Source of the DNA: an uncultured bacterium
GTDB lineage: Bacteria > Patescibacteriota > Minisyncoccia > Phycocordibacterales > Phycocordibacteraceae
Reading direction: 5' to 3'
Length of the DNA: 64,000 bases
NCBI GenBank assembly: GCA_937879955.1
Contig: CALFMK010000001.1
Location: forward strand, 361,853-425,852
Positions 1 through 64,000 of this stretch are shown in pieces (the stretch's first letter is position 1; every line of letters starts with the position of its first letter). The position numbers and the translations under genes were made by a program. The notes beneath the pieces are model-generated. The model saw only the letters and a program-made list of their open reading frames with translations, had not been told where the DNA came from and made no database searches.

Positions 1-870
1 GGTTCGGACAGCATCAAGAAGAACGCGAAGGCGCTCAGCATCAGCGGCATCGACGCCCCCACCGACCTCACCATCGGCGAGACCGGTACCTGGACCGTAG
101 ACGTGAAGAGCAAGGGTGCGGACGCGCTCCAGTACGCGGTCGTGTGGGGCGACGAGAATACCGCAGCTCGCTCCATGAGCGCCTCGAGCGCGACGCAGTC
201 CTCGGCGACGTTCACGCACACCTATGACGTTGCAGGGACCTATACCCCGACGTTCACCGTGACGGACAAGAGCGGCCGCACCGTCTCTAAGTCAGCAGCA
301 GCGGTTACCGTGCACGCGGAGGCAGCAGCCCATATCAGCGGCATCACGCCGGCGACCGGCCCTGCCGGAAGCACCGTGACGGTCTCGGGATACGGCTTCG
401 CGGATAGCGACGTCTATCTCGGATCCACGAAGATCGATACCGCGTCTATTACTGACGACGGCACGCTCAGCTTCGTCGTGCCGGCAGCGACCGCAATCGG
501 CACGTACGCCATCACCATCGATAACGGCAATGGCGTAAGCAACAGCGTCGACTACACGGTCACCGCAGCCGCGTCGAGCCGCCTCTCCGTGAACGGCATC
601 GACGCGCCGACGACGCTCGCGATCGGCGAGGACGGTACCTGGACCGTGAACGCGTCGAGCAGGACGTCCGGGAATCTCAAGTATTCGGTGGTGTGGGGCG
701 ACGAGAACTTCTTCGCCCGCGCCATGCAGGTCCTCCTTCCGGAGACCATGCAGTCCTCGGCGACGTTCGCGCACGCGTATGACGCGGCAGGCACCTACAC
801 GCCGACGTTCACCGTAACGGATGAGACCGGACGTTCCGTGTCCGTGAAGGCATCGGTCGTCGTGAAGTAG
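1..870 (+). CDS. 5'-truncated secreted repeat protein with PKD-like repeats and an IPT/TIG-like domain
   Basis: The reading frame is open from base 1, so the N-terminus lies outside the window. Two ~90-aa repeats share ISGIDAPT.LTIGE.GTWTV, VVWGDEN and AGTYTPTFTVTD, and a central segment (ITPATGPAGSTVTVSGYGF) looks like an IPT/TIG fold. Confidence 0.6.
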   Translation, partial: GSDSIKKNAKALSISGIDAPTDLTIGETGTWTVDVKSKGADALQYAVVWGDENTAARSMSASSATQSSATFTHTYDVAGTYTPTFTVTDKSGRTVSKSAAAVTVHAEAAAHISGITPATGPAGSTVTVSGYGFADSDVYLGSTKIDTASITDDGTLSFVVPAATAIGTYAITIDNGNGVSNSVDYTVTAAASSRLSVNGIDAPTTLAIGEDGTWTVNASSRTSGNLKYSVVWGDENFFARAMQVLLPETMQSSATFAHAYDAAGTYTPTFTVTDETGRSVSVKASVVVK

Positions 871-950
871 GCTTCCAGGAACAGTTCGCTAGAGCCAGCA
901 ACGAAGAACGCCCCTCGTGAGAGGGGCGTTCTTCGTTGTCTCTTCGGACC

Positions 951-1325
951 CTACACAGCAGGATCCATCCAGACCGCCTCGATATTGTTCCCGTCGAAGT
1001 CATGGACGAAGGCGGCGTAATAGCCGGGCGTATATTCCTTCCGGACGCCAGGAGCGCCGTTGTCTTCGGCACCGGCCGCGAGCGCTGCGTCGTAGAATGC
1101 GTGCACCTGTTCCTTGCTTTCGGCGACGAACGCGACGTGCACGCCCGCTGATGGCATCTCCCTCTCGCTCACCCAGAAGTCCATCTTCCCTCCCTGGCTG
1201 TAGCCCGCCACCTTGTACTCGTCGAGCGCCATCCCGAGTGTATAGCCCAGCGGAGCGAGCATCTTCGAATACAGCTTCTTGGATTCTGGATAATTACTGA
1301 CGGTTACCGATGCATGAGAGATCAT
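951..1325 (-). CDS. VOC (glyoxalase/bleomycin-resistance fold) family protein
   Basis: 124-aa ORF whose composition and motifs (HVAFVAESKEQVHAFYDAA, GYYAAFVHDFDGNNIE) are typical of the vicinal-oxygen-chelate fold. Confidence 0.55.
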   Translation of the reverse strand: MISHASVTVSNYPESKKLYSKMLAPLGYTLGMALDEYKVAGYSQGGKMDFWVSEREMPSAGVHVAFVAESKEQVHAFYDAALAAGAEDNGAPGVRKEYTPGYYAAFVHDFDGNNIEAVWMDPAV

Positions 1326-1352
1326 GGGGAGAGTATACCTGACGGATTCGCT

Positions 1353-2570
1353 CTAGTGTCCGTGGCCCGGCACGATGATACCGTCGAAGATCGTCTTGTC
1401 CTCCGGCCCCGTGACCGTAAGCATGCCCCAGGCTCCGCGTTCCGTACGCGCGAGCGCATGATCGACGAGCATGTAGCTGCCTGGGACTTGGGTCACGAAT
1501 TCGACCGCGGTCGCTCCACCTGCTGGCACCGCGGTCGTCTGTATGTCTTCCGCAGGCGAAGAGAGTGACCCTTCCCGATACACGCGGTCGAATATCTCGC
1601 CGATGACATGGAAGGACGATACGAGGTTAACGCCGCCGTTACCGAAGTAGATGCGCACGCGATCCCCCACCTCGGCCTGCATGCGGTTGCTGAGCCCTCC
1701 CGTCTTTCCATTGAAGACGACGTATGTCGGCCTGCCATCGAGCATCGCCTGGGCATCGAAGAGCTGGAGTCCCTTGCGACCCATGCCGCCGCTCGCATAG
1801 AACTCGCCCTGCATGACGTAATACTCCTTATCGACCTCTGCGAGCCCCTCGGCCGGCTCCACGAGGATGAGTCCGTACATCCCGTGCGTCATATGATTCG
1901 GAACGTTCGGGGTCGCGCAATGATAGACGAACAGGCCTGGATTCAGAGCCTTGAACGTAAAGGTTGCAGATTCTCCGGGCGCGACCATGCTCGCGGACGC
2001 GCCTCCGCCCGGGCCGGTCACCGCGTGCAGGTCTATGTTGTGATGGTGCAGGCTGGTCGGATCATTATGGAGGGTCAGCTCGACCGTATCTCCTTCGCGC
2101 ACACGGAAGAACGGTCCGGGCACGGTACCGTCATAGGTCCAATAGTTCATGAGCACGCCGGGGGCAATCTCCGCTATCACTTCCTTCGCCGTAAGCTCGA
2201 GCTTCACGGTAGCAGGCTCGGTACGCCCCGTCGGCGGCGGCACGTCATTCGGATCGCGTGCGATATCCTCGACCTTCTCGAACGAATCGAAATGCGTGAA
2301 GAAGCTGATGACGTTCTGTACCGGCATCGTCGGTCCGGAAGCGGTGCCATAGGTCCGCATGGAGAGCGGGAACTCAACGCCATTGGGTAATCCGTTCGGC
2401 ACATAGAAGAACATGGAGACGCCGAGGAACACGATGACGGCGGTGATGCGCATCCAGAACGAGTGCAGCTGGCGCAGTGCGAGATAGATGAAAATCGCAG
2501 CGAATATGAAGGCGATAGCCAGTCCCGCTACCTGTACGAAATATGACCAGGTATAGGCAAATAGTTGCAT
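1353..2570 (-). CDS. nirK: copper-containing nitrite reductase NirK (multicopper oxidase type) with N-terminal membrane anchor
   Basis: Type-1 and type-2 copper ligand motifs are present (HHHNIDLHAV; HCATPNVPNHMTHGMYG). There are two cupredoxin domains and two predicted TM helices in the first ~60 aa. Confidence 0.85.
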   Translation of the reverse strand: MQLFAYTWSYFVQVAGLAIAFIFAAIFIYLALRQLHSFWMRITAVIVFLGVSMFFYVPNGLPNGVEFPLSMRTYGTASGPTMPVQNVISFFTHFDSFEKVEDIARDPNDVPPPTGRTEPATVKLELTAKEVIAEIAPGVLMNYWTYDGTVPGPFFRVREGDTVELTLHNDPTSLHHHNIDLHAVTGPGGGASASMVAPGESATFTFKALNPGLFVYHCATPNVPNHMTHGMYGLILVEPAEGLAEVDKEYYVMQGEFYASGGMGRKGLQLFDAQAMLDGRPTYVVFNGKTGGLSNRMQAEVGDRVRIYFGNGGVNLVSSFHVIGEIFDRVYREGSLSSPAEDIQTTAVPAGGATAVEFVTQVPGSYMLVDHALARTERGAWGMLTVTGPEDKTIFDGIIVPGHGH

Positions 2571-2754
2571 GGGTATGTAGTTGTTATTTCGATAAGCAAT
2601 GACGCTAATCGCACTACAGACCGATTCTCCTTAGGAGACGGCGGGTTGGAAGAAGGATATCTTGCCAGCTGTGCGACCCGCAGCCTGGATGAGGCTACAT
2701 GCATGGTACCACTCGATTTCATGACCCAAAGGATATGCAAGGGCCCTTAACTGT

Positions 2755-2780
2755 AAAACCGCCCTTTCGGGCGGTTTTAC
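2755..2780 (-). terminator. intrinsic terminator hairpin (CCGCCC-TTTC-GGGCGG) flanked by A/T runs
   Basis: A GC-rich 6-bp stem and tetraloop with AAAA upstream and TTTT downstream, so it can act on either strand. It sits 3' of the minus-strand tRNA genes and before nirK. Confidence 0.55.
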
Positions 2781-2786
2781 TTTGTG

Positions 2787-2860
2787 CGCGGTCGACGAGA
2801 CTTGAACTCGCAACCTCCCGCGTGACAGGCGGGTGCTCTAACCAGTTGAGCTACGACCGC
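2787..2860 (-). tRNA. tRNA-Asp (anticodon GTC)
   Basis: Hand-folded cloverleaf: acceptor GCGGTCG/CGACCGC, D-arm TAGCTCAACTGGTTAGAGC, anticodon loop CTGTCAC, T-loop TTCAAGT. Confidence 0.8.
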
Positions 2861-2927
2861 ACGAAACGGGCCGAAGCCCGTAACGTTGGTACTGTACCGG
2901 TTTTGCCCTCTGAGGGCAAGATGGGTG

Positions 2928-3001
2928 TGCCGACGCCAAGATTTGCACTTGGGACCTTCTCTTTATGAGTGAGATGCTCTAACTACCTGAGCTACGCCGG
3001 C
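2928..3001 (-). tRNA. tRNA-Met/Ile2-like (anticodon CAT), possibly aberrant (G at T-loop position 55, A31-A39 mismatch)
   Basis: Acceptor GCCGGCG/CGUCGGC, D-arm TAGCTCAGGTAGTTAGAGC, anticodon loop CTCATAA. The T-arm is CCAAG-TGCAAAT-CTTGG, i.e. G instead of the conserved U55. Confidence 0.5.
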
Positions 3002-3002
3002 C

Positions 3003-3695
3003 TTATTTCTCCTGCATTCCGACCTCCGCAATACGCGCTATCTGGGCAAGGATCTTATAACGTATATCCTTACCCTTCGAGACGCGTAACGCTAAAACAC
3101 CATAATACATATCGCGGTTTTCGTAAATCTTCTTGCCTTTATCCAGGAATATCATCTTCCTGAACTGTGATCGCGGGATAGCGAGGGTCGTGGCCCAGTA
3201 TTCCGTAATTATCTCCTCCCGGTCGCGGTGCGTATCGCTGATGAACACCCGTGGCATGAACCGTTCCCGCTCGACTCCGTAGCACTCCAAGAACCATCGG
3301 ATCATGAGCACGATGACCCGGGGATCAGAGTTGACCACAGCCAGAGAGCTGCTGCTTTCTGCTTTGGCTCCCTCTCCCCAATACAGCCCGAGGCCGACGA
3401 AGAAGAGCTGCTCCGGGGAAAGAGACCGTATGGCTTCTCGTGCTTCAGATTCGGCTATCCGTATGCGTGCCGCCTTCTTCTCCTTATTCGCCTCTGCACC
3501 CATCATGCGACCCTTATGGCCCGCTGCAATCTGCCGCTCTCGGAGATGGGCTCTTTGAGCTGCCGTGAGGGGGACATCACGGGTCCAGATGCTCACCGTG
3601 CCGCTCGATACGCCGAGCAGCCTCGCGATCTCCTTCACGCTCTCTCCCTTGCGTCTAAGCTCTCGGGCACGGATACGCTCCAATGACTTCGCCAT
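3003..3695 (-). CDS. HTH-domain protein with a LAGLIDADG-like motif (possible degenerate or single-motif homing endonuclease)
   Basis: An N-terminal helix-turn-helix (SVKEIARLLGVSSGTVSIWTRD) is followed by LFFVGLGLYWGEGAK, which resembles a LAGLIDADG block. It abuts the tRNA-Met-like gene. Confidence 0.4.
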   Translation of the reverse strand: MAKSLERIRARELRRKGESVKEIARLLGVSSGTVSIWTRDVPLTAAQRAHLRERQIAAGHKGRMMGAEANKEKKAARIRIAESEAREAIRSLSPEQLFFVGLGLYWGEGAKAESSSSLAVVNSDPRVIVLMIRWFLECYGVERERFMPRVFISDTHRDREEIITEYWATTLAIPRSQFRKMIFLDKGKKIYENRDMYYGVLALRVSKGKDIRYKILAQIARIAEVGMQEK

Positions 3696-3757
3696 GGAAC
3701 GACGATACGCGACCGTAGATAGGGAGAACCTCTAGAAGATATAAGGTTGTGTATGAC

Positions 3758-4453
3758 TTATCCCCTTCGTGCGAGCGCCTCCTCTGCACGCGGCAAATCT
3801 TCCGGGGCGGTTATCTGGAACCAGAAGGACGCCTCTACCACCGCGAGCGGGATGCCTCCCGTGAGGGACGCGGCGAGCACCGTCTGCGGCAGGCCGTACT
3901 CGTCGCTGCCGATGGCCTTCGGGACCATGGGGTGCTCGAATATCCGAGGATCGAGCGCGAAGAGGTTCGTGTTCATGAGGCCCGGCTTCCCCACATGATC
4001 CCCCTCCTCGATCTTCACGAGATGCCCGGTCTCGTCCATGACCATGCGGCCGCCGGACGCCATGGAGTCCGTGCTCTGCACGAGCACGCTCCAGTTCGGG
4101 GCCGCGAAGCAAGCCTCGATGTCCTCGCGGCAGTAGAGGTCGTCCCCCATCATGACCACGAAGCGGTCCGTAAGATAGGGGGCGGCGAGCGCGAGCGCGC
4201 CCATGGTGCCGTCGAGCAGCTCCTGCTCGACGTAGCGGATCTTCCGTCCCTCGAACTCGTCGCCGAACTTCGCGCGTATCACGTCGCCCTGGTACCCGAC
4301 GACGAGGATTACCTCGTCGACTTCAGGCGGGAGGATGTCGAGCTTATGCTCGATGAGGGTCTTGCCCGCGACCGTGAGCATCGGCTTCGGGACCGACTCT
4401 GTCAGGTCCTTCATGCGGGTGCCCCTCCCTGCGGCGAGTATGACTGCCTGCAT
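3758..4453 (-). CDS. sugar-phosphate nucleotidyltransferase (NTP_transferase family)
   Basis: N-terminal MQAVILAAGRGTRM..PKPML signature of nucleotidyl-transferases, plus VMMGDDLY and a G-rich pocket. Confidence 0.75.
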   Translation of the reverse strand: MQAVILAAGRGTRMKDLTESVPKPMLTVAGKTLIEHKLDILPPEVDEVILVVGYQGDVIRAKFGDEFEGRKIRYVEQELLDGTMGALALAAPYLTDRFVVMMGDDLYCREDIEACFAAPNWSVLVQSTDSMASGGRMVMDETGHLVKIEEGDHVGKPGLMNTNLFALDPRIFEHPMVPKAIGSDEYGLPQTVLAASLTGGIPLAVVEASFWFQITAPEDLPRAEEALARRG

Positions 4454-4460
4454 ATGATTC

Positions 4461-5513
4461 CTAGAACGTGCGCATGGCGCTCGCAGGTTGCGTGCCGTCC
4501 GGCACGACTACGGTATCCATGTTCGTAGCATTGAACACGAGGAGGCTCAGCGCCACCAGGATGATGAGGAGGCCGCCGCCTGCCACCTCGAGGTACTGGA
4601 CCTTGAGGTGCGCCGCGATAGCGACGAGGAGCAGGATAGAGACGAGCGCGGCGAGGCCGGCAAGCACGTAGATGACGGTGTGCGTCGGGGACGCGGCCAC
4701 CTGCGCGAAGAAGCTCAGGGTCTCCGTGGCCGCACTCTTCTGCGCGGCCTCCGCCCTCGCCTCGTACTCGGTCTCGAGCATGGGCTCCTCGCCAGGCGCG
4801 GACGGCATGACGGTACCTATCTCGACGCCGAGGACCTCGCTGCCGGTCTCGACAGGCACCTCTGCGGGAACGTCCTCCGCAGTGGCGACCGTCGCCGGCT
4901 TCTCCTCAGGAACGCCTGCAGCCACCTGGTACGCCGCTACGGCGCGCGGCGTCGCGAAGAACTGCACCACGAACGTGGTCTCCTTCCCCTGGTATGTTCC
5001 CTGCGCTACGCCGATGCCGATGCGCGTGTACTGCGCTTTCATGATGTTCGCGTGGTGCGCGGGAGACTTCATCCATGCCTCCTCCACGTCCTCGGAGTCC
5101 GTGAAGTTAACGGCGAGGTTCTCGCCGGCGTAGGTGTAGTCGTAGCCGGCCTTGTCGAACCAGTACCACGGCTGGTTGCCGTCAGGGTCCACGTGCGAGA
5201 AGTATCCTCGCGCGGCCATGTCGTCCGCCTTCATCTGTGCCGCCTCGGAGAGGTGCGCATCCTCGACGAGCGCCGGGATGCCGTTCTCGGCGCGGTCCTT
5301 GTTCGTGAGGGTGGCAAGCACGCCCGGGAGGACTGACGCGAGGAAGTCCGTATCCTTGAAGACAATCCGGGTCTGCACGAAGTACGCGGCCTGGACCAGG
5401 AGGAGTACGAGGATCACGCTTCCGACGCCCGCGGCCGTGAAGAGGAGCGGCTTGAAGCCGTTCCCTTCGTGTGGGAGGAGATGGTCGCGCAGATGGGAGC
5501 GGAGGCGCTTCAT
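4461..5513 (-). CDS. CAP/SCP/PR-1 domain membrane-anchored protein
   Basis: CAP-domain motifs (GYFSHVDPDGNQPW, GENLA, WMKSPAHHANIM) flanked by N- and C-terminal hydrophobic helices. Confidence 0.65.
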   Translation of the reverse strand: MKRLRSHLRDHLLPHEGNGFKPLLFTAAGVGSVILVLLLVQAAYFVQTRIVFKDTDFLASVLPGVLATLTNKDRAENGIPALVEDAHLSEAAQMKADDMAARGYFSHVDPDGNQPWYWFDKAGYDYTYAGENLAVNFTDSEDVEEAWMKSPAHHANIMKAQYTRIGIGVAQGTYQGKETTFVVQFFATPRAVAAYQVAAGVPEEKPATVATAEDVPAEVPVETGSEVLGVEIGTVMPSAPGEEPMLETEYEARAEAAQKSAATETLSFFAQVAASPTHTVIYVLAGLAALVSILLLVAIAAHLKVQYLEVAGGGLLIILVALSLLVFNATNMDTVVVPDGTQPASAMRTF

Positions 5514-5585
5514 GCGTAATATAATACAATACGAATTTGAAACGGCAAGGCGCTTACCTGCGCTTCCCTTCCTGGTGGGGATAAG

Positions 5586-5617
5586 AAAAAGCCCCGTGCA
5601 AGACGGGGCTTTTTTTC
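5586..5617. terminator. bidirectional intrinsic terminator (AGCCCCGT-GCAAG-ACGGGGCT with A5 upstream and T7 downstream)
   Basis: Perfect 8-bp GC stem with a flanking poly-A and poly-T, lying between the convergent ends of the 4461..5513 and 5636..8152 genes. Confidence 0.7.
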
Positions 5618-5635
5618 CTTAGAGCAAGGCGTGGA

Positions 5636-8152
5636 CTATGCCGCGTCCTTCTTCATCGCATCGAGCTTCTCCTGAAGCTCCTTCACCTTCTCAAGGATGT
5701 CCTTGATGAGGGCTGCGCGAGCCTCTTCGGTCATGGTCGGTGCCGGGGTCGCTGCGGCGATTGCAGCCATGGTGAGCGGGCCGAAGAATCCGGTCGCCGG
5801 TACGCCATGCGCTGCCTGCCATGCCTTGAGAGCCTCGGTCGTCATAGGACCGAAGAATCCGGTAGGCGCAGCGATCTTGAGGAGACCTGCGTCGATCAGC
5901 ATCTGCTGGAGCGCGTTCACGTCAGCTCCGTTAGAACCAGCAGAGAGGTTCGCAGAGAAGTTGTACGTGGACGCACCGAGGACCTGGCCTCCGTCTACTC
6001 CGCCGGCAGTACCGGTGCCGGTGTTAGTGGCAGTCGAGCGGCTGCTACCGCCAGAGCGGCCGCGGCTCGGCTCTTCAGGACGAAGAACGTAGACACGTCC
6101 GGTAACGGCGCCGGAAACACGCTCGGAAGAGACATACTGACCGTTCGTATCGATCACCGACACGTTAGCTTTGGCGATGTCATCAACCCAGATCGCGTCG
6201 TTCTCATCATGCTTGCTTACGCCGTTTACGGTGAGCTCAGCGGCAGTCACGACGTTCACGCCACGATCGACGTTCACACCGTTCCAACCGTTACCAGAGG
6301 TGGTGAGGTTCGTGACGGTCACGGTCGAGCCATTCACGAGAAGTCCGGACTTGCCGCTACTCTTAACGGTTACATCCGTAAGAATCACGCCAGTCGTAGC
6401 ATATGCCTGGATACCGTGAACACCTGCCTTACCAACAACCGTGAGGTCGTTCACGGAGACGTTTGCTCCAGTGATGAGAACGACCGACCCCGTGAGAGCA
6501 CCGGAAGCCGTGATGGTCTTTCCGTTACCGTTGATAGTTACGGCGTGATCAGCCGTCACCTGAGACGAGACCGAGAAGGAGTCGCTAAGAGTGATGGCTG
6601 GGATATGAGCTGCGAGAGCCGCATTGAGCTCTGCCTCGCTCTTAACCGTGTTGAGGTAGTACGCCTTAGCAGGTGCCTGATCAACAACGGTGTACTGTGC
6701 ATCTGCGTTGACACTGCCCTTGTTGGTGTCATCAACGAAAATCGCAGGGCCGATATCGGAATGCGAGCTCGTACCAGTAACGGTAAGGACTGCTGGAGTC
6801 GTTACGCCAGAACCCTGGTCAACATTGATGCCATGCCAGTTGTTTCCAGACGTGGTGACATTGTTAACGGTAACGGTCGAGCCGTTGACCATGATTCCGG
6901 ACTTGTTCGCGTTCTTCGCGGTTACGCCATCGAGCGTGACATTGGTTGCGACATATGCCTGGATACCCTGAACCGGAAGACGCGCTGCATCTACCGTAAG
7001 GTTCTTGATAGTTACGTCGCTAGCCGTGACGAGTACTACAGAACCGGTGACTCCGGTAGCTGCGGTTACGGTATGGCCGTTACCCTCAATGGTTACCTTC
7101 TTGTCGACATTTACCGTCGTGGTCTCGGTGACGTCATGGTTGAGCACGATGGTGTCGCCAGCGTTTGCTGCAGCGATAGCAGCGCTAAGCGTATCGAATG
7201 AATTCGTTACACCCATGTCGCTCCACTGAACCGTGTAAGGACGGTTACCGAACACGCCATCGGCTGGAGTTCCCTCTGCACCGTAGTTGTACTGGTTAAG
7301 GATTACCTCCTTGATAGCGCTAGTGCCTGCGGTTCCATCGAGAGGCACCTGACTAAGCAGGTCACCGTTGATGTAGTAGTTCCAGTTTCCATCAGCGACC
7401 TCTACCCGAAGTACGTAGGTCTGACCAGGAACAGCTTCCATGACGGGAGTCCATGAGCCGCTACCCCTGGAGTCCCAGACACGGAATACTGGATCCTTAG
7501 TAAGACTTGCGCTGTTTCCAGCGGTATATCCAGCAGCGCTGGTGTAGTCGATGATTCCCCACTCACCTACTGCGCCGTTTCCGGTCGCCCAGAGGCCTGC
7601 ACGGACAGCCGTGTTCTCCCATGCCGGATCGATATAGAGAGATGCCTCTACGGAAGAAACATTGTTAAGCGAGGCCTTACGTCCTTCGGTGCGATAGAAC
7701 GCGCTTCCATCCTGCTGAGCATCAAGCGTACCGTCGATTACGACAACACCACCATTCCAAGAATCCGGTGCATGACGGTCAATCGCCCAACTACCATCGA
7801 TAGCAACAGCGCGATCGATAGTCACCTTAGCTGGCTCGGGAGCAACAACAGCATCGAGAGAGATATCATCAACTGCCGAGAAAAGGCTTGCGACAGAATT
7901 GATGACTTCCTCAACGATCCCTGCCTCTTCCTCGACAACGGGGGTCTCTTCCTGATTAACAATCTCTTCGGACTCCTCGATAGGAGCCTCTTCAACAACG
8001 GGAGTCTCGATGACAACATCAGAGATGACCTCTGGCGTCGTCTCGACGACCTCGGCTGGTGCCTCCTCAGCGAAGACAGCCGCCGGAACGAACGATGCGA
8101 CGAGCGCGAGAAGCGTGAGCGCGCTCGCGAGCTTGGTAAAGAAATTGGTCAT
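5636..8152 (-). CDS. large secreted right-handed beta-helix repeat protein with C-terminal peptidoglycan-binding domain
   Basis: Signal peptide and acidic linker, then a lectin/jelly-roll-like segment. Two ~170-aa internally duplicated blocks carry NGSTVTV.N.TTSGN.W.G.NVD parallel beta-helix rungs. The C-terminus has a PG_binding_1-like motif (LQQMLIDAGLL...TGFFGP.T..A.KAWQ). Confidence 0.7.
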   Translation of the reverse strand: MTNFFTKLASALTLLALVASFVPAAVFAEEAPAEVVETTPEVISDVVIETPVVEEAPIEESEEIVNQEETPVVEEEAGIVEEVINSVASLFSAVDDISLDAVVAPEPAKVTIDRAVAIDGSWAIDRHAPDSWNGGVVVIDGTLDAQQDGSAFYRTEGRKASLNNVSSVEASLYIDPAWENTAVRAGLWATGNGAVGEWGIIDYTSAAGYTAGNSASLTKDPVFRVWDSRGSGSWTPVMEAVPGQTYVLRVEVADGNWNYYINGDLLSQVPLDGTAGTSAIKEVILNQYNYGAEGTPADGVFGNRPYTVQWSDMGVTNSFDTLSAAIAAANAGDTIVLNHDVTETTTVNVDKKVTIEGNGHTVTAATGVTGSVVLVTASDVTIKNLTVDAARLPVQGIQAYVATNVTLDGVTAKNANKSGIMVNGSTVTVNNVTTSGNNWHGINVDQGSGVTTPAVLTVTGTSSHSDIGPAIFVDDTNKGSVNADAQYTVVDQAPAKAYYLNTVKSEAELNAALAAHIPAITLSDSFSVSSQVTADHAVTINGNGKTITASGALTGSVVLITGANVSVNDLTVVGKAGVHGIQAYATTGVILTDVTVKSSGKSGLLVNGSTVTVTNLTTSGNGWNGVNVDRGVNVVTAAELTVNGVSKHDENDAIWVDDIAKANVSVIDTNGQYVSSERVSGAVTGRVYVLRPEEPSRGRSGGSSRSTATNTGTGTAGGVDGGQVLGASTYNFSANLSAGSNGADVNALQQMLIDAGLLKIAAPTGFFGPMTTEALKAWQAAHGVPATGFFGPLTMAAIAAATPAPTMTEEARAALIKDILEKVKELQEKLDAMKKDAA

Positions 8153-8379
8153 AGACAGTGCTAATGAAGTAATCGCCCGTATTACTCCAGGAATGAGAAT
8201 TCCTGCCCCAGTAATAGCCTCACCCTATTCCTATCGCATCATTTGTCAATGAAAAATCTGTCATGTCTACACTATAAAAAATCCAGATTTTCTTTATCTT
8301 TTCTGTCCTTTAGGACAACAATGAATACGCCATTTCCTGACGCCTGTCCTATATATAGGTATGCGCTACTATTCCTTCT

Positions 8380-9507
8380 ATGAATATCCGCACCGCAGCA
8401 TCCGCACTCTTCGCAGGTCTCCTGCTCTTCGCACCGTCCGTCTCCTTCGCCCAGGACTTCCCTGCCGTTGAGCAGCAGTACCTCGAGAAGGCGAAGGTTA
8501 TCGAGGCGACGCCTTCGGTAGACAAGACCGTTGAAGGCACGAGCGTCGTGACGAAGACGCAGACCCTCACCGTGAAGGTGCTCGAGGGCGTGGACGAGGG
8601 GAAGATCGTCTCCTTCGAGAACGACTACACCCAGCTCGAGACCGGAGACGTGTTCTACGTCCGGCACATCGTGGGTGGGTTCGACCTCGAGACCTGGTCC
8701 GTATCCGACCCGTACCGTCTCGACGTCCTCATCGGCATCGGTGTTATATTCCTCCTCCTGGTATTCCTCTTCGGCGGCATCCAGGGCGTCCGCGGCTTAG
8801 CCTCCCTCGCCGGCTCACTCGTGCTCATCTTCTACGTCCTCCTTCCAGGGATCCACGGCGGCATCTCCCCTATCCTCGTCTCGCTCGGCGTAGCGATGCT
8901 CATAATCGTGGCCGGGTCCTACATCACGCACGGCTTCACCAAGACGACGACCGCCGCCATGCTCGGCATGCTCGCGACCATCGTGATAACAGGGATCGGC
9001 ACCTATATAGCCATCCACATGGCACAGCTCTCCGGATTCACCTCCGACGAGAACGTCTACCTGAACTTCAGCTCGGACGGGACCATCGACATGATCGCGC
9101 TCCTGTTCGGCGGCATCCTGATCGGCCTCCTCGGCGTCCTCTACGACTGCGCCATCGGCCAGGCGGTCGCGGTCGAGGAGCTCTTCGCGGCCAGCAAGGA
9201 CTACACGCGCAGGCAGGTCTACCTACGGGGCCTTCGCATCGGGCGCGAACATATCGGCGCGCTCATCAACACGCTCGCTATCGCGTACGTGGGCGCGTCC
9301 CTCCCGCTCCTCCTCCTTCTCAAGCAGTCCACCGCGAGCCCGCTCTACATCCTCAACGGCGAGGTATTCGCCACGGAAATCATCCGCATCCTCATGAGCG
9401 GCATCGGCATCATCCTCGCCGTTCCCGTAACGACCCTCATCGCCACCACGATGCTGAAGGACGCGAAGCGCTCGGGCATCCCGGCACACTCCCACGCGCA
9501 CGGGTAG
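8380..9507 (+). CDS. YibE/F family membrane protein
   Basis: Signal peptide plus soluble N-domain, followed by about 7 TM helices with a YibE/F-like topology. Confidence 0.55.
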   Translation: MNIRTAASALFAGLLLFAPSVSFAQDFPAVEQQYLEKAKVIEATPSVDKTVEGTSVVTKTQTLTVKVLEGVDEGKIVSFENDYTQLETGDVFYVRHIVGGFDLETWSVSDPYRLDVLIGIGVIFLLLVFLFGGIQGVRGLASLAGSLVLIFYVLLPGIHGGISPILVSLGVAMLIIVAGSYITHGFTKTTTAAMLGMLATIVITGIGTYIAIHMAQLSGFTSDENVYLNFSSDGTIDMIALLFGGILIGLLGVLYDCAIGQAVAVEELFAASKDYTRRQVYLRGLRIGREHIGALINTLAIAYVGASLPLLLLLKQSTASPLYILNGEVFATEIIRILMSGIGIILAVPVTTLIATTMLKDAKRSGIPAHSHAHG

Positions 9508-9556
9508 CGCGATTGACTCCCCTGGCATTTGCTATAGAGTAGGGATAGCTCTATAC

Positions 9557-9569
9557 GCAATTTATTTGC
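9557..9569. promoter_or_regulatory. candidate Fur-family operator box GCAATTTATTTGC (copy 1, upstream of the CDF transporter)
   Basis: A near-palindromic AT-rich 13-mer, identical to a copy at 11947..11959 in the divergent promoter of the Fur-family regulator. Confidence 0.5.
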
Positions 9570-9594
9570 AGGTGCTATCCCGAAGGAGTGACTG

Positions 9595-10236
9595 ATGAAT
9601 ATCACCATGTCCGCAGACCACGCACACGACACCCCGAACAACCGCCATATCCCGATCTATACGTACGTATGGCTCTTGAGCCTGGGCATCGTGTCGCTTG
9701 AGCTCGCCGGATCCTGGTTCTCAGGAAGCCGCGCGCTCCTCGCTGACGTCGGCCACGTCTTGAGCGATACGCTGCTCGCGCTCGTGCCGCTCACGGCAGC
9801 GCTCTTCATGCGCGCGGGCGTGAGCAAGAAGCGCGTCGCGTTCCTGGCGAGCCTGGCGGCGGTCGCACTCCTCGTCTACGTCGGCCTGCACGTCGGTGGC
9901 GAGGCCTGGGAGGCGCTCATGGGCGAGGCGCATCACGAGCACGAGGTGAACGGCCTCATGCTGTTTGCGTTCTCAGGAGCGGCCGCGATCATGAACGTGT
10001 TCCAGCATCGCCTCCTCTCCCGGATCGATCCGGAGCATCACCATGGCGCGCACAAGGGGCTCCACTTCCACGTCCTCATGGATCTCGTGAAGAACCTCGT
10101 GCTCCCGGTGCTCGGTCTCCTCATCGCCTTCGAGCTCCTTCCTGACCACGCGGACCTCTGGGCAGCGCTCGCGATCGGCGGCCTCCTCATCGTCCGCGCG
10201 ATCATCCTGCTCGTGGGTATCCTGAAGCGCCGATAG
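9595..10236 (+). CDS. cation diffusion facilitator (CDF) family metal efflux transporter, TM domain only
   Basis: ALLADVGHVLSD and HGAHKGLHFHVLMDL motifs typical of CzcD/ZitB-type CDF TM helices II and V. It is His-rich and lacks the usual C-terminal cytoplasmic domain. Confidence 0.65.
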   Translation: MNITMSADHAHDTPNNRHIPIYTYVWLLSLGIVSLELAGSWFSGSRALLADVGHVLSDTLLALVPLTAALFMRAGVSKKRVAFLASLAAVALLVYVGLHVGGEAWEALMGEAHHEHEVNGLMLFAFSGAAAIMNVFQHRLLSRIDPEHHHGAHKGLHFHVLMDLVKNLVLPVLGLLIAFELLPDHADLWAALAIGGLLIVRAIILLVGILKRR

Positions 10237-10290
10237 GCACCGCAATGAATAACCCCCGTCGCTATCGCGACGGGGGTTTTATCTATTGCG

Positions 10291-10983
10291 CTACGCTGCG
10301 ACGCGCTCGAGCTTTCGCTCCCGGAGGAACGAGATGCCCGGGGCCGCGAGCGAGCGGAGGTCGGTATCGCGACGCGGGAGCCCGTACAGGATCCCCGCCA
10401 TCTTCTGATACGAGGCGATCTCCGCCCTACCCATGTCGAGGCTCCGATCCGTCCATCCGGCGTCCGAGAACGTCGGGACCCGGACGATCGCCGTACCTGC
10501 GGACTCGGCCAGCGAGCGCAGATGGTTCACCTGCGCGTACGCCGGAGAGCCGAGGATGTCGGCCTCGAAGCCGTCGCTGATGCAGCCGCAGTCGCAGACC
10601 AGGCGCAGCTGCATGCCGAGCTCGTCTCGCAGGACGCGGTCGAGCAGGTCCATGTTCCGCTCGGCGAGCGCCATGGACTCGAAGACCGTATGGAACGCGG
10701 CCATGTCCTCGGTCTGCACCCGCTCGAGCGTATCGAGGTCGAGTGCCGAGAACGGCATCATGGCCCACGGGTACATCCCGTGATCGCGGTGCTTGGCCCG
10801 GTCCATCATCTCGAGCACGGCGATGAGGACCGCCGGCTGCGGGACGTGATGGTCGGTGATGGCCGTCACGATCGAATCGATGGCCTTCGTCCCGAGGCAC
10901 TTCTGGTAGCGTGCGGCGATGAGCGGCACGTCGTCCGCGTGGAGCGGACGGTCGTAGGACGTTCCGGTAGCTGCATGGCACAT
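10291..10983 (-). CDS. hypothetical protein with CDCGC cysteine motif (possible metallocentre protein or assembly partner)
   Basis: Start chosen at the first Met after the 17-bp palindrome (alternative start at 11085). No recognisable family. Conserved-looking LVCDCGCISDGFEAD and HH/HRDH motifs. Downstream of the CooC-like ATPase on the same strand. Confidence 0.45.
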   Translation of the reverse strand: MCHAATGTSYDRPLHADDVPLIAARYQKCLGTKAIDSIVTAITDHHVPQPAVLIAVLEMMDRAKHRDHGMYPWAMMPFSALDLDTLERVQTEDMAAFHTVFESMALAERNMDLLDRVLRDELGMQLRLVCDCGCISDGFEADILGSPAYAQVNHLRSLAESAGTAIVRVPTFSDAGWTDRSLDMGRAEIASYQKMAGILYGLPRRDTDLRSLAAPGISFLRERKLERVAA

Positions 10984-11032
10984 GGCCAGCTCCTTATGGC
11001 TGCGTGAAAGGACAATGATGGCGCTGATGCAT

Positions 11033-11079
11033 CCATCGCCCGCGCCTCCTCGCTCTATACGCGGAGGCGCGGGCGATGG
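11033..11079. repeat. 17-bp perfect inverted repeat (CCATCGCCCGCGCCTCC / GGAGGCGCGGGCGATGG) with 13-nt loop
   Basis: Seen directly in the sequence. It lies between the CooC-like gene stop and the next gene start on the minus strand. There is no T-run, so it is not a canonical terminator. Confidence 0.7.
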
Positions 11080-11087
11080 GAACATCG

Positions 11088-11942
11088 CTAGAGCTTCGCC
11101 TTCTGTCGCTCCTCTTCGAACGCGCGCAGGCGCGCGAGCGTATCTTTCCCGTCTGCAGCCTTCTCCCGCAGGGTCGCGAGCATGGCCGTGCCTGCTGCGC
11201 GCGTCTCCTCGGAAAGGGCGGACATATCGTACGCGAGGAGCCCCGGATCGGCCGGGAGGCGACCGACGATACGGTCGCCCCACTCAGCATCGATCGCTTC
11301 CGTGAGCTCGGTCGCGCCCTGGACCTTGTTCACGACGACATAGAGCGGAAGTCCGGTGCGGTCGGCTATGCCCGCGACCTGCGCGAGCACGCGGATGCTG
11401 TTGCCATGCGGCTCGACCACCACGACCACGGCGTCCGCGCCGAGGAAGAGCCCGAAGTTCATCATGTCCGCGCCCGCGACGCCGTCGATGATCACGTCAG
11501 CACTGTTCCCTTCATCGAGGAGCGGGAGATAGTACTTGAGCGCGGCCGAATGCCCGTGCGCGCAGCGATCCGAGAACAGCACGTCCTCGCTACCGAGCCC
11601 GACCGCGATAAGGTCGACATTGTCCGAGACCGGCATGGAGACCTCGTCCGTGTACGGGTCCTTCGGCGACACCGTGAATGTCGGGAGTGCGCGGCCGTCG
11701 AGGACGATATCCTGCCAGCGTCGGTCCTCCCTCTGCCCCACCATCGCGCGGAACTCGTCATGACGGCGATGCATCGTCGGCGTCTCGCTCGTGACCGTAG
11801 CGCCGAGCAGGGACGCGAGGTCCATATTGTGGTCTGCATCGATGGCCAGGACCTTCCGTCCCTGTTCCTCGAGCAGCCGCGTTACGAGCCAGCTCACCGT
11901 ACTCTTCCCGCTCCCTCCCTTCCCGATGAATGCCAGTTTCAT
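11088..11942 (-). CDS. CooC/MinD-ParA-type P-loop ATPase (putative metallocentre insertion ATPase)
   Basis: Deviant Walker A (GKGGSGKST) then VLAIDADHNMDLASLLG, matching CooC-family nickel-insertion ATPases. Confidence 0.6.
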   Translation of the reverse strand: MKLAFIGKGGSGKSTVSWLVTRLLEEQGRKVLAIDADHNMDLASLLGATVTSETPTMHRRHDEFRAMVGQREDRRWQDIVLDGRALPTFTVSPKDPYTDEVSMPVSDNVDLIAVGLGSEDVLFSDRCAHGHSAALKYYLPLLDEGNSADVIIDGVAGADMMNFGLFLGADAVVVVVEPHGNSIRVLAQVAGIADRTGLPLYVVVNKVQGATELTEAIDAEWGDRIVGRLPADPGLLAYDMSALSEETRAAGTAMLATLREKAADGKDTLARLRAFEEERQKAKL

Positions 11943-11946
11943 ATAT

Positions 11947-11959
11947 GCAATTTATTTGC
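11947..11959. promoter_or_regulatory. candidate Fur-family operator box GCAATTTATTTGC (copy 2, divergent promoter between the CooC-like gene and the Fur-family gene)
   Basis: Identical 13-mer to 9557..9569, and the flanks also agree (ATA.GCAATTTATTTGC). Confidence 0.5.
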
Positions 11960-12015
11960 GTTTACTATACAGGGGAGGGGAAGTAATTGCAAACGGCTTG
12001 CGTTTGTTCCATACT

Positions 12016-12444
12016 ATGTCCATGAAAGCCACCGCGATCGATCCTGCGTCCCTCCTGCGCGAGGCCGGGCTCCGTGTCACCCCGGGCCGCCTCGAGCTCC
12101 TCAGCATCCTCGCGAGAGAGCCCAAGCCCCTCGCCGTCCACCAGATCGAGAAGAAGATGAAGGGCGCGCTCAACCAGGTCACGCTCTACCGCGCACTCGA
12201 GGCGCTCGAGAAGGCCGGCATCGTCTCGCGCGTGAACCTCGAGCACGACCACGCGCACTTCGAGCTCTCCGTAGGCCGTCCGCACCACCATCACGCGGTC
12301 TGCCGCGCCTGCGGGCTCGTGGAGGATATCGAGGTACCGCATGCGGCCCTGCCCCAGAAGGAAGCGGCGAAACAAGCGAAGGCGTTCGCGTCCATAGACC
12401 GCTACTCTCTCGAGTTCTTCGGCCTCTGCCGCGGCTGCGCGTAG
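12016..12444 (+). CDS. Fur-family metalloregulator (Fur/Zur/PerR-like)
   Basis: Winged-helix N-domain (LRVTPGRLELLSILA...VTLYRAL) and a C-terminal metal site (HHHHAVCRACG...CRGC). Start set at the first ATG after the divergent promoter. Confidence 0.75.
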   Translation: MSMKATAIDPASLLREAGLRVTPGRLELLSILAREPKPLAVHQIEKKMKGALNQVTLYRALEALEKAGIVSRVNLEHDHAHFELSVGRPHHHHAVCRACGLVEDIEVPHAALPQKEAAKQAKAFASIDRYSLEFFGLCRGCA

Positions 12445-12559
12445 ACGTTCGCGAATCCCCACCGCTTCCCCACGCCGGGGCGCATTCTGCTACACTACTT
12501 CATGAAGATAAGGTGAGGCGCGCGTCTTGTCACCGTTACCTGCTAGCACCTAATCACCC

Positions 12560-13228
12560 ATGAGAATCCTAGTGATCGAGGACGAAGAGAAGATCTCCCG
12601 CTTCCTGCGGGACTCGTTCGAGGCCGAGTACTTCGCGGTAGACGTCGCGGAAGACGGCGAGCGCGGCTCTCTCTTCGCCCGCACCAACGAGTACGACCTC
12701 GTCGTGCTCGACAACATGCTCCCGAAGAAGGACGGCCTTCAGGTCTGCGAAGAGATCCGTGCAGCCGGGAAGACCATGCCCATCCTCGTCGTATCGGTGA
12801 AGACCGACGCGATGGACAAGGTCGACCTCCTGAACGCGGGCGCCGACGACTACCTCGCGAAGCCCTTCGTTCTCGAGGAGCTCCTCGCCCGCGCCCGCGC
12901 GCTCATGCGCCGCCCCGTCTCCATTGAGAGCGACGTGCTCACGGTCGAGGACATCACGCTCGATACCACGAGCGGCACCGCCAAGCGCGGCGACCGCGAC
13001 CTCGGACTCACCCGCAAGGAGTACATGCTCCTCCAGTACCTGATGCGCAACGAAGGCATCGTGCTCTCTCGCGGCATGATCCTGGAGCACGTGTGGGACA
13101 TGAGCGTGGACATCTTCTCGAACACCATCGAGTCTCACATCCTCTCGCTCCGCAAGAAGCTCAACGACATGGGACGCGAGCGCCTCATACAGACCGTATC
13201 GGGCCGAGGCTATCGCATCGGCGTCTAA
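12560..13228 (+). CDS. OmpR/PhoB-family response regulator
   Basis: Receiver domain (VIEDEE, DLVVLD, K-105 region) plus a C-terminal winged-helix (ILSLRKKL...SGRGYRIG). Confidence 0.85.
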   Translation: MRILVIEDEEKISRFLRDSFEAEYFAVDVAEDGERGSLFARTNEYDLVVLDNMLPKKDGLQVCEEIRAAGKTMPILVVSVKTDAMDKVDLLNAGADDYLAKPFVLEELLARARALMRRPVSIESDVLTVEDITLDTTSGTAKRGDRDLGLTRKEYMLLQYLMRNEGIVLSRGMILEHVWDMSVDIFSNTIESHILSLRKKLNDMGRERLIQTVSGRGYRIGV

Positions 13229-13374
13229 CCCATCGGTACGAGAATGCGCCTGCCGGCACATCGCTGGCAGGCGTTTTCGTATGTATGCACTCACCCGTGA
13301 CTTTATCTTTTTTCTAGATTTTCTTTATAAAAAATTTATCTCTTTGTTATGTTCTCTTCAGTATCTTCATACCT

Positions 13375-14064
13375 ATGAAGAACACAGGGACACTCGCGTT
13401 CGGCGACATGCGCGATGCTACGGTGCGCACGCGCGCCGAGATAGGGTTCGACGAGCGGGATACCTGGCGCGACGCGTCAGCCACGTTCACGGATCATACC
13501 CTCACGATCCAAGGTCACCCGGTGATGGAAGACTGGGAGGAGGGGTACATGAAGCGCCTCGCGCACATCTGCGCGGCGCAAGGCGGAACCGTCCTCGAGG
13601 TAGGATTCGGCATGGGCATCTCGGCGCGCCACATTCAGCGGCATCCTATAGACCGGCACATCGTGATAGAGGCGAACTGGGACGTCTTCGAGCAGCTCGT
13701 CTCGTTCGCGAAGTCCGCTGCGCATCCGGTCTCTCCCCTCTTCGGGTTCTGGGAGGACACGACCGCCCTGCTTCCGGACGCGAGCGTCTCCGGCATCCTC
13801 TTCGATACCTATCCGCTCACAGAGGAGGAGATACACAGGAACCACTTCCCGTTCTTCAAGGAGGCGCATCGTCTCCTGCGCCCTGGCGGCGTACTCACCT
13901 ACTACTCAGACGAGATCGACCGCTTCTCTGCAATGCATCGCTCCCTGCTCGAAGAGGCCGGGTTCTCCGACATACAGGGAGAGATATTCCCGGTCACGCC
14001 GCCCGCGGACTGCCAGTACTGGAAGAGCGCGACGATACTCGCCCCTATCGTACGAAAATCATGA
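13375..14064 (+). CDS. guanidinoacetate N-methyltransferase (GAMT)-like class I SAM-dependent methyltransferase
   Basis: Matches eukaryotic GAMT along the whole length (HPVMEDWEEGYM; GGTVLEVGFGMGIS; ILFDTYPLTEE; PPADCQYW; C-terminal APIVRKS). Confidence 0.7.
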   Translation: MKNTGTLAFGDMRDATVRTRAEIGFDERDTWRDASATFTDHTLTIQGHPVMEDWEEGYMKRLAHICAAQGGTVLEVGFGMGISARHIQRHPIDRHIVIEANWDVFEQLVSFAKSAAHPVSPLFGFWEDTTALLPDASVSGILFDTYPLTEEEIHRNHFPFFKEAHRLLRPGGVLTYYSDEIDRFSAMHRSLLEEAGFSDIQGEIFPVTPPADCQYWKSATILAPIVRKS

Positions 14065-14474
14065 CTACACTCCCGAAAGGCGCATATGGACTCCTGCTCG
14101 CGTTCGACGGCTACGATGCCTCGAGCGAACGGTGCGCCGATGTCGACCTGCTGCGCTCGGTCCTGCTCGAGCTTCCCGAGACCATAGGCATGCGCAGGCT
14201 CGGCGAGCCGCACACGGTATCCGTCGACGAGCCAGGCATCTCCGGGCTCTCCGGATTCACGTTCATCATGGAGTCGCACATAAGCATCCATACGTATTCC
14301 GAGCGCGGATTCGTCACGGCGGACATCTATTCCTGCAAGTGGTTCGACGCCGACGTGGCGGCGCGCTTCCTCGCCGACGCGTTCGCGATACCCTCCTATG
14401 AGACCAGCCATGTCGTCCGCGGCCTTCGTTTCGACAAGCTCCCGATCGCTTCAGGGGCGCGCGAGCGTCCCTGA
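14061..14474 (+). CDS. speH: class 1b pyruvoyl-dependent AdoMet-decarboxylase-like proenzyme (SpeH-like, which could equally be an Arg/Orn decarboxylase)
   Basis: The self-cleavage motif FIMESHISIHTYSE (ES-H-S) is present. ATGA overlap with the upstream methyltransferase. Confidence 0.75.
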   Translation: MTTLPKGAYGLLLAFDGYDASSERCADVDLLRSVLLELPETIGMRRLGEPHTVSVDEPGISGLSGFTFIMESHISIHTYSERGFVTADIYSCKWFDADVAARFLADAFAIPSYETSHVVRGLRFDKLPIASGARERP

Positions 14475-14485
14475 ATAACTGTTCT

Positions 14486-15235
14486 TTGACCAACTGGGAG
14501 AGTGCTATGACATCAGCGATACAGGTACGGAACGTCGAGAGGAAAGACCTGGCGACGCTCGCTCAACTAGAGACTGCCGTATGGACGGGCCTCGGCACGC
14601 CCATCCTTACGGAGAGCGTACTGACTGAATGGTTCGACGACGGGTCGCCGTTCTTCTTCATCGCGGAATTGGACGGCGTACCCTGCGGCTACTACTTCGG
14701 ACGCCGCATACGGTTCTCGATGGAAGAGCACCGCGCGTTCTTCAACCCTGCGCTCATGACGGGCCAAGGATGGAGCGCGCACCCGCATGTCCCTGACGGG
14801 AACTGCCTGTATGGGATCAATATCGTTTCCACCATACGAGGATCGGGACGGGCCCTGTACCAGGCCGTGCATGACCTACTCGAGGTGATGGGTCTCGATT
14901 ATTCGGTTGGCATCACGCGCCTCTCGGGCCTCGACGCCTATCTCTCTGGCATCGAGGCCAGAAACGGCGGGATCCTTCCATACGAGCAGGATGCGATCGC
15001 GCTCTGGTACGCGCACGAGAGCGCCGAGCGTCTCGGGCTTCGTTCCTGGAGCGAATGCCAGGCGAAGCCGGAGCTCGAAGGGCTGCCAGCACTCGAGAAT
15101 CCTGACCCCGTGCTAGCATTCCATGTACAAGGCACGACGTTCGGGATCCTCGGCATCCTTCCGGGATATATCGTTCCGGACCCGGAGAGCCGGGACTACG
15201 GAGCGACGATCGTATCCGCCTTCCCTCACCGATAA
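14486..15235 (+). CDS. GNAT-family N-acetyltransferase
   Basis: Motif A R/Q-x-x-G-x-G/A is present (TIRGSGRALYQ), with a beta-alpha architecture typical of GNAT. Confidence 0.55.
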   Translation: MTNWESAMTSAIQVRNVERKDLATLAQLETAVWTGLGTPILTESVLTEWFDDGSPFFFIAELDGVPCGYYFGRRIRFSMEEHRAFFNPALMTGQGWSAHPHVPDGNCLYGINIVSTIRGSGRALYQAVHDLLEVMGLDYSVGITRLSGLDAYLSGIEARNGGILPYEQDAIALWYAHESAERLGLRSWSECQAKPELEGLPALENPDPVLAFHVQGTTFGILGILPGYIVPDPESRDYGATIVSAFPHR

Positions 15236-15238
15236 GCC

Positions 15239-17227
15239 ATGTTCGCATTCACCTACGCAGCTGCCATATTAGCGACCGCATTCGCGGTTGCGGCAGCTGC
15301 TCTTCTTTTCAGGAGACGACGCATGCTCGACCTCGCGCTCGCGGCATATCTCTTCTCCGGGACGCTCTGGATAGGCGGGAACGCGGCAGCTGACATTTCC
15401 TACGTACCCTGGTTCCTCGTGCTCTCGAGCCAGATCGCCTTCTTCGGCGGCATCCTCAATCTCTTCTGCTTCATCCTGCTCGTGGACCTGCTCCTCGACA
15501 ACGCGTTCCCGCCATGGCGCAGGCTGTTCCTCTACGGCATACCGTGCCTCGTCCTTGCCGTATTCGGCTTCTCGCCGTACGGGATCGTGAGCATGTCCTT
15601 CCCGGCCGGCATGCCCGCGCAGATCGTCCCGGGCGTGATCTACTCGTTCGCGCTCGTCTTCTACATCGCGGGCCTGGCGTACGGCCTCATACGCCTGTGC
15701 CGCAGCCTTTCCCGCGAGTACGACCAGCTCCGCCGCACCCAGCTCCTCTACGTCCTCATCGGCCTCATCCTCACCATGACCGGGCAGGTGGTCTTCGACG
15801 TGATCCTGCCGCTCCTTGGCGAGCTACGCTTCTATACGGTAGGTCCGCTCACTTCGGTATTCTTCGGCTTCGGGTGCGCGTACGCGATCGCGCGGCATCA
15901 TCTCCTCGATATACGCATCGTGGCGCAGCGCGGCCTCATCTATTCCGTCCTGCTCGCCGGGATCGTCGGGCTCTATGTCGGGCTCGTGATGATGATGAGC
16001 CTCGTGCTGAGCGACTCGACCAGCGCGAGCATCTTCTTCTCGGCAGGTATCACGGTCGTCGCAGGCATCTTCGGTGCGCCCGCCGTCGAGCGGTATTTCC
16101 GGAAAGCGACCGACCGCTTCTTCTTCAAGGATATCTATGACTACGGCGCCGCGCTGCACACGCTCTCGAGCGTGCTGCACGCGAACGTCGCCTTCGCGGA
16201 CCTCGTGCGCGAATCGGAATCTGCGCTCCGTGAGATCCTCCGCGCCACCTACGTGCACGTCACGCTCGGCAGCTCCACAAGGAACGCGCCTGCGAAAGAC
16301 GCGTCCTTACGCATCCCGATCGAGCTCGATGGGGATGATATCGGCTGCATCTATATAGGAGAGAAGCGTTCAGGCGACCCCTACTCCCCCGAGGACATCC
16401 AGCTGCTCGAGACGTTCGCGTACCAGGCCGCGACCGCGCTCTCCCGCGCGCAGCTCCATGCGGAGGCGGAGCAGCATGCGGCAGCCCTCGAGACGAAGGT
16501 ACGCGAGCGCACCCGCGAGCTCTCCGAGGCCCATGACCGCGAGCGCCAGATGATAAATGACATATCGCACAACCTGCAGACCCCGCTGACCGTGCTCCAG
16601 ACGAAGCTTGACCAGCTCAAGCCCACCATGAAGGACGCGGCGGAGATCCGCTCCTTCGAGCAGTCTCTCGCCGGCTTCTCCGCGTTCGTGTACGACCTCC
16701 TCGCGCTCGCCCGCCTCGAGGGCGGCAGGAAGCCCGAGTTCGAGCCGGTCTCCTTGAGCGCGCTCCTGCGCGACCTCGCCGAAGAGGTTGAGACGATCGC
16801 CGCGGATCGCGGCATCAGCGTGAAAAGAGACATCGCGAACGGCATGCGCGTGTCAGGCGACGAGCGCAGGCTCCGCGAGGCGTTCATGAACGTCGCGAGC
16901 AACGCGCTCAAGTACATGCGCGAGAGAGGCGAACGGCTCGTATCGCTCGTCGCGCATGCCGAGGACGGCATGGCCGTCGTCACGATTAAGGATACGGGTA
17001 TCGGGATCGCGAAGAGCGACCTTCCTCATGTGTTCGAGCGCTTCTATCGCGGCAAGGAGACACCGAAGGAGATGAAAGGCACGGGCCTCGGCCTCCCTAT
17101 CTCGAAGCTCATCGTCGAGCAGCACGGAGGCACTATCGCGGCCGAGAGCGAGCCCGGAGCCGGTACCATCATAGAGATACGGCTCCCGCTCATGCACGGC
17201 CAGGAGCGCTCCAGCCTCACCGACTAG
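15239..17227 (+). CDS. sensor histidine kinase with multi-TM (about 7 helices) N-terminal sensor domain
   Basis: H-box HNLQTPLTV and HATPase_c N/G boxes (NALKYM, DTGIGI, GTGLGLPISK) are present, and the N-terminal 280 aa are hydrophobic. Confidence 0.85.
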   Translation: MFAFTYAAAILATAFAVAAAALLFRRRRMLDLALAAYLFSGTLWIGGNAAADISYVPWFLVLSSQIAFFGGILNLFCFILLVDLLLDNAFPPWRRLFLYGIPCLVLAVFGFSPYGIVSMSFPAGMPAQIVPGVIYSFALVFYIAGLAYGLIRLCRSLSREYDQLRRTQLLYVLIGLILTMTGQVVFDVILPLLGELRFYTVGPLTSVFFGFGCAYAIARHHLLDIRIVAQRGLIYSVLLAGIVGLYVGLVMMMSLVLSDSTSASIFFSAGITVVAGIFGAPAVERYFRKATDRFFFKDIYDYGAALHTLSSVLHANVAFADLVRESESALREILRATYVHVTLGSSTRNAPAKDASLRIPIELDGDDIGCIYIGEKRSGDPYSPEDIQLLETFAYQAATALSRAQLHAEAEQHAAALETKVRERTRELSEAHDRERQMINDISHNLQTPLTVLQTKLDQLKPTMKDAAEIRSFEQSLAGFSAFVYDLLALARLEGGRKPEFEPVSLSALLRDLAEEVETIAADRGISVKRDIANGMRVSGDERRLREAFMNVASNALKYMRERGERLVSLVAHAEDGMAVVTIKDTGIGIAKSDLPHVFERFYRGKETPKEMKGTGLGLPISKLIVEQHGGTIAAESEPGAGTIIEIRLPLMHGQERSSLTD

Positions 17228-17283
17228 CGCTGCTTCCTCTGCGTGCGAGCCATCGATATAATCAGCAAAGACCGCCCCATCCG

Positions 17284-17560
17284 CATCGATATCGGGCTAG
17301 CTTCTATCCGGCTTTTAATAAAGCTGGTGTTGCGCGAGCTAGCCCGATATCGGCACAGGTAGGACGGTCGTTTGTGTCAGGAACAGATGTAGTCTACGAA
17401 TACTCCTTAAAGAAATTCTAAAGTTTAGATAAAGAAAAAATAAAACCACATGGTACGTTCTTACCCTTAAAGAGCCACGGCAGCGTTCACGCACCGATAT
17501 CGGACCGGCTCCAGCAGCTTCCAAAGAAGCAACCGGGGCGCGAGCCGGTCCGATATCGCT
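17284..17560. repeat. two long perfect inverted repeats sharing a CGATATCGG core, flanking an AT-rich stretch, in a 445-bp convergent intergenic spacer
   Basis: IR1 is CGATATCGGGCTAGC...GCTAGCCCGATATCG (15 bp). IR2 is CGATATCGGACCGGCTC...GAGCCGGTCCGATATCG (17 bp). Between them lies AAAGAAATTCTAAAGTTTAGATAAAGAAAAAATAAAA. Confidence 0.7.
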
Positions 17561-17619
17561 TCGCGAACCCGGGCATTCTACGCACCGCACGCTAACGGAA
17601 ACTTAAAGTTTGCATAGCG

Positions 17620-17656
17620 AATAGTTAAGAGCACGGGCCCCATGGACCCGTGCTCT
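17620..17656 (-). terminator. intrinsic terminator for the 17673..18392 gene (GAGCACGGG / CCCGTGCTC hairpin followed by a T-rich tract on the minus strand)
   Basis: 9-bp GC-rich stem immediately 3' of the stop codon, then TTAACTATT on the minus strand. Confidence 0.5.
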
Positions 17657-17672
17657 TACCTGAGAGAACGGA

Positions 17673-18392
17673 TTATGGATTGAACGTGAGGAAGCCGGCG
17701 ACCTTCGCGAGCTCGATCGGAAGCGCGACCGAACCGAGCGCGCCTACGCCCACCTCGTACTTGTCGAAGTAGATCGTCATGACGCCATCATTGATGGACC
17801 AGTCAGAGAGCGAATCGATCGTGAGCTCATCCACGTACTCCGGCGACACGACCATCTCGGTCGCGTCTCCCGGCCGCCAGTCGAGCAGCTGCTGCTTCAC
17901 GAGCGCGACGAACGCATCCTGCTGCTCCGGCCTCACCGCATCCTTGATGCCGAGCACGGTATCGCTTCCCTTCTTCGCGGTGAAGACCTTGTAGAGACTC
18001 ATGCCGTTCGCGCCCCCGGTATAGAGATACTCGGCCATGACGATCGATTCGGTAGCGTCGCCCGCAAGGTACGTGGCCTTGAGGTCGATCGAGTAGTGCG
18101 CGGGCGGCGCATCGTCCCCGAACTGCGCGCGCATCTCGGGCACCTGCTCGTCCGCGGATGCCTTGAACGTCGCGACGGTCTCGTCGACGAACATGCGCGC
18201 CGCGACCGCGACCGCGCTGTCTCCTGTTATCATCGGACGCGTGCCGGTGAAATTCGGCTCCTGGATGTCCTCAGGCACGATCGATACCGGAACGGCTTCC
18301 TTGCCGGGCTTCATGACGACGAAGGACGCGATGCCTACCGCGATGATGATAAGCGTAACGATGCCCAGGATGATCGTGTGAGAGGTTTTCAT
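17673..18392 (-). CDS. membrane-anchored DUF3298/DUF4163 (RsiV-like) domain protein
   Basis: N-terminal TM helix and extracytoplasmic domain. Composition resembles RsiV-type anti-sigma / peptidoglycan-deacetylase-associated domains. Confidence 0.45.
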   Translation of the reverse strand: MKTSHTIILGIVTLIIIAVGIASFVVMKPGKEAVPVSIVPEDIQEPNFTGTRPMITGDSAVAVAARMFVDETVATFKASADEQVPEMRAQFGDDAPPAHYSIDLKATYLAGDATESIVMAEYLYTGGANGMSLYKVFTAKKGSDTVLGIKDAVRPEQQDAFVALVKQQLLDWRPGDATEMVVSPEYVDELTIDSLSDWSINDGVMTIYFDKYEVGVGALGSVALPIELAKVAGFLTFNP

Positions 18393-18718
18393 AGGAATGT
18401 ATGTCTTCTAGCGTACGACTCCTCACGAGAAACGCAACGACACGCGGAACAGAAAGCATGAAAGCCGCCCGATACGGGCGGCTTTCTCTCTAGGAGGAGA
18501 TATGAGGCGAGCTGTTTACGGCTTAGTTGTAAAAAGGTTCCAGCGCGAAGCCGGAAATAAGCCGTAAATAGCTTGTCTCAAACGTCCTGTCAACATAATA
18601 CCCCGAAATGACGCGCGGGGCAATCAGGCCGTACGCTCTAAGGTTATGCACCGTGCCGCCGGACACCTCTATCGTGACCCGCCTATACTTAGAGCATTAT
18701 CTTTAAGGTCCTATCCTC

Positions 18719-18934
18719 ATGAACCACCTGAACACCGCTCCCGGATGCCATTGCAAGCATCATGTCGTACTGCCGATCCTCATCATCTTCTTCGGCATCC
18801 TATTCCTCCTAAACGCGCTCGGCATCGTGAGCGACGGATCCACCGCTCTCACCTGGCCGATCATCGTCATCTTCGGCGGCCTCGCGAAGCTCAGGGCAGG
18901 ACACTGCCGCTGCTACATGAATCCGTCTGCATAG
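18719..18934 (+). CDS. small membrane protein with CHCKHH and CRC motifs
   Basis: 71 aa with one central TM segment. Coding potential is modest. Confidence 0.3.
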   Translation: MNHLNTAPGCHCKHHVVLPILIIFFGILFLLNALGIVSDGSTALTWPIIVIFGGLAKLRAGHCRCYMNPSA

Positions 18935-18988
18935 GACACGGATACGGAGCAGCAAGAAAGCGCCCGCGAGGGCGCTTTCTTTATCGTG

Positions 18989-19059
18989 TTGCGGGGGCCG
19001 GAATCGAACCGGCGTCTGGAGGTTATGAGCCTCCCGAGGTACCTCTCCTCTACCCCGCT
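18989..19059 (-). tRNA. initiator tRNA-Met (anticodon CAT)
   Basis: Acceptor and T-arm are near-identical to E. coli tRNA-fMet (GCGGGG...GGTTCGATTCCGGCCCCCGCAAC). Position 1-72 is unpaired (A.A), and the anticodon loop is CTCATAA. Confidence 0.75.
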
Positions 19060-19098
19060 ATAGGCATATAATACGCCACTTCGCGCCTTTTGCAACTC

Positions 19099-19692
19099 CT
19101 AGATCTCGCCGTGCTCGCGCATCACGACCTCGTACTGCGCGATGGTGCGATGCGCGAGGCGCTCGGTGAGCTGGAAGGCCGATCCGCTATGCGCTATCTC
19201 GTTACGCACCTTGTGCGCCTCCCAAGCATGCTGGAGCGAACGGAACCGTTCCGGATTCACCGCCTTGAGCTTCTCCCCCACCGATTGGCCCGGATATCCG
19301 AGCTGGGACAGGAGGTCGTCGAGCATGATGTCCGCCTCGATGATGGCCTGGCGCCATTCGCTCTCGTTCGGCCCCTCGACGAGCGAACGCACGTGCGCCC
19401 AGCGGCTATGGTCGCGCGCCTCCTCGGCCACATCCGCATGGATCGTCGCGTAGCGCGGCTCCTCGTCCTTGAGCGTCTGGTGGTACCGGAGCACGGCGTT
19501 CACGAACACGATCAGGAGCCCGATGGATACGATGAGGGAGATCGCGGTCGCGAACAGCCACACCTGGCTTGCGAGCTGCAGCAGGTCTCCTTGGAACGAC
19601 ACGCTGCGCGCCTGCACGATCAGCTCGTAGAGGAGCCTGAAGAAGTACTCGACGTTTATGAAATGGACCGCGGGCTCGGATGCGCTCTGCAT
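19099..19692 (-). CDS. membrane-anchored protein with C-terminal HEPN-like Rx4H motif (VRNEIAH)
   Basis: One TM helix (LFATAISLIVSIGLLIVFV), then a helical domain ending in ..AWEAHKVRNEIAHSG. Start set at MQSASEP. Confidence 0.4.
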   Translation of the reverse strand: MQSASEPAVHFINVEYFFRLLYELIVQARSVSFQGDLLQLASQVWLFATAISLIVSIGLLIVFVNAVLRYHQTLKDEEPRYATIHADVAEEARDHSRWAHVRSLVEGPNESEWRQAIIEADIMLDDLLSQLGYPGQSVGEKLKAVNPERFRSLQHAWEAHKVRNEIAHSGSAFQLTERLAHRTIAQYEVVMREHGEI

Positions 19693-19699
19693 CCCTCGA

Positions 19700-21127
19700 T
19701 TATAGCGTCTCTCCGGACACGAGCGCGCCGATTCTGAACAGGAGGTCGTCCGCGCCCAGCGGCGCGGTGAGGTGGATGCCGGTCGGGAGCGAAACGCCAT
19801 CGCGCTCCACATCACCCATCGGGACCGAGATTGCCGGCATGCCGGTCAGGTTCGCCGTCACCGTGAACACGTCCTCGAGGTACATGGAGACCGGATCGGA
19901 CTTCTCCCCGAAGCGGAACGCCGGGGACGGCGTCGTCGGGAACGCGATCACGTCGCAGGACTCGAAGGCAGCATCATACTCTGCGCGGAGCACGCCACGC
20001 GCCTTGTCCGCCTTGCGGTAGTACGCGTCGATGTATCCCGAGGAGAGGACGAACGTGCCGAGCAGGATGCGGCGGACGGTCTCCGACCCGAAGCCCGCCG
20101 TCTTCGACTTCACGTAGTCCTCGAGAAGGGTCGCTCCGCGCTCGGCGAGGCCGTACCGCACGCCGTCGAAGCGCGCAAGGTTCGTGGACGCCTCCGCCGG
20201 CATGATCACGTAGTACACCGGGAGCGCGTAGCCGCTCGTCGGGAGCGACACGTCCACGAGCGTGTGGCCCAGAGCCTCGAGCTTCGCGAGCGTCTCCTCG
20301 AAGCGGGCGAGCACGTCGGCGTCGAGACCCTCCAGGAGGAGGTGGCGCGGCACGCCGATGCGCAGGCGCTCCCTTGCCTCTTTCGGGGCATAGGTATAAG
20401 GCGTGATGGTCGTCGCATCCATGGGATCGGTCCCCTTCATGGCGTCGAACAATATCTTCGCGTCGGCCACCGACTTGGCGAGCGGGCCTGCCTGGTCGAG
20501 GGAAGAGCCGAGCGCGATGAGGCCGGAGCGCGAGATCGCGCCGTAGGTAGGCTTCAGTCCCACGAGTCCGGTATGCGCCGCCGGCTGACGGATCGAACCG
20601 CCCGTGTCCGTACCGAGTCCGGCGATGGCCATATGCGCCGCCACCGCTGCGGCCGAGCCGCCGGACGAGCCGCCTGCGGTGCGCCCCGTATCGATCGGGT
20701 TCTTCGCGGGACCGTACGCGGAATGCTCCGTGGAGGAACCCATGGCGAACTCGTCCATGTTCGCACGTCCGACGAAGAGCGCGCCGGCATCCTTCAGCTT
20801 CTTCGTCACGGTCGCGTCGTAGGTCGCGACATGGTTCGCGAGCATCTTCGAGGCGGCAGAGGCGACATGGCCCTCGACGAGGATATTGTCCTTCATGGCG
20901 AGCGGGATGCCGCAGAGCATAGGCGCGTCTCCGCGGTCGATGCGCTCCTGCGCGGCGATGATAGCCGCGTCATCGGCGTCGAAGAGCTCGAGGTACGCGT
21001 TGAGCTCCGGATTCTTTGCTGCAGCAGCGGACGCGCACGCATCCCAGAGCTCGCGCACGGAGAACTCCTTGGCGCGCAGGCCCTTCGCCGCTTCGGTTAT
21101 GGTGAGCTCGTTCAGGGGCTTAGTCAT
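19700..21127 (-). CDS. gatA: Asp-tRNA(Asn)/Glu-tRNA(Gln) amidotransferase subunit A
   Basis: Amidase signature GGSSGGSAAAVAA and a Ser-cisSer-Lys triad context, with full-length similarity to GatA. Confidence 0.9.
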   Translation of the reverse strand: MTKPLNELTITEAAKGLRAKEFSVRELWDACASAAAAKNPELNAYLELFDADDAAIIAAQERIDRGDAPMLCGIPLAMKDNILVEGHVASAASKMLANHVATYDATVTKKLKDAGALFVGRANMDEFAMGSSTEHSAYGPAKNPIDTGRTAGGSSGGSAAAVAAHMAIAGLGTDTGGSIRQPAAHTGLVGLKPTYGAISRSGLIALGSSLDQAGPLAKSVADAKILFDAMKGTDPMDATTITPYTYAPKEARERLRIGVPRHLLLEGLDADVLARFEETLAKLEALGHTLVDVSLPTSGYALPVYYVIMPAEASTNLARFDGVRYGLAERGATLLEDYVKSKTAGFGSETVRRILLGTFVLSSGYIDAYYRKADKARGVLRAEYDAAFESCDVIAFPTTPSPAFRFGEKSDPVSMYLEDVFTVTANLTGMPAISVPMGDVERDGVSLPTGIHLTAPLGADDLLFRIGALVSGETL

Positions 21128-21422
21128 GGCTGATGATCTTCTTCACGGAGAGGCTGTCGCCCTCCTTCTGCGGGAACTGCGCGACGAGCGCCTTAGTCCA
21201 CGTACCGGACTCGTACTCGCCGCCGTCGGTGCGCAGCACATTATGGAGCGGCGGGACCTCGAGTCCTGCCTCGGGGAGCGTGAGCTCGTCGAGCTTCCCC
21301 ACGTACGCGAGGATGCTGTCGAACTCGGCCGCGAACCGCTCCAGGTCGGCTTCGGGGACATCGACGCGCGCGAGCGCCGCTAAGCGCTTCACGTCCTCGC
21401 TGGTTGCCTTGGCTGTGCTCAT
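21120..21422 (-). CDS. gatC: Asp/Glu-tRNA amidotransferase subunit C
   Basis: About 100 aa, overlapping gatA by 8 bp, with the typical GatC motif DV.RLA.LARV. Confidence 0.8.
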   Translation of the reverse strand: MSTAKATSEDVKRLAALARVDVPEADLERFAAEFDSILAYVGKLDELTLPEAGLEVPPLHNVLRTDGGEYESGTWTKALVAQFPQKEGDSLSVKKIISHD

Positions 21423-21434
21423 AGGAGCAATCTA

Positions 21435-23462
<2,028 letters not shown>

Positions 23463-23485
23463 CTACGTCATCGGGGCGCTCAGGG

Positions 23486-24751
23486 TCAGTAGGAGATGAC
23501 CACGAACCCGCCGCCGCCTGCGCCGCCTGTCTGCGTGCCCGAATAGCCTGCCGCACCGCCGCCGCCTGCGCCGCGCCCGCCCGCACCGCCGTTACCGCCA
23601 TACCAGCCCGCACCGCCACCGCCGGCACCGAATCCTCCTGCGCTGCCGTTCATGTTGTTCGGAGCCGATGATCCAGAACCCGGACCGGTACCCGGTGTGC
23701 CAACCGGCGATCCTGCTGCCGTAAGCGCCGCAAAGAGCCCGCTGACATCTGTCGGCGTTCCTCCGGTCCCGCCAGCAGCGCCACCTGACGCCCCGCTACC
23801 GCCACCTATCGATCCACCGCCACCGCCACCCGTATCCCCGGACGTGCCGGAACCGGAACCTCCAGTTGCACCGCCGTCGCCGCCCGAATATGATCCGCCA
23901 CTTCCTGCAGAGCCGCTATTGTAAGAGCCTCCTGTCCCGCCGTTTCCAGATATCGTCGTACCGCCAACGGTAACGGTCGTATTGCCTCCGGAGGTACCGT
24001 TACTGCTCGAGGAGCCGCCGGCGCCGGTAGCACCGATAGCATAGGAAACCGTACTGCCGCCAGTCACGACGAACGTCCGGTACGACACGCCGCCTGCGCC
24101 GCCTGCGCCGCCCGACGTGCCGTCATTAGCAATCGAACCTGCGCCGCCGCCGCCGCCGCCAACTGCCCACACCTTGATCGAAGTTACGCCCGTCGGCACG
24201 GACCAGCTCGTCCCTGACGTGAGGAGCACACTTCCGCTCGGCACCACGATCGGCGGAATGGCCGTCGTCGAGGCGTCGTAGGTCACCTTGAGCCCGCGCT
24301 CGATGCGTCTCGGGTCCGAGGTACTGCAGGAGTTGTAGCCGGTAGCATAGATGCAGCTGGTCGCCGACGTGCCGCTACAGATGGGACCGTTCGTCTTATA
24401 GACCGTCACGGAACCGCTCACGCCGTTCGCGCAGGGCGTCGAGAACGTCGTCGTGCGAATACCTCCGGAGACGCTCGTCACGGGCGTTATGTCGGTCGCG
24501 GCGCATCTGATCGTAGAGAGCGGAGTCGTGTAGTCGAACGCGTTCTGCTTCTGGTCCCAGTAGAGGGCGCATTCCATGGCGGCGTCGGCGGCATAGAACG
24601 CGTACTGCGACTGGCGGGCGGTCGAGGAGAGCGTCACCTGCTTGTATGAGATATCGAGGAGCGCGAGGCCGATCGAGAGGAGCACCGAAGTGAGCACCAC
24701 GGCGACCAGGAGCGCGAATCCGCGTGTCTGCGTGTTCATGAGGTTCATCAT
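23486..24751 (-). CDS. PilX-like minor pilin with extremely Gly-rich (GGxGG) C-terminal half
   Basis: PilX_N-like hydrophobic N-terminus (TRGFALLVAVVLTSVLLSIGLALL). About 200 aa of Gly/Ser/Thr/Ala low-complexity repeats at the C-terminus. The ORF-track 5' extension is antisense junk. Confidence 0.6.
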   Translation of the reverse strand: MMNLMNTQTRGFALLVAVVLTSVLLSIGLALLDISYKQVTLSSTARQSQYAFYAADAAMECALYWDQKQNAFDYTTPLSTIRCAATDITPVTSVSGGIRTTTFSTPCANGVSGSVTVYKTNGPICSGTSATSCIYATGYNSCSTSDPRRIERGLKVTYDASTTAIPPIVVPSGSVLLTSGTSWSVPTGVTSIKVWAVGGGGGGAGSIANDGTSGGAGGAGGVSYRTFVVTGGSTVSYAIGATGAGGSSSSNGTSGGNTTVTVGGTTISGNGGTGGSYNSGSAGSGGSYSGGDGGATGGSGSGTSGDTGGGGGGSIGGGSGASGGAAGGTGGTPTDVSGLFAALTAAGSPVGTPGTGPGSGSSAPNNMNGSAGGFGAGGGGAGWYGGNGGAGGRGAGGGGAAGYSGTQTGGAGGGGFVVISY

Positions 24752-25284
24752 AGCCAATCGTAGAGGCGTTCGGTTATCACCACGGTGCGCGCCTGCCCGC
24801 GCGAGGTCCAGGCGACCGTGACCGTGAGGACCATCTCCGTAGTGCTTCCCGCCACGGCCGTGAGGCGGACCGTGCGGGTATACGGGGTCGTCGTGCCTGA
24901 TCCTCCCTGCCCATAGAAGCCGGACGCGTCGAGCGTCATGGGCGCGACCGTCCTGCTCACGGTGTTGCGCACGATGTCTACGACGCAGTCCCCCGTTATG
25001 CAGTTCGCGTACGTGGTCGGGTACCCGGCAGTCCCGTCGACGCCCGCGAGCCAGGTCCGCGCGCCCGGGTTCGCGATGTTGTAGAGGTAATTGCTGTCGC
25101 GCATGGCCCGGACGTACTCCACGCCCTCCTGGGCGAGCGAGGACGCGACGAGCTGCTCGCGCGCATTCCTCGATATGTTGAGCGACTGCTGCACCGCGTA
25201 CAAGGGACCCACGATAGCCGTCAGGATCACCGTGATGGCCACGAGCGTCTCTACGAGCGTGAATCCTCTCATCGGTGTCATCAT
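24748..25284 (-). CDS. type IV minor pilin (prepilin-type N-terminal cleavage/methylation domain)
   Basis: Prepilin N-terminus MRG-FTLVETLVAITV, with ATGA overlap to the PilX-like gene. Confidence 0.7.
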   Translation of the reverse strand: MMTPMRGFTLVETLVAITVILTAIVGPLYAVQQSLNISRNAREQLVASSLAQEGVEYVRAMRDSNYLYNIANPGARTWLAGVDGTAGYPTTYANCITGDCVVDIVRNTVSRTVAPMTLDASGFYGQGGSGTTTPYTRTVRLTAVAGSTTEMVLTVTVAWTSRGQARTVVITERLYDWL

Positions 25285-25835
25285 ATCTCGAGATAGCGCT
25301 GGGTCGCGCTCGTCTGCACGGCGAAGTTCGTCGTCTCCCCCGCATCCGTCGTCATGGTGCCCTTCAAGGCGAAGGTCACCTGCGGCTGGATGCGGTCGGT
25401 CGCGCCGACGCCGACCACGTAGAACTTGAGCGAGGTGATCGAGATGCGCGGGTCAGTGAGCGAGACGGCGGTCGCGCTCGTGCACACGCCGCCCGTGCAC
25501 TGACCGATGCTCCCATTGGACTTCAGGAGGTAGGTTACCGTCTGGCCCTGCGCGTCGACGAAGGCGATGCTCGTCCCGCCCGACGAGCAGTTGGGCGACG
25601 AGCTGCTCTGGTTGCACATGTAGGTCGTGCCGGTGCGCATCGAGCGGGCCATGCTCTCCACCGCGAACGCGAGCGTCGCCGAGAGCTGGTTGCTCGCGCG
25701 CGACTGGCGATCGAGGCTGATGAGCGTGAGGTACGCGCCGGTGACGACCACCATCACCATGCTGAAGAGGCCGAGCGATACGATGAGCTCGACCAGGGTA
25801 TATCCGCGCTTCGTCCGTGCGTTCATCATGGGCAT
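25281..25835 (-). CDS. type IV minor pilin
   Basis: Prepilin N-terminus KRG-YTLVELIVSLGLFS, and a Cys-containing C-terminal domain. Confidence 0.7.
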   Translation of the reverse strand: MPMMNARTKRGYTLVELIVSLGLFSMVMVVVTGAYLTLISLDRQSRASNQLSATLAFAVESMARSMRTGTTYMCNQSSSSPNCSSGGTSIAFVDAQGQTVTYLLKSNGSIGQCTGGVCTSATAVSLTDPRISITSLKFYVVGVGATDRIQPQVTFALKGTMTTDAGETTNFAVQTSATQRYLEI

Positions 25836-26524
25836 TCCGTATCTCCCTTAGTATGCACCGAGACCTGCCCGACGCGTGAGACGTAGATGCACCGCTCGAC
25901 CGCGCCGTCGGGCGACTGGACGCGGATGGTCGCGTCCGAGAGCGGGACGCGCACGCCCGCGCGCACGCCCGTCACCACGGACTGCGTATTCGGGCGCTGA
26001 TAGACGATATCGAGCGCATCGAGGTAGTCGTTGCAGCGCAGGGTACCCACGCCCGTCTCGACGCCGCAGAAGCTCTTTATCTTGAACCCGCCGTTGAAGC
26101 TGTACGTGCGCACGATCTCCGAGGCGAGCGTCTGGATGCAGTCTCCCGGCTTCGCCTCAGGGCCCGTGGAGACCGTATGCCCCGGACAGACGGATGCCGT
26201 CTGCACGTTGCCGGCTGCGACCGGCGAGATGTCGGCGAAGAGGCTGTACGCGTTCAGGGTGCCGGACGAGAAATGGACCCCGTACCCCGCGTTCTGTACG
26301 CTGCTGAATACGCGGCTCGAGAGGCCGAGCGACTGCGCCTCGCGCACCAAGAACGCGATCGTATAGGCGGTATCGGTGAGCGTGAGGGAACGGTTGAAGG
26401 AGGTCTGTCCGAGCAGCGCGATGGTCGTGATGATCACCATGATCGACACCACCACGAGCATCTCTACCAGGGTGAACCCTCGGGCAGGCATGGGGCTTAG
26501 AGTGTGAGGAAGAGAGGGTTCCAT
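25826..26524 (-). CDS. type IV minor pilin (GspH/FimT-like)
   Basis: ARG-FTLVEMLVVVSIMVI prepilin N-terminus. An alternative start at 26491 would avoid overlap with pilD. Confidence 0.65.
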   Translation of the reverse strand: MEPSLPHTLSPMPARGFTLVEMLVVVSIMVIITTIALLGQTSFNRSLTLTDTAYTIAFLVREAQSLGLSSRVFSSVQNAGYGVHFSSGTLNAYSLFADISPVAAGNVQTASVCPGHTVSTGPEAKPGDCIQTLASEIVRTYSFNGGFKIKSFCGVETGVGTLRCNDYLDALDIVYQRPNTQSVVTGVRAGVRVPLSDATIRVQSPDGAVERCIYVSRVGQVSVHTKGDTECP

Positions 26525-27255
26525 TGGGTGAAGAACGCGAGGAGGTATCCCGCAGCGAGGAACGGCACGAAGGGCACTTCAATACCCATTCTATGGCCTT
26601 TAGGGGTAGCGGCCAATATCGCTATCCCGACAAGCGCGCCGATCCAGAACGAGAACAGGAGTCCCGGTATGGCGAGCGAGCCGCCGACCAGGATCGAGAG
26701 CGAGAGCGCCACGGGCGCGTCCCCGAGCCCCATGGCACGCCCGCCGGAGAGCGTGTGGAGGAGGAAGAAGCCGAGCGATATCACGCCCGCTACCATGAGC
26801 GCGAGACCGAGCTGCACTCCCCACCCCATAGAGAAGAGCGCATACAGGAACGAGAACGCGAGGAGCAGCGCAGAGGAGGCCATGGGCACTATGGTGTGCC
26901 GGAGGTCGTACATGACAATGAAGGCGAGGACCGTGAACGCGGCGAGGAGCGGCGCGAGCGGAAGCATGAGACCGACCTTTATATACGCGAGCGCGAACGC
27001 GGTCCCGAGCAGGAACTCGCCGAGCGTGTAGAGGAATGGCACCCGCGCATGGCACGTGCGACACCGCCCGCGGAATGCGAGCCAGGAGAGGACCGGTACC
27101 AGATCAGGCGCCGAGAGTTCCCTGTTGCAGGAGTTGCAGTGCGAGCGCCCCTTCGCCCAGGACTGTCCGGTATAGAGGCGTTCAGCAATCACCGCCATGA
27201 AGCTCGCGAGGATGGAGCCGAGCGCGAAGAAGGCGAAGGCGATGAGGTACGTCAT
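26497..27255 (-). CDS. pilD: prepilin peptidase (A24 family) with N-terminal zinc-finger
   Basis: CNSC...CRTC tetracysteine motif, a polytopic membrane domain and catalytic Asp contexts (GLGDAP). Confidence 0.8.
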   Translation of the reverse strand: MTYLIAFAFFALGSILASFMAVIAERLYTGQSWAKGRSHCNSCNRELSAPDLVPVLSWLAFRGRCRTCHARVPFLYTLGEFLLGTAFALAYIKVGLMLPLAPLLAAFTVLAFIVMYDLRHTIVPMASSALLLAFSFLYALFSMGWGVQLGLALMVAGVISLGFFLLHTLSGGRAMGLGDAPVALSLSILVGGSLAIPGLLFSFWIGALVGIAILAATPKGHRMGIEVPFVPFLAAGYLLAFFTQWNPLFLTL

Positions 27256-27337
27256 GAGATCAGTATACCTCGCATACTGAAGGCAAAAGAAAGAATCCGC
27301 CTCAAGGCGGATTCTTTCTTTGAAATCACGAGACTAC

Positions 27338-27817
27338 TTAGTTGCAGTCCTGGTCGCCACTGGCAATCTTGTAGGTTGCCGTAGTAGTAGCGTCTCCGCT
27401 CGAATCAACGCAGTAGAATCCCGACGTCTTAAGAGGGACAGAAGCAGCCCATGCCGTTGCGGTCGCGAAGCAAGTCTCAGCCACGGTGTCATAGGAAGTG
27501 TTGCTACGACCATACGCGGTAATAGCAGCATCAACGCCATCTCCGATGACGTTCACCCCTACCGTGTTGCAGACGCTGGCGTAACTGTTGTTATTGCCGT
27601 CAAAATACAACTCAGCCTCCGCACGAGCATTCGCGAGGTTCGACTTCACTGCTGCGTCCGCGCCGCGATTACGCGCCGTGTTGAGGGACGCGAGCACTAC
27701 TGCCGAAAGGATACCGATAATTGCAATCACGACGAGAAGCTCGATGAGCGTGAAGCCGCGGGAAGTGTTGGGTGACGACATAATATTAGGATTCTTCATG
27801 AACGTACTATACGACAT
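27338..27817 (-). CDS. type IV pilin (major-pilin-like), paralogue 1
   Basis: SRG-FTLIELLVVIAIIGILSAVVLASLNTARNRGADAAVKSNLANARAEAELYF, then a variable Cys-containing C-terminal domain. Confidence 0.8.
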   Translation of the reverse strand: MSYSTFMKNPNIMSSPNTSRGFTLIELLVVIAIIGILSAVVLASLNTARNRGADAAVKSNLANARAEAELYFDGNNNSYASVCNTVGVNVIGDGVDAAITAYGRSNTSYDTVAETCFATATAWAASVPLKTSGFYCVDSSGDATTTATYKIASGDQDCN

Positions 27818-27905
27818 ACTTGCTACCCTTTAGGCAGAGGGTATATGGGGATAACAAAAGCGCCCGTTTCGCGGGCGCTTTTGCAGGTAACAGAATCTGC
27901 AGGGC

Positions 27906-28376
27906 CTAGCAGGCGTAGTCAGTACCGCTTGTGATAATACCTACTGCAGAGGTCGTAGCAGCACCGGTGCTGTCGACACAGTAGACGGTCGTACCACCCT
28001 TGAGACCGACGGCCGCTGCCCAAGCAGTTGCGCTCGCGTTACATACCGCAGTCGAACCAGAGCTACCGGCGCTGTTTGTGCTGTAGGAAGTGAAGCCGGC
28101 AGCGGCAGCAGCAGCCTGAACACTGTCTCCGATGACGTTGGCTGTCGTCGTGTTCGCACAAACGCCGGTATAAACATTGTTGTTGCTGTCATAGAACAGC
28201 TCAGCCTCCGCGCGAGCATTGGCGAGGTTCGACTTAACAGCTGCGTCCGCGCCGCGATTACGCGCCGTGTTGAGGGACGCGAGGACGACGGATGAGAGGA
28301 TGCCGATGATGGCGATCACGACGAGAAGCTCGATGAGCGTGAAGCCGCGTTCAGCCTTAAGGTGTCCGAGAGTCAT
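27906..28376 (-). CDS. type IV pilin (major-pilin-like), paralogue 2 (tandem duplicate)
   Basis: N-terminal ~60 aa nearly identical to the 27338..27817 product. Its C-terminal domain has diverged. Confidence 0.8.
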   Translation of the reverse strand: MTLGHLKAERGFTLIELLVVIAIIGILSSVVLASLNTARNRGADAAVKSNLANARAEAELFYDSNNNVYTGVCANTTTANVIGDSVQAAAAAAGFTSYSTNSAGSSGSTAVCNASATAWAAAVGLKGGTTVYCVDSTGAATTSAVGIITSGTDYAC

Positions 28377-28497
28377 AAATGTCTATAAAAGTAAGTTATT
28401 GCGCAGGATGGGTAATATCCGCTTCCCTGCATTGTACGCCACGCCCTCTCTTCATATTCGGATTATGGGGATAACAGCTTGATTTTTATTAACTTTC

Positions 28498-29706
28498 TTA
28501 AGATATGCCTCCTGCCACGTTGTAGATAGGGATGAGTACGGACGCGAGGAGCGTTCCCACGCCGAGACCGAGCAGCACGATCATGAGCGGCTCAATGAGG
28601 TCCACGAGCGTATCCACGGCCGTGGTCACCTCGCGCTGATAGAAGTGCGCGAGCGTGTTGAGGATCTTGCCGAGCTCTCCGGTCTCCTCTCCCACGCGCA
28701 CCATGGCCGTCATGATGCCCGGGATCTCCGCATGGAGCGCAAGCGCGTCCGAGATCGAGGCGCCTCCCTTCACCGCCTCCCCCACCTCCTTCAGGATGTT
28801 CTCGTACGTCGGACTGCCCACGACCGATGCCGTAATATCGACCGCCTCGACGACCGGCACGCCGGACACGAGCATCGTCGCGAAGTTGTCCGCGATGCGC
28901 GAGAGGTAGAGCTTCTGGTACAGGTCGCCGATGTACGGCACGTCGAGCTTCGTCTTGTCGAAGAAGAGCCGTCCGGACTCGGTCTGCAGCGCGCGGTACG
29001 CGAAGAACGCCGCGACGCCGAGCCCCACCAGGAACAGGAAGCCGTAGTTCACGAGGAAGTCCGAGAGCCCGATGACGATCTGGGTATAGATAGGGATCGC
29101 CTGCCCCGAGTCCTTGAGGATGCTCGCGATGCGCGGGATCACCATCGTGAGCATGAGCGCCATCACGACGAAGAACACGCTGATGGTGAAGGCCGGGTAG
29201 ATGAGCGCGCTCGTCGCCTTGTTCATCACCTCGTACGTGCGGTCGAGATAATCCGCGAGATAGCCGAACGTCTCCGAGAGCTTTCCGGACTCCTCGCCCG
29301 AGCGCACCATGTTCACGTAGAAGGTCGTGAACACCTTCGGATGGCGGCTCAGCGCCTTACTGATCGGGCTTCCGCCCTGGAGGTCGTCGGCGACCTGCGT
29401 CATGATCTCCGCGAGATAGGTGTTGTCCACCTCCGCCGCGAGGAGGCGGAAGATGCGGAGCGCGGACACCTGCGCCTCGAAGAGCGTCGCTATCTGCCGC
29501 GACAGGATGACCACGTCCTTGTTCGAGACGTGCCGCAGGAAGCTGATCTCGACGTTGAAGCCGGCCTTCTTCTGGATCGGCTCTATGGACGAGACGATGA
29601 GACCGCGGCGCTGCAGGGTCGAGACCGCGACGTCGACGGAGAGCGCCTCCACCGTGCCTGCGCGCTCGCGGCCGTCCTTATCGAGTGCATGGTAGGAGAA
29701 GAGCAT
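28498..29706 (-). CDS. pilC: type IV pilus platform protein PilC (GspF family)
   Basis: Two GspF-like repeats with three TM segments, 402 aa. Confidence 0.85.
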   Translation of the reverse strand: MLFSYHALDKDGRERAGTVEALSVDVAVSTLQRRGLIVSSIEPIQKKAGFNVEISFLRHVSNKDVVILSRQIATLFEAQVSALRIFRLLAAEVDNTYLAEIMTQVADDLQGGSPISKALSRHPKVFTTFYVNMVRSGEESGKLSETFGYLADYLDRTYEVMNKATSALIYPAFTISVFFVVMALMLTMVIPRIASILKDSGQAIPIYTQIVIGLSDFLVNYGFLFLVGLGVAAFFAYRALQTESGRLFFDKTKLDVPYIGDLYQKLYLSRIADNFATMLVSGVPVVEAVDITASVVGSPTYENILKEVGEAVKGGASISDALALHAEIPGIMTAMVRVGEETGELGKILNTLAHFYQREVTTAVDTLVDLIEPLMIVLLGLGVGTLLASVLIPIYNVAGGIS

Positions 29707-29712
29707 AGGGTT

Positions 29713-30780
29713 CTATAGGTAGCGCTCGAAGGTCTTCGGGTCGTTCGCGCGCTCGTACGCGTGCTCGATCGTCACCTCGCCGCGACGCACCAGCTCGGCG
29801 AGCGAGCGGTCCATGTCGATCATGCCCTCCTGGGAGCTCGTCTGGATGACGGTCGTGATCTCGTGCGTGCGACCCTCGCGGATGAGGTTCGAGACGGCGC
29901 TGTTGTTGATAAGGAGCTCGTAGGCCGGAAGCTGCCCGCCGGAGATGCGCGGCACGAGGCGCTGGCTGAAGATGCCGGCGAGGGATCCCGCGAGCTGCAC
30001 GCGGACCTGGTCCTGCTGGTTCGGCGGGAACATGTCGATGATGCGGTCGATGGTCTGCGCCGCGTTGTTCGTATGGAGCGTCGAGAGCACGAGGTGGCCG
30101 GTCTCTGCCGCGGTCACGGCCGAGGATATGGTCTCCTGGTTGCGCATCTCGCCCACCATGATCACGTTCACGTCCTCGCGGAAGGCGGCGTTGAGCGCGG
30201 AGTGGAAGTCCGGCGTGTCGATATGGACCTCGCGCTGATGGATGAGGGACTTCTTCTGGTCGAAGATGTACTCGACCGGGTCCTCGATCGTCACGATGTG
30301 CTCGGCGCGCGTCTCGTTGATGCGGTCGATGATGGTCGCGAGGGTCGTGGACTTGCCCTGCCCCACCGGACCCACCACGAGGAAGAAGCCCTGGGAGCGC
30401 TGGCTGAACACCTCGAGGATCGGGGGCAGGTTCAGGGACTCGAAGGAGCGGATCTCGTGCGGGATGAGGCGCATGGCTATCGTCACGCCGCCCTGCACGT
30501 AGTAGCCGTTCACGCGGAAGCGGGATTGCGCCGTGTGCGCGTATGAGAAATCGATGGACTGCTCCTTCGCGAAGCGATCGAGGCGTGAGGCCGGCACGAT
30601 GCTCTTGAGATAGCTCTCCGACATCTCGGCGGTGAGCACCGGATGCTGGAGGAGCGGCACGAGCGAGCCCGAGATGCGGAGGATCGGGTTGCTGCCAACC
30701 GAGAGATGGAGGTCGGACGCGCCTTCGCTGACGACCGTATCGAGGAGGGCTTTCAGGCTTGCGGAGGCCTGCTCGTTCAT
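29713..30780 (-). CDS. pilT: type IV pilus retraction ATPase PilT
   Basis: Walker A GPVGQGKSTT, Asp and His boxes, about 355 aa (PilT/PilU size). Confidence 0.85.
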   Translation of the reverse strand: MNEQASASLKALLDTVVSEGASDLHLSVGSNPILRISGSLVPLLQHPVLTAEMSESYLKSIVPASRLDRFAKEQSIDFSYAHTAQSRFRVNGYYVQGGVTIAMRLIPHEIRSFESLNLPPILEVFSQRSQGFFLVVGPVGQGKSTTLATIIDRINETRAEHIVTIEDPVEYIFDQKKSLIHQREVHIDTPDFHSALNAAFREDVNVIMVGEMRNQETISSAVTAAETGHLVLSTLHTNNAAQTIDRIIDMFPPNQQDQVRVQLAGSLAGIFSQRLVPRISGGQLPAYELLINNSAVSNLIREGRTHEITTVIQTSSQEGMIDMDRSLAELVRRGEVTIEHAYERANDPKTFERYL

Positions 30781-31166
30781 GCCTTCGCCTCGATTATCTT
30801 CATGGTCTCCGCGAAGACCTCAGACGGGATGGCAGACGCCTTGATGATGTAGCCGTCCGCACCCAGCTGCTTGGCGTTCACGATATCGGACTCCTGGCCC
30901 TGGTTCGAGAGGACGATCACCTTCATCGTCGGCGCGAGGTTCTCGCGCTTGATGACCTCGAGGATCTCGAAGCCGGTCATGCCCGGCATGACGATGTCGA
31001 TGAGGAGCGCGTCAGGCGCCGGCTGCTCGCGAAGCGCCTTGAGCACCTCTTCCCCGCCCGAGAAGGCGGTCACCTCGTGCCCAGCCGCCTTGAACTTCAC
31101 GGCATACATATCGAGGAGGAAGCGGTCGTCATCGACGAGATAGAGGCGGTAAGGGTTCGTAGGCAT
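30777..31166 (-). CDS. single-domain CheY-like response regulator (PilH/PilG-like)
   Basis: Receiver residues DDD...D (LVDDD, LIDIVMP) plus K, overlapping pilT by 4 bp. Confidence 0.75.
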   Translation of the reverse strand: MPTNPYRLYLVDDDRFLLDMYAVKFKAAGHEVTAFSGGEEVLKALREQPAPDALLIDIVMPGMTGFEILEVIKRENLAPTMKVIVLSNQGQESDIVNAKQLGADGYIIKASAIPSEVFAETMKIIEAKA

Positions 31167-31177
31167 GATGGGTCGTT

Positions 31178-32965
31178 TTAGGCGGGAATCTTCTCCTCGT
31201 CCTCCAGAAGCGTCTGGCCGCCCAGGGCGTTCACTTCCTCGAACGGGATCAGTCCTGCTAACGCCTTAATGATAGCATCCTCGCGCATCGTAAACATGCC
31301 CTTCTTGCGGGCGGCGGCGTAGACGCTCTCCTCGGTCGGCTGGGTGAGCACCACATGCTCGAGCTCCTTGTCCATGCGCAGGAGCTCGAAGACGGCGAGG
31401 CGGCCGCGGGTGCCGTTCGGGCAGTCCGGGGACGGCGCGGCCGTGTAGAACGTCTCGAACTTCGGGAGCTTCTCGCGGAACTCGGGCGCCAGATCCGAGA
31501 ACTCGTGCTCGAGGAGCCCCTGCATGCTCTCCGTGAGCGGGAACGGCTTCCCTGCGCCCGGACAGAGCTTCCGCACGAGGCGCTGGCCGATGGCCGCGAT
31601 CAGGGTCGGCGCGATGAGGTACGGGTCGACGCCCATGTCCACGAGGCGCGGGATCACGCCGGCCGCCGTGTTCGTATGGATCGTCGAGAACACGAGGTGT
31701 CCCGTGAGCGCCGCCTGGATGGCGAGCTGCGCGGTCTCCTTGTCGCGGATCTCTCCCACCATGATGATGTCCGGGTCCTGACGGAGGATGGAGCGGAGGC
31801 CGGAGGCGAAGGTGTAGCCGATCTCGGGGCGCACCTGCGACTGCGCCACGCCCGGGATCTCGTACTCGACCGGATCCTCGACCGACACCACGTTCTCCGT
31901 CTCGCGATCGAGCTCCGAGATCATGGAGAAGAGGGTCGTCGACTTTCCGGAACCGGTCGGTCCGGCGATGAGGACGATGCCGTACGGCTGCTTGATGATG
32001 TCCCGGATCTGCGCGAGGTCCGCGGCGGAAAGGCCGATCGACTCGAGGGTCGTCACGGACTTCGCGCTGTCGAGGATACGCATCACCACCTTCTCGCCGG
32101 CCTGCGTCGGGAAGGTCGAGACGCGGAAATCGATGCGGCGTCCCTCCACGGTCGCGGAGAAGCGTCCGTCCTGCGGCTTGCGCTTCTCGTCGAGGCGCAT
32201 CTGGGAGAGGATCTTGATGCGCGCGACCACCGCAGGATGCACCTTCGCCGGAAGCTCGAGAGAGGTATGGAGCTCGCCGTCCATGCGGAAGCGCACGCGC
32301 GTCTTCTCGGGCGTCGGCTCGATATGGATGTCGGACGCGCCGCCCTCAACCGCGTAGCGCAGGATCGTGGCGACGATTTTCGTCACCGGCGCGTCCTCCT
32401 TTATGTTCGCCTCGGCCGCCTCCTCGGTCTTGTCCTTCTCTGCGCCCGGCGCGGCGGCGGCGGAGCCCTCGTACTGCGAGAGCGCCTCCCCCACCACGCC
32501 CGAGAGGTCCTCGTACTCCTTGAGCACCTTCTCGAAATCGGAGCGCGAGATCAGGAAGAGCTTGTACGGCATCCCCACGCGCGAGGATATGAACTGGAGC
32601 GCGTCGAGCGCCTCGATGTTGTCCGGGTCGAGTATGCCCACCTCGAGCGCGCCAGAGGCGTTCGCGATAGGAACGAACTGGTAGTGCCGTGCGGACTCCT
32701 CGGGGATATACGCGAGCACCTCCTGGTCAGCGAGCTCGGCTGGAAGCTGGCGGTACGGGATGCCGTACTTCTCCGAGGCCACCGCGTACGCCTTCTCGGC
32801 CGTGATGCCGTGCTTCTCGAGGACCGCCTCGAGATCGGTGTCGGGCGCGCGCGTCTCTTCGGTGATAGCGGCAACGTCCGCGGGCGTGAGCATGCCCTTC
32901 TCGGCGAGGAGCGTTACGAGGTTCATGCGCAAGGGCGCAGGCCGCTCGCCTGCGATGATAGGCAC
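31178..32965 (-). CDS. pilB: type IV pilus assembly ATPase PilB (GspE family)
   Basis: N-terminal GSPII domains, Walker A GPTGSGKSTTL and a tetracysteine-like region, 595 aa. Confidence 0.85.
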   Translation of the reverse strand: MPIIAGERPAPLRMNLVTLLAEKGMLTPADVAAITEETRAPDTDLEAVLEKHGITAEKAYAVASEKYGIPYRQLPAELADQEVLAYIPEESARHYQFVPIANASGALEVGILDPDNIEALDALQFISSRVGMPYKLFLISRSDFEKVLKEYEDLSGVVGEALSQYEGSAAAAPGAEKDKTEEAAEANIKEDAPVTKIVATILRYAVEGGASDIHIEPTPEKTRVRFRMDGELHTSLELPAKVHPAVVARIKILSQMRLDEKRKPQDGRFSATVEGRRIDFRVSTFPTQAGEKVVMRILDSAKSVTTLESIGLSAADLAQIRDIIKQPYGIVLIAGPTGSGKSTTLFSMISELDRETENVVSVEDPVEYEIPGVAQSQVRPEIGYTFASGLRSILRQDPDIIMVGEIRDKETAQLAIQAALTGHLVFSTIHTNTAAGVIPRLVDMGVDPYLIAPTLIAAIGQRLVRKLCPGAGKPFPLTESMQGLLEHEFSDLAPEFREKLPKFETFYTAAPSPDCPNGTRGRLAVFELLRMDKELEHVVLTQPTEESVYAAARKKGMFTMREDAIIKALAGLIPFEEVNALGGQTLLEDEEKIPA

Positions 32966-33041
32966 CTGATAGAGGAAGCGTCCGTCATGCTTATGAAAGT
33001 GTACTACGGCATCCGCGGTACGCGCGCGATGGCGCCGTGCA

Positions 33042-33353
33042 TTACTTCGACGACACGCCCGGGATCGGCGCGAACGGGTCAGGACGACCGCTCGGCTCGG
33101 GCACGATGACGGTCTTTATGTCGACGAGCTGGGTGAACCTTGGATCCTGGAGGATCGCCGTGTCGAAGCCGACCGGATCGAGCTGGGCCGCGAGCGTGAG
33201 GAACGTCGCCTGCGCCTCGTTGGTCGCAGCTCCCGTCTCGCCTACGGAGATAGGAGCCTCGCTCGCAGGACGCATCCAGAGGAAATACGCCACGAGGCCG
33301 AGCACGACGATGCCGCTCGCTATGAGGATGGTGGTGTTCTTGGAGATCGCCAT
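33042..33353 (-). CDS. small membrane-anchored protein in pilus locus (possible PilP-like accessory)
   Basis: One TM helix then a Pro-rich C-terminus. Its position between pilO and pilB is the only functional hint. Confidence 0.35.
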   Translation of the reverse strand: MAISKNTTILIASGIVVLGLVAYFLWMRPASEAPISVGETGAATNEAQATFLTLAAQLDPVGFDTAILQDPRFTQLVDIKTVIVPEPSGRPDPFAPIPGVSSK

Positions 33354-33363
33354 AGGGTACGGA

Positions 33364-33930
33364 TTAGCGGAGCCAGTAAATGCGGAACGTCATGGTGTAG
33401 GTATAGACGCCGGTCGCCGAGTCCTGCACGGAGAGCTCGACCACGTCGAGCGGACGCAGGCTCTTCTCGAGGCCGTTGAGGAAGACGCGGAAGGCCTCAT
33501 AGCTTCCCGTCGCGGAGACCGAGACCTCGAGCGAGTCCGTAGACTCGCCGCTCGTGAACACGGAGTCGGGGGTCGCAGCGGCGGCGGCGTCACCTGCCGC
33601 GGAATCCTCGCCGCTCACGCTGAACTGCGAGAGCTCGACGCCCGAGCGCGCGGCGAGCGAGTTGAGGTCAACGATGAGCTGCACGTTGTCGACGCTGTCA
33701 GGCAGCGCGGCGTTCAGGCGCTCGAGCTGGTCGGCAGGGATGGTGCTGCGCTCGCGCGTGAGCGCCACCTCCTTCTCCTTGAAATCGCGCGCGGCCTGCA
33801 GCGCGGTGTCGAGGCTCTTGTTCTCGGCGGAGAGCGTCGCTATCGAGCCCGAATAGGTCGGCTGGATGTACCCGAAGAAGAGGCCGCCAGCGGCAATCAC
33901 GAGGAGGATGGGAATGAGGCGGGAGATCAT
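33364..33930 (-). CDS. pilO: type IV pilus biogenesis protein PilO-like
   Basis: N-terminal TM, a coiled-coil and a C-terminal ferredoxin-like domain, adjacent to pilN. Confidence 0.6.
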   Translation of the reverse strand: MISRLIPILLVIAAGGLFFGYIQPTYSGSIATLSAENKSLDTALQAARDFKEKEVALTRERSTIPADQLERLNAALPDSVDNVQLIVDLNSLAARSGVELSQFSVSGEDSAAGDAAAAATPDSVFTSGESTDSLEVSVSATGSYEAFRVFLNGLEKSLRPLDVVELSVQDSATGVYTYTMTFRIYWLR

Positions 33931-34721
33931 AGCGCAGGTGCGGATACCGGTGGGGTCGATGTCCCCTTCGCAGGGGCAGTGGTCGTAGCCGTCTTGGTCG
34001 TCGTGGTCGCAAGCGGCGCGCCCGGGAGCGTCGCCGGCACGATGTTGCTCGCCGACGCCGGCTCTTCAGGCTCGCTTATGCCCGGAAGGACCTCCGCGGA
34101 CGTGATGAGGCGCGGCTCTATGCTGGCCGAGAGAGAGAACGAGACGGTCCCGTTCTCGTTCAGGGAGATGCCGGAGAAGATGGCGCGCTTGATCTGCTTC
34201 TCGGCGGCGAGCTGCGTGCTCTGCGCGGCGAGCGCGTTGAAGTTCTTCGCGACGCCCTCCATCTGTATCTCCGCCGAGCGGTCCTCGTCTACCGAGAGCT
34301 TGAGGCCGCTGAAACGGACGGTCTGGAGCGTGCGCAGCTCGAGCAGGTCGAAGAACTCGGACAGGATGACGTGCTCGTCGAGGAGCGATTCGAGCGCGGC
34401 GAGACGCCCGCGAAGGCGTATGAAGTCCTCGACCGTATCGATATTGACCGCCTTCTGCGCTTCTTCGAGCTGGACGGTCTTCGACGCGTGCGCGCCCTTG
34501 AGATAGAACTCGTACGCGAACACGGCTCCGGCGATGACGACGCTGGCCGCGGCGACGGACGCGCCGATTATCATGAATACGTTCACGCCGCTCTTCGCGC
34601 GGCGCGCAGGCGCTGCCGCGACCGGCTGCTTAGGGACGAACGAGGTAGGTATGGTCGGAGGAAGGGCCACGGTGGGTACAGTATACGGGAAAACGCGAGC
34701 GCTGGCTGCGCCCTTATGCAC
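33927..34721 (-). CDS. pilN: type IV pilus biogenesis protein PilN-like
   Basis: Single TM (VFMIIGASVAAASVVIAGAVFAY), coiled-coil, and a Thr/Pro/Ala-rich C-terminal tail. Confidence 0.6.
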   Translation of the reverse strand: MHKGAASARVFPYTVPTVALPPTIPTSFVPKQPVAAAPARRAKSGVNVFMIIGASVAAASVVIAGAVFAYEFYLKGAHASKTVQLEEAQKAVNIDTVEDFIRLRGRLAALESLLDEHVILSEFFDLLELRTLQTVRFSGLKLSVDEDRSAEIQMEGVAKNFNALAAQSTQLAAEKQIKRAIFSGISLNENGTVSFSLSASIEPRLITSAEVLPGISEPEEPASASNIVPATLPGAPLATTTTKTATTTAPAKGTSTPPVSAPAL

Positions 34722-34727
34722 AGAGCC

Positions 34728-35819
34728 CTACCCTCCCTCCTCCTCGAGCTTGCGGAGCGCGAGCCCGACCGCGACCGCGAACTCAGGGCCGATGGCCTGA
34801 AGCACCGGACGCATGAAGGCGGGCGCCTGGGTCTTCCCGAACGGGTCGGCGATGCGCACGTCTATCGAGAAGAAGGTCTTCGCGTACGCTTCGAGCTCCT
34901 TCGTGACGCCGCCGCCTCCCGTGAGGACGAGCCCGGAGATCTTCTTACCCTTAACGGACTCGTACTGGCTCGCCGCGCGCTTCGCCTCGTCGAAGATACG
35001 CGAGAAGACGAGCTCGATCGAGCGTCGGTCATACGCGCCGTCCGATTTCGCGAACCCGTGCTGCTTCTTCAGGGTCTCCGCGCTCCCCACCGAGATACCG
35101 CTCGACGTGGCGATGGTGCGCGTCACGTCCTGGCCGCCGCGCGGGATGTTGTGCGAGAGTGCGATGACGCCGTGCTCGACGACGTACATCTTCGTCGCGG
35201 AGGCTCCGATATCGAGCACGAGCACCGGCTTCACCGGCTCGTCCACGACCGAGCGGATCGTGCTGAATATCTCTATCTCGTAGAACGAGGCCTCGAGCTC
35301 GGTCTGGCGGACGACGCTCTCAAGGAGCGCGAGCTCGTCGTTATGGACCGCGACGAGGAGCACCTGGATCTTCGAAGGAGGCTCCGCGCCCTCCGGGATC
35401 GCGTCCGGGATGACGAACCAGTCGAGCTGGACCTCTGAGACCGGGACCGGGATGTACTTCCTCGCCTCGAGCTCGATGACGGTCTTCTGCTCTTCGGGAT
35501 TGTCCCGGCGAGGCAGCTCGACGAGCGTGAGCAGGGAGCGCGAGAACGGGATGGACATGCCCGTGTTCTTCGTCGTGACATTCGCCTCGCGCAGAAGGTC
35601 GGCGAGCGTCTCCGCGATCTTCGAGGCAGGCAGGTTCGTCGCCTGCCCCACCTCGACGCCGGCATACGGGCCGAGCGCGAGCTCGCCATACGTCTCGAGC
35701 ACCGCGACGCCGCGATCGCGACGGAGCTGCACCACCTTCAAGGAGGACGAGCCGATATCGATGCCGATGACGCTCCTCGATTTCTTGTTCCCGCTGAACA
35801 GTTTTGACAGGAAGCTCAT
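34728..35819 (-). CDS. pilM: type IV pilus assembly protein PilM (actin-like ATPase fold)
   Basis: IGIDIGSSSLKVV phosphate-1 motif and FtsA/PilM-like architecture. Start set at MSFLSKLF. Confidence 0.8.
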   Translation of the reverse strand: MSFLSKLFSGNKKSRSVIGIDIGSSSLKVVQLRRDRGVAVLETYGELALGPYAGVEVGQATNLPASKIAETLADLLREANVTTKNTGMSIPFSRSLLTLVELPRRDNPEEQKTVIELEARKYIPVPVSEVQLDWFVIPDAIPEGAEPPSKIQVLLVAVHNDELALLESVVRQTELEASFYEIEIFSTIRSVVDEPVKPVLVLDIGASATKMYVVEHGVIALSHNIPRGGQDVTRTIATSSGISVGSAETLKKQHGFAKSDGAYDRRSIELVFSRIFDEAKRAASQYESVKGKKISGLVLTGGGGVTKELEAYAKTFFSIDVRIADPFGKTQAPAFMRPVLQAIGPEFAVAVGLALRKLEEEGG

Positions 35820-35842
35820 TGGGGCGATTGTATCATGCAGAC

Positions 35843-36469
35843 ATGAAGGTATTCCGCGTATTCCTCGACATCCTCTTCCCTCCTCGCGCGAACGAGGCGC
35901 TCGTGACGAGTGCTTCGAGCGAGTCGCTCGGCGTGCATGCGCGCGCACGCGTGGCAGGCATGCACATCGCGGTCCTGTTCCCGTACCGCACCCGACTCGT
36001 CCGCGCCTGCGTGCTCGAGGCGAAGTTCCGTGACAGCGAGCGCGCCCAGCGGCTTCTCGGCCGCGCGCTCGCCGACTACCTGCTCGAATGGAGCGCGGAG
36101 CGTGAAGCGTTCACGGAAGGAGCTATCACCCTCATACCGATCCCACTCTCCCAGGAACGTATACGGGAGCGCGGATACAACCAGACGGAACGCATCGCGC
36201 GCGACGCTGCACAATCGACCCAGTCCATAGCGATCGACACCGGCCTCCTCGCCCGCCCGCGCAACACCCTTCCCCAGACAAGCCTCGGCAAAGCGGAGCG
36301 CCGAGAGAACCTCAAGGGCGCCTTCCAGGCTGTGAAAGCCCTGGATCCGGACCATACCTATATAGTGTTCGACGACGTGCTCACGACCGGAAGCACGCTC
36401 GAAGCTGCCATGGATGCGCTGCGAGACGCCGGGGCGCGCCGCATCTGCGGCCTCGCATTGGCGCATTAG
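35843..36469 (+). CDS. comFC: ComF-family competence protein (phosphoribosyltransferase domain, ComFC-like)
   Basis: C-terminal PRTase motif YIVFDDVLTTGSTLEA. Divergent from pilM. Start set at MKVFRVF. Confidence 0.7.
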   Translation: MKVFRVFLDILFPPRANEALVTSASSESLGVHARARVAGMHIAVLFPYRTRLVRACVLEAKFRDSERAQRLLGRALADYLLEWSAEREAFTEGAITLIPIPLSQERIRERGYNQTERIARDAAQSTQSIAIDTGLLARPRNTLPQTSLGKAERRENLKGAFQAVKALDPDHTYIVFDDVLTTGSTLEAAMDALRDAGARRICGLALAH

Positions 36470-36512
36470 AAATTATCGAGATTAATTTGAAATAGGATAC
36501 GTATCCTAGTGG

Positions 36513-37148
36513 TTGATGCGCTATCCAAACAAATCCCATCGTCATGCCGTTACACTGCCGTCGCCTTCTGTGGAATTGGCAGAGTTCATAGGCATCATGC
36601 TCGGAGATGGCGGACTAAGCAGGTACCAGGTCTCAATATCGCTCAATCAGGAGAGCGATTCTGAATTCAGTGAATTTGTTTGCTCCCTGATACAGGAGCT
36701 CTTTGCCGTCACGCCGAGCGTGTACGATCGCAGGAATCAGCTTCTTCGTACCCTAGTCATATCCCGAACCGAACTCGTAGAATATCTTCACGGCCTCGGG
36801 CTTCCCATAGGGAACAAGGTCTCGCAAGAGTGCGACATCCCCGATTGGATACGTCGCGACCGATCATTCCTTACGGCGTGCATCCGGGGACTTGTCGACA
36901 CGGACGGGTCCGTATTCACTCATCGTTACCGAGTGAACGGGAAATGGTATGCATACAAGAAACTCTCCTTCACCAGCGCATCGCAGCCACTTTTGCATTC
37001 GGTACTGGAATCGCTCATTTCATTCGGCATGCATGCGCGCATAGGCAGTGCCAAGGATGTCCGCATCGACAGCAAAGCCGATATGGAACGTTATTTCACC
37101 CTCATCGGGACGAGCAATCCTAAGCATTTGAGAAGATATGCCTTTTAA
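36513..37148 (+). CDS. LAGLIDADG homing endonuclease (two-motif, free-standing)
   Basis: Two LAGLIDADG blocks (FIGIMLGDGGL and IRGLVDTDGSV) spaced about 100 aa apart. Confidence 0.8.
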   Translation: MMRYPNKSHRHAVTLPSPSVELAEFIGIMLGDGGLSRYQVSISLNQESDSEFSEFVCSLIQELFAVTPSVYDRRNQLLRTLVISRTELVEYLHGLGLPIGNKVSQECDIPDWIRRDRSFLTACIRGLVDTDGSVFTHRYRVNGKWYAYKKLSFTSASQPLLHSVLESLISFGMHARIGSAKDVRIDSKADMERYFTLIGTSNPKHLRRYAF

Positions 37149-37166
37149 CCTATAGTAACGCTCATA

Positions 37167-37254
37167 GGAGACGTGGGTGAGCTGGCCGAAACCACCACAC
37201 TGCTAACGTGGCAGGGGGTAAAACCCCTCGAGAGTTCGAATCTCTCCGTCTCCG
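37167..37254 (+). tRNA. tRNA-Ser (anticodon GCT), class II with long variable arm
   Basis: Acceptor GGAGACG/CGTCTCC, 3-bp D-stem, anticodon loop CTGCTAA, variable arm GGGGG-TAAA-CCCCT, T-loop TTCGAAT. Confidence 0.8.
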
Positions 37255-37260
37255 CAAAGA

Positions 37261-37290
37261 AAAACCGCCTTCGGGCGGTCTTTTCATATC
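37261..37290. terminator. bidirectional intrinsic terminator (ACCGCC-TTCG-GGCGGT with A5 upstream and T4 downstream)
   Basis: Lies between tRNA-Ser (+) and the stop of the minus-strand methyltransferase gene. Confidence 0.65.
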
Positions 37291-38093
37291 CCTCGCGCAG
37301 ATGCCTTTCTGCACACCATGAGGAACGCATCGAGGACGAAGAGCTTCTCGGGCGGAGCTTCCTGTGAAAGGTACGGCAGGCGCGTGACGAGCACCGGGAC
37401 GAGTCCTGCAGGCCTGATCGCCGTCTCGTAGAAGTCGACGAGGTTCCGTTCCCACGACGCGTCCTCGATGGTGGCAATGCGCTCCTCGGGACGCGCACCA
37501 TGCTCGAGCACGCGCTGACGTATCGGCAGCGGGTCGCTCACGATGACGACGCCGTCGTCCTTGAGGAGGTCGATCGCATTCGAAAGCAGCGTCCGCGGAC
37601 GCGCACAACGGTCGAGGACGTTTAGTATCGATATCACGTCGAACGACTTTGGCTCGAACGAGGACACGCCGGATGAGAGATCGACATGCGCAGCGCGGAA
37701 CCCCTTACTCCGCAGACGGCGTACCATGGAACGCGACGTCTCCGCTGTCACGATGTCGGGGAACAATCCGCGCGCTCTCTCTGTGACGAATCCCTGCCCT
37801 GCCCCGACGTCGAGCAAGGACCCTCCCCGGAGCAGCTCCGGCACGACACGCTTCCATTGCGCCTCGCTCATGAGATGCATCGGATACATGGCGAGAAGCC
37901 CGTGCACCTCGTACGGAGGCAGGAATCTATAGAGGAGCGTGCTCAGCAGCTCTTCCATCCTGCTCAAGGGACGACGCTCGCATGACGCGACGAAATCCTC
38001 AAGCTCCTGGTCCATACCGAACTCGACCGCTACGGATGCGAGCTCAGGTGGAAGCAGGGACGTATCTATGCGGTATTCAAAAGCGCGGTCCAA
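37284..38093 (-). CDS. class I SAM-dependent methyltransferase
   Basis: Motif I LLDVGAGQG, an acidic loop, and motif post-I DIVTAE. Confidence 0.65.
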   Translation of the reverse strand: MDRAFEYRIDTSLLPPELASVAVEFGMDQELEDFVASCERRPLSRMEELLSTLLYRFLPPYEVHGLLAMYPMHLMSEAQWKRVVPELLRGGSLLDVGAGQGFVTERARGLFPDIVTAETSRSMVRRLRSKGFRAAHVDLSSGVSSFEPKSFDVISILNVLDRCARPRTLLSNAIDLLKDDGVVIVSDPLPIRQRVLEHGARPEERIATIEDASWERNLVDFYETAIRPAGLVPVLVTRLPYLSQEAPPEKLFVLDAFLMVCRKASARGI

Positions 38094-38110
38094 CGCGCGC
38101 AGTATAGCTC

Positions 38111-38827
38111 ATGGAATCCTTAGGATCGCGCGCGTATCATGGTCCGGCCATGGACCATGACTGGAACCTCTCGCCCCGGGACGCCATAGCCCTCCAGAAG
38201 AAGCTCAAGGACGAGGTGCGGCTCGTGCCGCTCGCCAAGGAGCCTCTCCTCCTCGGCGGCTGCGACGTATCCATGAACCGTTTCGCCAAGGAAGGGTTCG
38301 CAGGGTTCGTGACGCTCACCTATCCGGAGCTCGCCGTGATAGACCATGCAGTCGCGAAGGATACGATCCCCTTCCCGTACGTGCCCGGCCTCCTCTCCTT
38401 CCGCGAGATACCGATGCTCATGAAGGCCTGGGAGAAACTCGAGACGAAGCCGGACGTGCTCCTGGTGGATGGTATCGGCATCGCGCATCCGCGCCGGCTC
38501 GGCATCGCCTCGCATCTCGGGCTCATGCTTGCCATCCCGACCGTCGGCTGCGCGAAGAGCGTGCTCACCGGATACCATGACGAGCCCGGGCCAGAGCCCG
38601 GGGACGTCGCGCGCCTCATAGATCCGAAGACCGGCGAGGTTATCGGCGCGGCGCTCCGCACGAAGCGCAACGTGAAGCCGATGTTCATCTCTCCCGGGCA
38701 CCTCATAACCCTCGAGGATGCCGTCCGGCTCGTGATGCGGTGCGTACGCGCGCACCGCCTCCCCGAGCCCACGAGGCAGGCGCACGACACCGTGAACGCG
38801 TACCGGCTCGAGGACATGGGCTCCTGA
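38111..38827 (+). CDS. nfi: endonuclease V (deoxyinosine 3' endonuclease)
   Basis: Conserved GGCDVS, LVDGIGIAHPRRLGIASHLGL and PTVGCAKS blocks. An alternative start at 38150 is possible. Confidence 0.8.
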   Translation: MESLGSRAYHGPAMDHDWNLSPRDAIALQKKLKDEVRLVPLAKEPLLLGGCDVSMNRFAKEGFAGFVTLTYPELAVIDHAVAKDTIPFPYVPGLLSFREIPMLMKAWEKLETKPDVLLVDGIGIAHPRRLGIASHLGLMLAIPTVGCAKSVLTGYHDEPGPEPGDVARLIDPKTGEVIGAALRTKRNVKPMFISPGHLITLEDAVRLVMRCVRAHRLPEPTRQAHDTVNAYRLEDMGS

Positions 38828-38864
38828 TTCGTCTTCGCGCGCCATACCTGGTATACAAGAAGCA

Positions 38865-39722
38865 ATGCCTAAGCCTCTCAAGATCGTCCTTTTCTCAGCA
38901 CTCGTCCTGTTCGCCGGGATCGGCCTCCTCTTCACCGGCGTGTTCGTCGCGATGCAGTTCGGCCTCCTGAACGTGCGCGGCAACATACTCGACCGGAACG
39001 CCTTCTTCGATCAGGGCACCTCGACCCCGGCCGCAGCCGTGAAGAGCCAGCCGTGCATAGCCGCAGGCGAGGATTCCTGCGCATGGAACGAGACCCCTGA
39101 GTGGGACGTGGTCGAGGGCGGGATCCGGAAGGACGAGGCGGTCATCAAGCGCGTCGCCGCGGAGACCGGTGTCGATGCCCGCCTCATCATCGCGAGCGCC
39201 ATCCCCGAGCAGATCCGCTTCTTCACCTCCGAGCGCGAGGTCTTCAAGCGCTACTTCGAGCCGCTCAAGATCCTCGGCTCCCTCTCGCAGTTCTCGCTCG
39301 GCGTGTCCGGCATCAAGCAGGAGACCGCGCGGCTCGTAGAAGAGTACGCGTACGACACGAGCTCTCCGTTCTACCCAGGACCCGAGGCCGGCCGCCTCCT
39401 CGCCTACAGCGACCCGGTCGACAAGGACGGACAGCTCTATCGCCGCCTCACCGACGAGAAGGACCACTACTACTCCTACCTCTACACGGCGATCTATCTC
39501 AAGGAGATCGAGGCGCAGTGGAGGAACGCGGGATTCGATATCAGCGACGATCCGTACGCGCTCGTGACGCTCTTCAATATCGGCTTCGGAAACTCCGTAC
39601 CGAAGGCGGACCCGATGGCCGGCGGCGCCGCTATCACGGTAGGCGGACGCACCTACGCGTTCGGACAGCTCGGCGGTGACTTCTACACCTCCGACGAGCT
39701 TACGGACATCTTTCCGCGCTAG
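38865..39722 (+). CDS. membrane-anchored hypothetical protein
   Basis: N-terminal TM plus extracytoplasmic domain with good codon bias. No family recognised. Confidence 0.45.
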   Translation: MPKPLKIVLFSALVLFAGIGLLFTGVFVAMQFGLLNVRGNILDRNAFFDQGTSTPAAAVKSQPCIAAGEDSCAWNETPEWDVVEGGIRKDEAVIKRVAAETGVDARLIIASAIPEQIRFFTSEREVFKRYFEPLKILGSLSQFSLGVSGIKQETARLVEEYAYDTSSPFYPGPEAGRLLAYSDPVDKDGQLYRRLTDEKDHYYSYLYTAIYLKEIEAQWRNAGFDISDDPYALVTLFNIGFGNSVPKADPMAGGAAITVGGRTYAFGQLGGDFYTSDELTDIFPR

Positions 39723-40020
39723 ATTCCTTCACGCGCGCCTCATGCGCGAGCTCGTACCCTTCGAGGGTATGGAACGTCGATTACAGAGACCGAGCATAGA
39801 AGCGCGCCTCTCCCGCAGGCATCAGAACGTAGACGTGCATCCTGTCGCGAAGCGGCTCAGTGCCATTCCGGTCCTTGGCCGGATCGTTTCGGCCTGGATT
39901 CAGGCGACGCACAGCGAGGGACCGGCACGCCGCTGGGCATCCTTGCCGCCATTCGCCGCAGCGTAGCGCAATACGCGGTAGAATGTACGGAGCCGTAACG
40001 GCATAACCTTTCGCCTGCCT

Positions 40021-40506
40021 ATGAATACGAAGACCGCCTGGATCGCCCTTATCATCATCGTCATACTCGCTCTCGGAGCCTGGTACGCGCTCTCGCCGAA
40101 GCAAGCCGCTGCCCCGACCGATAGCGCAGCCATGCAGGAAAACACCATGAACGCTGACGCCCCGGTAGAAGAAGATGGCGGCCCAGCCTTCACCGTCGTG
40201 ACGCTCACCGACGCTGGATTCTCCCCTGCTACCGTGACGGTCGCCGTCGGCGAGACCGTCCGCTTCGTGAACGAGTCCTCGCGCGGCATGTGGATAGGAT
40301 CGAACGACCATCCGACGCACACCCAGTACGACGGCACCTCCACCCGTGAGCACTGCGCGGACGGCGCGAGCACGAACGGCACGTTCGACCAGTGCGCATC
40401 CGCGAACAAGGGCGACTACTGGGACTACACGTTCGAGAAGGCCGGGACGTTCGGCTTCCATAACCACGTCGGCGCCTCGAACACCGGCACCGTCATCGTG
40501 AAGTAG
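40021..40506 (+). CDS. membrane-anchored cupredoxin-like beta-sandwich protein (tentative)
   Basis: TM anchor, then TVTVAVGETVRFVN.S...H.H..G..GTVIV, which resembles plastocyanin/EfeO-type cupredoxin strands. Confidence 0.35.
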   Translation: MNTKTAWIALIIIVILALGAWYALSPKQAAAPTDSAAMQENTMNADAPVEEDGGPAFTVVTLTDAGFSPATVTVAVGETVRFVNESSRGMWIGSNDHPTHTQYDGTSTREHCADGASTNGTFDQCASANKGDYWDYTFEKAGTFGFHNHVGASNTGTVIVK

Positions 40507-40507
40507 C

Positions 40508-40882
40508 ATGGTGAATCCTCTACGCCTCCCACTCCCCGGGCTCGTGATGCGGCTCGCGGTCGCCTTCAGCTTCGTCTACCCCGCGGTCTCCGCATACTTC
40601 GACCCCTACGCCTGGATCGGGTACTTCCCCGGATTCCTCCTCACGCTCGCCGGCGGCCACGACCTCGTCCTCCTGCATGCATGGGGACTCTTCGAGATAG
40701 CGCTCGCGCTCTGGGTGCTCTTCGGAACGCGCGTCTACGTCCCGGCGATCATCATGGCGCTCGCGCTCGTGGCGGTCGTCGTCGCGAATCCGGACCAGTT
40801 CCCTATCCTCTTCCGCGACCTCTCCATCGCGCTCGCGGCGATCTCGCTCGCGCTCGTAAACAAGAAGAAGCATGGCGGCTAG
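40508..40882 (+). CDS. small polytopic membrane protein (DoxX-like size and topology)
   Basis: Four hydrophobic segments in 124 aa. The call is weak. Confidence 0.35.
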   Translation: MVNPLRLPLPGLVMRLAVAFSFVYPAVSAYFDPYAWIGYFPGFLLTLAGGHDLVLLHAWGLFEIALALWVLFGTRVYVPAIIMALALVAVVVANPDQFPILFRDLSIALAAISLALVNKKKHGG

Positions 40883-41303
40883 AGAGCGCACGGCGGGCGG
40901 GATCGTGCTCGGCGACTCGGGGACCGTCGCCATGGTCCGTCGCTCCGACGCCTGGCTCTTCCCGAAGGGGCACGTCGAGGAGGGCGAGACGGACGAACAG
41001 GCCGCGCGCCGCGAGATAGCCGAAGAGACCGGACTCGCGAACCTGGAGCTCATCGATGACCTCGGCAGCTACGAGCGTTACGCCATCACGAAGGAAGGCA
41101 CGGATGACTTAGAGCGCATGAAGGAGATACACATGTTCCTGTTCGCCGCAGAGCCGCATGCGGAGCTCGCACCGAGCCATGAGATAGCAGAGGCGCGCTG
41201 GGTCTCCTTCTCCCGTCTCATAAGCGAGATCGGGAACGCGAAGGATAAGGCGTGGTTCACCACCGTCTTCGAGCGCGTGCGGCACGCGATACAGCGCGAT
41301 TAG
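40872..41303 (+). CDS. NUDIX hydrolase
   Basis: Nudix box GHVEEGETDEQAARREIAEETG. Confidence 0.8.
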   Translation: MAARERTAGGIVLGDSGTVAMVRRSDAWLFPKGHVEEGETDEQAARREIAEETGLANLELIDDLGSYERYAITKEGTDDLERMKEIHMFLFAAEPHAELAPSHEIAEARWVSFSRLISEIGNAKDKAWFTTVFERVRHAIQRD

Positions 41304-41307
41304 GCAA

Positions 41308-41335
41308 GGCGCCGGTCTGAAACCGGCGCTTTTGC
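41308..41335 (+). terminator. intrinsic terminator (GGCGCCGGT-CTGAAA-CCGGCGC plus TTTTG)
   Basis: GC-rich hairpin and T-run immediately 3' of the NUDIX gene. Confidence 0.65.
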
Positions 41336-41362
41336 TTCAGTACAGGAACGTATCTAACCGAA

Positions 41363-41887
41363 CTAGGACGCGCACGTGGGCGAGAAGTACGATATGTCGA
41401 GATTAATATTGTCATTCCTGGTCGGCGACCCGCTCGATCCATGCAGCCCGTCCGGTCCGGCCGAGAATACGATGTCCTTCCTGCAATTGCCGCTCTCAAG
41501 CTCGTTCTCATCAATAAGATAGACATTCCCCCATGGATCCCTGAATCCGCTCGCGATGAACGCGTCCAGCATGCCTCCGGATGCGGTGTTTATCTTCCCG
41601 AACTGCGTCTGCATGAACGAGATGCAGCTTGCGCTATTTATATTTGCGTCGATGCATGCACCTGCGCTGTTGCCGGAGCCGGTTAGGTCGGAAAGTATCT
41701 TCCCGCTACTCAGTCGCGCCTGATCTATGGCAAGCGCAACCTGGCGCAGAGCCTGCCTGGTCGCTGCCACGCGAGCGCGTTCGCGGGCGGTCGACAAGGA
41801 CGCGAGCACCACCGCAGACAGCACGCCGATGATCGCGATCACCACGAGGAGCTCGATGAGGGTGAAGGCGCGGTATGCGGATCTCAT
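41363..41887 (-). CDS. type IV pilin-like protein (tandem paralogue A)
   Basis: N-terminus YRA-FTLIELLVVIAIIGVLSAVVLASLSTARERAR. The C-terminus has GFRDPWGNVY and a Cys pair. Start set at MRSAYRA. Confidence 0.7.
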   Translation of the reverse strand: MRSAYRAFTLIELLVVIAIIGVLSAVVLASLSTARERARVAATRQALRQVALAIDQARLSSGKILSDLTGSGNSAGACIDANINSASCISFMQTQFGKINTASGGMLDAFIASGFRDPWGNVYLIDENELESGNCRKDIVFSAGPDGLHGSSGSPTRNDNINLDISYFSPTCAS

Positions 41888-41940
41888 GCGTCTAATGATA
41901 CCAGAGGCGTCCTTTCGTTCAGGTTCGACCAGGAAGACTA

Positions 41941-42468
41941 TCAGGATGCGCACGTAGGCGAGAAGAAGGAGAGATACAAATTGATATTATCGAGACGCGT
42001 CGGCGAGCCGCTCCCTCCATGGATACCGTCGGGTCCGGCGGAGAAGACCAGGTCCTTAGTACTACAGGAGCCATTCTCAAGCTCGTTCTCATCGAAGAGG
42101 TAGACGTTCCCCCACGGATCCCTGAAACCGCTCGCGATGAACGCGTCGAGCATGCCTCCAGATGCCACATTTATCTTGGTAAATTGCGCTTGCATGTTTG
42201 CAAGACATCCCGCGCTATTCATATTCGGATCAACACAAGCAGCCGCGCTGTAGGTTGAATTAGTAATATCTTTCAATACCATGCCGCTCTGAAGACGCGC
42301 CTGATCTATGGCGATAGCCACCTGGCGCAAGGTCTGCTTCGCAGAAGCGGTCCGCGCGCGGTCGCGGGCGGTCGACAAGGACGCGAGCACCACCGCAGAC
42401 AGCACGCCGATGATTGCGATCACCACGAGGAGCTCGATGAGGGTGAAGGCGCGGTATGCGGATCTCAT
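41941..42468 (-). CDS. type IV pilin-like protein (tandem paralogue B)
   Basis: About 70% identical to paralogue A across the full length, with an identical N-terminus and C-terminal SPTCAS. Confidence 0.7.
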   Translation of the reverse strand: MRSAYRAFTLIELLVVIAIIGVLSAVVLASLSTARDRARTASAKQTLRQVAIAIDQARLQSGMVLKDITNSTYSAAACVDPNMNSAGCLANMQAQFTKINVASGGMLDAFIASGFRDPWGNVYLFDENELENGSCSTKDLVFSAGPDGIHGGSGSPTRLDNINLYLSFFSPTCAS

Positions 42469-42492
42469 GCGTCTAATGATACCAGAAGCGTA

Positions 42493-43656
42493 TTAGCGGA
42501 TGGCCTTCGCCACCGCCGGCACCACCCGCTTGTCGAGCACGTCCGGGATGATTTTCTTCGCGACCGGCTTCTCGACGAGCGCCGCGAGCGCCTTCGCTGC
42601 TTTCAGCTTCATCTCCTGCGTTATGGCGGAGACGCCGCGGTCGAGCGCGCCTCGGAACACGCCCGGGAACACGAGCGCGTTATTTATCTGGTTCGGGAAA
42701 TCGGACCGTCCTGTCGCGACGACGGCAGCACCGCCCTTCAGGGCCTCGTCCGGCATGATCTCAGGGACCGGGTTCGAGAGCGCGAAGACGATACTATCTG
42801 CGGCCATGGTCCTGATATCCTCGCTCGTGAGGAGACCGGGGCCTGAGACGCCGATGAACACGTCGCTCCCGGCGAGCGCCGTGCGCAGGTCTCCGGAGAC
42901 CTTCCTCGGATTCGTGAGGACCGCGAGCTCCTGCTTGCTGTGATTGAGGTCGGGACGTCCCTCGTAGATCGCGCCGCCGCGGTCGAGCATCACGATGTCG
43001 TCGATACCGGCCGCCTTGAGGAGCTTCGCGGTCGCGACGCCGGCGGCGCCTGCGCCAGAGATCACGACCCGCAGCTTCTTGAACGTCTTCCCCACCACCT
43101 TCGCGGCGTTGATGAGCCCGGCGAGCACGACGATGGCGGTGCCGTGCTGGTCGTCATGCATGACCGGGATGTTGAGCGCCTCGACGAGACGCTTCTCGAT
43201 CTCGAAGCACTGCGGCGCCTTGATGTCCTCGAGGTTGATGCCGCCCCAGCCCGGCGCGATGGCGAGCACGGTCCGGACGATCTCGTCCGGGTCCTGCGTA
43301 TCGAGGACGATCGGCCATGCGTCGATACCGGCGAGCTCGCGGAATATGAGCGCCTTACCCTCCATCACCGGCAACGCGCCATAGGGCCCTATGTTCCCGA
43401 GCCCGAGCACCGCGGAGCCGTCCGAGATGACAGCGACGCTGTTCTTCTTCACGGAAAGGTTCCGGGTATCCTCCGGATGCGCTGCGAGGTGTGTGGACGC
43501 CACGCCGACGCCGGGCGTGTAGTAGAGCGACATCGCCTCCTTGCTCGACAGCTTCACGCGTCCTCGGGTCTCTATCCTCGCGCCGGTCTTCTTGAAGGCA
43601 GCGATGATCTGGGCCGGGGTCTTCTTTGCGGGAGCGGTCTTCTTCGGCGTTGGCAT
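42493..43656 (-). CDS. maeB: NAD(P)-dependent malic enzyme (malate dehydrogenase, oxaloacetate-decarboxylating)
   Basis: Malic-enzyme N-domain (YTPGVG) and an NAD-binding domain (GAGAAG). Confidence 0.8.
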   Translation of the reverse strand: MPTPKKTAPAKKTPAQIIAAFKKTGARIETRGRVKLSSKEAMSLYYTPGVGVASTHLAAHPEDTRNLSVKKNSVAVISDGSAVLGLGNIGPYGALPVMEGKALIFRELAGIDAWPIVLDTQDPDEIVRTVLAIAPGWGGINLEDIKAPQCFEIEKRLVEALNIPVMHDDQHGTAIVVLAGLINAAKVVGKTFKKLRVVISGAGAAGVATAKLLKAAGIDDIVMLDRGGAIYEGRPDLNHSKQELAVLTNPRKVSGDLRTALAGSDVFIGVSGPGLLTSEDIRTMAADSIVFALSNPVPEIMPDEALKGGAAVVATGRSDFPNQINNALVFPGVFRGALDRGVSAITQEMKLKAAKALAALVEKPVAKKIIPDVLDKRVVPAVAKAIR

Positions 43657-43698
43657 GAGCGAGAAAGGATTAGCGCGTATGCGCGCAGTATCCCACGC

Positions 43699-45255
43699 CT
43701 AACTCGCCGCTGTCGAACACGCCTTCTGAAGGGCTGCCTTGGTCGCAGGACCGACGAGACCGTAGGATGCAGATGATGCCGTCGTGACCTTCTGCTGCAC
43801 CTGGAAGCGCTTCACGGCGGCGAGCGTCGCCGTACCGAAGTAGCCCGTGACCTTCCCTTCCGGATAGACGCTTGGGTCCTTCGCGAGGATCTGCTGGAGG
43901 CGCGTCACTTCGCCGTTGGTGTCCGCGTCGGTCGCCTCAGGCGCAAGCGAACTCGCGAACGCTGTACAGGTACCGGCTGACGCAGCAGGCGCACGCGCGA
44001 CCGATGCTGCGGGCGACTCCGTGGTGGCCAGGCCGTACGCGGTATTGAGCGCGCTTCGGGTCGCGTGATCGAGCGTGCCCGTCTGCACGATGCCCCTCGC
44101 CGCCTGAAAGGCCTTTATGGACGCGGGCGTACATACATTCATGAGCCCGGATACCGGACACACCGCGAGCGAAGACTCGGTGCCAGGATAGAAGCCCTGG
44201 TCACGGAGCGCGGCTTGCAGCGCATAGAGCCCGCGACTATCGGCGCTCGAGGACGCCGTAACGTCGGTCGTGAACTGGTACGGCAGGATGCTCGTACCGA
44301 AGCGGGGGCGGGCGGCGGAGCCGAAGAAATCCTTCACGCCGAGCGCGGTCGCATACGCGTAATCGGCGAAGACCTGCTCGCGCGCGCCGTCCGTGATGCG
44401 CGGTTCGTAGATATAGCCGTACTCGATGAGGAGGCTCGGCATGCTCGCCGTGTTGTACGCGCCGATGGCGATGAGCTCGCGGTCTTCCACGATACCCCTG
44501 GTCTCGAGGCCCGAGGTCGAGGTCGCGGTGTACGCGTTCAGGCGTTCGAATATGGGCTCCGCGATCGCCTTGGACGCCTTCGCGTTCCCGTAGATGCTGT
44601 CAGGCACGTAGATCGCGAGCCCGGTATGGTCGCCGGCCGCGTCAGCAGCATGACTCGTCTCGTCGTTGAGATGCAGGTGCAGTACGAGGTCGACGTCGTT
44701 CTCGTCCGCCCATTTCGATACGCCGTAGAGACGCAGCGCCACGTCCGAACGCGCCTCGTTGTGCGCGGCCTGCTCCTCGTTCTCCTTGATCCTCCCGCGC
44801 TTCTCGAGCTTCTCCATGGCTTTCTTGTGTTCGTCCACGAAACGCTCGATTTTCTTGCCCTGCCGGTCGAAATAGTATTCGAAATCGTCGTTCCATCCGG
44901 CGTTCCCGCGCGCGACGAGCACCTCGAGGTTCGGGTCGGTGCGCAGCTCGGTCGCGAGCTTCTCCGCGATGTCGACCGCGAACTCGCGCTCGTAGAAGCC
45001 CTTGTACTCGGCGCCGCCGAAATCAGGCTCATGGCCCGGCATGATGAGGATGCGCACCTTCTCGCCGCCGGCTGCGGCCTCCGCGTAGGCTTCGGCCAGA
45101 TCGTCGGCACTCACGGTCTCCGGGAACGCGGTCTTCGACGACTTCTTGGTCGCAGCCTCGAGCATGTGCGCGCTCGGCACGAACGCGATACTAGCAAGAA
45201 GCGCTACGGAAAGGATACGGGGAAAGAAGGTGCTCATATGGAGATACCGTAGCAT
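43699..45255 (-). CDS. N-acetylmuramoyl-L-alanine amidase (Amidase_3) with two C-terminal peptidoglycan-binding domains
   Basis: ILIMPGHEPDFGGAE, LHLHLN and E residues of the Zn amidase, plus two PG_binding_1-like repeats (L.ALRDQGFYPG; LQQILAKDPSVYPEG). Confidence 0.75.
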   Translation of the reverse strand: MLRYLHMSTFFPRILSVALLASIAFVPSAHMLEAATKKSSKTAFPETVSADDLAEAYAEAAAGGEKVRILIMPGHEPDFGGAEYKGFYEREFAVDIAEKLATELRTDPNLEVLVARGNAGWNDDFEYYFDRQGKKIERFVDEHKKAMEKLEKRGRIKENEEQAAHNEARSDVALRLYGVSKWADENDVDLVLHLHLNDETSHAADAAGDHTGLAIYVPDSIYGNAKASKAIAEPIFERLNAYTATSTSGLETRGIVEDRELIAIGAYNTASMPSLLIEYGYIYEPRITDGAREQVFADYAYATALGVKDFFGSAARPRFGTSILPYQFTTDVTASSSADSRGLYALQAALRDQGFYPGTESSLAVCPVSGLMNVCTPASIKAFQAARGIVQTGTLDHATRSALNTAYGLATTESPAASVARAPAASAGTCTAFASSLAPEATDADTNGEVTRLQQILAKDPSVYPEGKVTGYFGTATLAAVKRFQVQQKVTTASSASYGLVGPATKAALQKACSTAAS

Positions 45256-45306
45256 GAGGGGTATATCCCCAGTCTCGCCCGCGGCGCGTGATGCGCGCGT
45301 GAAGCC

Positions 45307-45684
45307 CTAGCGATCCTTCTTCGGATGCACGAACACCTTCGCGACGCAGGTCGTCCTGCCGCCGGGTCCCTCGAACGTCATCGGGAACTCGTGCTTGCCG
45401 AGGAACGCGATGGCGACGCGCTGGCGACCCTTCGTCGGCCACACCTTCTCGTCGCGCGTGAGCCCGGTCATGCTCGTCGCGTTCTTGCTCTCCCAGACGA
45501 TCTCCGTCACGGAACCCGAGGTCATGACCCTCTTCGTCGAGCGCACCTCGCAGGTCGGCGGTGCCTTCACGATCGTGATGCTCTTCACGGAAAGCGTGAG
45601 CGGGGTCGTCGTCGCCGCATGCGCAGGCAGAGCTGCGAGGAAGAGTATCGGCACGAACAGGAGCGCGCGGTATCGGTTGGTCAT
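45307..45684 (-). CDS. secreted hypothetical protein
   Basis: Signal peptide ending AHAAT. No family recognised. Confidence 0.45.
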   Translation of the reverse strand: MTNRYRALLFVPILFLAALPAHAATTTPLTLSVKSITIVKAPPTCEVRSTKRVMTSGSVTEIVWESKNATSMTGLTRDEKVWPTKGRQRVAIAFLGKHEFPMTFEGPGGRTTCVAKVFVHPKKDR

Positions 45685-45758
45685 GGGTATATGAGAGCAC
45701 GACAGGGGCGAGAATGCCAGATGCGGGCTGAAACGGCTGGACGGTATACTGGAGCGGC

Positions 45759-47939
45759 ATGAAGCCCGAGGACCTCGTCTCCCAGCATTTCACCCGCCTC
45801 AAGCCCGACCAGAAGCGGGCGCTCGAGAAGCTCGGTATCCGCACGATCCTCGACCTGCTCTATCACTTCCCCGCCCGCTACGAGGCGGCAGGTCCGACCG
45901 GTACCATCGGGAGCGCCACTGCCGGCAGCGAGGTGACGCTCTACGGCACCATCCGGAAGCCCGAGGCGAAGAGGGCGTGGAAATCGAAGCGGCCCATGGG
46001 AGAGGCATGGCTCGAGGACGCGTCAGGGCGCATGAAGCTCCGCTGGTTCTCGCAGCCCTACATCGCGAAATCGCTCGCGGACGGCATGGTGGTGAAAGCG
46101 TCCGGGAAGATCGCGGGGACCGGCGACAAGATCTACCTCGCGAACCCCGAGATAGACCGCTCCCCCGTGAACCCGGAGGACGTGCACGACACCCTCTTCA
46201 CGGCCGCGGACGAGGTCGGCACGCAGATCCTCGAGGACACCCTGTATGCGATCTACCCGGAATCGAAGGGCGTCTCCTCGCTCTGGTTCCTGCACGCGAT
46301 GAAGCGCGTGTTCGAGGCGGGCGTGCACGAGCGTCTCGCCGACCCCATCCCGAAGGACATGCTCGACCGGTACAGCCTCCCGACCCTCGCGACCGCGCTC
46401 ATCTGGATGCACGCGCCGAGGAAGCTGCCGGACGCGCAGGCGGCGAGGAAGCGCTTCGCGTTCCAGGAGGTGCTCTCGATCCAGCTCACCACGCAGCGCA
46501 GGAGACTCGAGGCGACGCAGGAGCGCGCGCTCCCGGTGGACGCGAACCGCGAGGCGCTCCGCGCATTCATGGACTCGTTTCCCTTCCCGCCGACCGACGC
46601 CCAGGAGTCGTCCATCGAATCGATCGTCGCGGACTTCGAGAAGCCGCACCCGATGCGCCGTCTCCTCGAGGGCGACGTCGGCAGCGGCAAGACCGCGGTC
46701 GCGGCCGCCACCGCCTACATGGTGGCGAATTCCCGCCCGCCGGGCCGCAAGGCAGGTACGCTCCAGGTCGCGTACATGTGCCCGACCGAGATCCTCGCGA
46801 AGCAGCACTTCTCGACCTTCGTCTCGTACTTCAAGGACCACCCGATCCCGATCGGCCTCATCACCGGCAGCGAGTGCCGGAAGTTCCCCTCGAAGGTGCG
46901 ATACGAGGAGTCCGCGAAGGTCTCGCGCGCGCAGTTCGCCAAGTGGGTGGCGAACGGCGAGATCCCGATCGTCATCGGCACGCACGCGCTCGTCTATAAG
47001 TCACTGAAGTTCCAGAATCTCGCGTACGCGATCATCGACGAGCAGCACCGCTTCGGGAAGGCGCATCGCCAGAAGCTCACCAGGAAGGACGGGCAGCTCT
47101 CGCCGCATCTCCTCTCCATGACGGCGACGCCGATCCCGCGCACGCTCGCCCTCTCCATATACGGAGACCTGGACCTCTCGCTCCTCGATCAGATGCCGCT
47201 CGGAAGAAAGCCCATCATCACGGAAGTGCTCGGTCCCGAGAAGCGCGAGCAGGCGTACGAGCGCGTGAAGAGCGAGCTTTCGGCAGGACACCAGGCATAC
47301 GTGATCTGCCCGCGCATCGACGAGCCAGACCCCGCGAAGGAGTTCGCCGTACAGGCGAAGAGCGTGAAGGCGGAGGCGGAACGGCTGAAGCGGGACGTGT
47401 TCCCTGACGCGGAGATAGACATCCTGCACAGCAAGATGACGCCGAAGGCGAAGGAGGACGTGATGAAGCGGTTCGAGGACGGCACGGTCGACATACTCGT
47501 AGCGACATCGGTCGTGGAAGTGGGCGTGAACGTGCCGAACGCGACCGTGATCCTCATCGAGGGCGCCGAGCGCTTCGGTCTCGCCCAGCTGCATCAGCTG
47601 CGCGGCCGCGTGATCCGCTCGAGCAACCAGGCGTACTGCTTCGCGCTCCCGAACTCCTACGGACCCGTCACGAAGGAGCGCCTCAAGGCCCTCACCACGG
47701 CGAAGAACGGATTCGAGCTCGCCGAGTACGACCTCGCGCTCCGCGGCGCGGGCGAACTCTACGGCGCGCGCCAGTGGGGCGTCTCGGACATCGCCATGGA
47801 GGCCCTCAAGAACATAAAGATGGTGGAGGCTGCCCGGAAGGAGGCGCAGGCGCTCGTGAAGAAGGATCCGGAGCTCAAGAAGCACCCGCTCCTGGCCGCG
47901 CTCGCGAAGGAGGCGGACGAGGAAGTGCATCCTGAATAA
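45759..47939 (+). CDS. recG: ATP-dependent DNA helicase RecG
   Basis: Wedge domain, Walker A GDVGSGKT, DEQH box and helicase C-terminal motifs, 726 aa. Confidence 0.9.
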   Translation: MKPEDLVSQHFTRLKPDQKRALEKLGIRTILDLLYHFPARYEAAGPTGTIGSATAGSEVTLYGTIRKPEAKRAWKSKRPMGEAWLEDASGRMKLRWFSQPYIAKSLADGMVVKASGKIAGTGDKIYLANPEIDRSPVNPEDVHDTLFTAADEVGTQILEDTLYAIYPESKGVSSLWFLHAMKRVFEAGVHERLADPIPKDMLDRYSLPTLATALIWMHAPRKLPDAQAARKRFAFQEVLSIQLTTQRRRLEATQERALPVDANREALRAFMDSFPFPPTDAQESSIESIVADFEKPHPMRRLLEGDVGSGKTAVAAATAYMVANSRPPGRKAGTLQVAYMCPTEILAKQHFSTFVSYFKDHPIPIGLITGSECRKFPSKVRYEESAKVSRAQFAKWVANGEIPIVIGTHALVYKSLKFQNLAYAIIDEQHRFGKAHRQKLTRKDGQLSPHLLSMTATPIPRTLALSIYGDLDLSLLDQMPLGRKPIITEVLGPEKREQAYERVKSELSAGHQAYVICPRIDEPDPAKEFAVQAKSVKAEAERLKRDVFPDAEIDILHSKMTPKAKEDVMKRFEDGTVDILVATSVVEVGVNVPNATVILIEGAERFGLAQLHQLRGRVIRSSNQAYCFALPNSYGPVTKERLKALTTAKNGFELAEYDLALRGAGELYGARQWGVSDIAMEALKNIKMVEAARKEAQALVKKDPELKKHPLLAALAKEADEEVHPE

Positions 47940-47959
47940 GGGTGCGATACAGTACAGGG

Positions 47960-48033
47960 GCACCCTTAGCTCAGTTGGTTAGAGCACCGAGCTTATACCT
48001 CGGCGGTCCTTGGTTCGAGTCCAAGAGGGTGCA
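47960..48033 (+). tRNA. tRNA-Ile with anticodon TAT (UAU)
   Basis: Acceptor GCACCCT/AGGGTGC, D-arm TAGCTCAGTTGGTTAGAGC, perfect anticodon stem CCGAG/CTCGG, loop CTTATAC, T-loop TTCGAGT. Confidence 0.7.
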
Positions 48034-48106
48034 CCGATTTACGGGAAGTGCGTAGACGGGGCTTTTCTGGTACGGTGCAATCAGGTAAGACAGAAGGAGT
48101 ACTGAT

Positions 48107-48352
48107 GTGCCTATAATGATTGCACTGTTCCTTTGGGGACCGATGGCGATCCGTGAAGGACGACGTGCAGGATGGTTCTACGCCCTCGCGATCGTCCTCA
48201 TAACCCTCATCGTCACCCTCGCGTACGTGACCTTCGCCATCGCCCCGACGCCGATGGCAAACTATGGCCTCGTTCCCGCAGCGCATCTCTGGTACGCGCT
48301 TGCTGGTACCCTGTACTGGCTCACGCGCAAGAGCTCGCTCGCGAAAACCTGA
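48107..48352 (+). CDS. small two-TM membrane protein (hypothetical)
   Basis: 81-aa hydrophobic ORF downstream of tRNA-Ile. Coding evidence is weak. Confidence 0.3.
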   Translation: MPIMIALFLWGPMAIREGRRAGWFYALAIVLITLIVTLAYVTFAIAPTPMANYGLVPAAHLWYALAGTLYWLTRKSSLAKT

Positions 48353-48421
48353 CCCGGTACGGTCACGATGAAAAGAATAATGGCGGACTCTCGCGAGTCC
48401 GCCATTTCCTTATAACTACCG

Positions 48422-50422
<2,001 letters not shown>

Positions 50423-50890
50423 ATGCTGGTACCCTTCCTATATATGAGCGCACTCATAGAGAACAAGAAGGCGCGCCTCCGGTTCGAGGTGCTTGAGACC
50501 TACCAGGCAGGCCTCGAGCTCCAGGGGTTCGAGGTGAAATCCGTCCGGGCGAAGCTCGGCAGCCTCGACGGCTCCCGCGTGATCGTGCGCGGGGGCGAGG
50601 CCTTCATCGTCGGCATGACGGTCCCTCCCTACCAGGCCGCGAACGCGCCCAAGACCTATGACCCAGAGCGTCCGCGCCGCCTCCTCCTCTCGCGCAAGGA
50701 GATCGTCGAGCTGCTCGAGGCAGAGTCGAAGAAAGGATTGACACTAGTGCCTTTGGAACTGTATAATAGTGGCAGATACCTGAAGGCACGCATCGCCATC
50801 GTCCGCGGAAAAGGCAAGGCTGACAAGCGCGAAGACATGAAGCGCATGGAGGCTAAGAAGGAAGCGGACCGTGCGATGCGCCAGAAGTAG
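50423..50890 (+). CDS. smpB: SsrA-binding protein SmpB
   Basis: Conserved SmpB blocks (IENKKA..F, GFEVKSV, RKLLL.K.EI). The real start is probably at 50444. Confidence 0.8.
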   Translation: MLVPFLYMSALIENKKARLRFEVLETYQAGLELQGFEVKSVRAKLGSLDGSRVIVRGGEAFIVGMTVPPYQAANAPKTYDPERPRRLLLSRKEIVELLEAESKKGLTLVPLELYNSGRYLKARIAIVRGKGKADKREDMKRMEAKKEADRAMRQK

Positions 50891-50913
50891 CTTGAGAGAA
50901 TGAATGTCTGAAA

Positions 50914-51138
50914 GTGACGAGCCAGATAACGGAGGAAGAGATGGCGAAGCACGAAGACGGTATGCGTATCGACCCGGCCGCGCGTGAGAGCGGCTGCCAG
51001 TTCATGGCCAAGATCGAGATGTCCGGAGAGGACGATCGGTACACCGATCCGATCTGGGACAGCGAGCAGCCCGGCTTCGCCGAGGACGACAGCGGCAGGA
51101 ACGATACCCGCCTGCCGCTCGACCAGCTTCTCCGCTGA
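50914..51138 (+). CDS. small acidic hypothetical protein between smpB and ssrA
   Basis: 74 aa with genome-typical GC3 codon bias. Very acidic. No family recognised. Confidence 0.3.
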   Translation: MTSQITEEEMAKHEDGMRIDPAARESGCQFMAKIEMSGEDDRYTDPIWDSEQPGFAEDDSGRNDTRLPLDQLLR

Positions 51139-51258
51139 CGCAGCGGCATCACTACCGGAGAATCGCTTGGGATAGCCGGCGATTCTCCTCACTTTCAGGT
51201 ATTCATTCTGTGCGGGCCCCTCCCGTTCTGGAACCGTTCTCCTGACCGGTTCCAGAAC

Positions 51259-51667
51259 GGGGGTGACCGGCTTTGACGGTCCTGTACTTTGAGAGACGTG
51301 CGGCGCGGTGGAAGGATGCTGACCACCTAAAAACGCATTCACCCAAACTTGCCAAGAACACTCTTGCAAGCGTGAAGTCCCCGTACTTCGGTATGAAGGA
51401 TTTCGCGTTCGCTTACGCGTAAAAGCTTCGCGCTTTCGCCTGAGCGACGTTCATGCAGTCCCGTTCCTTCAGGGGTCTGTATGGGCGGAATCATCTGAAG
51501 GATCGGTATCGCGGCTTTCCCAGGCCACGGCTTAAAAGACGGGATCAGGCAGGGGCGTTTTCGCTAACGTTCCTATTCCCCTGCCGAAGCTTCAACGTTA
51601 GCTACGCGCCGTAGACTCGCTCTTGAAGCAGGATTCGGACCGGAGTTCGACTCTCCGCACCTCCACC
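51259..51667 (+). ncRNA. ssrA: tmRNA (ssrA), standard one-piece
   Basis: 5' GGGGGUGACCGGCUUUGACGG matches the tmRNA 5' consensus. The 3' tRNA-like end is GGACCGGAGTTCGACTCTCCG-CACCTCC-A-CC, whose acceptor is complementary to the 5' end. It lies 370 bp downstream of smpB. Candidate tag ORF is ...KSPYFGMKDFAFAYA*. Confidence 0.7.
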
Positions 51668-51693
51668 GATATAGAACTATGTAGAAATACATA

Positions 51694-51733
51694 GAACATT
51701 AGAAAACCGCCTCATGGGCGGTTTTCTAATGTT
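51694..51733. terminator. 18-bp perfect hairpin (GAACATTAGAAAACCGCC-TCAT-GGCGGTTTTCTAATGTTC) between ssrA and the convergent DUF305 gene
   Basis: Seen directly in the sequence, with T-tracts inside the 3' arm on both strands. Confidence 0.55.
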
Positions 51734-51746
51734 CTACAGCTAGGAG

Positions 51747-52142
51747 CTACTTCCCGTACCAAGCTTTCTGCCAATCTTGCATCTCTTTAATCTCGGCGTT
51801 CTGTGCAGAGATTATGTTCTTTGCCAGGTCCTTTATCTCTTGATGCTTTGCATCCTTGAGGGCTGCCTCTGCCATTACTACTGCTCCCTGATGATGCATG
51901 ATCATCTCGCTCAAGAACGCTTGATCAAATGCATCTCCTGTTTTTCCAGAGAGACCCTGCATCATGGAATCCATTTCTCCCTGCATCCCGTTCATTGGAC
52001 CTCCCATGGTCGTTCCGTCGGCCATCATATGGCCACCAGTATTTACTACTGGCTCGGAAACCTTATTCATGCCCAGAGCGTATCCACCGCCGGCACCGAT
52101 AATAAGTGCGACGAGCCCGATAACAACTACGTTCTTTTCCAT
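51747..52142 (-). CDS. DUF305 family protein (secreted or membrane-anchored)
   Basis: DQAFLSEMIMHHQGAVVMAE...AEIKEMQDW matches the DUF305 signature. It is in a lower-GC region. Confidence 0.6.
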   Translation of the reverse strand: MEKNVVVIGLVALIIGAGGGYALGMNKVSEPVVNTGGHMMADGTTMGGPMNGMQGEMDSMMQGLSGKTGDAFDQAFLSEMIMHHQGAVVMAEAALKDAKHQEIKDLAKNIISAQNAEIKEMQDWQKAWYGK

Positions 52143-52182
52143 AGAGTTTAATTAGATTAGATAAGTAGAGAGTTTGCTAAAT

Positions 52183-52551
52183 CTATGGAGCCTTAGGGTG
52201 AAGAATCCCGCGTGAGAATAGCTCTTGCAACAATGGAGGTGCTGGATAGAAACGTCTGCGATATCCGGGCGGCCGTTCGGGCCTTGGAACAATGGGCCAA
52301 ACCCTTGCGAGAATAAAGACAGGTATGGCAAACGTGAGAATCTCGACAAGTGCGATAGTAAACGTATTCTGCCAGCTTGTTATGTGGTCCAAGGCTGACA
52401 TGGGACAGAGCGAAGTTTCACCCTGCATGAAGGGACATCCGCCAGGTGTCTGGTCCATAGGCATGGCCATTAAAAACAGCATCAGGAGAGGAACGGTGAG
52501 CACGAGGAGTAGCGTCCCCCAGGAACCAGCCCTCTGTATCTGCTCGGTCAT
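52183..52551 (-). CDS. small membrane protein with Met/Cys-rich motif (MPMDQTPGGCPFMQGETSLCPM), a putative metal-binding site
   Basis: Two or three TM helices. The Met-rich Cys pair is reminiscent of Cu(I)-binding motifs. Confidence 0.4.
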   Translation of the reverse strand: MTEQIQRAGSWGTLLLVLTVPLLMLFLMAMPMDQTPGGCPFMQGETSLCPMSALDHITSWQNTFTIALVEILTFAIPVFILARVWPIVPRPERPPGYRRRFYPAPPLLQELFSRGILHPKAP

Positions 52552-52630
52552 GCACTCATTCTATACCTATTGTTTATGGACAAAAGGTACACTTCTTCTA
52601 GGTATTACTGGCTCACAGCACATAAATTTT

Positions 52631-53089
52631 ATGACCCCCAGAGACACGTCATACGGCAAGCTGGCCCTAATGGCCGGACTTCACTTAATCGCAATGTTCT
52701 TCCTCATGTTCGCGATGGTAAATACTTTTGCGAACGCCATTCCGAATATTAACTTCGTCTATATGGCCGCTCTTATGACCGCGCCGATGCTCATTCTCGA
52801 GATACTTCTTATGGGAATGATGTACAAGGACAGGAAATTAAATGTGACGGTTGTTTGTTTTGGCCTTATACTCCTTGCGGTTTCATTCTTACTTATTCGA
52901 TTCCAGACAGGTGTTGGAGACAGGGGGTTTCTCCAATCCATGATTCCTCATCACTCAGGAGCAATTCTCATGTGCGAGAAGGCAAACATCACTGATCCTG
53001 AGATCAAACAGCTGTGCGACGACATTATTCTCAGCCAGCGACAGGAGATAACTCAGATGAAAGAAATTCTTAGTCGACTGGACCGATAA
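52631..53089 (+). CDS. DUF305 family protein (second copy)
   Basis: Two TM helices, then MIPHHSGAILMCE...QEITQMKEIL, which is the DUF305 signature. Start set at MTPRD, since the upstream ORF-track extension overlaps the minus-strand gene. Confidence 0.55.
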   Translation: MTPRDTSYGKLALMAGLHLIAMFFLMFAMVNTFANAIPNINFVYMAALMTAPMLILEILLMGMMYKDRKLNVTVVCFGLILLAVSFLLIRFQTGVGDRGFLQSMIPHHSGAILMCEKANITDPEIKQLCDDIILSQRQEITQMKEILSRLDR

Positions 53090-53324
53090 ATGGCAAATCG
53101 AGGTAGGTTCTAATCTGAAAGCACCCGACTTCCATGTTTGTATGGACTGGTTGGCCTCTGCTCATTTTGACACCCTACCAACTGTCCGCTACAGAAAGGA
53201 AATACGAAGCCCTGCTTTCCAGTCATGAGGCTCTAACTTCGTGTAGCCACTTCCATCCAGTTTCAATAAAAGGCCTCTTCGGAGGCCTTTTATGTTGGCA
53301 CGTCTTGACGGTTTTTTTGGGGTT

Positions 53325-53981
53325 TTATTCTGCGCGCAGACTATCTACTATCTGGTCCACAACACTATCAGGGATGACCTGATCTTCTGAGCGGTCATAC
53401 CACATGGCTATGACTGGATACGAGGGATTCTTTGTCTCGATGAACGTTACGAAGAAAATCTCATCGCCGCACTCTTCGAAACCATTGCACGCAGGCAGAT
53501 ACCCGACCTTAACTACCGTTAGCCCGTGGGCGTTGACGCTCTTGGCGCAGGAAAGCGGGTATAGACCCTGATCGCAATACTTGTGAATGTCCCAGGTGCG
53601 AAGCGTATCTTCACGCGAAGGCTCGCGCGGGGTCGGATACTGTGCGAACAATGCGCTCTCTGCCGACATGAACCAGAGCGTGCCATTCTTGCCGGCAACT
53701 CCTAAGTAACGGTGATCGCACTGATCTTCGGGGGTACGGAGTTCCGGCGGACAGTCGCCCCGCTCCCTCACCGCTTCCTCTATAGGGCTTTCGAGCGAGT
53801 ACTCGAAGGCGATGCCTAGGGCGGGGCTTACATAGGTGCGCGTAGAGTACGTATCTTGCACGCTGTGGTTCTCCCCTTCCCTGGTCACTCCTAGCATGAA
53901 TCCGAGAACTGCCACGATGACGAGCGCGACCCCGAGCAGCAGCGCGCGGAGGAGCGGAGAATTGATTATGGTCTTATACAT
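53325..53981 (-). CDS. membrane-anchored hypothetical protein with Cys-rich extracytoplasmic domain
   Basis: N-terminal TM and several Cys pairs. No family recognised. Confidence 0.45.
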   Translation of the reverse strand: MYKTIINSPLLRALLLGVALVIVAVLGFMLGVTREGENHSVQDTYSTRTYVSPALGIAFEYSLESPIEEAVRERGDCPPELRTPEDQCDHRYLGVAGKNGTLWFMSAESALFAQYPTPREPSREDTLRTWDIHKYCDQGLYPLSCAKSVNAHGLTVVKVGYLPACNGFEECGDEIFFVTFIETKNPSYPVIAMWYDRSEDQVIPDSVVDQIVDSLRAE

Positions 53982-53985
53982 ACGA

Positions 53986-54795
53986 TTATGTTGCTAGCCA
54001 GCCCCCGTCAACATAGAACGTTGCCCCCGTGCAATAGCTTGACTCATCGGAAGCAAGGAACGCGACCAGTGCTGATACCTCCTCTGGCTTTCCCATTCGC
54101 TTGAGCGGTATCCCTGCAAGCATCTGATCGCGCGTCTCACTCGTGGCATCGGAATTTCGCACCATGGGCGTATCTATGGCTCCTGGAGCGATCGCGTTTA
54201 CAAGAATGCCGTGCGGCGCAAGCTCGATCGCCAGCGCTTCAGTCATGGCGATAACTCCGCCCTTCGACGCCGCGTAATGCACGCCTCCAGCGATGCCGAT
54301 TCCCACCTGCCCAGAGGCTACGGAGGAGATATTGATTATCCTCCCGCCTCCATCCCTAGCCATCTCCTGTGCAGCGCGCTGAGCGCACAGGAACTGTCCC
54401 TTGAGATTCACATCGAGCATGCGGACCCATGCTTCTTCCGTAAGCTCAAGCGCAGGCGCGGTCTCGTAGATGCCTGCGTTATTCACCAGGATATCCAGCC
54501 GACCATACTTCATGATGATGCCGGCAATGACCTCATTGACTTCATGCTTCTGGGATACGTCGAGACGGAAGCAGGTGGACTCGCTATCGCACACCTCATT
54601 CACCTCCTGCATGACCCTGCGGCAATCGTTCAGATTCACATCGGTAATGATCACCGTTGCTCCCTGCTTGGCGAGCGTGAGCGCGTGAGTGCGACCCATT
54701 CCCCTTCCTGCCCCCGTAATGAGCGCGACTTTGTCTTTGAGGCTGAACATGCGCATGGCGTTAGGTTGGATAATGTATGGCGCGTCTTCTAGCAT
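53986..54795 (-). CDS. SDR-family oxidoreductase (short-chain dehydrogenase/reductase)
   Basis: TGAGRGMG cofactor motif, NNAG, and the catalytic S...YAASK triad. Confidence 0.85.
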   Translation of the reverse strand: MLEDAPYIIQPNAMRMFSLKDKVALITGAGRGMGRTHALTLAKQGATVIITDVNLNDCRRVMQEVNEVCDSESTCFRLDVSQKHEVNEVIAGIIMKYGRLDILVNNAGIYETAPALELTEEAWVRMLDVNLKGQFLCAQRAAQEMARDGGGRIINISSVASGQVGIGIAGGVHYAASKGGVIAMTEALAIELAPHGILVNAIAPGAIDTPMVRNSDATSETRDQMLAGIPLKRMGKPEEVSALVAFLASDESSYCTGATFYVDGGWLAT

Positions 54796-54857
54796 CGAGC
54801 GGTGCTCAGGAAAAGGAAAAGCACCTTGTCACGCGTGATGATCTCGTACGCCATATA

Positions 54858-55391
54858 TCAGTTCATGAGCATTACTGCGTAATTGATAGCCACGGCAATC
54901 ACGACCCAGGCGAGATAGGGCGCGAGCAGCCATGCAGCAGCCTTCGATGAGTTCTTCACCCGCAGGATAAGGACCAGCACGGATACGCCGACGACGACCG
55001 CTGCCCATAAGGCAGGCACGAGCTGATGAATCCCGAAGAAGAGATAGTTCCAGAGAAGGATCAGGAGCGCGTTGCCCATGTACACGAGCACCGTGCTCCG
55101 GAACGCTCGTGTCTGCTCTTTCTGCGCATCACAAAAGATGCTTAGCGATAGGACCGTAGTTACGAACAGCGTTCCCCATATGGCCGCGATGACGAGCTCG
55201 GGCGGAGTCCATAGCGGCGTATGCAAGCTTCCGTACCAACCCAGACCGAGAGTCGTGATGATGCCGATCGCAAAGAACACCAGGGTGGCTGCGTAGAAGA
55301 TGAAGAAGTCACGGACAACCCTGTCGCTAAACGCGCCCGGGGGCAGGCTCGTCACTGCAGGGATGTTAGGGGTACTCATGTCTTGGATCAT
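54858..55391 (-). CDS. tspO: TspO/MBR (tryptophan-rich sensory protein) family
   Basis: Five TM helices with Trp-rich loops (WNYLFF, LLAPYLAWV). Confidence 0.65.
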   Translation of the reverse strand: MIQDMSTPNIPAVTSLPPGAFSDRVVRDFFIFYAATLVFFAIGIITTLGLGWYGSLHTPLWTPPELVIAAIWGTLFVTTVLSLSIFCDAQKEQTRAFRSTVLVYMGNALLILLWNYLFFGIHQLVPALWAAVVVGVSVLVLILRVKNSSKAAAWLLAPYLAWVVIAVAINYAVMLMN

Positions 55392-55457
55392 AGTCGTAAT
55401 CTGAGGATAGCTTCCTATATGTTCGTCATGTAACCTTTCATGCCTTCCGCCGGGCTT

Positions 55458-55943
55458 CTACAGAGGCGGCTCCGCCGGATCGACTCGAGTGAGTACCTGG
55501 TCCGTGCCTGTACCGAACGTAAAGTCTCCCCACCTGACCCAGGCAGGCGAGAGGCGGTAGAACTTGAGCTCGCTGCTATCAAGATGCGATAGCGGTATGC
55601 CGTACTGCTTGTCGGTCATGAGCCTGTGCACGAAGCCAGTGAGCAGCGGGTCATTGGTGGCGGTGTACGTAAGGTCAGCAACATCCCCTTCTACCTGAAT
55701 AGTCTTCGGAGTTCCCGCCTCTGACACAACGAAAGCAGCTTTCTGATTGGAAGTCAGGTCGGCAGCCTTTCGAGTGTTCTTGAGGGTTATGAAATAAATA
55801 TTGAATGCGTCATCGCACGTATAGTAAATCGTGCGTGCGTGCGGTTCTCCGGCACGAGAGACAGTGGCCAACACGCCAACATCATGGTCGACCAAGAATG
55901 ACAGAGCCTCGTCTCGCTCTCCTTCTGTGTCTGACTCCTTCAT
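55458..55943 (-). CDS. pyridoxamine 5'-phosphate oxidase-like FMN-binding split-barrel protein
   Basis: GVLATVSRAGEPHARTIYY... is typical of the PNPOx-like / general stress protein 26 fold. Confidence 0.55.
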   Translation of the reverse strand: MKESDTEGERDEALSFLVDHDVGVLATVSRAGEPHARTIYYTCDDAFNIYFITLKNTRKAADLTSNQKAAFVVSEAGTPKTIQVEGDVADLTYTATNDPLLTGFVHRLMTDKQYGIPLSHLDSSELKFYRLSPAWVRWGDFTFGTGTDQVLTRVDPAEPPL

Positions 55944-56099
55944 GAAGCAATGGTACACCTTAATACAGCAACTCAATAGTCTGTATAGGAAGCCCGCTAT
56001 CCTTAAAACAAGGGTCCTAGGAGCCTGGCTTAAAAAGGGCTCTAGGAAACCACCTCCCTCTGGATTACAGCCTGTGTGAGTCCTTAATCAGAGCGCTAC

Positions 56100-56669
56100 T
56101 CAGTTCCCTCCGAGGCACCGCTGCTGGTAGACGCCGCTCTTATTCAGCCAGTCTGCACCGGTTCCGCTATATTTCTGCGCGCAATACGGCGGGTTGTTCC
56201 CCACTTCGTACGCGTTCGAGTAATAGCCACCATCGTTCGCGCCGATGTTCGTCTCTACATAGACTAAGAGCCCGTATGACTGCCGCGCATCGTCCGACTG
56301 TGACGCATAGGAATAGTAGTAGTTGCCCTGGGTCGCGTTCGAGAGCGATTCCGGTCTGATGGAGATGTACGGCGCGAGCGCGGTCGTGAGGGTATTGAGT
56401 CGGTCACAGTGCCCCCAGTTCTCCGTGAGCGATCCGCACGTGGACTCCGCACCGAGCCCGTGCTCGATCGCCGGATACGCGCCGTTCGCCGCATAGTAGA
56501 GCTCGAGCGCCTTCGCTATCTCTTTCGCCTGCGCGACGCGAGCCGCATCCCGAGCCTTCGCGCGCGCGGTATTGAGGGATGCCATGACCACCGACGAGAG
56601 GATGCCGATGATCGCGATGACCACGAGGAGCTCGATGAGGGTGAAGCCTGTAGGTCGATTCGTTTTCAT
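56100..56669 (-). CDS. type IV pilin-like protein (dispersed paralogue)
   Basis: PTG-FTLIELLVVIAIIGILSSVVMASLNTARAKARD N-terminus. Start set at MKTNRPTG. Confidence 0.7.
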   Translation of the reverse strand: MKTNRPTGFTLIELLVVIAIIGILSSVVMASLNTARAKARDAARVAQAKEIAKALELYYAANGAYPAIEHGLGAESTCGSLTENWGHCDRLNTLTTALAPYISIRPESLSNATQGNYYYSYASQSDDARQSYGLLVYVETNIGANDGGYYSNAYEVGNNPPYCAQKYSGTGADWLNKSGVYQQRCLGGN

Positions 56670-56813
56670 CGCCCTCAAGTATACAAGGCGTAGTGGCACG
56701 ATATGTCTGAGTCTGGTCCATGCATCTATGTACAATTTCATAAATATGTACTATAGTTACCACAAGGACGCCCGGATGGCGGGATAGGTCCTCAAGCTGA
56801 AGGATTATTCGGT

Positions 56814-57095
56814 ATGAAGAAAGCTCTTTTCGTGGGCGCCATGGCGGCCCTGCTCTTCACGAGCCAGGCCCAGGCCATCGGCCGCAACAGCGACAAGAAC
56901 CTCAGGATCGCCACCGCGACCAAGATCGGCGGCATCCTGAGCGACGACGTGACCCTGTCCGACGTCAAGCGCAAGATGCTGAGCGTGAAGTGGACGGCCA
57001 CGACGCCCTCCGGCACCTACCGCTGCGAAGCCGACGACATGGTCGAGCACGTCAACTGCATCAAGGTCGCCGCCACGGTCGCCGACAACAAGTAG
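56814..57095 (+). CDS. small secreted protein (signal peptide, two Cys)
   Basis: Signal peptide MKKALFVGAMAALLFTSQAQA and good codon bias. Followed by a terminator. Confidence 0.5.
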   Translation: MKKALFVGAMAALLFTSQAQAIGRNSDKNLRIATATKIGGILSDDVTLSDVKRKMLSVKWTATTPSGTYRCEADDMVEHVNCIKVAATVADNK

Positions 57096-57132
57096 CGAAG
57101 GCAGAACAACTCTTGCGTATCTATCACATGTA

Positions 57133-57162
57133 AGGCCCGATCTTCCGATCGGGCCTTTTTCT
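57133..57162 (+). terminator. intrinsic terminator (AGGCCCGATC-TTCC-GATCGGGCCT plus T5)
   Basis: 10-bp stem followed by TTTTTC. Confidence 0.7.
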
Positions 57163-57166
57163 ATAC

Positions 57167-57715
57167 CTAGAGTCGAAGGAGTACCTTGAGCGCGAGCGCG
57201 ATAAGGACGAGGGCGCCGCCAAGCTCGATGTGATTGCCGAACAGGTGCTTGCTTCGCCTTCCGAAATAGACCCCGGCGAGCGCCATGAGGAACGTGACGA
57301 TACCGATTACAGCGATCGCAACCGGAACGTTCACTGGCACGAAATTGAACGTGATACCCACGACGAACGCGTCTATGCTGGTCGCGACAGCGAGGAGCAG
57401 CAGCGTCGACGTCTTCGTGATATCCCTCTCACGCTCAGCATCCTCTTCGCCGAACGATTCGAAGAACATCTTGCCTCCGACGAGAAGGAGCAGGACGAAC
57501 CCGACGACGTGACCGTATGCGAGCAGATACTCGCGGAAGCCGAGCCCCAGCACGAGACCGAGGAGCGGCATGGCTGCCTGGAAGGCGCCGAAGAAGAGCG
57601 CGACCTTGAGCGCGGCGCGGGGCCGCACGTGCGCGAGCGCACCTGCACCAACTGCGACTATGGCAGCATCGAGTGCAAGGCTCACGGCGATGAGGACTAT
57701 CTCGAGAACTGACAT
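57167..57715 (-). CDS. mntP: manganese efflux pump MntP family
   Basis: Six TM helices with two DUF204 repeats (LALDAAIVAVGAG; TSIDAFVVGI). Confidence 0.7.
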   Translation of the reverse strand: MSVLEIVLIAVSLALDAAIVAVGAGALAHVRPRAALKVALFFGAFQAAMPLLGLVLGLGFREYLLAYGHVVGFVLLLLVGGKMFFESFGEEDAERERDITKTSTLLLLAVATSIDAFVVGITFNFVPVNVPVAIAVIGIVTFLMALAGVYFGRRSKHLFGNHIELGGALVLIALALKVLLRL

Positions 57716-57835
57716 GGCGTACCGAAGAGCATAACACCCGGATAGGAACCAGGCAGACGTCTCGCTATCGTATTCTTTATAGAGGACGCCGTATGCATCG
57801 AGTCCGAATACGGAACCTTGAGAAGCACAGCGGGG

Positions 57836-58342
57836 CTATTTTGCGGGACCGAGCAGGCAGTACCATCCCGTGCCCGCAGAACTCGTCGCGTACTGGGGAC
57901 GCGGACGCTCCGGGGAGAACGTCAGGACCCATTCGTAATCGTTGTACGATTGGCCGCCGCAGGATTGCGCCGAGCCGGTCACGCGATACGAGAGGATGTA
58001 GCACTTCCCGCTCGTCGGATCCTGCGGCACGGAAGGCAGGTACCCGGCCAAGACGAGCGGCGCGAGCACGGTCGCGACAGATCCACTGGTTCCCCATCCA
58101 TTGCAGGCAGGGTTGGCGTTCGCATAGTGCGCGCCGCCGCCTGCGATAGGGTTGCCCGTATCCGCGTATTGCATGCGGAGCGCCTGGTCGATAGTTCGCA
58201 TGTCCGACATGCGCTGCGTGTCGCGCGCGTTCATGCGCGCCGTGTTGAGCGACGCGAGCACCACGGTCGAAAGGATGCCGATGATCGCGATCACCACGAG
58301 GAGCTCGATGAGGGTGAAGCCTTTCGGGTGCGCTCTATCCAT
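57836..58342 (-). CDS. type IV pilin-like protein (dispersed paralogue)
   Basis: PKG-FTLIELLVVIAIIGILSTVVLASLNTARMNARD N-terminus. Start set at MDRAHPKG. Confidence 0.7.
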   Translation of the reverse strand: MDRAHPKGFTLIELLVVIAIIGILSTVVLASLNTARMNARDTQRMSDMRTIDQALRMQYADTGNPIAGGGAHYANANPACNGWGTSGSVATVLAPLVLAGYLPSVPQDPTSGKCYILSYRVTGSAQSCGGQSYNDYEWVLTFSPERPRPQYATSSAGTGWYCLLGPAK

Positions 58343-58471
58343 AGTTAGAGTATAGGGCATCAATGCCGCCCTAACCCGCCCATCAATCACCCTTGCGCCC
58401 GATTCATGAACCGTTCATGCTAAGGGGCGTAGAGTCGTCACTGTTAGACAGGCTTATCGTAACTATCAACT

Positions 58472-58768
58472 ATGGATTCCAAGACAAAGCTCACGCTCGC
58501 ATGGACGGTGGCCGGCATTCTGGCCGTGCTTCTCGCCATTACCCTCTTCTTCCTCATGAACCAGCCGAAGGACCTCGACCAGGTGCTTCAGGAAGGCAAG
58601 GAGGACATCACCGCCAAGCGCGACGAGGTGGCGAAGGCCTGCAACGGCTCGGACGCCGCAAGCAAGGCCAAGTGCCAGGACGAGCTCCGCGAGCTCTCCG
58701 ATATCCTCCGCGACTTCAGCAAGGATATCGACAAGGCCACCACGACCGCAGCCGAGAAGGCCCAGTAG
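58472..58768 (+). CDS. small membrane-anchored coiled-coil protein (hypothetical)
   Basis: One TM then a charged helical tail, with strong GC3 bias. Confidence 0.45.
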   Translation: MDSKTKLTLAWTVAGILAVLLAITLFFLMNQPKDLDQVLQEGKEDITAKRDEVAKACNGSDAASKAKCQDELRELSDILRDFSKDIDKATTTAAEKAQ

Positions 58769-58857
58769 CCCTCAGGACGAGAAACGTGCGGAAACGGCCC
58801 GGTATTTCCGGGCCGTTCCTTGTTTAGGGCCTATTTACGTGCTAGAATATAGGTACT

Positions 58858-59436
58858 TTGAGCAGCAATACCGAACGAATACGCATAAACCGCGAGATCC
58901 GGGCCCCGAAGCTCCGTGTCATAGGCGCCGAGGGAGAGAATCTCGGCGTCCTCGATACGGACGAGGCCTTGAAAGCGGCCCAGAACCTGGGTCTCGACCT
59001 CATCGAGATCTCGCCGAACGCGGCCCCGCCCGTTGCGAAAATCATGGATTATGGTAAGTTTCAGTACGAGCAGAAGAAGCGTGAGAGTGCCGCCAGGGCC
59101 AAGGTAAAGGTCTCAGAGACCAAGGAGGTCCAGATCAAGGTAGGCACAGGAGAGAACGACATGCGCCTGAAGGCCAAGAAGGCAGCCGAGTGGCTCGCCG
59201 AAGGCCATCGGGTCCGCATGGAGCTCTTCCTCAAGGGCCGGTACAAGGGGATGGAAGAAGCCTTCCTCAAGACCCGGCTCGAGAAGTTCATGCTCATGAT
59301 CCCGTACGCCTACAAGATCGCCGAGCCGGTGACGCGAGCCCCCAAGGGATTCGCCGCCATCATCGAGCGGGACCTGAAGGCCGCGGCGCCCGCGAAGAAG
59401 CAAGACAGTCCTGAAACAGAACCAACCCCAGCATGA
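58858..59436 (+). CDS. infC: translation initiation factor IF-3
   Basis: INREIRAPKLRVIGAEGENLGVL and the C-terminal domain. Followed by rpmI-rplT as in the canonical operon. Confidence 0.85.
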   Translation: MSSNTERIRINREIRAPKLRVIGAEGENLGVLDTDEALKAAQNLGLDLIEISPNAAPPVAKIMDYGKFQYEQKKRESAARAKVKVSETKEVQIKVGTGENDMRLKAKKAAEWLAEGHRVRMELFLKGRYKGMEEAFLKTRLEKFMLMIPYAYKIAEPVTRAPKGFAAIIERDLKAAAPAKKQDSPETEPTPA

Positions 59437-59624
59437 AAACCAACAAGTCATACACCAAGCGCATCCGAGTAACCCGCAACGGGGTGCTTATCGCGCGCAA
59501 GCCGGGTCAGGACCACTTCAACGCGAAGGAGCGCGGCCGCACCAAGGGCCTCAAGGGACGCGCGAACATCCTCAAGGTGCCGAAGCGCATCGTCCGCCAG
59601 TTCCTCAGCAAGACCAGCAAGTAA
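59433..59624 (+). CDS. rpmI: 50S ribosomal protein L35
   Basis: 63-aa basic protein in the infC-rpmI-rplT position, with a 4-bp overlap with infC. Confidence 0.75.
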   Translation: MKTNKSYTKRIRVTRNGVLIARKPGQDHFNAKERGRTKGLKGRANILKVPKRIVRQFLSKTSK

Positions 59625-59643
59625 TTTCAGTAAGTAACTACGT

Positions 59644-59994
59644 ATGGCACGAGTAAAAGGAGGAGTAACAGCATCGAAGCGCCGCAAGAACATCCTGCTG
59701 CGCGCGAAGGGATACCGCCACGGACGCTCCACGAAGGTGCGCCTCGCGAAGGAGTCCCTCGTCCACGCCGGAAAGAACGCGTTCAACCACCGCCGCGACA
59801 AGAAGACCGACTTCCGCCAGATCTGGATCGTCCGCCTCAACGCGGCTATCCGCGACCTCGGCTTCAAGTCCTACAGCACCTTCATCGCTGCGAAGGCGAG
59901 GGCAGGCATCGAGCTCGACCGCAAGGTCCTCGCCACCCTCGCCGCACAGGAGCCTGAGGTATTCGCTCGCGTCGCGAACAAGATCCAGGCGTAA
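59644..59994 (+). CDS. rplT: 50S ribosomal protein L20
   Basis: MARVKGGV..KRRK..L..AKGY.G conserved N-terminus of L20. Confidence 0.9.
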   Translation: MARVKGGVTASKRRKNILLRAKGYRHGRSTKVRLAKESLVHAGKNAFNHRRDKKTDFRQIWIVRLNAAIRDLGFKSYSTFIAAKARAGIELDRKVLATLAAQEPEVFARVANKIQA

Positions 59995-60015
59995 GCCGCC
60001 CGTTTTGCAAGAGAA

Positions 60016-60045
60016 AGGCCCCGCATGTGCGGGGCCTTTCTTATC
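60016..60045. terminator. intrinsic terminator (AAAGGCCCCGCA-TGT-GCGGGGCCTTT plus TCTTAT)
   Basis: 11-bp stem 3' of rplT. Also 3' of the convergent MBL-fold gene. Confidence 0.7.
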
Positions 60046-60053
60046 GGTTCCCT

Positions 60054-61445
60054 CTACCCTACCTTCTTCACTCCTTCCTTCGTGACATCCCACACGTCGC
60101 CCTGGCTCGGGACGATAGCGTTGCCGTCGAGGAAGTCATGGATGCGCTGCGCGAGGAACCGTTGCGCAGACGGCTCGCCGATAGACACGAAGATAGCCTT
60201 CGCGCGCGGGAGCGTGCCCTCCGCGAACCTGAGGAGTCCGTCCCTGTCCGCATGCGCGGACCAGCTCGTGAGACTCTCCACCTTCGCCCTCACCTTGATC
60301 TCCCGGCCGTCGAGCTTCACCTTGGGAGCGCCGTCCTGCAGGAGGCGTCCCGGAGACCCTGGCGCCTGGTATCCCACGATGAGGAGGGTGGTGGTCGGGA
60401 TTGGCAGGTACTTCGCCTCCCATTTCCCGATGCGCCCGCCGTGCGACATGCCGGCACCGGCGATGATGAGCTTGGGCTCCGGCTCTCCGGCGATCGTCTC
60501 CGAGTCCTCGCGGCTCTCGGTCATGGTGAGGAACGGGAACCGGAAGATGCTGCCCTCCTTCAGGGTCTCCTCCCTCGCCTTCGCATTGAAATACTTCCCT
60601 GCCCACTTCTCGTAGATACTCGTCACGTTGATGGCGAGCGGCGAGTCGAGATATACCGGGAACCGCGGAAGCTCGCCCGCTTCCATGAGGTTCGATATCT
60701 CATAGAGCATGAGCTGGGTGCGCTCCATGGAGAACGCCGGCATGAGGATGGTCCCGCCGCGCGCGAGCGCGCGCTTCAGGGTATCTCGGAGCTGCGGTAC
60801 CCGCTGGTCCACGTGCTCATGCACCCGGTCCCCATAGACGGCCTCCATGATGACCGCGTCCGCGTCGTCCACCCGCTCCGCGTCGTTCAGGTACGGGTTC
60901 GGGGAGTTCCCGATGTCTCCCGTGAAGACGACGCTCGTGCCGTCTGATATATCCCTCACGCGCACCGAGGCCGCGCCAAGGATATGTCCGGTGTCGCGCA
61001 GGTAGATGGAGAGCCCTGGAGCCGCCTCGCGCTCCTCGTGGTACTCGATGGTCTCGACGAGCTGCATGAGCCCTTCCACGTCCTGCTCGTCGTAGAGCGG
61101 GTCCTTCCCGTACCGCTTCGCCTCCTGCGCGAGCAGGGTGACGCTGTCACGCAGCATGAGCTCCATGAGGTCGCGGGTGGCGGCCGTCATGTACGCCTTG
61201 CCGCGGAAGCCCTCGCGGACGAGCTTCGGCACCCTGCCGATATGATCGAGGTGCGCGTGCGTTATCACGAGCGCCTGGATGGCGGACACGTCGTACGGGA
61301 ACGGCGCGTACATGCAGTCGACGCAGAAGTCCCGTCCCTGCTCGAGACCGGCATCGACCAGGAGCTTACCCTTCTCGCCCTCGACGAGAAAGTTCGAGCC
61401 GGTGACGGCGCCAGCGCCGCCATGGAAGGTTACGCGGAGCGCCAT
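60054..61445 (-). CDS. MBL-fold metallo-hydrolase with beta-CASP/RMMBL domains (RNA-processing nuclease-like)
   Basis: HxHxDH motif (ITHAHLDHIG), then beta-CASP motifs A-C and a C-terminal RMMBL-like domain. Confidence 0.7.
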   Translation of the reverse strand: MALRVTFHGGAGAVTGSNFLVEGEKGKLLVDAGLEQGRDFCVDCMYAPFPYDVSAIQALVITHAHLDHIGRVPKLVREGFRGKAYMTAATRDLMELMLRDSVTLLAQEAKRYGKDPLYDEQDVEGLMQLVETIEYHEEREAAPGLSIYLRDTGHILGAASVRVRDISDGTSVVFTGDIGNSPNPYLNDAERVDDADAVIMEAVYGDRVHEHVDQRVPQLRDTLKRALARGGTILMPAFSMERTQLMLYEISNLMEAGELPRFPVYLDSPLAINVTSIYEKWAGKYFNAKAREETLKEGSIFRFPFLTMTESREDSETIAGEPEPKLIIAGAGMSHGGRIGKWEAKYLPIPTTTLLIVGYQAPGSPGRLLQDGAPKVKLDGREIKVRAKVESLTSWSAHADRDGLLRFAEGTLPRAKAIFVSIGEPSAQRFLAQRIHDFLDGNAIVPSQGDVWDVTKEGVKKVG

Positions 61446-61789
61446 AGGGTATATCTAGCTGCCAGGTACGCGAGCGACATGCCGACCGCGTCCATGAGGA
61501 GGTCGAGCGCGGTGTCGAACGCGAAGTTCGCCTCCCGCTCGGCATTGATCGCAAGCTCGAAGAGCTCCCAGCCCACCGCGATCGCGAGCATGCCCGTAAG
61601 GAACACGATGGCACGATGCCTGTCGAGGAGCGCGATGCCGAAGCTCGCGACGGTGAGCCCGCCGAGGAAATGCATCACGGTGTCGAACCAGGGGTAATGC
61701 CAGTACCAGAGGTTCGCGAGCGCCTCATGCTGCAGGTACGCGAGCGCGCTTGCGAGGATGAGGGTGACGAGGAGCCAAGGGAGACGCAT
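61430..61789 (-). CDS. small polytopic membrane protein (hypothetical)
   Basis: Four hydrophobic helices. Start set at MRLPWLL. Confidence 0.35.
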   Translation of the reverse strand: MRLPWLLVTLILASALAYLQHEALANLWYWHYPWFDTVMHFLGGLTVASFGIALLDRHRAIVFLTGMLAIAVGWELFELAINAEREANFAFDTALDLLMDAVGMSLAYLAARYTLWRSA

Positions 61790-62066
61790 AGGGATAACTC
61801 TAGCATGACAAAAGCCGAGGCTCTCGCCTCGGCTTCTCTCATAGAACCGCCCCGTGTGGCAACGTTGTGATGCCACGTGGGTGCCCGCATCGCGCGCCGT
61901 TGGTCGTCCGAGGACGTCCGCAGAGGCGCGGGATATGAGGCTCCCGGAAAAGTATCAAGTTGCGTTTAGGGCGGCTCTGGAGCCAGTATATCGCTCCTCG
62001 CATGCCCGGGCAAAAGGAAGGCCCGGATCGCCATGATCCGGGCCTTCTTTCCATATAGCGTATGGA

Positions 62067-62675
62067 TTACTCCAGGATGCCGTCGAGGTTCACGTCGTAG
62101 AGCACCTCGTCGCCGATGAGGCGGTAGCTGATGAGCTCCTCCTCGCTGAACCAAAGCGCGATCTCGGTCTCCGCGTTCTCCGGGGTGTCCGAGCAGTGGA
62201 TGAGGTTGCGCACCGCGCGGTCGTCGATCGCCGCGATGTTATAGGAATCGATGGTGAAGTCGCCGCGGATGGTGCCGACGTCGGAGGTAGCCGGCTCGGT
62301 GCCGCCCACGAGCTTGGTGACGACGGAAACTGCGGAGTTACCCTCCCATGCCATCATCACGACCGGTCCTGCGGTCATGAACTTCTCGAGGGCACGGATG
62401 ATGTCCTTGCCGTACTCGATAGGCTCCTTCTCGGCCGAGAGGCCTGCCGCAGCGCGATCCTCGGCGATCTTGGTGCCCTTCTTGATGAACCAGGCGTCAT
62501 CCTTGTTGTAGTGCTTCCAGATGCGGTCCGCATCAAGGACCGTGAGCTTCATACCGATAAGCTTGAGGCCGGTGCGCTCGAAGCGCTTCACGATCTCGCC
62601 GACGAGTCCGCGCTGCACGCCGTCTGGCTTCACGATGACGAACGTGCGCTCCTTCTTCGGATGTGGGATTGGCAT
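62067..62675 (-). CDS. ndk: nucleoside diphosphate kinase
   Basis: ERTFVIVKPDGVQRGLVGEIVKRFE and an NxxH active-site region, with an insertion relative to the canonical Ndk. Confidence 0.75.
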   Translation of the reverse strand: MPIPHPKKERTFVIVKPDGVQRGLVGEIVKRFERTGLKLIGMKLTVLDADRIWKHYNKDDAWFIKKGTKIAEDRAAAGLSAEKEPIEYGKDIIRALEKFMTAGPVVMMAWEGNSAVSVVTKLVGGTEPATSDVGTIRGDFTIDSYNIAAIDDRAVRNLIHCSDTPENAETEIALWFSEEELISYRLIGDEVLYDVNLDGILE

Positions 62676-62752
62676 AGTGTCTATAGTAAAAATCGCCCTA
62701 GGGCGCTTGTATGTCCGCACTATACTACAGCCTCTGAGGGCTGTCAGCTTCC

Positions 62753-63055
62753 CTACTTCTCGCCCTTCAGGATGACTTTCCCGTCGAATCCGCCCCGCTC
62801 CTCCCGCTTCGCGAGACGTACCGCTTCGACATCCGCATACTCCGGAAGCATCTTCAGGGCCGCGATCACCTCGAGCACGTCGCCGAGCTCTTCGACGGAG
62901 GTTACCTCGGCGAACTCGCCCGCCTCCTCCACGAGCTTCTTCACGAGCTCGCGCTTGTATTCGCCGTCGTCAGCGATCCGCATCTCATACGGAACGCCTT
63001 TCGAATCGAGTAGATCCGGGATACCGTCGCGCACGAGCTTCTCGTACTGGGCCAT
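62753..63055 (-). CDS. MazG/HisE-like nucleotide pyrophosphohydrolase (all-alpha NTP-PPase)
   Basis: About 100 aa with an EE..E/D helix pair (LVEEAGEF; ELGDVLEV). Confidence 0.55.
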   Translation of the reverse strand: MAQYEKLVRDGIPDLLDSKGVPYEMRIADDGEYKRELVKKLVEEAGEFAEVTSVEELGDVLEVIAALKMLPEYADVEAVRLAKREERGGFDGKVILKGEK

Positions 63056-63059
63056 AGGA

Positions 63060-63845
63060 CTATCGTACCACCTCGCTCGGACGCCTCGTCACCACGATCG
63101 TGCCTTCCTCCTCGATGAGGAGCGTGTGCTCCGAGTGCGAGGAGATGGACCCGTCGCGCGTGCGGTACGTATGGCCGTCCGGCGCGAGGATGATGGAGCC
63201 CTTCCCCGCGTTCGCGATAGGCTCGAGCGCGAGCACCATGCCCGGCACGATCTCAGGGCCGGTCCCGGCATGGCCGAAGTTCGAGATGTACGGCTCCTCA
63301 TGCACGCGACGTCCCACGGCGTGCCCGCCGAGCACCTTCACGATGGAGAAGCCCGTGCCCTTGAACGCGAGCTCGGTCGCATGCGAGATGTCGCCGGTCC
63401 GGTTCCCCACCCTCGCAGCCTTGATGGCTTCTTCGAGGGCGTAGTCGGTCGCCGCGATGAGCGCGCTCGCCTGCTTCGATACCTTCCCTACCGGAACCGT
63501 GACAGCCGAGTCCGTGAAGAATCCGTCATGCACGATGCCGAAGTCGAGCGATACGATGTCGCCTTCCTTGAGCATGCGCGGCTTCTCGTTCGGGATGCCG
63601 TGCACCACCTCCTCGTTCACCGAGACGCAGAGCGCGGCCGGGAACGGACGCGGCGCGCCCTCGGGCGTATAGCCCTTGAAGGCCGGCTTATCGCCCGCCT
63701 CCTCGATGAGACGCATCGCCTCGTTCTCGAGGTCGAGCGTGGTGACGCCAGGCGCGACCATCCTCTCGAGCGCTTCGAGCATCACGCCGAGCCGGCGACC
63801 CGACTCGATGATGCCCGCACGCTCCTCAGGCGTCCGTACGATCAT
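63060..63845 (-). CDS. map: type I methionine aminopeptidase
   Basis: Metal ligands in DIVSLDFG, HGIPN, HEEP and EE contexts, 261 aa. Confidence 0.85.
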   Translation of the reverse strand: MIVRTPEERAGIIESGRRLGVMLEALERMVAPGVTTLDLENEAMRLIEEAGDKPAFKGYTPEGAPRPFPAALCVSVNEEVVHGIPNEKPRMLKEGDIVSLDFGIVHDGFFTDSAVTVPVGKVSKQASALIAATDYALEEAIKAARVGNRTGDISHATELAFKGTGFSIVKVLGGHAVGRRVHEEPYISNFGHAGTGPEIVPGMVLALEPIANAGKGSIILAPDGHTYRTRDGSISSHSEHTLLIEEEGTIVVTRRPSEVVR

Positions 63846-64000
63846 GCCGCTGGCGCGTTAAGGGCCGCGAGGATCGCCGCTTCCACCTCCTCGGGCGTCT
63901 TCGTCCCGTCGATCGTGACGAGCTTCCCCTGCTTCTTGAAATAGTCGAGGACCGGCGCCGTGTGCTCATGATAGGTCGAAAGACGCGCCTCGATCTGCTC
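63838..64000 (-). CDS. adk: adenylate kinase, C-terminal fragment (N-terminus beyond window end)
   Basis: Translation of the minus strand gives ...EQIEARLSTYHEHTAPVLDYFKKQGKLVTIDGTKTPEEVEAAILAALNAPAA*, the typical Adk C-terminus upstream of map. Confidence 0.7.

Follow-up and report, generated by a model that had tools for sequence, protein, structure and literature searches.

A putative copper-tolerance cassette, probably of recent horizontal origin, downstream of the tmRNA gene of a GC-rich Paceibacterota bacterium

tmRNA and tRNA genes are integration sites of genomic islands and of prophages with tyrosine integrases. The locus described here lies directly downstream of the tmRNA gene, ssrA, in a 64-kb stretch of DNA (hereafter, the window) from a GC-rich bacterium of the Paceibacterota (CPR). 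It resembles classical tmRNA and tRNA islands in its position at the ssrA 3′ end, atypical GC content, accessory (resistance) cargo, and lack of a counterpart in relatives, but no integrase was found in it and no clean duplicate of the ssrA 3′ end; among related loci, no tyrosine integrase was found in the annotated set L081-L096 or in the ORF lists of L001, L004, L033, L051, and L097.

The ssrA genomic islands (ssrA-GIs) of Dehalococcoides, which include integrase-less, "cis-mobilizable" members (McMurdie et al. 2011, PMC3146451), are likewise tandem, strain-specific islands of low GC and atypical composition directly downstream of a single-copy ssrA, many of them without an integration module. 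Their integrase is a pair of large and small serine recombinases, comparable to the 563-aa large serine recombinase (LSR) and 166-aa resolvase of locus L084 and to the reverse-strand LSR gene that follows ssrA in L052. The two systems differ in phylum, in the direct repeat (20 nt inside the gene, at the T-loop, in Dehalococcoides; the final 6 nt of ssrA followed by 29-34 nt of downstream flank in Paceibacterota), and in the conserved upstream element (15 nt vs. ~165 nt with two AGGTTCTAAYC motifs). The Paceibacterota cassettes are also very small (1.6-2.2 kb), and among their loci no intact ssrA island was found that combines an LSR, the ~165-nt module, and the direct repeat. Integron arrays share with this locus small, integrase-less cassettes of unrelated functions, a single chromosomal site, and a conserved distal element; however, IntI is lacking here, the distal module has no conserved fold and thus no imperfect hairpin, the anchor is ssrA rather than attI, and the cassettes have their own promoters and face either direction, whereas integron cassettes are promoterless and attC-bounded.

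The cargo recalls CopM of Synechocystis PCC 6803, a copper-binding DUF305 protein (PDB 5FFA/5FEJ) that provides resistance from both the periplasm and the medium (PMC4335983). The shared traits are a Met-rich helical repeat with a conserved HH(Q), an exported or extracytoplasmic location, and a copper-resistance context. CopM is soluble, with two tandem repeats and the partners CopRS/CopBAC, whereas the window encodes two separate membrane-anchored single-repeat proteins of a type partnered by a Cys/Met two-transmembrane (2-TM) protein and MauE.

Three genes in 1.6 kb make up the cassette. DUF305-A (51747-52142, reverse strand; 131 aa; Pfam DUF305, 83 bits) is a Met-rich, membrane-anchored, single-repeat CopM-like protein that matches the CopM structures at E=1e-27 and is 93% identical to its copy in L097, a distant relative with 46.5% GC. 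Its score against the NCBIfam CopM domain (66 bits) falls below the cutoff of 90, which both DUF305 proteins miss, each having one repeat instead of two. The small 2-TM Cys/Met/His protein (52183-52551, reverse strand) belongs to a large, uncurated family (1,163 representative clusters at E≤1e-3) and had no match in Pfam, NCBIfam, or the PDB; substitutions in its gene are in excess at third codon positions, and its AF2 model is a TM hairpin (pLDDT 76). The predicted topology places a loop with the motifs G-C-P-F-M...C-x-M...H-I-x2-W-Q outside the cell and the tail LQELFSxGILxPK in the cytoplasm. An AT-rich divergent promoter region (52552-52630, 35% GC) contains an ATACCTA...TAGGTAT inverted repeat, conserved in comparison with L097, L084, and L081, that may be an operator. 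On its other side, DUF305-B (52631-53089, forward strand; 152 aa; Pfam DUF305, 51 bits) has three TM helices and a C-terminal single CopM-like repeat, and 150-152-aa forms of it are present in L081, L084, and L097; the 235- and 265-aa ORFs called by annotation pipelines are overextensions that overlap the Met/Cys gene.

A gene for DUF305, MauE, or a P-type ATPase lies near the Met/Cys family gene in 44 of 50 loci, compared with counts of 0, 0, and 2, respectively, in 73 control loci, and the L081 island also carries CDF, DsbB/DsbA, and P-type ATPase genes. The cassette is most likely an extracytoplasmic copper-tolerance module: on the outside of the membrane, its three proteins would present helical His/Met repeats of the CopM type together with a Cys2/Met/His loop, which would bind Cu(I) (or Ag(I)) and either buffer it or hand it off outside the cell. 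Given the CopM match and this linkage, the metal-stress role of the original prediction is reasonable. The module in the window may be incomplete, as it lacks the HMBD-MauE and 157-aa genes found with the cassette in other genomes.

The locus is framed by conserved genes. To the left, smpB (50423-50890, forward strand; Pfam SmpB, E=2e-42) is syntenic across 80 of 80 related loci, and ssrA itself (51259-51668, forward strand) is a full-length match to Rfam RF00023 (94 bits), although ARAGORN did not call it. The two are ~50 bp apart in relatives, but here a 330-bp lineage-specific insert follows smpB (50891-51220, forward strand), and homology to relatives picks up at 51221. The insert contains a 74-aa ORF (50914-51138) with host-like GC3 and no Pfam match, and is also present in the conspecific contig L088 at 98.8% identity. 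To the right, mntP (57167-57715, reverse strand; Pfam Mntp, E=2e-45) is the first gene syntenic with the close relatives L001-L004, in which the order FtsH-SmpB-ssrA...mntP-infC-rplT is conserved.

Between these anchors, gap content differs in every close relative: the ssrA-mntP gaps of L001-L004, the four closest relatives with data, measure 0.87-6.9 kb and hold unrelated cargo, with none of the seven genes that follow ssrA in the window. The suggested ssrA-linked integration hotspot is thus borne out, and, judged from gene order, the region from ssrA to mntP/infC is a hypervariable accessory-gene hotspot in the host's family. The original prediction of a single islet does not hold, as the content is mosaic and combines at least two modules that differ in history. 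Beyond the CopM-like cassette lies a block at 53325-55976 of intermediate GC (55%), with hyp218 (53325-53981), an SDR (53986-54795; Pfam adh_short), TspO (54858-55391; Pfam TspO_MBR), and a PNPOx-like gene (55458-55976; Pfam PNPOx), all on the reverse strand; the block is also found as a unit in other Paceibacterota. L090 has all four genes clustered (64-76% aa identity) close to a DUF305 gene, and L092 and L094 each cluster three of them; nucleotide identity to the conspecific strain is 92-97%. The block resembles a general-stress or redox module and would be an accessory module of its own in this hotspot, older than the cassette. The remainder of the gap (56100-57095) comprises a type IV pilin-like gene (56100-56741, reverse strand; Pfam N_methyl) and a 93-aa secreted ORF (56814-57095, forward strand), neither of which has a counterpart in the L001-L004 gaps. 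The non-syntenic region extends to mntP, and a second small patch follows before infC (57717-58817), with a pilin gene (57836-58390) and a 98-aa ORF (58472-58768); the patch is not found between mntP and infC in L002-L004, and L086 and L097 have its 98-aa ORF in the syntenic position upstream of infC.

Base composition sets the cassette apart. As predicted, the fall in GC begins where ssrA ends: 51669-53324 has 46.9% GC and 51669-56099 a GC fraction of 0.521, against a window mean of 61.4% (0.614), and sliding windows of 1,656 and 4,400 bp both place the start of the lowest-GC stretch of the 64 kb at 51651 (-3.6 and -3.1 SD). Against a host median GC3 of 0.84, the shift is strongest, again as predicted, in DUF305-A, the Met/Cys gene, and DUF305-B (GC3 0.54, 0.56, and 0.55, the lowest in the window; CAI-like values 0.31, 0.22, and 0.25) and weaker in hyp218, SDR, TspO, and PNPOx (0.65, 0.65, 0.72, and 0.62). 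High GC was expected to return at the 56.1-kb pilin gene, whose GC3 is 0.75, but recovery is gradual, at 0.59-0.60 up to 60 kb.

A horizontal origin of the cassette, as originally proposed, is strongly supported because its nucleotide identity to L097 is 89.2% over 1,562 bp (93, 88, and 88% aa), whereas core genes reach only 75.8% (ssrA), 68% (smpB), and 73.7% (infC). The cassette has the same GC3 in L097 (0.47-0.56), and the other cassette carriers all have 46-49% GC, equal to that of the cassette in the window. Serine-recombinase elements elsewhere, with large and small recombinase, Prim-Pol, and CBASS genes and adjoining tRNA genes, also carry it. The predicted old age is contradicted by the unameliorated GC3 and by a tract (51112-53360) without a single difference over 2,249 bp in comparison with one other, metagenome-assembled conspecific haplotype (L088/L096), from which the window differs at 255 positions in the remaining ~5.0 kb and by 3-8% in the flanks. 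About 115 differences would be expected in this tract (P~1e-50), and the next-longest difference-free gap is 210 bp; recent introgression or a sweep is the proposed origin of the tract.

The boundaries of the cassette suggest how it may have arrived. The native 3′ flank of ssrA ("type-1", 51669-51740, forward strand) contains a perfect hairpin (51692-51736, 20-nt arms) that is likely a bidirectional terminator. This flank stands directly 3′ of genuine ssrA genes in L004, L033, L051, and L061, reappears behind junction modules of L097, L033, and L051, and likely belongs to the att identity segment, for which TCCACC (51662-51667, within ssrA) is proposed as the core. The distal end of the cassette is a ~165-nt junction module (53101-53266, forward strand; nhmmer E=3e-42) with AGGTTCTAAYC motifs at 53105 and 53228 and a degenerate ssrA-like core, TCCATCC, at about 53252-53258; the module is a proposed attR-type arm with its core. 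Nine further full-length matches were found (two in L097, three in L033, one each in L051 and L086, and the conspecific contigs L088 and L096), and L004 and L005 have partial copies. Within the reach of the contigs (that of L086 stops before ssrA), all copies lie downstream of ssrA and in its orientation, whatever the direction of neighboring genes. The module had no match in Rfam or IMG/VR and no detectable match to ssrA; its 3′ end is in register with the ssrA-derived core that ends other copies, and aligns weakly and non-significantly with the genuine ssrA 3′ end. In L051 and L033, a direct repeat of the final 6 nt of ssrA and its flank stands at the end of the module (35 nt at 100% and 40 nt at 95% identity, respectively), the attL/attR geometry of Dehalococcoides-type ssrA islands; in L052, the 66-nt repeats flanking the LSR gene start at the same ssrA position.

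In the window, the core is followed by a different, "type-2" flank (53263-53324), 100% identical in the conspecific strain and homologous to the sequence after modules J4 of L097 and b of L033, with a hairpin (53267-53290) that is probably the hyp218 terminator. In agreement with the original prediction, the window holds no second copy of the ssrA 3′ end (no k-mer of 13 nt or longer in common, no fuzzy match), no serine-recombinase or Prim-Pol homolog by tblastn, and, among the islet proteins, no integrase family by Pfam. The recurring 7-mer CACCTCC, the only repeat then noted, is a chance match with 17 copies in the window; its copy at 56051 is unsupported as an att scar, and the junction module is the real boundary marker. 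As these searches gave no recombinase and the distal repeat is degenerate, site-specific integration here would be read from the other genomes.

The history considered likely is a recent import of the cassette, with a copper-tolerance role, through site-specific integration at the hotspot; the donor would be a Paceibacterota lineage of ~47% GC, with both the direction of transfer and its route inferred. Cassettes built as cargo plus module would be inserted at the last 6 nt of ssrA and its flank by a trans-acting site-specific recombinase, probably an LSR by analogy with Dehalococcoides, yielding arrays with module-plus-repeat scars between cassettes. The distal repeat would then have been lost or replaced in this species, and homologous recombination would have carried the cassette from strain to strain within the species, through ssrA as the left flank and the 3′ end of hyp218 as the right flank.

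A possible but rather unlikely alternative is that homologous recombination alone brought in the cassette: after DNA uptake, related Paceibacterota would exchange cassettes, with ssrA/terminator and module/flank as portable homology, no dedicated recombinase would be needed, and the junction modules would simply be conserved intergenic DNA. In L097 and L086 the cassette occupies this locus too, on the same side of infC, so homologous replacement could explain its position without an integrase, in keeping with the lack of integrase matches in the window. The identical conspecific tract spills past the cassette into ssrA and the hyp218 3′ end, as expected for exchange through flanking homology, and type IV pilin-like genes, with which natural competence would be compatible, abound in the CPR genomes of the set. 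Against this, the 35-nt and 40-nt repeats of two unrelated islands begin at exactly the same ssrA position, as does the 66-nt repeat beside the LSR gene, which is typical of site-specific recombination; the modules also keep a fixed orientation, and on the left the window and L097 share no more than a ~40-nt hairpin, short for recombination between DNAs ~25% divergent.

That the islet is ancestral, its low GC reflecting functional or expression constraint on membrane proteins and Met-rich sequence and its absence reflecting loss in relatives, is very improbable and already contradicted. One conspecific strain does share the gene order and GC profile, which had been named as grounds for rejecting acquisition, but the genus-level relatives, whose core genes have GC3 of 0.51-0.74 vs. 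0.79-0.91 in the host, do not, and the cassette is missing from four of four. The more distant L097 and L086 share its placement, and lowered GC3 (0.62-0.78) is also seen in further membrane and pilin genes of the window; yet the synonymous-site GC3 of the cassette lies below these and equals donor values, its intergenic spacers are also AT-rich and common to L097, and neither the identity to L097 above that of core genes nor the zero divergence between strains fits ancestry. Least credible is a chimera in which assembly or binning joined a co-occurring low-GC Paceibacterota fragment to a high-GC contig at ssrA: the conserved ssrA and junction repeats could permit a mis-join, and a second sample's assembly breaks at 53266-53295, but the independent 7.2-kb Logan contig L088 crosses both junctions with identical sequence, L096 from a second run crosses the left one, and single contigs contain both the drop in GC and its recovery, between host-type genes.

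As the relatives show, the hotspot after ssrA holds, in these Paceibacterota, arrays of integrase-less gene cassettes with a conserved ~165-nt junction element between them.

Just downstream of smpB (50423-50890, identified by Pfam), the window carries a full-length tmRNA gene, ssrA, on the forward strand at 51259-51668 (Rfam, 94 bits), although ARAGORN did not call a tmRNA in the window. The islet occupies the position immediately downstream of the ssrA 3′ end, as in islands that target this gene, and its foreign genes begin at 51747, separated from the end of ssrA (51668) by a 78-nt native flank and terminator. Mean GC content is 61.4% in the window, 46.9% in 51669-53324, and 52.1% in 51669-56099, and sliding windows of 1,656 bp and 4,400 bp both place the global minimum of the 64 kb at a start of 51651 (-3.6 and -3.1 SD, respectively). 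The shift is visible at synonymous sites, given that GC3 has a median of 0.84 in host genes but is 0.54-0.56 in the three ssrA-adjacent genes, 0.62-0.72 in the next four, and 0.75 in the pilin gene. Codon-adaptation values of the three ssrA-adjacent genes are the lowest in the window. Pfam identified two DUF305 proteins, an SDR, TspO, a PNPOx-like protein, and a type IV pilin-like protein in the islet, so that both the gene identities in the original prediction and the GC drop starting at the ssrA 3′ end were borne out.

No serine-recombinase or Prim-Pol homologue was detected in the window and no Pfam integrase family among the islet proteins, the islet proteins being the scope within which tyrosine integrases were covered. 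An island-encoded integrase was therefore not found in the window, and large serine recombinase (LSR) genes beside ssrA or tRNA genes were seen in other genomes only. Likewise, k-mer and fuzzy searches of the window found no duplicate of the ssrA 3′ end and no such repeat of at least 13 nt, in agreement with the earlier reading that integrase and att duplicate are both lacking here. A CACCTCC heptamer near 56.05 kb, the one recurrence named in that reading, was rejected as an att scar, having 17 copies in the window and no junction module (described below) before it. Upstream of ssrA, a 330-bp insert (50891-51220) separates it from smpB where all relatives have ∼50 bp; it holds a 74-aa acidic ORF (50914-51138) whose GC3 (0.84) is host-like and which matches no family, and a conspecific strain carries the insert at 98.8% identity.

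SmpB-based retrieval placed the organism in the Paceibacterota/Kaiserbacteria group of the CPR. In the four nearest relatives at species level for which enough sequence was available (L001-L004; SmpB 85-87% and IF3 90-93% identical), the frame recG-ftsH-smpB-ssrA...mntP-infC-rplT is kept, and the gap from ssrA to mntP measures 0.87, 2.2, 3.7, and 6.9 kb, versus 5.5 kb in the window. The cargo of these gaps is unrelated, including secreted proteins, an oxidase, a methyltransferase, a pilin, and an antiporter, and none of the seven islet genes was found there. Atypical composition and absence from the same locus in the four relatives, both hallmarks of ssrA-targeted islands, thus coincide in the islet. 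Because gap content differs among relatives, the islet occupies a genuine hypervariable hotspot, and this reaches 57166, beyond the right border of ∼56.05 kb first proposed. Gene content also varies in a small patch between mntP and infC (57717-58817).

The islet contrasts so visibly because its host lineage is, judging from core genes, a strong GC outlier. GC3 of FtsH, RecG, SmpB, IF3, and L20 genes is 0.79-0.91 in the host versus 0.51-0.74 in five relatives (L001-L005) whose proteins are 84-93% identical, which points to a rapid, genome-wide rise in GC3 within a genus-level CPR clade. This high GC3 makes composition an unusually sensitive detector of horizontal gene transfer in this genome. 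Elsewhere in the window, the lowest GC3 outside the islet (0.59) belongs to a LAGLIDADG homing-endonuclease-like ORF (36513-37148) that ends 19 nt before a tRNA-Ser (37167-37255); in contigs L081 and L082, too, the border of the metal island has a LAGLIDADG ORF next to a tRNA. An 838-aa beta-helix/pectate-lyase-like protein with a peptidoglycan-binding domain (5636-8152, GC3 0.60) and a 230-aa HTH protein adjoining tRNA-Met/Asp (3003-3695, GC3 0.65) may be other acquired patches. Between recG and ftsH, ARAGORN called a tRNA-Ile with anticodon TAT (UAU) at 47960-48035, and L004 has a tRNA at the equivalent place; tRNA-Ile(UAU) is an uncommon route of AUA decoding among bacteria.

The three ssrA-adjacent genes form a cassette (51747-53089) encoding two DUF305 proteins, A and B, and between them a small Met/Cys-rich membrane protein, here called Met/Cys. 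Only seven word-index relatives of the Met/Cys protein were found (65-82% identity), and all the named ones are Patescibacteria. Carriers keep the arrangement, with DUF305-B divergent from Met/Cys and DUF305-A, and their GC content of 46-49% is that of the window's cassette. In L081 and L084, the cassette lies within elements that also encode large and small serine recombinases, Prim-Pol, a ParB-methylase, and CBASS genes, and in L081 it also adjoins genes for a CDF transporter, DsbB/DsbA, and a P-type ATPase. Elsewhere the cassette usually runs on into a 157-aa gene and an HMBD-MauE gene, both absent from the window. The Rfam LOOT RNA (RF03000) scored above its gathering threshold in L081 (13419-13533) and L084 (9256-9371), within or beside the cassette-bearing serine-recombinase elements, and downstream of ssrA in L049 (12975-13099); an Rfam scan found none in the window.

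The most informative carrier is L097, a relative with 46.5% GC whose locus reads ftsH-smpB-ssrA-AbiV-methyltransferase-cassette-TspO-cupin-PNPOx...infC-rplT, the same layout as in the window. The two cassettes are 89.2% identical in DNA over 1,562 bp (proteins 93/88/88%) and equal in GC3, whereas ssrA, smpB, and infC are only 75.8%, 68%, and 73.7% identical. On sequence comparison, this excess identity, a composition like the donor's, and the lack of the cassette in genus-level relatives jointly establish that it was horizontally transferred, as had been proposed. The cargo nearest ssrA in L097 (7026-8548), an AbiV-like HEPN protein with a methyltransferase, has 34-35% GC and GC3 0.29-0.34, against a genome at 46.5% GC, and indicates that defence genes use the hotspot too.

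The age of the event was resolved with two Logan assemblies from other sequencing runs (L088, and L096 with L089), which represent one other haplotype of the species, 96.5% identical to and collinear with the window over 49399-56643. The haplotypes differ by 3.2% in ftsH and smpB, 7.6% in hyp218 (the hypothetical gene that follows the cassette), 4.8% in the SDR, 3.2% in TspO, 4.8% in PNPOx, and 8.5% in the pilin gene. Across 51112-53360 (2,249 bp) there are no differences, where ∼115 would be expected at the flank rate (P∼1e-50), and the next-longest difference-free gap is 210 bp. This tract spans the ssrA promoter, ssrA, its terminator, the entire cassette, a 235-bp spacer, and 36 bp at the 3′ end of hyp218. 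The cassette block therefore postdates the strain split by a wide margin, having been recently imported or homogenised, and the islet is not old as the original prediction held. As the tract reaches into both ssrA and hyp218, the cassette most likely spread between strains by homologous recombination in the flanks. With a zero-divergence tract in a 3-8% divergent background and an identity excess of 15-20 points over core genes, the locus offers a dated, strain-resolved case of recent gene import.

Nor is the islet a single unit, as was initially assumed; it is a mosaic of the cassette and an older middle block with 55% GC, comprising hyp218 and the SDR, TspO, and PNPOx-like genes (53325-55976). 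Contig L090 repeats the four-gene PNPOx-TspO-SDR-hyp218 cluster at 64-76% amino acid identity in a locus with 55% GC, with another DUF305 gene ∼1 kb away. L092 and L094 each have three of the four genes and a cupin in a cluster; the SDR is present and PNPOx detached in L092, and the SDR was not detectable in the L094 cluster. All three clusters stand in contexts without ssrA, and L097 has TspO-cupin-PNPOx at the same position as the window but at only 40-49% identity. These comparisons mark the middle block as a separate accessory module with its own history in the hotspot, and its normal or higher divergence between haplotypes implies that it predates the cassette event. Presumably, its products resemble general-stress proteins of the sigma-B type.

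Homology of the cassette proteins supports the metal theme anticipated for the islet. In DUF305-A, an N-terminal anchor leads into a linker that packs nine Met into ∼30 residues and then into one helical repeat, which matches both repeats of Synechocystis CopM (PDB 5FFA/5FEJ, E∼1e-27) with the HH(Q) motif kept. DUF305-B has three TM helices and one C-terminal repeat, which would face outward by the positive-inside rule. The MHHQ and PHHS motifs of the two proteins align to the PHHQ motifs of CopM. CopM binds copper, works in the periplasm and medium, and reduces cellular copper (PMC4335983). Scores against Pfam DUF305 are 82.7 and 51.1 bits, above the cutoff of 27, but those against the NCBIfam CopM domain are 65.8 and 49.0 bits, below its cutoff of 90, so the proteins are termed CopM-like rather than CopM. 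The CopM equivalog is one soluble protein with two tandem repeats, whereas the DUF305 proteins of the window have one repeat each and are TM-anchored.

Substitutions among five orthologues of the Met/Cys ORF are concentrated at third codon positions, which indicates that it is a real gene. Automatic gene calling omits it and instead stretches DUF305-B to 235-265 aa over this opposite-strand gene (52292-53089 in the window, 3546-4253 in L088, and 207-914 in L096). This antisense overextension accounts for the lack of any match in an exact look-up of the protein and probably hides family members in public annotations. A profile search recovered 1,163 representative clusters at E<=1e-3, all of ∼120-140 aa, with the signature TM1, G-C-P-F-M-x-G-x4-C-x-M-x4-H-I-x2-W-Q, TM2, LQELFSxGILNPK and invariant residues C39, C49, and G115 (Cys-x9-Cys). 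Sequence searches of Pfam, NCBIfam, and PDB with 48 diverse members gave no matches. In the AlphaFold model (pLDDT 76), two TM helices form a hairpin joined by the Cys/Met/His loop, and a short helix lies at the C-terminus. A DUF305, MauE/HMBD-MauE, or P-type ATPase gene lies within 6 kb in 44 of 50 metagenomic Met/Cys loci of at least 4 kb, against counts of 0, 0, and 2, respectively, in 73 control loci (1.13 Mb). Linkage to P-type ATPase, HMBD-MauE, CDF, and Dsb genes gives contextual support to Cu(I) binding and copper tolerance. As a working model, the cassette would be an extracytoplasmic module for Cu(I)/Ag(I) binding and hand-off on the external side of the membrane, with copper binding and topology both predicted. 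A widespread, uncurated, and apparently copper-linked membrane-protein family thus emerges as a by-product, and flagging this large family of small proteins is useful because genomic linkage makes its copper/thiol role directly testable. The divergent promoter spacer (52552-52630) keeps an inverted repeat, ATACCTA...TAGGTAT, and a AAAGGTACA box, as do the spacers of L097, L084, and L081; the repeat may be an operator for a metal-responsive regulator encoded outside the cassette.

The boundary element missed by the original prediction is a ∼165-nt junction module at the distal edge of the cassette (53101-53266), which contains two AGGTTCTAAYC motifs 123 nt apart and ends ...CCACTTCCATCC. A module profile gave ten full-length matches, three of which are one locus in two strains (the window, and conspecific L088 and L096); the other seven are in L097 (two), L033 (three), L051, and L086. 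Partial copies include one in L097, others in L004 and L005, and weaker ones in L084, and the module pattern had no match in IMG/VR. Wherever ssrA is visible, the full-length modules and the partial ones of L004 and L005 all lie downstream of it and in its orientation, whatever the direction of neighbouring genes. They divide unrelated cargo: a kinase, an AAA-ATPase pair, and a pilin in L033; an M23 peptidase and 253-aa gene from a PNPOx-like gene in L051; and AbiV with the methyltransferase, the copper cassette, the TspO block, and the infC side in L097. Tandem islands whose junctions bear repeats, with a non-ssrA motif upstream, are represented by four junctions in L097, three modules in L033, and one in the window.

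Simpler identities for the module fared poorly. It is not a general host promoter or operator motif, as AGGTTCTAACC is not enriched in the window (8 matches versus 6.7 expected) and its sole close copies there fall inside the imported block. A structured RNA or tRNA-/tmRNA-like gene is disfavoured by the lack of an Rfam match or a convincing conserved fold, the consensus fold having -3.9 kcal/mol with almost no covariation and a single-sequence z-score of -1.2. A decayed ssrA 3′ fragment was rejected because nhmmer matched the module to no tmRNA gene, its sole alignment (51658-51675) being non-significant. Integron cassette arrays, with their attC-type imperfect hairpins and IntI integrase, differ from the module and its loci, and inspection of the module-bearing loci whose ORFs or annotations were examined found no tyrosine integrase.

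The link to ssrA itself was upheld by repeats in other genomes. The ∼60 nt that follow ssrA in the window also follow genuine ssrA in L004, L033, L051, and L061, which identifies them as a native terminator flank, and this flank recurs directly after modules in other genomes. At the module's end, L051 repeats the final 6 nt of ssrA together with 29 nt of flank at 35/35 identity, and L033 repeats the final 6 nt and 34 nt of flank (40 nt) at 95%; both islands lack an integrase. The resulting order, ssrA-core-flank and cargo-module-core-flank, has what appears to be attL/attR geometry. A first reading of the L004 alignment, in which a junction after the terminator spoke against ssrA-type insertion, was discarded because the terminator flank itself is repeated in L033, L051, and L097. 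The window's distal core, TCCATCC, is degenerate and followed by a second type of flank, also found after two other modules, which explains the absence of a visible att duplicate.

The closest described system is that of the ssrA-specific islands of Dehalococcoides, which stand in tandem between copies of a 20-bp ssrA repeat, with a conserved motif unrelated to ssrA before the repeat, and whose integration relies on a CcrB-like large serine recombinase plus a small partner; many are integrase-less and were read as cis-mobilizable (PMC3146451). Among the Paceibacterota loci, L084 and L109 have an LSR gene adjoining the 3′ end of a tRNA, and L052 has one directly downstream of ssrA on the reverse strand, with weaker cases in L049 and L072. 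These LSRs are candidate recombinases for the ssrA cassettes; their homology to the Dehalococcoides recombinase DsiB and their activity are presumed, as is the role of the module. Perfect 66-nt inverted repeats enclose the 519-aa LSR gene of L052 (10911-12648), whose 3′ end runs into ssrA, and the left repeat begins at the final 6 nt of ssrA; the arrangement may reflect a recombination structure that is invertible or atypical in some other way, or else an error of assembly. For the genome studied here, pure homologous recombination, with ssrA and the modules as portable homology, is a serious alternative: the zero-divergence tract extends into ssrA and hyp218 and the window has no recombinase of the serine type, while the att-like repeats and ssrA-adjacent LSR genes that favour site-specific capture are in other genomes.

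Site-specific capture can be extended to a fuller model, which we put forward tentatively and consider rather unlikely to hold in its entirety: an integron-like cassette system anchored at ssrA in CPR bacteria and served by a trans-acting serine recombinase, together with a Met/Cys family that would add a new core component to the handling of copper outside the cytoplasm. Small integrase-less cassettes would carry copper-handling, AbiV/defence, kinase, or peptidase genes, each bearing a ∼165-nt module with two putative AGGTTCTAAYC protein-binding motifs and a TCCACC core. Their capture by the recombinase would occur at the final 6 nt of ssrA, the same enzyme would move them from one lineage to another, and the Met/Cys family would partner DUF305 and MauE. 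Literature searches turned up no relevant work on CPR ssrA islands or on a DUF305-MauE link.

CPR bacteria have tiny genomes, and their adaptation is thought to proceed mainly by gene loss and host dependence; to our knowledge, few mechanisms of gene gain have been documented among them. The loci described here appear to be ssrA-linked island arrays in a CPR phylum, whose units are very small cassettes that lack an integrase and carry a distinctive 165-nt junction module. Their recurring architecture of ssrA, native flank, cargo, and module with repeat would extend the Dehalococcoides ssrA-island paradigm both to another phylum and to very small cassettes that encode no integrase of their own.
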